Shown: piece after piece, positions 1-40,339 of the stretch
Layout of the letters: every line of letters begins with the position of its first letter
Numbering within the stretch: the first letter of the stretch is position 1
NCBI RefSeq assembly: GCF_003334815.1
Contig: NZ_QOWO01000034.1
Length of the DNA: 40,339 bases
DNA from: Escherichia coli
Lineage (GTDB): Bacteria; Pseudomonadota; Gammaproteobacteria; Enterobacterales; Enterobacteriaceae
Reading direction: 5' to 3' (one strand)
Translations under genes and position numbers: made by a program
Notes under the pieces: generated by a model
Database searches by the model: none
Seen by the model: the letters and a program-made list of their open reading frames with translations, nothing else
What the model was told of the DNA's origin: nothing

Positions 1-160
1 AGCAGGGGATTGACCGGATGGCCGGACGTCACTCCGCCGGGGCACACCGAACAGGCCACGCCGGTGGGGGCACCAATGCGCACCCCGGCTGAACCCTGAA
101 CAATGCTACCGCCATACTGCGTCATGTCGCCCTGACGCGCTGCCGGTTTTCCGCTCATTT
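1..160 (-). CDS. rhsA: Rhs-family protein, N-terminal 53 codons only (gene continues beyond window start)
   Basis: Reverse complement of 1..160 translates from ATG (158..160) as MSGKPAARQGDMTQYGGSIVQGSAGVRIGAPTGVACSVCPGGVTSGHPVNPLL, the conserved Rhs N-terminus; position divergent from yibF matches the K-12 rhsA locus from memory. The specific rhs paralog is an assumption. Confidence 0.75.
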
Positions 161-385
161 CTCATCCTTGTTTTATCGGGTTATTTGTCTGCTGACAGGC
201 GAAACCCTACAGATTTATAAGAAAGCCTGAAGTGAGATATCCATCAGAGTGAAATAATTAGGAAAATATTTATATCACCATGATAAATATGTGATTTATT
301 TGGAAGTAACAAACCATCAACATTTTCTGCCCTTTTTCCCATCACCAGGCCATACTGATATTTTTCCTCGCACAAAGGACTCGGC

Positions 386-994
386 ATGAAACTCGTCGGT
401 AGCTACACCAGCCCGTTTGTACGCAAACTTTCTATTCTGTTGTTAGAAAAGGGCATAACTTTCGAATTTATTAATGAACTGCCCTATAACGCGGACAACG
501 GCGTGGCGCAATTTAACCCGTTAGGAAAAGTGCCGGTGCTGGTGACCGAAGAGGGCGAATGCTGGTTTGATTCGCCGATCATCGCTGAATATATTGAATT
601 AATGAATGTCGCTCCGGCGATGTTGCCGCGCGATCCGCTGGAGTCGTTGCGGGTGCGCAAAATTGAGGCACTGGCGGATGGCATTATGGATGCCGGGCTG
701 GTATCGGTGCGTGAACAGGCGCGTCCAGCGGCGCAGCAGTCTGAAGATGAATTGTTACGCCAGCGGGAGAAAATCAACCGCAGTCTGGATGTGCTGGAAG
801 GATATCTGGTCGATGGCACACTCAAAACCGATACGGTCAATCTGGCGACTATCGCCATTGCCTGTGCCGTCGGATATCTCAATTTCCGCCGCGTTGCGCC
901 AGGTTGGTGTGTCGACCGCCCACACTTAGTCAAACTGGTCGAAAACCTGTTTAGCCGCGAAAGTTTTGCTCGCACCGAACCGCCAAAGGCTTGA
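386..994 (+). CDS. yibF: glutathione S-transferase family protein
   Basis: 202 aa [31 protein letters not shown]..., thioredoxin-like GST N-domain pattern; recognised as YibF. Confidence 0.9.
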
Positions 995-1091
995 TGCGCG
1001 ATATGTCCTCCTGACCCATCTCACGTTACAATCCGTGGTTATGTTAAACGCCCTTCTCCGTGTGAGAGGGCCTTGATCAGCCAGGTTTCCT

Positions 1092-2483
1092 ATGACAACC
1101 GAAACGCGTTCCCTCTATAGTCAACTTCCGGCTATTGATCGCTTATTGCGCGATAGCTCCTTCCTTTCTTTGCGTGATACTTATGGTCACACCCGCGTGG
1201 TGGAATTGTTGCGTCAGATGCTCGACGAAGCGCGAGAAGTGATTCGTGGCAGCCAGACGCTGCCTGCGTGGTGTGAAAACTGGGCGCAAGAAGTCGATGC
1301 CCGGTTGACGAAAGAAGCGCAGAGCGCGCTGCGTCCGGTGATCAACCTGACGGGAACCGTGCTGCATACCAACCTTGGGCGAGCTTTACAGGCGGAAGCC
1401 GCGGTGGAAGCCGTTGCGCAGGCTATGCGTTCGCCAGTGACCCTCGAGTATGATCTGGACGACGCCGGACGCGGACATCGCGATCGGGCGCTGGCGCAGC
1501 TGCTGTGCCGTATTACGGGGGCGGAAGATGCCTGTATCGTCAATAACAATGCGGCGGCGGTGTTATTGATGTTGGCGGCCACTGCCAGCGGAAAAGAGGT
1601 GGTGGTATCTCGCGGCGAACTGGTGGAGATTGGCGGCGCGTTTCGTATTCCCGATGTTATGCGTCAGGCAGGCTGCACCCTACACGAAGTAGGGACCACC
1701 AACCGCACGCACGCGAATGATTATCGTCAGGCGGTGAATGAAAATACCGCACTGTTGATGAAAGTACATACCAGTAACTACAGCATTCAGGGGTTCACCA
1801 AAGCGATAGATGAAGCGGAACTGGTGGCGCTCGGCAAAGAGCTGGATGTTCCCGTAGTGACTGATTTAGGCAGTGGCTCGCTGGTCGATCTTAGCCAGTA
1901 CGGTTTGCCGAAAGAGCCAATGCCGCAGGAGTTGATTGCGGCGGGCGTCAGTCTGGTGAGTTTCTCCGGCGACAAGTTGTTAGGCGGGCCGCAGGCAGGA
2001 ATTATTGTTGGTAAAAAAGAGATGATCGCCCGCCTGCAAAGCCACCCGCTGAAGCGTGCATTACGCGCGGATAAAATGACCCTCGCGGCGCTGGAAGCCA
2101 CGTTGCGTCTTTATTTACACCCTGAAGCTCTGAGTGAAAAATTACCGACCCTGCGCCTGCTTACCCGCAGCGCAGAGGTCATTCAAATCCAGGCACAACG
2201 TTTACAGGCCCCCCTTGCCGCACATTACGGCGCGGAGTTTGCGGTACAGGTTATGCCATGTCTTTCGCAGATTGGCAGTGGTTCGCTGCCGGTTGATCGC
2301 CTGCCGAGCGCGGCATTAACGTTTACACCCCATGATGGACGCGGTAGCCACCTTGAGTCATTAGCCGCCCGCTGGCGTGAATTGCCAGTGCCGGTGATTG
2401 GTCGTATTTATGACGGACGATTGTGGCTGGATTTACGCTGCCTTGAAGATGAGCAACGGTTTTTGGAGATGTTGTTGAAATGA
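1092..2483 (+). CDS. selA: L-seryl-tRNA(Sec) selenium transferase (selenocysteine synthase)
   Basis: 463 aa ORF recognised as SelA; stop overlaps selB start (ATGA). Confidence 0.95.
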
Positions 2484-4324
2484 TTATTGCGACTGCCGGA
2501 CACGTTGACCACGGCAAAACAACCTTATTGCAGGCGATTACTGGCGTAAATGCTGACCGTCTGCCGGAAGAAAAAAAGCGCGGCATGACCATCGATCTCG
2601 GCTATGCCTACTGGCCGCAGCCGGATGGTCGCGTGCCTGGTTTTATCGACGTTCCCGGTCATGAAAAGTTTCTTTCCAACATGCTGGCGGGCGTTGGTGG
2701 TATCGATCACGCGCTGTTGGTGGTGGCGTGCGATGACGGCGTGATGGCACAGACCCGTGAGCATCTGGCGATTTTGCAGCTGACCGGTAACCCGATGCTG
2801 ACAGTGGCGCTGACCAAAGCCGATCGCGTGGACGAAGCGCGTGTTGATGAGGTTGAACGCCAGGTAAAGGAGGTTCTGCGGGAATACGGTTTTGCTGAGG
2901 CAAAACTGTTTATCACCGCAGCAACCGAAGGTCGGGGAATGGATGCCCTGCGCGAGCATCTGCTTCAGTTGCCGGAACGCGAGCACGCCAGCCAACATAG
3001 TTTCCGCCTCGCGATTGACCGCGCATTTACCGTAAAAGGTGCCGGGCTGGTCGTCACCGGTACGGCGTTAAGCGGGGAAGTGAAGGTAGGCGATTCACTC
3101 TGGCTGACTGGTGTAAATAAACCGATGCGTGTACGTGCGCTGCATGCGCAAAACCAGCCAACAGAAACCGCCAATGCCGGGCAGCGTATCGCGCTTAACA
3201 TCGCGGGTGATGCGGAAAAAGAGCAGATTAACCGTGGCGACTGGCTGCTTGCCGATGTGCCGCCAGAGCCGTTCACACGGGTGATTGTCGAGCTTCAAAC
3301 CCATACACCGCTGACCCAGTGGCAGCCGCTGCATATTCACCACGCCGCCAGCCACGTCACGGGACGCGTTTCACTGCTGGAAGATAACCTTGCTGAACTG
3401 GTCTTCGACACCCCGTTATGGCTGGCAGATAACGACCGCCTGGTATTGCGCGATATCTCTGCCCGCAACACGCTGGCCGGAGCGCGCGTCGTGATGCTTA
3501 ACCCGCCGCGTCGCGGTAAACGTAAGCCGGAATATCTGCAATGGCTGGCGTCTCTTGCACGGGCGCAGAGCGATGCCGATGCGTTATCTGTTCATCTGGA
3601 ACGCGGCGCGGTTAACCTTGCGGATTTCGCCTGGGCGCGCCAGCTCAACGGCGAAGGGATGCGCGAATTGCTGCAACAGCCTGGTTATATTCAGGCTGGT
3701 TATAGCTTGTTGAATGCGCCGGTTGCCGCCCGCTGGCAGCGGAAAATTCTCGACACATTAGCGACTTATCATGAGCAACATCGCGATGAACCTGGCCCTG
3801 GGCGCGAACGTCTGCGACGTATGGCGTTGCCAATGGAAGATGAAGCGCTGGTACTGTTGCTGATTGAAAAGATGCGCGAAAGCGGCGACATCCACAGCCA
3901 TCACGGCTGGCTGCATCTGCCAGATCACAAAGCGGGCTTCAGCGAAGAGCAGCAGGCCATCTGGCAAAAAGCAGAGCCACTGTTTGGTGACGAACCGTGG
4001 TGGGTGCGTGACCTGGCAAAAGAGACGGGAACCGACGAGCAGGCAATGCGCCTGACTCTACGCCAGGCGGCGCAGCAAGGAATAATTACCGCGATCGTTA
4101 AAGATCGTTATTACCGTAACGATCGGATTGTCGAGTTTGCCAATATGATCCGCGATCTCGATCAGGAGTGTGGTTCAACCTGCGCGGCGGATTTCCGCGA
4201 TCGCTTAGGCGTAGGCCGAAAGCTGGCAATTCAGATTCTGGAATATTTTGACCGCATTGGCTTTACGCGTCGTCGTGGAAATGATCATTTATTGCGCGAC
4301 GCATTATTATTTCCGGAAAAATAA
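2480..4324 (+). CDS. selB: selenocysteine-specific translation elongation factor
   Basis: 614 aa ORF with N-terminal GTPase P-loop [11 protein letters not shown], DxxG and NKxD motifs; recognised as SelB. Confidence 0.95.
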
Positions 4325-4382
4325 GGAAATGATTAATTAAGTTTTAAAATAAATTAATACAAAATTCTTATGAATTTAAAAA

Positions 4383-4416
4383 AAGCACATTGTTTAATGA
4401 ATACAATGTGCTTTTT
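4383..4416 (+). terminator. candidate intrinsic terminator downstream of selAB (possibly bidirectional)
   Basis: Inverted repeat agcacattg ... caatgtgc with ~11 nt loop, A-run upstream and TTTTT downstream, in an AT-rich intergenic region. Confidence 0.5.
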
Positions 4417-4513
4417 ATTAGATTAATTTTGATAATCAATAATACTGATCATATTTTCGAATGAAAATCCTCAGTAAGCTGCCCGCCCTTTTTTACACTT
4501 TCAGGAGTGTGTT

Positions 4514-5665
4514 ATGGCAGCTTCAACGTTCTTTATTCCTTCTGTGAATGTCATCGGCGCTGATTCATTGACTGATGCAATGAATATGATGGCAGATTAT
4601 GGATTTACCCGTACCTTAATTGTCACTGACAATATGTTAACGAAATTAGGTATGGCGGGCGATGTGCAAAAAGCACTGGAAGAACGCAATATTTTTAGCG
4701 TTATTTATGATGGCACCCAACCTAACCCCACCACGGAAAACGTCGCCGCAGGTTTGAAATTACTTAAAGAGAATAATTGCGATAGCGTGATCTCCTTAGG
4801 CGGTGGTTCTCCACACGACTGCGCAAAAGGTATTGCGCTGGTGGCAGCCAATGGCGGCGATATTCGCGATTACGAAGGCGTTGACCGCTCTGCAAAACCG
4901 CAGCTGCCGATGATCGCCATCAATACCACGGCGGGTACGGCCTCTGAAATGACCCGTTTCTGCATCATCACTGACGAAGCGCGTCATATCAAAATGGCGA
5001 TTGTTGATAAACATGTCACTCCGCTGCTTTCTGTCAATGACTCCTCTCTGATGATTGGTATGCCGAAGTCACTGACCGCCGCAACGGGTATGGATGCCTT
5101 AACGCACGCTATCGAAGCATATGTTTCTATTGCCGCCACGCCGATCACTGACGCTTGTGCACTGAAAGCCGTGACCATGATTGCCGAAAACCTGCCGTTA
5201 GCCGTTGAAGATGGCAGTAATGCGAAAGCGCGTGAAGCAATGGCTTATGCCCAGTTCCTCGCCGGTATGGCGTTCAATAATGCTTCTCTGGGTTATGTTC
5301 ATGCGATGGCGCACCAGCTGGGCGGTTTCTACAACCTGCCACACGGTGTATGTAACGCCGTTTTGCTGCCGCACGTTCAGGTATTCAACAGCAAAGTCGC
5401 CGCTGCACGTCTGCGTGACTGTGCCGCTGCAATGGGCGTGAACGTGACAGGTAAAAACGACGCGGAAGGTGCTGAAGCCTGCATTAACGCCATCCGTGAA
5501 CTGGCGAAGAAAGTGGATATCCCGGCAGGCCTACGCGACCTGAACGTGAAAGAAGAAGATTTCGCGGTATTGGCGACTAATGCCCTGAAAGATGCCTGTG
5601 GCTTTACTAACCCGATCCAGGCAACTCACGAAGAAATTGTGGCGATTTATCGCGCAGCGATGTAA
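4514..5665 (+). CDS. yiaY: iron-containing (group III) alcohol dehydrogenase family protein
   Basis: 383 aa [22 protein letters not shown]...; GGGSPHD and metal-binding His motifs typical of Fe-ADH; recognised as YiaY. Confidence 0.9.
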
Positions 5666-5829
5666 TCATCATTTCCACAACGGCTGGCAAATTGTCAGCC
5701 GCTTTTTCAACTATCTCTGTAACCCTTGCCCGTAAATTCGTGATAGCTGTCGTAAAGCTGTTACCGACTGGCGAAGATTTCGCCAGTCACGTCTACCCTT
5801 GTTATACCTCACACCGCAAGGAGACGATC

Positions 5830-7368
5830 ATGACCAATAATCCCCCTTCAGCACAGATTAAGCCCGGCGAGTATGGTTTCCCCCTCAAGTTAAAAGCCCG
5901 CTATGACAACTTTATTGGCGGCGAATGGGTAGCCCCTGCCGACGGCGAGTATTACCAGAATCTGACGCCGGTGACCGGGCAGCTGCTGTGCGAAGTGGCG
6001 TCTTCGGGCAAACGAGACATCGATCTGGCGCTGGATGCTGCGCACAAAGTGAAAGATAAATGGGCGCACACCTCGGTGCAGGATCGTGCGGCGATTCTGT
6101 TTAAGATTGCCGATCGAATGGAACAAAACCTCGAGCTGTTAGCGACAGCTGAAACCTGGGATAACGGCAAACCCATTCGCGAAACCAGTGCTGCGGATGT
6201 ACCGCTGGCGATTGACCATTTCCGCTATTTCGCCTCGTGTATTCGGGCGCAGGAAGGTGGGATCAGTGAAGTTGATAGCGAAACCGTGGCCTATCATTTC
6301 CATGAACCGTTAGGCGTGGTGGGGCAGATTATCCCGTGGAACTTCCCGCTGCTGATGGCGAGCTGGAAAATGGCTCCCGCGCTGGCGGCGGGCAACTGTG
6401 TGGTGCTGAAACCCGCACGTCTTACCCCGCTTTCTGTACTGCTGCTAATGGAAATTGTCGGTGATTTACTGCCGCCGGGCGTGGTGAACGTGGTCAATGG
6501 CGCAGGTGGGGTAATTGGCGAATATCTGGCGACCTCGAAACGCATCGCCAAAGTGGCGTTTACCGGCTCAACGGAAGTGGGCCAACAAATTATGCAATAC
6601 GCAACGCAAAACATTATTCCGGTGACGCTGGAGTTGGGCGGTAAGTCGCCAAATATCTTCTTTGCTGATGTGATGGATGAAGAAGATGCCTTTTTCGATA
6701 AAGCGCTGGAAGGCTTTGCACTGTTTGCCTTTAACCAGGGCGAAGTTTGCACCTGTCCGAGTCGTGCTTTAGTGCAGGAATCTATCTACGAACGCTTTAT
6801 GGAACGCGCCATCCGCCGTGTCGAAAGCATTCGTAGCGGTAACCCGCTCGACAGCGTGACGCAAATGGGCGCGCAGGTTTCTCACGGGCAACTGGAAACC
6901 ATCCTCAACTACATTGATATCGGTAAAAAAGAGGGCGCTGACGTGCTCACAGGCGGGCGGCGCAAGCTGCTGGAAGGTGAACTGAAAGACGGCTACTACC
7001 TCGAACCGACGATTCTGTTTGGTCAGAACAATATGCGGGTGTTCCAGGAGGAGATTTTTGGCCCGGTGCTGGCGGTGACCACCTTCAAAACGATGGAAGA
7101 AGCGCTGGAGCTGGCGAACGATACGCAATATGGCCTGGGCGCGGGCGTCTGGAGCCGCAACGGTAATCTGGCCTATAAGATGGGGCGCGGCATACAGGCT
7201 GGGCGCGTGTGGACCAACTGTTATCACGCTTACCCGGCACATGCGGCGTTTGGTGGCTACAAACAATCAGGTATCGGTCGCGAAACCCACAAGATGATGC
7301 TGGAGCATTACCAGCAAACCAAGTGCCTGCTGGTGAGCTACTCGGATAAACCGTTGGGGCTGTTCTGA
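5830..7368 (+). CDS. aldB: aldehyde dehydrogenase B
   Basis: Track ORF 5692..7368 trimmed to ATG at 5830 ([15 protein letters not shown]...) preceded by aaggag RBS; gives the expected 512 aa; ALDH motifs (ELGGKSP, catalytic Cys region). Confidence 0.9.
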
Positions 7369-7409
7369 TATAAGAAGCTGGTCGCATTGGGTATTCATTG
7401 CCTGATGCG

Positions 7410-7492
7410 ACGCTTACGCGTCTTATCATGCCTACGGGAACCTGACCGTAGGCCGGATAAGGCGTACACGCCGCATCCGGCATAAACAAAGC
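7410..7492. repeat. REP/BIME element (two inverted REP units)
   Basis: gcctgatgcgacgcttacgcgtcttatcatgcctac and gtaggccggataaggcgtacacgccgcatccggca resemble the E. coli REP consensus in opposite orientations immediately 3' of aldB. Confidence 0.6.
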
Positions 7493-7912
7493 GCACGTTG
7501 TTACAATTTACGTTTTAAACCTACGTGCGCAATAACCCAGACTACGCCAACAGAAGTACGTTTCTGGGGCGTGTTTTGTCAGGAGTTTAATCTCGCGTTT
7601 CGATGGTGAGCGGGCGAACCAGGCCGTAAATCACCATTGGTGATCCGAGGCCAATCAGCAATAAACGGTAGATAATTGAAGGTTTAATACGCTTAATCTG
7701 TACTGTGGATGTTTTACTGGAGTTATTCATTAGTTTGGCCAATAGTTCCACTATTTCAATATGATAAACCTCGTCCTGTTGAAAAACCAGACAGCACATT
7801 TAAGAAAGTATATAAAAAACAATATGTCGTTATATAAATAAGGAAATTGCACTGCATCATGGCATTTCATAATATGCGTTAATTGTTCTTTTTTATATTC
7901 TTTGAGGGAAAT

Positions 7913-8236
7913 ATGTTCCTGGACTATTTTGCACTGGGAGTGCTTATTTTTGTATTTCTGGTGATCTTCTATGGGATCATTATTTTACATGATATTCCCT
8001 ACCTGATTGCCAAAAAACGTAATCATCCTCATGCCGACGCCATTCATGTTGCTGGTTGGGTGAGTCTTTTTACGTTACATGTTATCTGGCCGTTTTTGTG
8101 GATTTGGGCCACGCTTTACCGCCCGGAGCGGGGATGGGGAATGCAAAGCCATGATTCATCCGTTATGCAACTGCAACAGCGCATTGCCGGGCTGGAGAAA
8201 CAGCTCGCCGACATCAAATCCTCTTCTGCCGAGTAA
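7913..8236 (+). CDS. yiaW: small inner-membrane protein (DUF3302 family) with C-terminal coiled-coil
   Basis: Track ORF trimmed to ATG at 7913 after gaggga RBS, giving 107 aa [17 protein letters not shown]...; two hydrophobic helices then [18 protein letters not shown]. Confidence 0.8.
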
Positions 8237-8241
8237 TACTT

Positions 8242-9378
8242 ATGGATTTACTGATTATTTTGACCTATGTGGCTTTTGCATGGGCAATGTTTAAGATCTT
8301 CAAAATTCCCGTAAATAAATGGACCATTCCCACAGCGGCCCTGGGTGGAATATTTATTGTCAGCGGTCTAATTCTGTTAATGAACTATAACCATCCGTAT
8401 ACCTTTAAAGCGCAAAAAGCGGTTATTTCTATTCCTGTTGTCCCACAGGTGACTGGTGTGGTGATTGAAGTGACGGATAAGAAAAATACGCTGATTAAAA
8501 AAGGTGAGGTGCTATTTCGACTGGACCCGACGCGTTATCAGGCGCGGGTGGATCGGCTGATGGCGGATATCGTTACCGCAGAACATAAACAGCGGGCGTT
8601 GGGCGCAGAGTTAGATGAGATGGCGGCGAATACTCAGCAGGCAAAGGCCACGCGGGATAAATTCGCTAAAGAGTATCAGCGTTACGCACGTGGCAGCCAG
8701 GCGAAAGTAAACCCGTTTTCAGAACGCGATATCGATGTGGCGCGGCAAAATTATCTGGCGCAGGAAGCCTCCGTGAAGTCATCGGCGGCGGAACAAAAAC
8801 AGATCCAGAGCCAGCTGGATAGCCTGGTGTTGGGTGAACATTCTCAAATCGCCAGCCTGAAAGCACAGCTCGCGGAAGCAAAATATAACCTTGAGCAGAC
8901 GATAGTGCGTGCGCCGAGCGATGGTTATGTGACCCAGGTACTGATTCGTCCGGGTACCTATGCCGCGTCGCTGCCGCTACGTCCGGTGATGGTGTTTATA
9001 CCCGATCAGAAACGACAAATCGTGGCGCAGTTCCGTCAGAACTCCTTGCTGCGACTGGCTCCTGGCGACGATGCGGAAGTGGTGTTTAATGCTCTGCCAG
9101 GTAAGGTATTCAGCGGTAAGCTGGCAGCCATTAGTCCAGCCGTTCCCGGCGGAGCTTATCAGTCGACCGGCACCTTACAGACGTTAAACACAGCGCCGGG
9201 TTCAGATGGCGTTATCGCGACCATTGAACTGGATGAGCACACTGATTTGAGCGCTTTACCAGACGGTATTTACGCCCAGGTGGCGGTTTACTCTGATCAT
9301 TTCAGCCATGTCTCGGTGATGCGCAAAGTGCTATTACGCATGACCAGCTGGGTGCATTACCTTTATCTCGATCATTAA
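8242..9378 (+). CDS. yiaV: membrane-fusion (periplasmic adaptor, HlyD-like) family protein
   Basis: 378 aa; N-terminal TM segment, long coiled-coil-like central region, C-terminal beta-rich region; 5 bp after yiaW stop, implying co-transcription. Confidence 0.85.
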
Positions 9379-10349
9379 TCTTCGCTTTCCGCCGCTTGTT
9401 CAGGCCGCAGTTGCTGCGACTGAGCAAGCTGGTGGCGAATTTCACGCAGCATTTCATCCAGCACATACTGGACCCGCCAGGGCTGGTATTCCCGTTTACG
9501 GAAGATAGCCACCAGATCCAGCCACCATTCATAGGGTTGCTGAAAGCAGGGCACCAGCGTGCCGTCTTGCAGGTCGCTCTGCACACTTTTGTCTGGCGCA
9601 AACACAATCCCCAGGTGATTTCGTGCCAGCTCCAGCGCAGATTGCGTGTTGTCGCAAACGTAATTTCCCTTCACGCGATAATCCCGCACCTCTTTACTCC
9701 CGGCGACGTTGAAGCGCCAGATATTCGCGTCGTCGATCATCATCGAGTCGATCAAAATACAGGAGTGATGTTCGAGTTCGTCAGGACGGCTAATGGGATG
9801 TTTCTCAAGATAGCGCTGGCTGGCATAAGCGGTTACGGCATATTGGGTAATAAAACTGGCAACCAGCGATTCATCTTTTGGTGGAGCGTAGCTGATTAAA
9901 ACATCACAATCATCAGGAAATTCGACGCCTTCATAAAAGGCATTACGCTCAAGATTGCAGGTTTTTAGCGATAAGGTGATATCACCGATATCTTTAATTT
10001 TATCGATTACATGTTTGGATAAATAGGTAATTATGCCGGTTGGGGCGTAGATGGTGACCCGACCACGTTTCTCATGCTTATAATCTGCAATAAAATTATT
10101 AAGTTGCTCGTTTCTGTCCAGCATGTCGTTGATGTACGGTAACAGCGCGGTGCCAAAAGGTGTGAGCATCAGCTGCCGGGTGGTTCGGTCAAAGACTTTT
10201 AAACCCACTTTTGATTCAAAATCAGCAAGATATTTGCTGACGTTGGCCTGTGCGATGCCAAGTACAGTCGCGGCATGGCTGATATTTTCACTGGCAGCGA
10301 TTACCGAGATAATTTTTAACTCCCGGTACTTAAGTTGTAATTTTGTCAT
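9375..10349 (-). CDS. yiaU: LysR-family transcriptional regulator
   Basis: 324 aa; N-terminal HTH ([32 protein letters not shown]) typical of LysR-type regulators; convergent with yiaV, divergent from yiaT. Confidence 0.9.
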
Positions 10350-10472
10350 CGCAACAGCCCAATTATATATAATTTTATATATTACTATATAAATATGAAT
10401 CTTGCACCGGAGAAATTGTAAGCATTATTATGCCGACTCTTTTTTATCTTATTTTAAAATGGAATACCGGAC

Positions 10473-11213
10473 ATGTTAATTAATCGCAATATTGTGGCGT
10501 TATTTGCGTTGCCTTTTATGGCAAGCGCAACTGCTTCTGAATTATCCATTGGTGCTGGTGCGGCTTATAATGAATCGCCTAATCGCGGTTATAATGAAAA
10601 TACGAAGGCAATTCCGCTGATTAGTTATGAAGGTGATACTTTTTATGTTCGTCAGACCACGTTAGGTTTTATTCTGTCGCAAAGTGAAAAAAATGAACTT
10701 AGCCTGACCGCATCCTGGATGCCGCTGGAATTTGACCCTACCGATAATGACGATTATGCCATGCAACAGCTTGATAAGCGTGATAGTACGGCTATGGCGG
10801 GGGTTGCCTGGTATCACCACGAGCGTTGGGGAACCGTGAAAGCCTCTGCAGCTGCGGACGTTCTGGATAACAGCAACGGCTGGGTGGGGGAGCTATCGGT
10901 ATTCCACAAAATGCAGATAGGTCGTCTGTCGCTGACACCTGCGCTGGGCGTTCTCTATTATGACGAGAATTTCAGTGACTATTACTATGGCATTTCAGAG
11001 AGTGAGTCCCGTCGTAGCGGTCTGGCAAGTTATTCCGCGCAGGATGCCTGGGTGCCCTATGTCAGCCTGACGGCAAAATACCCGATAGGAGAGCACGTCG
11101 TATTGATGGCGAGCGCAGGATACAGCGAGCTGCCGGAAGAGATTACCGACAGCCCGATGATTGATCGTAATGAGAGTTTTACCTTTGTCACCGGGGTGAG
11201 CTGGCGTTTTTAA
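10473..11213 (+). CDS. yiaT: MipA/OmpV-family outer-membrane protein
   Basis: 246 aa with signal peptide MLINRNIVALFALPFMASATA and C-terminal aromatic residue (..SWRF) typical of beta-barrel OMPs; recognised as YiaT. Confidence 0.85.
   Translation: MLINRNIVALFALPFMASATASELSIGAGAAYNESPNRGYNENTKAIPLISYEGDTFYVRQTTLGFILSQSEKNELSLTASWMPLEFDPTDNDDYAMQQLDKRDSTAMAGVAWYHHERWGTVKASAAADVLDNSNGWVGELSVFHKMQIGRLSLTPALGVLYYDENFSDYYYGISESESRRSGLASYSAQDAWVPYVSLTAKYPIGEHVVLMASAGYSELPEEITDSPMIDRNESFTFVTGVSWRF

Positions 11214-40339: not shown

Follow-up and report, generated by a model that had tools for sequence, protein, structure and literature searches.

The 5' end of rhsA, its PAAR-like N-terminal segment and a composite rhsA-yibF spacer at the edge of a 40,339-nucleotide stretch of Escherichia coli DNA

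The stretch of E. coli DNA analysed here (the window, 40,339 nucleotides in all) opens within the 5' part of rhsA, the gene on which the Rhs family was founded. We consider it highly probable, as a joint explanation, that positions 1-158 are the head of rhsA, that the encoded segment would act as a Tse5-like adaptor, that the spacer towards yibF is composite, and that the promoters would lie where we place them below. The sequence-only reading had called an Rhs gene at this edge, and that observation is confirmed; the feature is an ordinary, long-described E. coli locus that was already known. The interval from rhsA to glyS, which is the span of the window, is the one whose duplication through recombination between rhsA and rhsB gave the Rhs family its name (PMC2935791). 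Beyond correct annotation the significance of the locus is slight. What is added here are refinements, namely a one-repeat PAAR-like head that matches the N-terminal fragment (NT) of Tse5, a composite spacer, and an rhsA that is often damaged in close relatives; these are useful for annotation and not surprising.

Identity and coding start of rhsA

Positions 1-1100 of the window are 100% identical to E. coli K-12 MG1655 and to many other E. coli genomes, and the counterpart in MG1655 and others is annotated as rhsA, or RHS element core protein, beside yibF and selA. The plus-strand genes that follow yibF in the window are selA and selB, and it is from the sequence identity together with the synteny with yibF-selA-selB that we take the gene to be rhsA. 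Read on the minus strand from 158 to 1, the DNA translates as MSGKPAARQGDMTQYGGSIVQGSAGVRIGAPTGVACSVCPGGVTSGHPVNPL, starting at an ATG at 158-156 with a Shine-Dalgarno sequence, AAGGA, at 169-165. This 52-residue fragment aligns with model positions 1-52 of the NCBIfam equivalog NF041261 (RHS_core) with an E value of 8e-28, that is, with the N-terminal segment of the model. An Rhs N-terminus had been read from the letters in the first 160 bp, on the minus strand, and the translation opens with the residues quoted there; both the complete identity to K-12 and the NF041261 match uphold it, with a length of 158 nt instead of 160, and the divergent arrangement of rhsA and yibF is borne out as well (Table 1).

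The GC content of the 158-nt fragment is 0.665. In K-12, the rhsA core has a GC content of 0.616, the tip 0.40, and the adjacent yibA 0.34; a GC-rich core with an AT-rich tip is the classical composition pattern of Rhs genes (PMC2935791).

The window is colinear with MG1655 from rhsA to a point shortly beyond glyS and, over its whole length, differs from it by 12 substitutions in 40,339 positions, with no insertions or deletions; its source is a strain other than MG1655. Several further features were seen along the way. An Rfam match to the sok antitoxin RNA (RF01794, 70.1 bits) lies close to the opposite edge of the window, at 40187-40326 on the plus strand. The K-12 IS150 transposase coding sequence runs from 40292, the sok match seems to overlap the IS150 end, and, as the window is colinear with K-12 at IS150, this insertion appears to be present in the source strain as well. 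Positions 11235-11528, between yiaT and an sgbE/araD-like gene, hold two short pseudogene fragments annotated in K-12, one hypothetical and one of the AraC family.

Table 1. Features at the rhsA edge of the window, with window coordinates
Feature	Position	Strand	Basis
rhsA 5' end, codons 1-52 plus 2 nt	1..158	-	Translation, K-12 identity, NF041261 match; gene exits window edge
Start of DUF6531 plug, residues 46-52 plus start of codon 53	1..23	-	Pfam
Residues 1-47, putative counterpart of the N-terminal fragment of Tse5; PAAR-like, would dock on the spike	18..158	-	Alignment with Tse5 8cp6_B
Single PAAR-type repeat, residues 2-29, GKPAARQGDMTQYGGSIVQGSAGVRIG	72..155	-	PAAR models and structures, last repeat only
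rhs leader common to rhsC, 117 nt; probable rhsA promoter site	159..275	-	108/117 nt identical to K-12 rhsC upstream
Candidate yibF promoter CTGACA-18-TATAAG	192-221	+	Relaxed scan
Candidate rhsA promoter TGGATA-18-TATAAA	243-214	-	Relaxed scan, 9/12 matches
RhsA-element-specific AT-rich DNA, 73 bp, GC about 0.3	276..348		No homology to rhsC or empty site
Ancestral yibF upstream DNA, 37 bp; Shine-Dalgarno AAGGA at 375-379	349..385	+	Homology start in rhsA-free genomes
Candidate extended -10 TGaTATTTT, in the ancestral 37 bp	356-364	+	Relaxed scan
yibF, glutathione S-transferase	386..994	+	NF007682, E 7e-123; divergent from rhsA

The rhsA-yibF spacer and its promoters

The spacer between rhsA and yibF is composite, as 190 of its 227 bp come from the Rhs element and the other 37 bp are ancestral DNA upstream of yibF. 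Alignment of the empty site with the K-12 junctions makes positions 1-348 element DNA and leaves 349-385 alone as ancestral. In strain THO-015, which has an empty site, yibF lies 70 bp after yibH and the homology to the window begins at 349; in 2016C-3878 it begins at 386, and an S6 peptidase and fimbrial island stands in place of the element. When the empty site is aligned with both K-12 junctions, 33 bp of it are seen to be replaced by the 8250-bp element, which is located between yibH and yibF. The RhsA element is thus of the presence/absence type, its ends being defined by the empty-site strains. The junction spanning positions 1-420 occurs in 3731 of 5426 complete E. coli genomes (about 69%), and about 31% are without it. 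A second presence/absence difference was noted within the window, at the yiaY-aldB spacer (5666-5829), which is 164 bp long as in K-12; in THO-015, 2016C-3878, and O157:H7 F6321 the position is occupied by a Fic-family gene of 1296 nt.

The part of the spacer next to rhsA is a leader shared with K-12 rhsC, with 92% identity to the rhsC upstream region as far as position 275 and 48% beyond it; the upstream regions of K-12 rhsB and rhsD are unrelated to it. The 117-nt leader folds no better than shuffled sequences (z -0.23), and an Rfam scan of positions 1-1000 gave no match. Elsewhere in the window, Rfam places the small RNA ES036 (CssrF) at 21314-21356 on the plus strand, in the ysaA-avtA gap, with 46.1 bits against a gathering threshold of 37.6. 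The spacer also contains two small open reading frames, a minus-strand one of 47 aa at 244-387 and a plus-strand one of 32 aa at 291-389; no protein family matches either, and both were treated as non-coding.

A search for repeats or a target-site duplication at the ends of the element gave short, chance-level matches only. One 10-bp sequence, TTTATTTGGA, is present at the 3' end of yibH, at the left edge of the element, and again at window positions 294-303, about 45 bp inside the right edge. It was considered as a remnant of yibH and rejected, its E value of about 0.1 in a small search making it probably a chance match, and comparison of the spacer with YibH and YiaV at the protein level found no similarity. 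The yiaW-yiaV pair in the window (7913-9378) is paralogous to yibI-yibH, which flank the far side of the RhsA element, and YiaV and YibH differ very little over their last 60 residues.

The spacer had been described as 225 bp of AT-rich DNA. Its length is 227 bp (159-385), whereas the composition stands, with a GC content of 0.37 against 0.51 for the whole window and 0.41 for the other intergenic stretches. GC content is lowest, in 100-bp windows, at 201-300 (0.28) and 251-350 (0.31). The spacer is AT-rich, yet it falls inside the range of the other spacers in the window (0.25-0.61).

That both divergent promoters lie within this spacer, as had been proposed from the sequence, is reasonable but unproven. 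A scan of 159-385 for the sigma-70 consensus at standard stringency gave no site, and the candidates listed in Table 1 come from a relaxed scan in which none rose above chance in a shuffle control. Of the rhsA candidate, the rhsC leader keeps the -10 hexamer TATAAA but not the -35. For rhsA and yibF, no mapped start sites were found in the literature, including the supplements of the Cappable-seq and SMRT-Cappable-seq studies, and the titles and abstracts of the H-NS literature hold nothing on the rhsA-yibF spacer. A BglJ-RcsB site has been predicted for rhsA and rhsB (PMC3950696). We would place the rhsA promoter most likely in the leader shared with rhsC; that of yibF would lie at the element junction or span it.

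With the element, 190 bp of its AT-rich DNA take the place of the native yibH-yibF spacer and end 37 bp short of the yibF start codon; as a consequence, the control of yibF, and possibly of selAB, may differ between strains with and without rhsA. One possible rewiring would be silencing or activation shared with rhsA through an AT-rich bidirectional region. Taken jointly with a separate idea, that the one-repeat PAAR-like head discussed below works in some way other than as a standard spike cap, we regard this as a long shot. The mostly element-derived origin of the spacer is nonetheless relevant to studies of yibF or selAB expression across strains.

The gene beyond position 1 and its state in related genomes

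K-12 RhsA, to which the window is identical over the visible part, matches NF041261 over residues 1-1247 with 2647 bits against a curated cut-off of 2000, and it contains YD repeats, an Rhs_assc_core at residues 1170-1247, and a C-terminal tip of the Ntox34 family (PF15606, E 2.6e-43). Past rhsA, K-12 carries in turn yibA, a tip fragment that is orphaned, yibG, a further fragment, an Imm57 gene with a frameshift, and yibH. The candidate for immunity in K-12-type relatives is yibA. In 1757 genomes it stands with the Ntox34 tip, and roughly another 1385 have yibA but not that tip. The tip at the rhsA locus of strain EC93 is of the RhsB type and comes with yhhH, with an orphan yibA after them, and in O157:H7 the rhsA core is joined to a yibG-linked tip. 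Such tip variation is described by the C-terminal displacement model (PMC2935791). The suggestion that the DNA past position 1 would be variable accessory content holds up well, as tips and immunity genes differ among K-12-type strains, EC93, and O157:H7, and the element as a whole is missing from nearly a third of the genomes.

Two side observations concern this region. A genomic SELEX peak of a minor sigma holoenzyme lies inside K-12 rhsA near its 3' end, at U00096.2 position 3764054 (PMC5493296), between yibF and yibA, and could mark an internal promoter for yibA. The PGAP labels at the rhsA locus vary among 'rhsA', 'rhsB', and 'polymorphic toxin type 34 domain-containing protein'; the 'rhsB'-labelled EC93 gene is the one with an RhsB-type tip, and the 'type 34' label is found on internally deleted or frameshifted copies. 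The names appear to follow the tip or the state of the gene and not the locus, so that names alone mislead.

The state of rhsA was followed in nine of the nearest genomes, which are near-identical to the window over its first 25 kb; the collection contains no exact match, and the best 25-kb matches have about two mismatches, an estimate from bit scores of 46156, where a perfect match would give about 46169. An intact rhsA of 4134 nt, with the Ntox34 tip and yibA, is present in four of them (LR-33, VG48B2, EC416, and BHUCD01), and in the other five the gene is deleted, frameshifted, or tip-swapped. The copy in CP8-3_Sichuan is a pseudogene that lacks nt 204-2247; that in CFSAN061772 lacks nt 310-2864 in frame, with 522 aa left; HH35 and PO06021 have a common deletion of nt 2002-2543 and are frameshifted; and in CM2010-0578/1 the Ntox34 tip and yibA were lost through a 453-bp repeat, and the gene is frameshifted. 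These amount to at least four different structural changes among nine near-identical genomes. The changes may reflect real recombination between repeats or assembly collapse of the repeated core, and rhs tips are known to have been mis-assembled in one published EDL933 genome (PMC7216683). The rhs cores within a single genome are almost the same in sequence. Extension upstream of position 1, which the sequence-only reading had expected to continue as an Rhs open reading frame, was carried out in these relatives, and the expectation held in the four intact genomes and failed in the other five.

With regard to which gene the fragment belongs to and in what state, two alternatives to an intact rhsA have to be weighed. 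The fragment might come from rhsB or rhsC, or from a chimeric join, given that its 158 nt are identical to K-12 rhsB at 154 positions (97%) and to rhsC at 152 (96%), with rhsD further away at 130, and given that some genomes bear the PGAP label 'rhsB' at this locus. However, the leader and spacer are contiguous with the coding fragment and identical to the rhsA-yibF junction of thousands of genomes, the unrelated rhsB upstream region and the end of rhsC homology at 275 do not fit a paralogue, and the 'rhsB' labels appear to track the type of tip, as in EC93, and not the locus. An rhsB or rhsC identity was rejected on synteny and the leader alignment, which place the fragment at the rhsA locus, and we regard it as very improbable. 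Much closer to the preferred reading is the alternative that an rhsA damaged in the source strain by internal deletion, frameshift, or tip loss has left these 158 nt as its remnant head. The non-intact copies in five of nine near-identical genomes speak for it, and the source strain cannot be assumed to have an intact gene; the 4134-nt gene that is intact in the other four and in K-12, the chance that some of the deletions are collapses of the rhs core of the kind seen in EDL933, and the lack of any defect in the part within the window speak against it. We give damage a real chance, somewhat short of even, and from this small sample of nine, an intact and a damaged gene in the source strain would stand at roughly even odds. 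As the accessory content beyond the window varies among near-identical strains, it should be read from the source contig and not assumed.

The N-terminal segment and its comparison with known systems

Within the rhsA head, residues 2-29 resemble the last part of PAAR models. They align with positions 51-69 of the 70 in Pfam PF05488 (i-E 0.0084) and with positions 68-94 of the 94 in NF033420, and among PDB PAAR structures they match 9rce_c (E 0.0031) and 4jiv_D (E 0.027). Membership in the PAAR family is not reached, as there is one repeat and the scores are below the thresholds of PF05488 and NF033420, and the PAAR match is gone when RhsA residues 1-1172 are scanned. After the repeat, a Cys/Gly-rich linker extends to residue 47. 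DUF6531 covers residues 46-123 of K-12 RhsA (Pfam, E 2.2e-17), with RHS repeats next. Because three canonical repeats cannot fit before a DUF6531 that begins at residue 46, we call the segment "PAAR-like" and not a "PAAR domain".

The best match to a solved structure is Pseudomonas aeruginosa Tse5, in which RhsA residues 48-186 align with residue 1 onward of 8cp6_B (E 6e-18). Tse5 is cleaved between K47 and P48, its 5-kDa NT is a PAAR-like domain that is required for secretion, and its DUF6531 forms the N-terminal plug of the shell (PMC10684867); a second paper speaks of a cryptic PAAR-like domain in Tse5 (PMC7376260). Residues 1-47 of RhsA would thus be the whole equivalent of the fragment that is cut off in Tse5, with the opening residues of the plug after it.

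It is solely by analogy with Tse5 that RhsA may be regarded as a type VI effector. In such a scheme, residues 1-47 would be a short N-terminal adaptor that docks on the VgrG spike of a type VI secretion system, and E. coli RhsA may be cleaved at a predicted site between H47 and P48. The DUF6531 plug would close the YD-repeat shell, a cage of about 1200 residues that, in K-12-type relatives, would enclose the Ntox34 C-terminal toxin. Judging from Tse5 and from reviews, the tip would be freed by an aspartyl protease motif, and immunity would be provided by yibA, the next gene. According to a review that summarises Ma et al. 2017 (PMC6730261), the tip of Z5014 is antibacterial and its immunity protein neutralises it, and the published Z5014 carried PF15606, the same Ntox34 family as the K-12 RhsA tip (PMC7216683). 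No type VI genes are found within the 40,339-nt window. To our knowledge, E. coli K-12 has no type VI secretion system, so that delivery of RhsA may be absent there and the gene may be silent cargo in K-12-like strains.

Alternatively, the short N-terminus may not be for type VI export at all, and in strains that have no type VI system RhsA may act by another route or inside the producer, for example through a link with group 2 capsule export or in a toxin/antitoxin-like manner. Its sole PAAR repeat, with scores under the family thresholds, would be in keeping with this, as would the lack of a vgrG gene linked to rhsA, rhsB, or rhsC, whose exporting VgrG, if there is one, has been called unclear (PMC7216683). 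In the same direction, an rhsA mutant with less group 2 capsule and cross-linking of RhsA to KpsD are reported in summary form (PMC2935791). However, Tse5, with the same architecture, has been proven to be a type VI effector, and its secretion requires the NT (PMC10684867), and tips of the family were antibacterial in type VI-dependent assays, again as summarised in a review (PMC6730261). We consider a role outside type VI export unlikely and prefer the Tse5-like adaptor as the reading of residues 1-47.

Compared with known systems, the locus is closest to the RhsA element of K-12 described by the Hill laboratory (clade rhsABCF), from which the visible part and its neighbours show no difference; in near relatives of the source strain, rhsA is intact, deleted, or tip-swapped. 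The K-12 ybfA-rhsC region shares with it the coding start and the leader up to position 275, and its flanking genes differ. Like canonical PAAR proteins (4jiv_D, 4jiw_D; PF05488, NF033420), RhsA has in residues 2-29 approximately one repeat that includes the PAAR motif; unlike them, with their three repeats in about 90 residues, it has a single one and scores 17.6 bits against the NF033420 cut-off of 124. The likeness to Tse5 (PA2684) lies in a PAAR-like N-terminal fragment of about 47 residues followed by a DUF6531 plug and a YD shell, with sequence homology that starts at residue 48 of both proteins. In contrast to Tse5, the residue before the predicted cut in RhsA is a histidine in place of a lysine, the tip is Ntox34 and not a pore former, and rhsA has no vgrG neighbour (PMC7216683); for RhsA, cleavage and export are proposed by analogy.

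Follow-up and report, generated by a model that had tools for sequence, protein, structure and literature searches.

The selA and selB genes in the 40,339-nt stretch of Escherichia coli DNA analyzed here (the window) very probably constitute the canonical enterobacterial selAB operon, in which selB is likely coupled to selA, the leader bears an operator, and no client selenoprotein gene is present in the window. The operon, the overlap of its stop and start codons, and the leader operator are already known in E. coli, at the textbook level or through long-published work. The finding is correct but ordinary, and its significance is mostly bookkeeping. The checks described below support trust in the first-pass annotation of this sequence.

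Identity of the selAB locus

The window is a segment of an E. coli K-12-like chromosome, with 12 single-base differences from MG1655 across 40 kb, none of which is located at selAB. Positions 900–4500 are 100% identical to K-12, and every one of the 5426 complete E. coli genomes contains this region. The selAB operon of K-12 (b3591–b3590) has the same genes, ATGA junction, and leader, and it has the same neighbors, with yibF upstream and yiaY downstream. The window sequence from 5000 to 25000 is a 100% match to several wild phylogroup-A-like strains.

The first gene, selA (1092..2483, + strand), encodes L-seryl-tRNA(Sec) selenium transferase (selenocysteine synthase) of 463 amino acids and ends in TGA. 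The second gene, selB (2480..4324, + strand), encodes the selenocysteine-specific elongation factor of 614 amino acids and ends in TAA. RefSeq MG1655 records name both ORFs accordingly, and the gene identities and coordinates of the first-pass annotation are borne out by the agreement of ORFs, RefSeq records, equivalog scores, and PDB matches. SelA scores 631.8 bits against the TIGR00474 equivalog (cutoff 267.9), and the alignment covers profile positions 2–452 of 455 and reaches residue 460 of 463. The FSGDK sequence (PLP lysine motif) occupies residues 291–295 and places a lysine at position 295, which we take to be the PLP-binding residue K295 of E. coli SelA. Residues 1–463 match the solved E. 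coli chain PDB 8uzw_A from end to end.

SelB scores 920.5 bits against the TIGR00475 equivalog (cutoff 242.25) over profile positions 1–581 of 581, and residues 1–614 match the solved E. coli chain PDB 5lzb_z from end to end. The G1 motif AGHVDHGKT begins at residue 6. The Pfam domains are GTP_EFTU, GTP_EFTU_D2, and Beta-barrel_SelB, followed by four winged-helix domains (SelB-wing_1_3, SelB-wing_2, SelB_WH_2nd_bact, and SelB-wing_3). In the protein, EF-Tu-like GTPase domains thus precede an array of winged helices at the C-terminus, of the type that binds SECIS RNA.

The selA–selB junction and translational coupling

The selB start codon ATG (2480..2482) overlaps the selA stop codon TGA (2481..2483), as the first-pass annotation had claimed and as is seen directly in the sequence (positions 2470–2489, GTTGTTGAAATGATTATTGC). 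The resulting ATGA junction (2480..2483, + strand) is a 4-nt overlap (−4 spacing), in which the stop and start codons of the co-directional selA and selB share two bases. No earlier in-frame stop precedes this TGA in selA. In the selB frame, the codons from the upstream in-frame stop (TGA 2450) to the P-loop read GCA ACG GTT TTT GGA GAT GTT GTT GAA ATG ATT ATT GCG ACT GCC GGA CAC, and ATG2480 is the sole ATG, GTG, or TTG in this interval. Because ATG2480 is the sole start candidate, the overlap does not arise from a choice made in annotation.

Of 43 adjacent selA→selB pairs from diverse bacteria, 24 have the −4 NTGA junction, among them that of Citrobacter werkmanii. The phyla represented include Pseudomonadota, Bacillota, Campylobacterota, Actinomycetota, and others, and the selB start is aligned to M1 of the E. 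coli protein in 16 of the 24 pairs. Among same-strand neighbor pairs in the window, a −4 junction is found in 2 of 23. The recurrence between selA and selB is well above this baseline, in a set of 43 pairs that are related and not phylogenetically independent, and it therefore makes coupling plausible. The tally is a small quantitative addition to what is known of the operon, and it suggests selection for a fixed SelA:SelB output. In other Pseudomonadota, the selAB(C)(D) clusters likewise have selA followed by selB, commonly with an NTGA junction as in E. coli. Other spacings are found in 19 of the 43 adjacent pairs, including that of Photorhabdus at +51 nt, and a further nine tandem pairs are separated by more than 120 nt. 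Thus, coupling is not required for the Sec system.

Experiments on other gene pairs point in the same direction. Huber et al. 2019 reported strict coupling in 13 of 14 overlapping (−4/−1) pairs, including four of five from E. coli (PMC6728339). The −4 spacing is the commonest spacing motif in prokaryotes and is effective for coupling (PMC12548453). As in coupled −4 NTGA pairs (trpB–trpA and the set of Huber et al. 2019), selA and selB are co-directional, TG is common to their stop and start codons, and the upstream gene contains an SD-like motif, here GGAG (2465..2468, + strand) in the 3′-terminal part of selA, 11 nt upstream of the selB ATG. Unlike in that set, the SD spacing is unusually long and coupling is something we only infer; a direct experiment or statement on selA–selB coupling was not found in the literature. 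Coupling of the two genes by termination–reinitiation is plausible from the geometry of the junction, its recurrence across species, and the analogy with other pairs. At the −4 spacing, UG belongs both to the selB AUG and to the UGA stop of selA, and therefore a ribosome that terminates on selA is positioned at the selB start. Reinitiation at selB would be the most likely outcome, aided by the sub-optimally spaced GGAG, and selB output would follow the translation of selA.

The main alternative is that ATGA is a mere by-product of operon compaction and that selB is mainly initiated de novo at its own SD, independently of selA. The GGAG of selB has about the median anti-SD strength in the window (duplex of −6.4 kcal/mol; median −5.9). 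No significant RNA structure that would hide the selB start, as in the “unfolding” model of coupling, was found around it (z = −0.23 and +0.49). With a GGAG of median strength and an unstructured, non-occluded start (z = −0.23), independent initiation of selB is therefore possible. However, the gap of 10 nt between the duplex and the start codon is longer than in any other window gene except avtA, which has the weakest duplex listed. The absence of an overlap from the 19 adjacent and nine separated pairs mentioned above would fit independent initiation, whereas the retention of the junction in the other 24 adjacent pairs, over distant phyla, speaks against it. Similarly, a review notes that the abundance of the −4 spacing may simply reflect the ease with which it evolves (PMC12548453), and one of the five tested E. 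coli overlapping pairs was uncoupled, but strict coupling prevailed in the tested −4/−1 pairs as a whole (PMC6728339). On balance, we regard initiation of selB independently of selA as unlikely, and termination–reinitiation is the reading that we retain.

Ends of the transcription unit

One mRNA probably begins a few nucleotides upstream of the leader hairpin (at 1036), ends at the terminator at 4373–4424, and encodes both SelA and SelB. The candidate −10 hexamer of the selAB promoter is TACAAT (1027..1032, + strand), proposed only from conservation between E. coli and Citrobacter. It sits in the block TCACG(T/A)TACAATCC, which is conserved between E. coli and C. werkmanii, and would have transcription begin close to the base of the leader hairpin. 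A consensus promoter scan gave no convincing selAB promoter, and TACAAT was unreported because its −35 region is poor. At the other end, an intrinsic terminator-like hairpin (4373..4424, + strand) with an A-run on its 5′ side and a U-run on its 3′ side follows selB. It folds with a minimum free energy (MFE) of −20.1 kcal/mol (z = −7.08), which none of 200 shuffled sequences matched. The consensus scan missed this terminator because its loop is 9 nt.

The selA leader hairpin

The hairpin at 1036..1083 (+ strand) in the selA leader is the published SelB-binding autoregulatory operator of the selAB mRNA, a SECIS-like element; we identified it from its fold, its SelB motif, and the literature, from which binding and repression are taken. 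The SECIS-like element in the selAB 5′ UTR is located 3 nt from the SD, where SelB–GTP–Sec-tRNASec binds and represses selAB (bioRxiv 10.64898/2026.03.03.709296). Repression by SelB via the leader element was described by Thanbichler & Bock 2002, as cited in PMC8124441. The hairpin has an MFE of −19.1 kcal/mol (z = −2.1). Its core SelB-type stem-loop (1050..1071, + strand; GCCCU-U-CUC CGUGU GAG AGGGC) fits, at 1052–1069, the minimal SelB hairpin motif (2 bp, bulged U, 4 bp, and loop N-G-U) that also recovers the SECIS elements of fdhF, fdnG, and fdoG. The hairpin ends just before the SD-like AGG of selA (1083–1085). A stem-loop with a bulged U and a loop G-U is thus present in the 5′ UTR beside the selA SD.

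The leader core and the recoding SECIS elements of fdhF, fdnG, and fdoG have in common the closing stem, the bulged U, the 4 bp, and the loop G-U at 6 and 7 nt after the bulge. In contrast to these elements (Rfam SECIS_2, RF01988; SECIS_3, RF01989), the leader hairpin lies in a 5′ UTR and not in an ORF, has GTT instead of TGA at the decoding distance, and receives no Rfam SECIS score. Its role is the repression of initiation and not the insertion of Sec (bioRxiv 10.64898/2026.03.03.709296).

A less favorable view of the hairpin is that it is no SelB operator, being a stabilizing 5′ stem-loop or a chance fold whose likeness to SECIS is coincidental. The minimal motif is not distinctive alone, with 18 matches in the window against 14 ± 4 in shuffled sequences, the z-score of the hairpin is only −2.1, and the Rfam SECIS models do not score it. 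Nevertheless, SelB binding and repression have been published for exactly this site, 3 nt from the selA SD (bioRxiv 10.64898/2026.03.03.709296; PMC8124441). The leader is also near-invariant, being at least 99% identical in 5424 of 5426 E. coli genomes, whereas the whole of 900–4500, which is mostly coding, reaches at least 99% identity in only 1278 E. coli genomes. The Citrobacter leader bears on both views: in C. werkmanii the hairpin is a perfect 9-bp stem without the bulged U and without a conserved lower stem, but the sequence of the upper stem is kept. A coincidental likeness is, in our assessment, very unlikely, and we treat the hairpin as the SelB operator in what follows. Covariation was not obtainable for it, with the E. 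coli leader near-invariant and the genome scan yielding only one close relative, Citrobacter, along with Photorhabdus; the selA leader of the latter has no obvious hairpin. Citrobacter keeps the junction but has lost the bulged U, a hint that the operator may be specific to Escherichia.

SelB–GTP–Sec-tRNASec binds this operator, which abuts a weak selA ribosome-binding site, and represses translation. We infer that repression at the leader would, via coupling, limit SelB too. A tentative proposal, to which we give somewhat less than even chances, is that the leader operator and the ATGA junction form one autoregulatory unit by which SelB holds down its own production at a constant ratio to SelA. 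In such a unit, loaded SelB would block initiation at selA, and selB would be made mainly by reinitiating ribosomes.

Selenoprotein genes and recoding signals

No selenoprotein gene, recoding SECIS, or tRNA-Sec gene is present in the window. The 36 CDS are all intact, with 0 internal stops, in agreement with the earlier statement that no CDS in the 40 kb needs an in-frame TGA. The window is 89.5% coding, its largest gap is 365 nt, and its unannotated DNA contains no split ORF of meaningful size. ARAGORN detected no tRNA genes in the window, tRNA-Sec included.

The first-pass annotation had also called for a scan of the window for in-frame TGA codons followed by a SECIS-like hairpin. We defined a recoding SECIS as a SelB hairpin at a fixed distance 3′ of a UGA, with a spacing of 16 nt from the U of the UGA to the bulged U. 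The strict form of this motif recovered the controls (3/3; fdhF, fdnG, and fdoG) and matched one site in the window, an out-of-frame TGA in yiaU. The relaxed form gave 21 matches in the window against 20.6 ± 7.3 in shuffled sequences, all of them out of frame or antisense. The scan therefore found the controls and no in-frame TGA match in the window. For the fdhF and fdnG controls, the Rfam models SECIS_2 and SECIS_3 gave 87.1 and 84.3 bits, respectively, but they had no match in the window, even at E ≤ 10. The RNA downstream of the selA UGA has an unremarkable fold (z = −0.33) and does not match the motif. A covariance model built from the three E. coli SECIS was rejected and replaced by the Rfam models; MAFFT mis-registered the 3′ arm, and only two of the sequences were distinct.

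The window is not SECIS-free. It holds no recoding SECIS, but the impression that it has no SECIS-like RNA at all needs correcting, since the selA leader (1036..1083) contains one SECIS-like hairpin. This single SECIS-like RNA is a regulatory decoy and not a recoding signal. It does not count as evidence of a selenoprotein gene, because it is preceded neither by an interrupted ORF nor by a UGA at the decoding distance.

That the window hides a selenoprotein gene or a UGA recoding event, with a SECIS that escaped all scans, is exceedingly improbable and close to refuted: nine CDS end in TGA, with in-frame read-through extensions of up to 47 codons (candidates being yibF, aldB, xylG, and selA), and an 89-codon open frame upstream of malS is parted from it by an in-frame TGA (24872–24874), but E. 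coli SelB depends on a particular hairpin with a fixed spacing from the UGA, the scans recover all three genuine SECIS and none of the candidate sites, the motif match counts equal chance, and the selA UGA is followed by the unremarkable fold noted above.

The E. coli window differs in its surroundings from selAB loci of other proteobacteria. Of 15 proteobacterial loci sampled, 11 have tRNA-Sec (selC) downstream of selB, at a distance between about 40 nt and 3.7 kb and usually within 30–200 nt, whereas it is absent from the window. One sampled proteobacterial locus has a formate dehydrogenase (FDH) SECIS in its flanks, unlike the window. To our knowledge, E. coli has only three selenoproteins, all of which are formate dehydrogenases. 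Their genes, fdhF, fdnG, and fdoG, were found at other chromosomal loci, and the clients of the selAB products are indeed elsewhere, as the first reading of the sequence had held.

Organization of the selA-selB junction

The first-pass annotation had claimed an ATGA overlap between selA (1092..2483, + strand, 463 aa) and selB (2480..4324, + strand, 614 aa), both in the ORF list. The overlap is seen directly in the sequence: positions 2470-2489 read GTTGTTGAAATGATTATTGC, in which the selB ATG (2480-2482) and the selA TGA (2481-2483) have TG in common. It is not an annotation choice, because ATG2480 is the sole start candidate between the preceding in-frame stop and the P-loop. Between the selB-frame stop at 2450-2452 and ATG2480 lie nine codons, none of them ATG, GTG, or TTG; after ATG2480 come ATT ATT GCG ACT GCC and the P-loop codons. 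A start further downstream is impossible because AGHVDHGKT begins at residue 6 of SelB.

The identity of both proteins is clear. SelA scores 631.8 bits against the equivalog TIGR00474 (cutoff 267.9), with an alignment extending to residue 460 of 463, and contains the FSGDK motif with lysine 295. SelB scores 920.5 bits against TIGR00475 (cutoff 242.25) and comprises an EF-Tu-like GTPase domain, domain 2, a SelB beta-barrel, and four SelB winged-helix domains. Each corresponds over its entire length to a solved full-length E. coli chain (SelA to 8uzw_A, 1-463; SelB to 5lzb_z, 1-614).

A scan for the SelB N-terminal motif TAGH(V/I)DHGKT, using one genome per species, gave at least 120 loci. SelB is encoded at 118 of the 120 matches listed, and 56 of these SelB matches have selA on the same locus. 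Among the matches listed, selA lies directly upstream of selB at 44 loci, upstream with a gap of >120 nt at 9, and in another order or strand at 3. Leaving out L066, a truncated-alignment artefact, reduces the adjacent pairs among the matches listed to 43, of which 24 have a -4 NTGA junction (16 ATGA, 7 GTGA, and 1 TTGA). The E. coli M1 is aligned with the selB start in 16 of these 24 listed pairs. Their taxa include Pseudomonas, Marinobacter, Janthinobacterium, Paracoccus, Campylobacter, Bacillota, Actinomycetota, and Citrobacter werkmanii. The other adjacent pairs among the matches listed are spaced by -8 to +108 nt (+51 in Photorhabdus). A -4 overlap as such is ordinary, occurring in 2 of the 23 same-strand neighbour pairs of the window (selA/selB and a second ATGA junction, lyxK/sgbH, 13761-13764, - strand). 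The recurrence at selA-selB is well above this generic rate, among pairs that are not phylogenetically independent.

Probable coupling of selB to selA translation

The overlap suggests that selB translation is probably coupled to that of selA. Huber et al. tested 14 overlapping pairs and reported strict coupling for 13, among them 4 of the 5 E. coli pairs (PMC6728339); selA-selB was not found among the tested pairs that could be identified. The main rival is that selB is initiated independently at its own SD-like GGAG (2465-2468, + strand), which has median anti-SD strength. The GGAG lies 10-11 nt from the selB AUG, a spacing exceeding that of all other window genes but avtA (17 nt, with the weakest anti-SD duplex listed among window genes). 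No significant RNA structure was detected around the selB start (z = -0.23). Given this spacing and the unstructured start, termination-reinitiation is the likeliest mechanism for coupled selB initiation, and unmasking of a structured start is unlikely.

Absence of a selenoprotein gene from the window

The first-pass annotation held that no CDS in the window needs an in-frame TGA, and proposed a scan for SECIS hairpins. That scan was run, and no ORF interrupted by TGA with a downstream SECIS was found. The 36 intact CDS of the window have no internal stops, and read-through of the nine TGA-terminated CDS extends them by at most 47 codons. Coding sequence makes up 89.5% of the window, and no unannotated gap exceeds 365 nt.

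The E. coli formate dehydrogenase genes fdhF, fdnG, and fdoG were fetched from other chromosomal positions as positive controls, and their UGA and SECIS were extracted. The strict motif, a minimal SelB-binding hairpin, consists of two closing pairs, a bulged U, four pairs, and an N-G-U loop, with the U of the UGA 16 nt before the bulge in the UGA-linked version. It recovers all three controls and has one TGA-linked match in the window, at 10218 (- strand), with a weak A/U-rich stem; this candidate was rejected because its TGA is out of frame inside intact yiaU. Loosening the spacing, stem length, and loop size gave 21 matches vs 20.6 ± 7.3 in shuffles, each of them either out of frame inside an intact CDS or on the opposite strand of one. 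In an independent check, fdhF and fdnG were detected by the Rfam models SECIS_2 and SECIS_3 with scores of 87.1 and 84.3 bits, respectively; over the window these models give no match even at E <= 10. ARAGORN finds no tRNA in the window, so selC is not located there.

Between malS and bax (24872-25141, - strand), 89 open codons precede an in-frame TGA (24872-24874), followed by nine codons before the malS ATG. This frame is most likely due to chance, since no SECIS-type hairpin follows its TGA; the baxL leader peptide is annotated in this region on the opposite strand. The yiaT-sgbE gap (11235-11528), where the pseudogene fragments ysaD and ysaC are annotated, is the richest in "intergenic" TGA-split frames, and no SECIS-type hairpin was found at them.

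The selA leader hairpin and operon boundaries

The first-pass picture stood in that the window has no selenoprotein gene, and was incomplete in that it missed a SECIS-like hairpin in the selA leader (1036-1083). This region folds into a three-tier hairpin (-19.1 kcal/mol, z = -2.1), and the strict motif without the UGA requirement matches it at 1052-1069, CCUUCUCCGUGUGAGAGG. With U1054 as the bulge, the pairs are C1053-G1068, U1055-A1067, C1056-G1066, U1057-A1065, and C1058-G1064, closing a C-G1060-U1061-G-U loop. The G-U lies six and seven nt past the bulge, as G23-U24 lies past U17 in the fdhF SECIS. The hairpin extends to the SD-like AGG of selA (1083-1085) and is the SECIS-like element known from the selAB 5' UTR, which the literature places three nt from the selA Shine-Dalgarno sequence and describes as bound by SelB-GTP-Sec-tRNASec, repressing selAB expression (bioRxiv 10.64898/2026.03.03.709296; Thanbichler & Bock, EMBO J 2002, cited in PMC8124441). 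A role as a recoding signal was rejected: GTT stands at the decoding distance, no ORF runs into the hairpin, and the Rfam SECIS models do not score it.

The motif match alone is not significant (18 window matches without the UGA vs 14 ± 4 in shuffles). The standing of the hairpin as an operator comes from the published experiments, the near-invariance of 1000-1110, and retention of the upper stem in C. werkmanii. At ≥99% identity, the leader (1000-1110) is present in 5424 of 5426 E. coli genomes, vs only 1278 genomes for the whole, mostly coding region 900-4500, and thus appears more constrained than that region. The C. werkmanii leader (locus L098, about 1500-1577) keeps the upper hairpin, GCCCUCUCC GCGGU GGAGAGGGC, as a perfect 9 bp stem with loop GCGGU, without the bulged U or the lower stem. 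The features by which SelB recognizes the E. coli operator may thus be confined to Escherichia.

An 11-codon upstream ORF (1041-1076, + strand; AUG UUA AAC GCC CUU CUC CGU GUG AGA GGG CCU UGA) lies wholly within the hairpin, in frame with selA, with its UGA at 1074-1076. It is probably fortuitous, since its AUG is absent in C. werkmanii.

TACAAT at 1027-1032 (+ strand), in a block conserved with Citrobacter, is a plausible candidate -10 element, which would put the mRNA start at the base of the leader hairpin. Between selB and yiaY, a 21-bp hairpin with flanking A- and U-runs (4373-4424, + strand, z = -7.08) most likely terminates the selAB transcript and looks like a bidirectional intrinsic terminator. 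It was missed by the consensus terminator scan because its loop is 9 nt.

Overall, the first-pass interpretation is supported, with coupling as an inferred property and the leader operator as an addition. The selAB overlap, operon, and leader operator are all already known.

Genomic context

Of 15 proteobacterial selAB loci sampled, 11 (L014, L023, L027, L030, L038, L042, L070, L077, L091, L100, and L112) have tRNA-Sec (selC) downstream of selB, at a distance of about 40 nt to 3.7 kb and usually of 30-200 nt; one of these loci, L077, is also flanked by a formate-dehydrogenase SECIS_3. Unlike in these Proteobacteria, selAB stands alone in E. coli, Citrobacter, and Photorhabdus, without a nearby tRNA-Sec or SECIS, so the dispersed arrangement pointed out in the first-pass annotation is normal for enterobacteria.

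The gene order in the RefSeq annotation is rhsA-end, yibF, selA, selB, yiaY, aldB ... xylAB, glyQS, IS150. Every one of the collection's 5426 complete E. coli genomes contains region 900-4500, in each case on the chromosome, and K-12 strains match it at 100% identity. Over its full length the window aligns, base for base, with MG1655 (the complement of roughly NC_000913.3 3,722,002-3,762,340), with 12 single-base differences (5696, 10581, 13096, 16839, 18510, 19147, 19700, 21580, 29603, 31998, 37165, and 39513) and none within the selA-selB span. Several wild (non-laboratory) strains are 100% identical to the window over 5000-25000, indicating that the window comes from a close natural relative of K-12 and not from MG1655 itself. 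In E. coli strain GDSC2BY4G (NZ_CP136025.1), an IS5-like ISKpn26 is inserted somewhere within the yibF-selA-selB stretch, and the match to 900-4500 is in two pieces over 4.8 kb.

Further gene overlaps in the window are sgbH/sgbU (8 nt, 13102-13109), sgbU/sgbE (7 nt, 12249-12255), xylG/xylH (23 nt, 28599-28621), and a convergent TTAA stop/stop overlap of yiaV/yiaU (9375-9378). An Rfam sok antitoxin RNA match (70 bits, 40187-40326, + strand), a hokA/sokA remnant, adjoins the end of an IS150 copy at the window edge (40292-40339). The ES036 sRNA is matched above its gathering score at 21314-21356 (+ strand), and several sub-threshold intergenic naRNA4 matches (7358-7531, 21233-21310, and 26107-26182) look like REP/BIME repeats.

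Follow-up and report, generated by a model that had tools for sequence, protein, structure and literature searches.

The genes selA and selB are followed in Escherichia coli by yiaY, and the spacer between selB and yiaY differs sharply in composition from the genes on either side of it. This raises the question of what the spacer does: whether it ends the transcription of the upstream operon, serves and restrains the expression of the downstream gene, or does both. We addressed this question in a stretch of 40,339 nucleotides from an E. coli genome (contig NZ_QOWO01000034.1; hereafter the window, whose first letter is position 1). The reading that we consider likely is that the spacer comprises the selAB terminator followed by the promoter and leader of yiaY, and that it lies under H-NS that silences yiaY. 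Structure, conservation, covariation and strand bias were computed in this analysis.

Layout and composition of the locus

Over 231 bases around the spacer the window is 100% identical to E. coli MG1655, and coordinates can be converted as MG1655 minus-strand position = 3762341 − window coordinate. The preliminary description of this DNA had singled out a 189-bp AT-rich spacer between selB and yiaY, and the composition of the locus confirms it: GC content is 24.9% in the spacer and 17.6% in its part at 4325–4460, compared with 56.4% in selB, 50.5% in yiaY and 51.0% in the window as a whole. The 5′ part of yiaY is also AT-rich (39–45% GC). No other 189-bp stretch of the window has a lower GC content than the spacer; stretches of this length that are equally low make up 0.18% of the total, every one of them at the selB/yiaY locus, and the next-lowest region of the window has a minimum of 27.5%. 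The features of the locus are listed in Table 1.

Table 1. Features at and around the selB/yiaY spacer, in window coordinates.
Feature	Position	Strand	Basis or remark
selA ORF	1092–2483	+	E. coli RefSeq annotation
selB ORF	2480–4324	+	ORF list and E. coli RefSeq annotation
H-NS ChIP-chip region, anaerobic	~3149–5325	.	Myers et al. 2013 (PMC3688515), converted
H-NS ChIP-chip region, aerobic	~3700–5305	.	Myers et al. 2013 (PMC3688515), converted
TAA stop of selB, where the selAB coding sequence ends	4322–4324	+	
selB/yiaY spacer	4325–4513	+	189 bp, 24.9% GC
AT-only inverted repeat	4332–4358	.	K-12 form ATTAATT-N13-AATTAAT, degenerate
Conserved block AATTAATACAAAAT, 5′ of the hairpin within the selB 3′ UTR	4352–4365	+	Alignment
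A7 tract 5′ of the stem	4378–4384	+	Able to pair with the U-tract, extending the helix
Core terminator hairpin	4385–4411	+	9-bp stem GCACAUUGU/ACAAUGUGC, 9-nt loop
U-tract TTTTTATTA, tail UUUUUAUUA	4412–4420	+	Directly 3′ of the stem
Candidate sigma-70 promoter TTGATA-17 nt-TATTTT	4429–4457	+	Consensus match, 9/12; hits no commoner than in shuffles
Block GATCATATTTT with GATC Dam site	4447–4457	+	Conserved in all genera with yiaY after selB
Block GTA(A/T)GCTGCC	4474–4483	+	Conserved in all genera with yiaY after selB
yiaY Shine-Dalgarno AGGAG (4503–4507) and start codon (4514–4516)	4503–4516	+	
yiaY ORF (Fe-dependent alcohol / L-threonine dehydrogenase)	4514–5665	+	RefSeq annotation
Rho-dependent termination region	4913	+	Adams et al. 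2021 (PMC7815308); within yiaY and the H-NS region
yiaY terminator-like hairpin CGGCUGGCAAAUUGUCAGCCG, then CUUUUU	5681–5707	+	−14.6 kcal/mol, z −4.4; 3′ edge of the cassette

A conserved hairpin downstream of selB

The spacer had also been described as containing a palindromic terminator flanked by A- and T-runs. Both the palindrome and its flanks are present: positions 4380–4416 form a perfect inverted repeat, AAAAAGCACATTGT-(9 nt)-ACAATGTGCTTTTT, with two 14-nt arms (4380–4393 and 4403–4416) that are 100% complementary around a 9-nt loop, with seven A at 4378–4384 and with TTTTT at 4412–4416, after which ATTA follows. Within this repeat, GCACATTGT (4385–4393) pairs with ACAATGTGC (4403–4411) to form the core stem, in which four of the nine pairs are G-C. 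The full hairpin has a folding energy of −16.8 kcal/mol for the + strand and −15.9 kcal/mol for the − strand (z ~ −5.8 and −5.6, respectively), and none of 200 shuffles folded as well; stripped of its A/U extension, the core stem retains −10.6 kcal/mol. On the sense strand the stem-loop is stable, with z scores of −4 to −5.8. It lies on the strand of selB and just 3′ of the last gene of the transcription unit, the distance from the selB stop being 56 nt to the A-extended helix, 61 nt to the core stem and 93–96 nt to the end of the U-tract. A generic terminator scan did not return the hairpin because its 9-nt loop exceeds the upper limit of 8 nt (the standard scan allows 3–8 nt). An Rfam scan of positions 3800–5000 at a permissive threshold yielded as its sole match a Plasmodium family at chance level (20.3 bits against a gathering threshold of 70, E = 0.34).

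Evidence for selection on this structure comes from an alignment of 16 sequences from Escherichia, Citrobacter and Intestinirhabdus, in which a helix of 14 pairs was scored. In this alignment, 95.1% of cells in the helix are paired. The corresponding figure for 500 shuffles is 87.1 ± 1.1%, none of them reaching the observed value, and the paired cells drop to 35–59% when the 3′ partner is slid. Compensatory double changes were found in six of the 14 pairs, and a single pair never varies across the 16 sequences. For example, columns 13/31 change from A-U to G-C, columns 16/28 occur as G-C, A-U and C-G, and columns 17/27 as G-C and U-A, while the stems of K-12 and B2-type E. coli are themselves separated by two compensatory double changes. 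Despite this turnover in sequence, the energy of the core stem stays at −10.4 to −11.9 kcal/mol across relatives, and the columns of the T-tract either do not vary or show at least 90% conservation. Two species, Escherichia sp. MOD1-EC7003 and Citrobacter sp. Cu233, have lost most of yiaY, with its last 58–77 codons left, and the spacer and hairpin are intact in both; the hairpin is therefore tied to selB and not to yiaY.

The covariation, the bias towards the + strand described below, the near-invariant T-tract, the stable stem energy and the retention of the hairpin without yiaY support its assignment as the intrinsic (Rho-independent) terminator of selAB, in agreement with the terminator reading of the preliminary description. 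The 3′ end of the selAB transcript is predicted at ~4416–4419, which corresponds to ~3757925–3757922 (−) in MG1655. Given a stem with four G-C pairs in nine and a loop of 9 nt, termination at the hairpin may be incomplete.

Two other identities for the palindrome were considered and rejected. A REP-like repeated element does not fit a sequence found at a median of one place per genome and a maximum of two, and an 18-codon ORF running across the hairpin (4370–4426, MNLKKAHCLMNTMCFLLD) lacks its ATG when the B2-type allele is aligned with it.

A different hairpin, rich in GC, is found upstream of yiaY in Enterobacter soli, E. asburiae TN152, Yokenella and a Pluralibacter MAG, where it occupies the place of the Escherichia/Citrobacter terminator hairpin. 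This hairpin (e.g. CTCGCAGGCTTAA...TTAAGCCTGCGAG) has no T-tract on either strand.

Direction of termination

The runs on both sides of the stem had led to the proposal that the palindrome terminates transcription in both directions. As a structural possibility this stands for the K-12 haplotype, which has seven A on one side and five T on the other. As a conserved function it does not stand: the A-tract varies, the wobble pairs fit RNA of the + strand only, and the neighbouring genes are not convergent. The strongest form of the proposal is that the hairpin is a true bidirectional terminator, selected additionally against antisense transcription that runs from the yiaY promoter or 5′ region towards selB. 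H-NS-bound AT-rich DNA harbours spurious promoters, and in alleles of the K-12 type the − strand hairpin, at −15.9 kcal/mol, is followed by seven U. A promoter-like match on the − strand (TTTTCA-17-TATTAT at 4467–4439) is directed towards the hairpin; however, this match is no better than chance, and selB and yiaY are co-directional, so that a convergent gene is lacking.

Comparison among relatives also speaks against this form of the proposal. The 5′ A-tract, which would become the antisense U-tract, is not conserved and reads AAGGA in B2-type E. coli and AATCA or AATAA in Citrobacter. Among the G·U cells of the helix, 17 are valid solely in + strand RNA versus two solely in − strand RNA, and the − strand fold is weakened to −7.1 kcal/mol in E. 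albertii and −9.0 kcal/mol in E. coli AF57; it is weak in B2-type E. coli and in Intestinirhabdus. Selection for termination in both directions is thus unlikely in our judgement, and the A7/T5 symmetry is a property of the K-12-type allele rather than a conserved bidirectional design.

Transcript ends at the locus

Direct evidence from published transcript ends is thin. No 3′ end of selB is listed by Term-seq in Adams et al. 2021 (PMC7815308), nor is there an entry at the hairpin, and the portion of the TRS tables (PMC10687069) covered here holds only a selB-internal end and none at the hairpin. For the lists as covered, a missing 3′ end is weak evidence, because selAB is weakly expressed and the lists are thresholded. 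Among the operons listed in the portion of the SMRT-Cappable-seq tables (PMC6131387) covered here, b3590 occurs in one and b3591 in two, and none includes b3589 (yiaY). Such a listing would fit a transcript that ends ahead of yiaY, but as evidence it is weak, as yiaY is barely expressed. A literature search on the selAB terminator returned nothing relevant.

Further downstream, a bicyclomycin-sensitive Rho termination region has been mapped inside yiaY, at MG1655 3757428(−), or window position 4913 (Adams et al. 2021, supplementary file 2, PMC7815308). A Rho site ~400 nt into yiaY implies that low-level transcription enters the gene and is then aborted, and part of this Rho-terminated transcription could be read-through of the hairpin.

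H-NS occupancy and probable silencing of yiaY

The preliminary description had suggested that a nucleoid protein bound to the AT-rich tract silences yiaY. This suggestion matches published data, from which we took the H-NS occupancy, the expression changes that depend on hns/stpA and Ler, and the Rho site. Using ChIP-chip, Myers et al. 2013 (PMC3688515, Table S3) reported H-NS regions at 3755059–3756664 under aerobic and at 3755039–3757215 under anaerobic conditions (U00096.2). Coordinates were brought from U00096.2 to U00096.3 with an offset of 1977 bp, a conversion of our own that is approximate to a few bp. After conversion, these regions, 1.6–2.2 kb in length, enclose the spacer, so that it is covered by H-NS both with and without oxygen; the spacer itself lies at ~3755851–3756039 in U00096.2, near the centre of the aerobic region. 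The high-affinity H-NS motif is not enriched in the spacer: a tCGATAAATT-like sequence has one match there, with two mismatches (4419–4428), and the count in the window is 53 versus 42 ± 7 expected, a chance level at which no nucleation motif stands out.

An IHF ChIP-chip peak (U00096.2 3756423–3756791, window ~3573–3941; Myers et al. 2013, Table S4, PMC3688515) is located in the 3′ half of selB, adjoining the H-NS region.

Expression data connect yiaY to H-NS. Myers et al. 2013 (PMC3688515, Table S11) list yiaY with a ratio of 0.15, O2-dependent only in the Δhns ΔstpA strain. In EPEC E2348/69, the H-NS antagonist Ler raises yiaY expression 5–9 fold, and yiaY is among the few genes outside the pathogenicity islands on the Ler list (PMC3891560). 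Both the Δhns ΔstpA and the Ler data are genome-wide screens, and a literature search found no dedicated promoter or fusion study of yiaY in an hns mutant.

Spacer haplotypes and the yiaY cassette

The locus is single-copy and was found in 5,409–5,411 of 5,426 complete E. coli genomes. Its spacer falls into two haplotype groups with few intermediates, one of ~4,000 genomes that are at least 95% identical to K-12 and one of ~1,340 genomes near 87% identity, the latter including Nissle, ATCC 25922 and other B2-like strains. Divergence between the two is concentrated in a short segment. When the window was compared with three further loci (L003, L004 and L008), identity between K-12 and the B2 type was 98.6% over the last 425 bp of selB, 77.4% from the selB stop to the GATCAT block (4325–4446), 97% from that block to the yiaY ATG and 96.6% over the first ~430 bp of yiaY.

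Beyond E. coli, a scan of GTDB species genomes with the C-terminal half of SelB identified 80 Enterobacteriaceae loci. Loci in which yiaY is the next gene after selB come from Escherichia species, many Citrobacter, Intestinirhabdus, Yokenella, two Enterobacter and a Pluralibacter MAG, and a few other loci have a partial or more distant yiaY-like match. GC content in the 200 bp after selB is 24–39% where an intact yiaY lies directly downstream versus 46–63% where there is no adjoining yiaY sequence. In Lelliottia, an Enterobacter MAG and others, the aldB leader begins within ~10–20 nt of selB, and this leader is homologous to window ~5736–5831, which in E. coli is the side of the yiaY-aldB spacer nearest to aldB. 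The AT-rich spacer, yiaY and the hairpin at 5681–5707 thus constitute a cassette of ~1.4 kb (4325 to ~5735) that is either present or absent between selB and aldB. The indel was compared with four of the loci (L028, L030, L066 and L081), and other genera differ in their selB-aldB content.

In another account of the composition, the spacer is AT-rich because intergenic DNA is relaxed or subject to mutation bias, or because the yiaY cassette is of foreign origin, and H-NS binding is incidental and has no regulatory effect. The segment between the selB stop and GATCAT is indeed hypervariable in E. coli, at 77.4% identity versus 96–99% in its flanks, the spacer and yiaY behave as a 1.4-kb indel, and some strains carry an insertion in or at the spacer, either of IS1 or of a GC-rich repeat. 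However, the length of the spacer and the order of its blocks are almost free of indels across Escherichia, Citrobacter and Intestinirhabdus, low GC is kept in every genus with yiaY after selB, and the expression data tie yiaY to H-NS/StpA and to Ler. We therefore regard an AT-rich spacer with no regulatory consequence as improbable, and favour silencing of yiaY by H-NS.

Individual strains carry disrupted versions of the spacer. In E. coli 2017.15.02CC (L002 3120–3880), IS1 sits exactly at the selB stop, changing TAA to TAG, and a deletion extends from the spacer into yiaL. In strain MB57, the match to the spacer is lost ~22 nt in. Citrobacter amalonaticus S646 (L027 ~3000–3140) has a GC-rich insertion of ~140 bp in the spacer, upstream of the hairpin, part of which (AAAGCCAACGCATCTGCAACCTGAAGTATAACGAGTAT) we take to resemble the ERIC/IRU repeat consensus.

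The promoter side of the spacer

Between the hairpin and the yiaY start codon, the blocks GATCATATTTT and GTA(A/T)GCTGCC maintain a fixed spacing around variable sequence in all cassette-bearing genera. The two blocks are probably promoter or operator elements of yiaY, and the GTA(A/T)GCTGCC block may contain a sequence similar to a −10 element (TAAGCT/TATGCT) or be an operator. The candidate −10 elements are TATTTT at 4452–4457, found by the consensus scan together with TTGATA at 4429–4434, and TAAGCT/TATGCT at 4475–4480. A literature search found no experimentally mapped start site for yiaY, and the promoters named yiaYp4 and yiaYp6 in one paper seem to have been predicted computationally.

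Several further candidates on this side of the spacer were rejected. RNAalifold detected no conserved RNA structure in the leader of yiaY (−0.58 kcal/mol, no compensatory pairs), and an 8-bp pairing (AAGCTGCC/GGCAGCTT) that would enclose the Shine-Dalgarno sequence and start codon is not kept in Citrobacter. An FNR box (consensus TTGAT-N4-ATCAA) has a match with two mismatches at 4429–4442, but neither the B2 type nor Citrobacter has kept the match, and it is at chance level; the window contains 30 such matches, close to the 20.7 ± 4.2 of shuffles, of which 2 of 100 were as high. In addition, yiaY is absent from the tables of E. coli FNR ChIP peaks and predicted sites (Myers et al. 2013, PMC3688515). 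In Shigella flexneri, anaerobic induction of yiaY (log2 3.2) is FNR-dependent, as judged from expression data only (PMC4229854).

The first part of the spacer contains a conserved AT-only inverted repeat immediately past the selB stop, with the block AATTAATACAAAAT after it. It is degenerate in K-12, while a clean form, ATTAATTCA-N7/9-TGAATTAAT, is present in B2-type E. coli (L008 ~2930–2957), E. whittamii and Citrobacter. As RNA, the repeat folds at −0.5 kcal/mol in K-12 versus −8.3 kcal/mol in the B2 type, and its form would suit either an operator or a hairpin in RNA. It is conceivable, though we think it distinctly improbable, that the first 93–96 nt after selB, with this repeat, the AATTAATACAAAAT block and the U-tailed terminator hairpin, give rise to a 3′-UTR-derived small RNA, or that the AT-only repeat is the operator of a yiaY regulator. 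If either were true, the two deeply diverged E. coli haplotypes, which share 77% identity across 122 nt, would be alleles that differ in function.

We think it very improbable that the palindrome acts as DNA, as the site of a dimeric yiaY regulator or as a cruciform, rather than as an RNA terminator: its 14-bp arms match perfectly, it lies ~100 bp ahead of the yiaY start and its loop sequence (ATGAA) is fairly conserved, but its stem varies by compensatory substitutions where a protein operator would keep sequence rather than pairing, its G·T positions pair solely in the RNA of one strand, and an invariant T-tract directly 3′ of the stem is the signature of a terminator.

Proposed function of the spacer

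In the favoured reading, a terminator followed by an H-NS-silenced promoter, the two halves of the spacer would serve different genes. The first half, from 4325 to ~4420, would be the 3′ untranslated end of the selAB mRNA, closing in the Rho-independent terminator. Polymerase arriving from selA-selB would release its transcript at ~4416–4419, which would insulate yiaY from selAB transcription. The second half, ~4420–4513, would hold the promoter and leader of yiaY. In K-12, an extended H-NS filament would coat the AT-rich tract and also the 5′ part of yiaY, itself AT-rich, and keep the gene nearly silent under laboratory conditions, and the few transcripts that enter yiaY would be stopped by Rho ~400 nt in. 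Removal of H-NS and StpA, or supply of Ler, would derepress yiaY and make its anaerobic induction visible. Within this scheme, we infer the exact 3′ end, the efficiency of termination, the position of the promoter and its possible occlusion by H-NS.

As a terminator the hairpin is an ordinary member of its class, and the H-NS occupancy and H-NS/StpA dependence have already been published genome-wide, so that the locus has little importance beyond annotation. The hairpin provides a well-supported 3′ boundary for the selAB operon. Coverage by H-NS would explain why yiaY is silent in K-12 cultures despite the conservation of the gene. The locus could be used as a short teaching example in which a terminator shields a one-gene cassette, silenced by H-NS, from the housekeeping operon that precedes it.

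Comparison with known systems

The selB hairpin resembles other intrinsic terminators of E. coli in having a stem-loop and U-rich tract on the sense strand just past the last stop codon of an operon, an upstream A-tract that can lengthen the helix, and compensatory changes that keep the structure. It differs from them in its AT-rich stem, with four G-C pairs in 9 bp, and in its 9-nt loop. The K-12 allele also shares with bidirectional intrinsic terminators the order of A-tract, hairpin and T-tract (A7, hairpin, T5) and a similar folding strength on both strands. However, such terminators usually lie between convergent genes, whereas selB and yiaY are co-directional, both on the + strand; moreover, the A-tract is unconserved and pairing on the − strand has been lost in several Escherichia lineages. 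Like REP and ERIC sequences, the hairpin is an intergenic palindrome past the 3′ end of a gene, but it is single-copy, AT-rich rather than GC-rich and followed by a T-tract.

On the yiaY side, the locus resembles xenogeneic-type loci silenced by H-NS/StpA together with Rho. It is the most AT-rich point of 40 kb and has an H-NS region of more than 1 kb centred on it, yiaY expression changes in the Δhns ΔstpA strain and is activated by Ler, and Rho terminates transcription inside the gene. What is silenced here, however, is one conserved metabolic gene and no large horizontally acquired island.

What the first reader, a model, noticed from the sequence alone, without database searches (positions are those of the whole stretch)
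7913..11213. Periplasmic adaptor (yiaV) plus small membrane partner (yiaW) with no adjacent pump, next to a LysR regulator and a MipA-family outer-membrane protein
yiaW (107 aa, two TM helices plus coiled-coil) and yiaV (378 aa HlyD-like adaptor) are arranged like aaeX-aaeA of the aaeXAB efflux system, but where an aaeB-type inner-membrane pump would follow, the convergent LysR gene yiaU sits instead. A divergent MipA/OmpV-family OMP (yiaT) is transcribed from the other side of yiaU. Adaptors normally need a transporter partner, so either the partner is encoded elsewhere or yiaWV has a non-efflux role. This is the least understood multi-gene unit in the window.
Basis: partly seen in the sequence, partly recalled or inferred. 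Interest (0 to 1): 0.55.

Follow-up and report, generated by a model that had tools for sequence, protein, structure and literature searches.

The report
Pump-less adaptor pair yiaW–yiaV
The genes are real: yiaW-yiaV of E. coli K-12 is a spare copy of a widespread two-gene cassette, a tiny membrane protein plus an EmrA-like efflux-pump adaptor that never has a pump gene beside it, while the neighbouring regulator yiaU and outer-membrane gene yiaT form a separate unit.

Summary
Window 7913-11213 is E. coli K-12 yiaW, yiaV, yiaU and yiaT at exactly the stated coordinates.

- YiaV is a true periplasmic adaptor. Its closest solved relative is EmrA in the EmrAB-TolC pump.
- YiaW belongs to DUF3302, not to the AaeX family (DUF1656). 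The aaeX-aaeA resemblance is positional only.
- No pump was missed. In 78 of 78 loci with enough sequence, from alpha- and gammaproteobacteria, a DUF3302 gene is followed within a few bases by a 375-380 aa YiaV-type adaptor. No transporter recurs within 8 kb.
- Both genes are under strong purifying selection (dN/dS 0.02-0.09).
- The most conserved parts are the membrane segments, not the periplasmic domains.

yiaWV is an accessory paralog, present in 70% of E. coli genomes. The core copy, yibIH (99.6%), lies 17 kb away. yiaU-yiaT is a separate regulator-target pair that also occurs without yiaWV.

Best reading, inferred rather than shown: YiaW is the dedicated inner-membrane partner of a hexameric adaptor tube that docks on TolC. 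A pump encoded elsewhere is not excluded. The function is still unknown, so interest is moderate.

The parts
7788..7816 (+). Proposed sigma-70 promoter of the yiaWV operon: CAGACA (7788-7793), 17-nt spacer, TATAAA (7811-7816), in an AT-rich stretch reported to bind H-NS
   Evidence: The hexamers and the H-NS mark are those listed for yiaWV in the genomic SELEX study PMC3946193. I located them in the sequence. GC is 0.37-0.40 across 7500-8250. My own consensus scan did not list the site because the -10 hexamer ends in A. No transcription start was verified here.
7913..8236 (+). yiaW: 107-aa DUF3302 inner-membrane protein. It has two transmembrane helices joined by a His/Asp-rich cap (H26 D27 ... 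R36 N H38 P H40 A D42 A I H45), then a short tail helix with a heptad pattern (residues about 81-104).
   Evidence: Pfam PF11742, E 2.7e-43. Hydropathy. AF2 helices at 2-35, 41-68 and 81-104. Family invariants are P29 R36 P39 A43 W49 S51 W59 P60 W65. dN/dS 0.04-0.09.
8242..9378 (+). yiaV: 378-aa EmrA-type periplasmic adaptor. Parts: TM1 2-19, cytoplasmic turn, TM2 29-50, lipoyl domain, alpha-hairpin 97-152/161-218, beta-barrel 221-350 with a roughly 24-residue loop, and C-terminal amphipathic helix 352-377. There is no membrane-proximal domain.
   Evidence: Pfam, NCBIfam, AF2 model, Foldseek against PDB, profile alignment to EmrA. The alignment to AaeA starts at residue 33, so TM1 is an extra helix. 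dN/dS about 0.02-0.05 for the unsaturated Escherichia, Citrobacter and Pseudocitrobacter comparisons.
9375..10349 (-). yiaU (proposed name LpsR): LysR-type regulator, convergent with yiaV. The two stop codons overlap in a TTAA at 9375-9378. It belongs to a separate unit with yiaT.
   Evidence: Full-length matches to LysR-family models, all below the equivalog cut-offs. RefSeq annotation. Sequence. The knockout raises yiaT by 2.8 log2 (PMC9068703). Orthologs occur without yiaWV.
10350..10472 (.). Divergent yiaU-yiaT control region (123 nt, AT-rich)
   Evidence: ORF coordinates. Promoter-like hexamers on both strands. Divergent constitutive promoters with H-NS are listed in PMC3946193.
10473..11213 (+). 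yiaT: MipA/OmpV-family outer-membrane protein and the reported target of YiaU. It is not part of the yiaWV cassette.
   Evidence: Pfam MipA PF06629, E 4.7e-51. NCBIfam OmpV scores 90 bits against a cut-off of 400. It lies next to the cassette in only 15 of 82 loci, all yiaWV-type loci of Escherichia, Citrobacter and Pseudocitrobacter.

Best explanation
yiaW-yiaV is a self-contained two-gene cassette, and in E. coli it is the accessory second copy of the core pair yibI-yibH.

What is shown or follows from homology:
- YiaV has every part that lets EmrA build a six-fold tube from the inner membrane to TolC: a membrane anchor, a lipoyl domain, an alpha-hairpin of the same length as EmrA's, a beta-barrel with an EmrA-like long loop, and a C-terminal helix. 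Like EmrA it has no membrane-proximal domain.

What is inferred:
- In place of a 12-14-helix transporter, its inner-membrane partner is the 2-helix protein YiaW. YiaW is made from the same mRNA a few bases upstream.
- YiaV carries an unusual second transmembrane helix. The YiaV and YiaW membrane helices are the most conserved parts of both proteins.
- I therefore infer that they assemble into a specific intramembrane bundle, about six of each. This bundle would serve as the base of a YiaV hexamer that docks tip-to-tip on TolC. The result would be a pump-less or minimal envelope-spanning conduit.
- The conserved His/Asp cap of YiaW, together with His and Asn residues at the membrane edge of YiaV, is the likeliest site for proton- or metal-dependent gating.

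Substrate and energy source are unknown.

yiaU-yiaT next door is an independent repressor-target pair.
For: Shown:
- Gene linkage. DUF3302 and a 375-380 aa adaptor are adjacent in 78 of 78 loci with enough downstream DNA and in 2 of 2 reverse look-ups that started from the adaptor. The taxa include Dongia (alphaproteobacteria), Marinobacter, Alcanivorax, Aeromonas and Erwinia. The gap is 1-5 nt in 68 of 73 pairs, and the adaptor is 378 aa in 72 of 73.
- No pump nearby. No transporter cluster recurs within 8 kb, and the surrounding genes differ between lineages.
- Selection. dN/dS is 0.02-0.09.
- Conservation pattern. Mean frequency of the commonest residue per column is 0.78, 0.83 and 0.85 for YiaV TM1, TM2 and the C-helix, against 0.62-0.65 for the hairpin. 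For YiaW it is 0.79 and 0.82 for the loop and TM2, against 0.34 for the tail.
- Likeness to EmrA.. The hairpin tip is locally conserved: R147, Y148, F159, S160, D165 and R168 are invariant.

From the literature: EmrA forms a hexameric channel that opens TolC, lacks a membrane-proximal domain, uses its beta-barrel loop to grip helices of the inner-membrane partner, and ends in a C-terminal helix (PMC13139468).

Hint: a third Citrobacter paralog is preceded, on the same strand, by a small MarA/SoxS/RamA-like regulator.
Against: - No interaction was tested, neither YiaW-YiaV nor YiaV-TolC.
- The AF2 model of a YiaW-linker-YiaV fusion has low confidence in the membrane part (pLDDT 50-75).
- Every characterised adaptor works with an energised transporter. 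A 2+2-helix assembly has no known way to couple energy.
- TolC itself is encoded elsewhere in the genome, so an unlinked pump partner is possible.
- YiaW topology is unsettled. Positive-residue counts are 3 in the loop against 2 outside it. The His/Asp cap could therefore face either side of the membrane.
- YiaW His56 is not invariant.
- The cassette is dispensable. It is missing from 30% of E. coli genomes and is disrupted by IS1 in some isolates.
- The conservation contrast has no control, because I did not measure transmembrane-anchor conservation in EmrA or AaeA families.
Confidence: 0.45

Rival explanations
1. A pump encoded elsewhere. YiaV, with YiaW as a small accessory subunit comparable to AcrZ or AaeX, serves a transporter encoded at another locus. 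Candidates are an orphan FUSC/PET-family protein or an MFS exporter. Together with TolC this would form an ordinary tripartite efflux pump.
For: YiaV's nearest families are the adaptors of MFS and FUSC pumps: MdtN, EmrA/EmrK and AaeA. TolC shows that partners of these systems can be unlinked (established knowledge). Small accessory membrane proteins exist in known pumps, for example AaeX. From my own knowledge, E. coli has FUSC-family proteins with no adjacent adaptor (YccS, YhfK, YeeA).
Against: In characterised systems the adaptor and pump genes are almost always in one operon (established knowledge). Here no transporter recurs beside about 80 cassettes in many different contexts. The strong conservation of the YiaV and YiaW membrane helices is more than a simple anchor or accessory role would need. 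Genome-wide co-occurrence was not tested.
Confidence: 0.27
2. A role that is not a conduit. The pair uses the adaptor fold for something other than transport. Examples are an envelope-spanning tether or stress sensor, or a factor that holds or modulates TolC or the peptidoglycan and outer membrane, with YiaW as a signalling or anchoring subunit.
For: - Published phenotypes are diffuse and envelope-related. Deleting yiaW raises Ca2+-mediated transformation (cited in PMC12844161).
- Parallel IS1 insertions arose in yiaW during adaptation to macrophages (PMC3861542).
- yibI is induced in urine. Its deletion lowers fitness in urine (competitive index 0.33) and lowers adhesion (PMC5404293).
- Neighbours in other genera are often envelope or stress genes: DUF1471 BhsA/YahO-like proteins, a DUF3313 lipoprotein, and PqiB.
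Against: The complete EmrA-type architecture is kept: the same hairpin length, a conserved tip and the beta-barrel loop. That argues for the same tube-and-dock geometry. The neighbour associations are weak and specific to single lineages.
Confidence: 0.18
3. A decaying remnant. yiaWV is what is left of an emrAB- or aaeXAB-like operon that lost its pump gene, and it no longer functions.
For: The locus is variable. yiaWV is absent from 30% of E. coli genomes, IS1 insertions occur, the upstream region is AT-rich and reported to bind H-NS, and pseudogene fragments lie nearby.
Against: dN/dS is 0.02-0.09. Adaptor length is invariant. The same pump-less pair is conserved across alpha- and gammaproteobacteria. 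The paralog yibIH is in 99.6% of E. coli genomes. YiaW is not related to AaeX.
Confidence: 0.03
4. One regulon. yiaW, yiaV, yiaU and yiaT form a single functional module. YiaU controls both yiaWV and yiaT, and YiaT serves as the outer-membrane partner.
For: The four genes are present or absent together in E. coli (3801 vs 3784 of 5426 genomes). The yiaV and yiaU stop codons overlap. LysR regulators usually act on neighbouring genes (established knowledge).
Against: YiaU orthologs sit next to aldB without yiaWV in Lelliottia and Enterobacter. Cassettes elsewhere lack yiaU and yiaT. In the published yiaU knockout, yiaT and the waa genes change, and the table read here does not list yiaWV. MipA-family proteins are small beta-barrels, not TolC-like outer-membrane channel proteins (established knowledge).
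Confidence: 0.07

Closest known systems
EmrA of the EmrAB-TolC pump (MFS-type tripartite efflux; PDB 8zar, 8zal)
   Same: Same domain order: N-terminal membrane helix, lipoyl domain, long alpha-hairpin, beta-barrel with a long loop of about 24 residues, and a C-terminal helix, with no membrane-proximal domain. It is the best sequence and fold match. The profile alignment covers EmrA residues 60-327 with only a 2-residue difference at the hairpin tip.
   Different: - Only about 18% identical. It scores 112 bits against the 390.8-bit cut-off of the EmrA/EmrK model.
- YiaV has two N-terminal membrane helices, not one.
- Its C-terminal helix follows the barrel directly. EmrA has a long coil in between.
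- No EmrB-type MFS gene is adjacent. A DUF3302 gene is.
AaeXAB (small DUF1656 protein, adaptor AaeA, FUSC/PET pump AaeB, LysR regulator AaeR)
   Same: The gene order is the same: a small two-helix membrane protein, then an adaptor a few bases downstream. AaeA and YiaV are homologous (21% identity, E 1e-14). A LysR-family gene is a neighbour in both loci.
   Different: - AaeX is DUF1656 and YiaW is DUF3302, with no detectable relationship.
- There is no AaeB-type gene.
- AaeA has a single membrane helix and a hairpin about 45 residues shorter.
- YiaU is convergent rather than divergent, and scores 33.7 bits against the 425-bit AaeR cut-off.
YibI-YibH of E. coli (the paralogous pair, 17 kb to the left, outside the window)
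   Same: 75% and 77% identical to YiaW and YiaV, with the same lengths and gene order and a 2-nt gap. It also has no pump and no known function.
   Different: yibIH is core (5407 of 5426 genomes) and lies between mtlA and yibF. yiaWV is accessory (3801 of 5426) and lies between aldB and yiaU. YibI has a longer tail (120 aa).
MacA and AcrA, adaptors of ABC- and RND-type pumps
   Same: They share the lipoyl, hairpin and beta-barrel core and, in the solved pumps, the hexameric TolC-docking geometry.
   Different: MacA and AcrA have a membrane-proximal domain and shorter hairpins. Their partners have large periplasmic domains. YiaV has none of these features.

Membership tests
Periplasmic adaptor / membrane fusion protein superfamily (HlyD/EmrA/AcrA) | Lipoyl (barrel-sandwich) domain, alpha-helical hairpin and beta-barrel domain in the canonical nested order | tested here: met
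   Pfam CusB_dom_1 (E 5e-15) and HlyD_D23 (E 2e-9). AF2 secondary-structure layout. Foldseek finds 70 PDB adaptor chains at E <= 0.001, with EmrA on top.
Periplasmic adaptor / membrane fusion protein superfamily (HlyD/EmrA/AcrA) | Anchored in the inner membrane by a transmembrane helix or a lipid | tested here: met
   Two hydrophobic helices at 1-22 and 27-50. The second aligns with the single anchor of AaeA. This is a prediction only.
Periplasmic adaptor / membrane fusion protein superfamily (HlyD/EmrA/AcrA) | Encoded together with, and working with, an energised inner-membrane transporter (ABC, RND, MFS or FUSC) | tested here: not met
   No transporter gene in the locus. None recurs within 8 kb of about 80 homologous cassettes. 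A partner encoded elsewhere in the genome was not tested.
Periplasmic adaptor / membrane fusion protein superfamily (HlyD/EmrA/AcrA) | Hexamer that docks on an outer-membrane channel protein (TolC) | not testable with these tools
   Only indirect support: the hairpin has the length of EmrA's and the tip residues are invariant. No multimer prediction or experiment was possible.
EmrA/EmrK subfamily (NCBIfam TIGR00998) | Score above the curated cut-off of 390.8 bits | tested here: not met
   112 bits. YiaV is EmrA-like in architecture but is not an EmrA ortholog.
AaeXAB p-hydroxybenzoate efflux system | Small subunit of the AaeX family (DUF1656) | tested here: not met
   YiaW is DUF3302 with no DUF1656 hit. 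AaeX is DUF1656. hhalign probability is 0.09%.
AaeXAB p-hydroxybenzoate efflux system | AaeA-equivalog adaptor (NF007850, cut-off 400 bits) followed by an AaeB-type FUSC pump | tested here: not met
   63.4 bits. The next gene is the convergent yiaU.
DUF3302 (Pfam PF11742) | Full-length match to the family profile, including the conserved HDIP...RNHPHxDAIH...WPFLWIW core | tested here: met
   E 2.7e-43 over model positions 1-76 of 77. The family has 881 clusters at 50% identity with E <= 0.001.
MipA/OmpV outer-membrane protein family (YiaT) | Full-length match to Pfam MipA | tested here: met
   PF06629, E 4.7e-51, model positions 1-221 of 221. It is not an OmpV equivalog: 90 bits against a 400-bit cut-off.
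LysR-type transcriptional regulators (YiaU) | N-terminal helix-turn-helix plus LysR substrate-binding domain over the full length | tested here: met
   Full-length alignments to several LysR-family models, for example YafC over residues 9-298 (E 5e-25). All are below the equivalog cut-offs. RefSeq annotation agrees. Pfam was not run on YiaU.

The most novel reading that the evidence does not exclude
YiaW and YiaV together are a complete tripartite system of a new class. About six YiaV and six YiaW subunits would form a ring of about 24 helices in the inner membrane. That ring would itself be the channel or engine, gated by protons or metal ions through the conserved His/Asp cap. It would be joined to TolC by the YiaV tube, with no ABC, RND, MFS or FUSC transporter involved.
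Probability: 0.2. Interest if true: 0.8.

Novelty: new variant of a known kind. Interest (0 to 1): 0.45.

Why it matters
Tripartite efflux systems are understood as pump plus adaptor plus outer-membrane channel. Here a widespread, strongly conserved adaptor is always paired with a 2-helix protein and never with a pump. Either it has a hidden partner elsewhere in the genome, or adaptors can build a working envelope-spanning device on a minimal membrane base.

E. coli carries two copies, and the core one (yibIH) affects fitness in urine. Both copies remain of unknown function. The analysis turns a vague "orphan adaptor" note into a defined and testable two-protein system. It also shows that yiaU and yiaT should not be used to infer its function.

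Tried and rejected
1. Context look-ups for four distant DUF3302 representatives hit contigs of 0.6-1.4 kb and gave no context. I then picked members on long contigs through a profile search.
Deep diversity therefore rests on about six non-enterobacterial loci.
3. The AF2 model of the YiaW-GS30-YiaV fusion has low confidence in the membrane region, and no coordinates were returned. No interface can be claimed.
4. I tested whether YiaW, or the extra N-terminal helix of YiaV, is a diverged AaeX. hhalign probabilities are 0.09% and 0.25%, so this is rejected.
5. Anti-phage defence or phage origin: there are no PADLOC hits. PHROGs gives four matches for YiaV, the best to a family of unknown function (E 4e-12) and one weak coiled-coil-type match to a tape-measure family, and none for YiaW.
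6. YiaW matches no solved structure.
7. Natural YiaW-YiaV fusions: the 446-aa protein P0391 is an internal duplication, not a fusion.
8. The positive-inside rule for YiaW topology gives 3 K/R in the loop against 2 outside. That is too weak to decide.
9. I found no functional study of yiaV, yiaW, yibH, yibI or DUF3302 in the literature.
Full report
**1. What is in the window**

Window 7500-11500 is 100% identical to E. coli K-12 MG1655. The RefSeq annotation of the matching stretch reads aldB | yiaW | yiaV | yiaU | yiaT | pseudogene fragments | sgbE (annotated there as araD).

- yiaW 7913-8236 (+, 107 aa)
- yiaV 8242-9378 (+, 378 aa)
- yiaU 9375-10349 (-, 324 aa)
- yiaT 10473-11213 (+, 246 aa)

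The yiaW-yiaV gap is 5 nt. The stop codons of yiaV and yiaU overlap in a TTAA. No other long ORF that could encode a transporter lies between aldB and the sgb genes.

**2. What the proteins are**

*YiaW.* It matches Pfam DUF3302 over the whole model (E 2.7e-43). It matches nothing in NCBIfam, PADLOC, PHROGs or the PDB sequences. It has two hydrophobic helices. AF2 places helices at 2-35, 41-68 and 81-104.

*YiaV.* It hits adaptor families in Pfam and NCBIfam. The best are MdtN and EmrA/EmrK at about 112 bits, far below their cut-offs of 376 and 390.8. An AF2 model built on a 60-sequence alignment has mean pLDDT 72.5 and above 85 in most of the lipoyl and hairpin region. It shows, in order:
- two N-terminal helices (2-19 and 29-50)
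- a lipoyl domain
- a hairpin of two helices of about 56 residues each
- a beta-barrel
- a C-terminal helix (352-377)

Foldseek against the PDB puts E. coli EmrA from the EmrAB-TolC cryo-EM structures first (8zar and 8zal; E 4e-19; TM-score 0.64). MacA, AcrA and MexA follow. A family profile aligns to EmrA residues 60-327 almost without gaps. That stretch includes the hairpin and the long beta-barrel loop.

The EmrAB-TolC paper (PMC13139468) describes EmrA as follows:
- It forms a hexameric channel that opens TolC tip-to-tip.
- It lacks the membrane-proximal domain.
- It uses the beta-barrel loop (residues 294-317) to grip a periplasmic helix bundle of EmrB.
- It ends in a C-terminal helix.

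YiaV shares all of these architectural features. Two things differ: it has a second membrane helix, and its C-terminal helix follows the barrel directly.

*YiaT.* Pfam MipA (E 4.7e-51).

*YiaU.* A full-length LysR-type protein.

**3. The aaeX-aaeA analogy**

I fetched aaeXAB from the same genome.
- AaeX is Pfam DUF1656.
- A 28-sequence DUF3302 profile against AaeX gives an hhalign probability of 0.09%.
- The YiaV family profile against AaeX gives 0.25%.
- AaeA and YiaV are homologous (21% identity, E 1e-14). The alignment starts at YiaV residue 33, so YiaV's first helix is extra. AaeA's hairpin is about 45 residues shorter.

The resemblance is one of gene order, not of family.

**4. Is a pump consistently linked?**

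*Family size.* DUF3302 has 881 clusters at 50% identity with E <= 0.001.

*Enterobacterales.* I collected 76 loci by a profile scan.

*More distant genomes.* I added loci from Erwinia, Dongia soli (an alphaproteobacterium), Aeromonas, Marinobacter and a metagenome contig. Two reverse look-ups started from YiaV-type adaptors, one from Alcanivorax and one from a metagenome contig.

*Linkage.*
- In all 78 loci with enough downstream DNA, the DUF3302 gene is followed directly by a YiaV homolog. The exceptions are cut by contig ends.
- In both reverse look-ups a DUF3302 gene precedes the adaptor.
- The gap is 1-5 nt in 68 of 73 complete pairs, and the adaptor is 378 aa in 72 of 73.

*Neighbours.* I clustered all neighbouring ORFs within 8 kb. 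Only local backbone genes recur: mtlADR, yibF, selAB, yiaY, aldB and lldPR. yiaU appears in 22 loci and yiaT in 15. The larger neighbours I inspected are these:
- a GH127 glycosidase
- a sugar symporter
- a TonB-dependent receptor
- PqiB
- MarC
- a PTS permease
- a DUF3313 lipoprotein
- DUF1471 stress proteins

None is an efflux partner. The conserved unit is therefore the two-gene cassette.

**5. Selection and conservation pattern**

- dN/dS against Escherichia whittamii, Citrobacter and Pseudocitrobacter orthologs is 0.02-0.09 for both genes. The remnant idea fails.
- In YiaV the most conserved regions are TM1, TM2 and the C-terminal helix. The mean frequency of the commonest residue per column is 0.78, 0.83 and 0.85. 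The hairpin is the least conserved at 0.62-0.65.
- Within the hairpin, the tip residues R147, Y148, F159, S160, D165 and R168 are invariant.
- In YiaW the inter-helix cap and TM2 are highly conserved (0.79 and 0.82). The core motif is [41 protein letters not shown]. The invariants are P29, R36, P39, A43, W49, S51, W59, P60 and W65.
- The YiaW tail is variable in sequence (0.34) but keeps a heptad pattern, LxxR[IV]xxLExxL.

From my own knowledge, not measured here, membrane anchors of adaptors are usually poorly conserved. This pattern therefore suggests a specific intramembrane YiaW-YiaV assembly and a conserved docking partner at the hairpin tip.

**6. Relationship to yibIH and to yiaU-yiaT**

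*yibIH.*
- yibI-yibH lies 17 kb to the left in K-12, beyond rhsA and outside the window. The proteins are 75% and 77% identical to YiaW and YiaV.
- Among 5426 complete E. coli genomes, yibIH is in 5407, yiaWV in 3801 and yiaU-yiaT in 3784.
- In UTI89, sgbE abuts aldB and the whole yiaWVUT block is missing.
- Some isolates carry IS1 inside yiaW or yiaV. One has an IS1-mediated deletion from yiaY to yiaT.

*yiaU-yiaT.*
- In Lelliottia and an Enterobacter MAG, a YiaU ortholog (68-71% identical) is convergent with aldB, with no yiaWV between them.
- The LysR gene beside a third Citrobacter paralog is only 32-34% identical to YiaU.
- In the published yiaU knockout, yiaT rises 2.8 log2 and the waa genes fall. 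The table read here does not list yiaWV (PMC9068703).
- A genomic SELEX study lists separate constitutive promoters, marked as H-NS-bound, for yiaWV and for the divergent yiaT/yiaU pair (PMC3946193).

yiaU-yiaT is therefore an independent regulator-target pair. Its co-presence with yiaWV in E. coli is best explained by a single block insertion or deletion.

**7. Mechanism**

Shown:
- the EmrA-type architecture
- strict genetic coupling to DUF3302
- no linked pump
- strong purifying selection
- membrane-centred conservation

Inferred:
- YiaW is the dedicated inner-membrane partner.
- Six YiaV subunits form a tube that docks on TolC, as EmrA does.
- The YiaW and YiaV helices form the membrane base.
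- The His/Asp cap (H26, D27, H38, H40, D42, H45), with YiaV N48, N50 and H51, is the likeliest functional site for protons or metal ions.
- If the YiaW tail helix is periplasmic, it could occupy the beta-barrel cavity in the way EmrB's periplasmic helices do. This last point is speculation and depends on a topology I could not settle.

Rivals: a pump encoded elsewhere remains a serious alternative (0.27). A role that is not a conduit is possible (0.18).

Published phenotypes are sparse:
- parallel IS1 insertions in yiaW during adaptation to macrophages (PMC3861542, PMC5495878)
- higher transformation efficiency after yiaW deletion (cited in PMC12844161)
- induction of yibI in urine, and a urine competitive index of 0.33 for its deletion in UTI89 (PMC5404293)
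- a listing of yiaV as an uncharacterised membrane fusion protein, TCDB 8.A.1.1.4 (PMC10971958)

**8. Novelty and score**

The genes are annotated and their orphan status is on record. The literature I could search holds no description of the DUF3302-adaptor cassette as a conserved pump-less unit: only two papers mention DUF3302, both in passing. I rate it a new variant of a known kind, with moderate interest (0.45). It is a clear and testable open question in a model organism, but no function has been demonstrated, and an ordinary explanation (a pump encoded elsewhere) remains live.

Noticed in passing
window 7587-7799 (-): A small ORF between aldB and yiaW (70 aa as an ORF; RefSeq annotates a 47-aa hypothetical protein). 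It looks like an in-frame internal deletion of a 127-aa multi-helix membrane protein that is intact in Escherichia sp. E1V33 and E. whittamii (L005:777-1160, L006). K-12 lacks about 57 residues between the 'YGLV' and 'YSLV' repeats.
   Followed up: partly
window 10995-11550 (-/+): Pseudogene remnants lie between yiaT and sgbE: a fragment of a glycoside hydrolase family 127 gene and the tail of an AraC-family gene. The intact GH127-MFS symporter-AraC trio is present at this position in other E. coli and in Citrobacter (L095:6371-10802; cluster c16/c20 in L008-L014).
   Followed up: partly
L089:11630-13131 (K-12, 17 kb left of yiaW, outside the window): The paralogous cassette yibI-yibH is separated from yiaWV by yibF-selAB-yiaY-aldB and, in K-12, by the rhsA element. 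In Citrobacter the two cassettes are only about 9 kb apart. Some Citrobacter genomes carry a third copy.
   Followed up: yes
L071:84-455, L072, L073 (Citrobacter third paralog): The third DUF3302-adaptor cassette is directly preceded, on the same strand, by a 124-aa MarA/SoxS/RamA-like regulator (best hit RamA, E 5e-24, below cut-off). A generic LysR gene follows it, and a TonB-dependent receptor lies nearby.
   Followed up: partly
L021:7254-7919, L022, L035, L052; L002:9758-10027, L021:9710-9979: A DUF3313 lipoprotein gene flanks the cassette, on either side and in either orientation, in four genera. DUF1471 (BhsA/YahO-like) stress-protein genes lie just downstream in Erwinia, Biostraticola and Pantoea. 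This is a weak, lineage-specific association with envelope-stress genes.
   Followed up: partly
L093 (strain 1332KP), L094 (strain E70), L095 (FDAARGOS_943): Natural E. coli isolates carry IS1 inside yiaV (after about nt 216) or inside yiaW (after about nt 87). One has an IS1-bounded deletion from yiaY to yiaT. Laboratory evolution with macrophages gave repeated IS1 insertions at yiaW nt 263. The AT-rich cassette appears to be an IS1 target.
   Followed up: partly
window 9375-9378; L064:15142-15145: The convergent yiaV and yiaU genes share a TTAA that holds both stop codons, so there is no room for terminators. In an Enterobacter MAG, aldB and the yiaU ortholog overlap by 4 nt in the same way, without yiaWV.
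   Followed up: no
L020 (labelled Chryseobacterium sp. 18061) and L057 (433-nt contig labelled Myxococcus): Both carry enterobacterial-type sequence. L020 has mtlADR-yibIH-yibF-selAB synteny and a protein 83% identical to YiaW. They look like contamination or mislabelled assemblies.
   Followed up: no
P0391 (446 aa) and P0183 (136 aa): P0391 is a YibH-like protein with an internal tandem duplication of 68 residues. P0183 is a DUF3302 protein whose tail ends in the YiaV C-terminal motif (LLRMRSWQNYVF), as if most of the adaptor gene had been deleted. Both are probably assembly artefacts or pseudogenes.
   Followed up: no
window 7400-7490: REP-type palindromic repeats lie directly after aldB. 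They are followed by a drop in GC to 0.37-0.40 that spans the yiaW promoter region and the 5' half of the cassette.
   Followed up: no

Follow-up and report, generated by a model that had tools for sequence, protein, structure and literature searches.

The divergent yiaU–yiaT spacer of Escherichia coli carries a conserved three-box module and is a probable LysR-type operator region

In the classical divergent regions of LysR-type regulators, benM–benA, ilvY–ilvC and cynR–cynTSX, a recognition site lies near −65 and activation sites lie beside the −35 element; the family features used for comparison here are those described in PMC11495319. YiaU is one of the few LysR regulators of E. coli K-12 that are still poorly characterised, and two groups have given it two names, CsuR and LpsR, and partly differing regulons. 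The 2022 CsuR study from Shimada and colleagues reportedly found five SELEX targets of high affinity among genes for the cell surface, and described activation. RegulonDB v12 credits the first YiaU regulatory interactions to this CsuR paper (Shimada et al. 2022, Microbiology, doi 10.1099/mic.0.001166). Rodionova 2022, in which YiaU was renamed LpsR, reported that the yiaU/yiaT pair is conserved, with yiaT as the divergent neighbour, that yiaT is expressed at a very low level (base mean 26) and that its expression rises by log2 2.8 (approximately 7-fold, P = 9e-7) in a yiaU knockout (PMC9068703). The sign of YiaU regulation is inconsistent, as the knockout suggests repression whereas RefSeq names YiaU an activator, and the knockout effect on yiaT could also be a cis effect of losing the AT-rich yiaU DNA beside the spacer. 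ChIP-exo of YiaU-8myc in M9 glucose yielded eight sites, at waaP, adeP (adeP/yieH), gltB, yjiT, cspA, mgtA, guaC and deoA, none of them in the yiaU/yiaT spacer (Gao 2021; PMC8464067 supplement). In vitro, genomic SELEX recovered this spacer as a binding site of both RpoD holoenzyme and H-NS, and the aldB/yiaW spacer is likewise listed as an RpoD-holoenzyme and H-NS site (Shimada 2014; PMC3946193). An RpoS-holoenzyme SELEX site has also been placed in the yiaU/yiaT spacer (Shimada 2017; PMC5493296).

Here we analysed this spacer within a 40,339-nucleotide stretch of E. coli DNA (contig NZ_QOWO01000034.1), called the window, to which all coordinates refer. Open reading frames and annotation (RefSeq in the case of yiaU) agree on the two genes: yiaU (csuR/lpsR) lies on the minus strand at 9375–10349 and starts with an ATG at 10349–10347, and yiaT, which encodes a MipA/OmpV-family outer-membrane protein, occupies 10473–11213 on the plus strand. 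The regulator gene thus diverges from its neighbour across 123 bp (10350–10472), as the initial annotation had it; its coordinates proved exact. The region at about 10350–10472 is 100% identical to E. coli K-12 strains annotated with yiaU and yiaT, which confirms what the two genes are. The 324-residue YiaU has both parts of a LysR-type regulator, an N-terminal winged helix-turn-helix (Pfam HTH_1, residues 9–66, E = 1e-12) and a C-terminal substrate-binding domain (LysR_substrate, residues 95–302, E = 4e-15). Over its full length it is similar to LysR-family NCBIfam models, with every score under the equivalog cut-off.

The surrounding genes vary between strains. The yiaW-yiaV-yiaU-yiaT block (window 7700–11213) is accessory, being missing in approximately 31% of complete E. 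coli genomes, and its genes are near average in G+C (47–51%). UTI89 is without the block, and there aldB directly adjoins sgbE. yiaU and yiaV are convergent, and their coding regions share 4 bp (window 9375–9378); ExcludonFinder lists yiaU–yiaV as a convergent excludon, and yiaT–yiaU is absent from its divergent ones (PMC12288877). Between yiaT and sgbE lie the pseudogenes ysaD and ysaC (window 11232–11528), the K-12 remnants of a cluster of which O157:H7 and numerous other strains keep an intact copy; its products are a glycoside hydrolase family 127 protein, an MFS transporter and an AraC-family regulator. In E. coli strain 300709, an IS1A element stands in place of the yiaU 5′ end, the spacer, yiaT and the sgb genes as far as yiaN (L001:4052-4804), so that the yiaU/yiaT control region is deleted in this strain.

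The spacer had been described as almost pure A/T. Its base counts (A43 C20 G15 T45) give 28.5% G+C, compared with 51% for the window, and put it in the lowest 1% of 123-bp windows; it is markedly AT-richer than its surroundings, as an H-NS-silenced promoter should be. The description as nearly pure A/T fits only a 39-bp core at 10361–10399, in which 37 of 39 bases are A or T (5% G+C); it has 12 TpA steps and includes a stretch of 24 nt made up of A and T alone, longer than any other in the window. The lowest G+C in the whole window is found elsewhere, at 4254–4515, where it falls to a minimum of 15% per 123 bp, below that of the yiaU/yiaT spacer.

Near-palindromic runs in the core and LysR-type T-N11-A dyads had been taken as pointers to an operator. 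The runs exist: TATATATAATTTTATATATTA at 10364–10384 holds a perfect 8-2-8 inverted repeat, ATATATAA-tt-TTATATAT (10365–72 and 10375–82), and a second perfect inverted repeat, TTTATATA-ttac-TATATAAA, lies at 10374–10393. Such palindromy is not above chance, as perfect 8-nt arms arose in 1542 of 5000 (31%) dinucleotide-preserving shuffles of the core, and TATATATAATTTTATATATTA is not the unit that is conserved. T-N11-A is not enriched either, with 12 occurrences in the spacer compared with 14.5 ± 2.6 in shuffles, and does not discriminate. Because both features are at chance level in TA-rich DNA, neither is informative, and we dropped both as evidence.

What is conserved is a unit of three short boxes, in a fixed register and followed by a −10-like hexamer: TATATA-N7-ATAT-N5-TATATAAATA-N6-TTGCA. 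Numbered from the predicted yiaT start and read on the plus strand, box 1 (TATATA, 10364–10369) occupies approximately −74 to −69 and is invariant in alignment A1; box 2 (ATAT, 10377–10380) occupies approximately −61 to −58 and forms the left half of an ATAT-N6-ATAT dyad; and box 3 (TATATAAATA, 10386–10395), at approximately −52 to −43, does not vary in any orthologous locus. The boxes, which together span 10364–10395, are spaced approximately one helical turn apart, and the centre of boxes 1 and 2 falls near −65. The best-kept dyad is the even-centred ATAT-N6-ATAT at 10377–10390. Upstream of yiaT, its centre reads TTAC, GTGT, GTGC or GATC while its arms are invariant, and in the loci compared upstream of yiaT and yiaW there was not a single A/T swap within the boxes. 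Invariant arms, a variable centre and the lack of A/T swaps together form the pattern that a sequence-specific DNA-binding protein, probably a dimer, leaves, and not that of composition-driven binding.

To assess conservation, we compared 27 loci with a YiaU relative; they come from Escherichia, Citrobacter, Pseudocitrobacter and Kluyvera, plus a single Serratia. Of these, 25 have yiaU and yiaT as a divergent pair, with a spacer of 118–124 bp in 24 of the 25 (four genera). At fourfold-degenerate sites of yiaU and yiaT, K-12 shares approximately 40–50% identity with Citrobacter and approximately 70% with a divergent Escherichia lineage, and only 4 of 111 such sites (3.6%) are invariant among K-12 and 13 Citrobacter and Pseudocitrobacter species. 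Within the spacer, positions 10374–10397 (TTTATATATTACTATATAAATATG) are identical at 23–24 of 24 bases in all Citrobacter and Pseudocitrobacter, and TTGCA (10402–06) is invariant in all four genera. Two further blocks are well kept: 10414–10432 is identical at 19 of 19 positions in most Citrobacter and at 16–18 of 19 in the remaining Citrobacter and Pseudocitrobacter, and 10449–10464 at 16 of 16 in most Citrobacter and 14–15 of 16 in the remainder of the two genera. The segments at 10350–60, 10433–48 and 10465–72 are variable. In a fixed-register scan across the four genera, the 24-position pattern upstream of yiaT was complete (24/24) in 22 of 25 loci, the three exceptions being single-base changes or a register shift, and among 3713 E. 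coli genomes carrying the 46-bp module it is identical in 3677. Judged from these alignments, purifying selection on the AT core is very strong across four genera.

In Pseudocitrobacter vendiensis (L023:2253-2500), an insertion of approximately 125 bp lies between the −10 block and the ribosome-binding block, in an unconserved part of the spacer, and leaves the boxes and both conserved blocks intact; a similar insertion is found upstream of yiaW in locus L008 and in several Citrobacter loci. Judged against the ERIC primer sequences, the P. vendiensis insertion (...GTAAGTGATTCGGGCGAGCG...GCAACTTGAAGTATGACGGGTAT) resembles an ERIC-type enterobacterial repeat. Kluyvera-type spacers (L025–L027 and L158) have an extra ATATAAATA between the predicted yiaT −35 and −10 elements, 23 bp 3′ of box 3, at a place where E. 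coli and Citrobacter carry a conserved AATTGTAAGCAT. A promoter-proximal site that has moved is one possible reading of this extra ATATAAATA.

Just two copies of the 10-mer TATATAAATA are present in the window, one at 10386 and the other at 7831. Both copies are preceded by TATATA and ATAT at equal distances and followed 6 nt later by TTGCAC, which is separated from a −10-like hexamer by 18 nt before yiaT (TATTAT) and by 17 nt before yiaW (TAATAT). The second module accordingly covers 7809–7875 on the plus strand, with TATATA at 7809–14, ATAT at 7822–25, TATATAAATA at 7831–40, TTGCAC at 7847–52 and TAATAT at 7870–75, upstream of the yiaW ATG at 7913; box 1 is in the same register in both. The 24-position pattern TATATA-N7-ATAT-N5-TATATAAATA-N6-TTGC matched twice in the 40 kb when up to three mismatches were allowed, upstream of yiaT and upstream of yiaW (7809–7850), and shuffles gave no match. 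Wherever yiaW is present in Escherichia, Citrobacter and Pseudocitrobacter, its module keeps 22–24 of the 24 positions; the sequence between boxes 2 and 3 varies (GTCGT, ATCGT, GGCAT and others), and the arms are constant. When the yiaT and yiaW consensuses were compared, 26 strongly conserved positions agreed in register and at most 18 at any other shift. The LysR-type gene yiaU is thus flanked on both sides by copies of the module.

BLAST with the 46-bp module found the yiaT copy alone and no third module-bearing promoter. In a metagenome scan for boxes 2 and 3 with TTGCA, all enterobacterial matches among those listed lay upstream of yiaT or yiaW, and the other matches listed were (TA)n microsatellites or chance matches; one marine metagenome match (L099) was checked as a third module-bearing promoter and rejected. 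A YiaU-like gene of Serratia oryzae (66% identity) is found without the module, yiaT or yiaW, so the module tracks the target genes and not the regulator.

Downstream of the boxes, a weak σ70-type yiaT promoter is predicted, TTGCAC-18-TATTAT, with its −35 at 10402–10407 and its −10 at 10426–10431, inside the conserved 10414–10432 block, on the plus strand; the predicted start is at approximately 10436–10439. As TTGCAn-18-TAT(T/C)AT (10402–10431), this candidate is conserved in position across genera. After coordinate conversion, the RpoS-holoenzyme SELEX peak (3749938) falls at approximately 10426. The yiaT hexamers proposed earlier, TTGTAA...TTTTAT (Shimada 2014; PMC3946193), are not conserved in Citrobacter, which has TTGTAG; it is TTGCAn-18-TATnAT that is conserved. 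SMRT-Cappable-seq records a yiaT–ysaC transcript.

On the minus strand, two candidate promoters for yiaU were found. The distal one, TTAACA-17-TAAAAT at 10451–10479, is the best consensus match in the region (10/12), with a predicted start at approximately 10444, and is positionally conserved as TT(A/G)ACA-16/17-TAA(A/T)AT; in Kluyvera it reads TTGACA-17-TAATAT, with a perfect −35. The proximal one, TTCATA-16-TAAAAT at 10372–10399, lies inside the box region, and its −35 is poorly conserved in Citrobacter; the same hexamer pair, TTCATA/TAAAAT, was predicted in Shimada 2014 (PMC3946193). If both are real, the predicted yiaT and distal yiaU promoters would stand face to face with their start sites crossing. 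Within the conserved block TTATTTTAAAATGGAA (10449–10464, plus strand) fall a probable ribosome-binding site for yiaT (GGA) and, read on the minus strand, the −10 hexamer TAAAAT that belongs to the distal yiaU candidate. Just upstream of this ribosome-binding site is a 10-bp perfect palindrome, ATTTTAAAAT, at 10451–10460; conservation of the block around it exceeds the need of a ribosome-binding site alone, and the palindrome coincides with the −10 of the distal yiaU candidate.

We consider it likely that the spacer is a composite LysR-type promoter/operator region overlaid by H-NS, and that yiaT and yiaWV probably share a YiaU operator. The composition, the conservation and the shared module come from this analysis; what we infer is where the promoters lie, that YiaU binds the boxes and in which direction control runs. 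Read from the yiaU side, the layout would be a short unconserved yiaU leader (10350–10360), the three boxes, the weak yiaT promoter, a variable early leader and a conserved A/U-rich translation-initiation block. Boxes 1–3 would be the operator at which a sequence-specific regulator binds, YiaU being the likeliest one, with the centre of boxes 1 and 2 near −65 corresponding to the LysR recognition site and box 3, beside the −35, to the activation site. As the same module precedes yiaW in the same register, yiaT and yiaWV would be controlled together through it. Box occupancy should also autoregulate yiaU, since its candidate promoters either overlap the boxes or lie upstream of them, and H-NS binding to the AT-rich spacer would hold the yiaWVUT block at low expression. 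yiaU has been found transcriptionally silent except under bicyclomycin (PMC9308461), which fits H-NS/Rho-type silencing but is no proof of it; a literature search found no in vivo H-NS ChIP data for the spacer, no in vivo evidence that H-NS silences yiaT and no report of derepression in an hns mutant. The suggestion in the initial annotation of a YiaU operator and/or an H-NS-silenced promoter is borne out in part, though by other evidence than palindromes and T-N11-A dyads: conservation, the module shared with yiaW, the knockout effect and in vitro H-NS binding by SELEX all point to it; the ChIP-exo data, which have no peak in the spacer, do not.

We examined the in vivo YiaU sites for the module. 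The published ChIP-exo coordinates are on an older MG1655 version, offset by approximately −1977 bp from NC_000913.3 at this locus, and the peaks match the annotated genes after adding 1977. No dyad above background was found at these peaks, those at waaP, yjiT, adeP/yieH and gltB are without the module, and a scan of the whole waa cluster gave zero module matches. Either the peaks or our operator assignment fails to reflect YiaU specificity. The ‘YiaU’ peaks at yhcC/gltB, treR/mgtA and deoA/deoB recur in the ChIP-exo lists of other regulators (PMC8464067 supplement file 5), which suggests that they are non-specific signal.

The missing ChIP-exo peak also bears on the alternative that survives best, namely that the boxes are bound by another sequence-specific factor, or serve RNA polymerase as core-promoter or UP-element sequence, and that YiaU plays no role at them. 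In its RNA-polymerase version, the boxes would be overlapping −10-like hexamers driving yiaU and yiaW-side transcription; several such hexamers do lie on both strands of the AT core, and holoenzyme alone selects the yiaT and yiaW spacers in vitro (PMC3946193, PMC5493296). A module that follows yiaT and yiaW and not the regulator, as the YiaU-like gene of S. oryzae indicates, would also fit. However, promoter hexamers and UP elements are seldom invariant base for base over 24 positions across genera, and arms that never change around a centre that does are typical of a dimeric DNA-binding protein. The position of the module on both sides of a LysR-type gene and the altered yiaT expression after yiaU deletion (PMC9068703) speak for YiaU among such proteins. 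We regard an operator for some other factor, or a pure promoter function, as unlikely, although it deserves more weight than the alternatives that follow.

It is also possible, but improbable, that the AT core is a generic H-NS nucleation or silencing tract that is read by composition and shape and contains no sequence-specific operator. The low G+C and many TpA steps, the genomic-SELEX H-NS mark at both the yiaT/yiaU and aldB/yiaW spacers (PMC3946193), the very low expression of yiaT (PMC9068703) and the accessory nature of the yiaWVUT block would all agree with such a tract. Composition-driven binding, however, would allow A/T swaps and shifts, whereas the boxes are invariant at two promoters and across four genera, and the genes themselves are near average in G+C. 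The high-affinity H-NS motif TCGATAAATT has no match with up to two mismatches inside 10350–10472, the AT core included; the nearest matches are at 10478–10487 and 9997–10006, and over the window as a whole the motif shows no clear enrichment, with 53 matches compared with 42 expected and 4 of 100 shuffles reaching 53.

TA-rich DNA is easily melted, the promoters are divergent or face to face and the ilvY–ilvC pair shows supercoiling coupling, yet it is very improbable that the tract is structural DNA (a cruciform, or a melting region coupling the promoters via supercoiling) or a structured RNA leader, given that single-strand DNA hairpin energy is at the level of shuffles (z = −0.14), the predicted yiaT leader RNA is less structured than shuffles (z = +0.65), an Rfam search of the region gave no credible family match, the palindrome is not above chance and structure alone would not demand base-for-base invariance of the boxes.

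Returning to the reading of the spacer as a LysR-type operator region, we propose tentatively, and with somewhat less than even confidence, that the three-box module with TTGCA is the true YiaU (CsuR/LpsR) operator and defines a tight local regulon of two promoters, those of yiaT and yiaWV. If so, the LPS (waa) and other ChIP-exo targets, which are without the module, would be indirect or non-specific. If the module reading is true, the yiaT and distal yiaU promoters would face each other with crossing starts, and their expression would be mutually exclusive. A conserved operator at both promoters flanking yiaU would offer a testable binding site and would help to sort direct from indirect targets. 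The spacer is real and functional, and it is an ordinary textbook regulatory region that leaves current understanding unchallenged. As RNA polymerase and H-NS binding and the yiaU dependence of yiaT have already been published, the feature belongs to a familiar kind and has itself largely been described; the precise common module, which may have appeared in print before, adds a useful, testable detail and no surprise.

Compared with the published YiaU/CsuR/LpsR regulon, our analysis concerns the same locus, at which yiaT is yiaU-dependent (PMC9068703), but it differs in that the eight in vivo peaks named above are without the module; none of the studies consulted here sets out an operator in the spacer. 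Two further differences separate it from the classical LysR-type regions: the yiaT boxes are pure TA alternations with an even-centred ATAT-N6-ATAT and not an odd-centred T-N11-A, and YiaU binding here is something we infer, ChIP-exo having no spacer peak (PMC8464067). The locus resembles the H-NS-bound ‘constitutive’ promoters of Shimada 2014, whose list, drawn from low-resolution in vitro H-NS and RpoD data, includes both the yiaT/yiaU and the yiaW spacers (PMC3946193). It likewise resembles the classical LysR-type regions themselves: yiaU diverges from its target yiaT across a spacer of approximately 120 bp, the dyad boxes sit upstream of a weak −35 element, which they adjoin, at intervals of approximately one helical turn, and they overlap the regulator’s own candidate promoter, an arrangement that would permit autoregulation.
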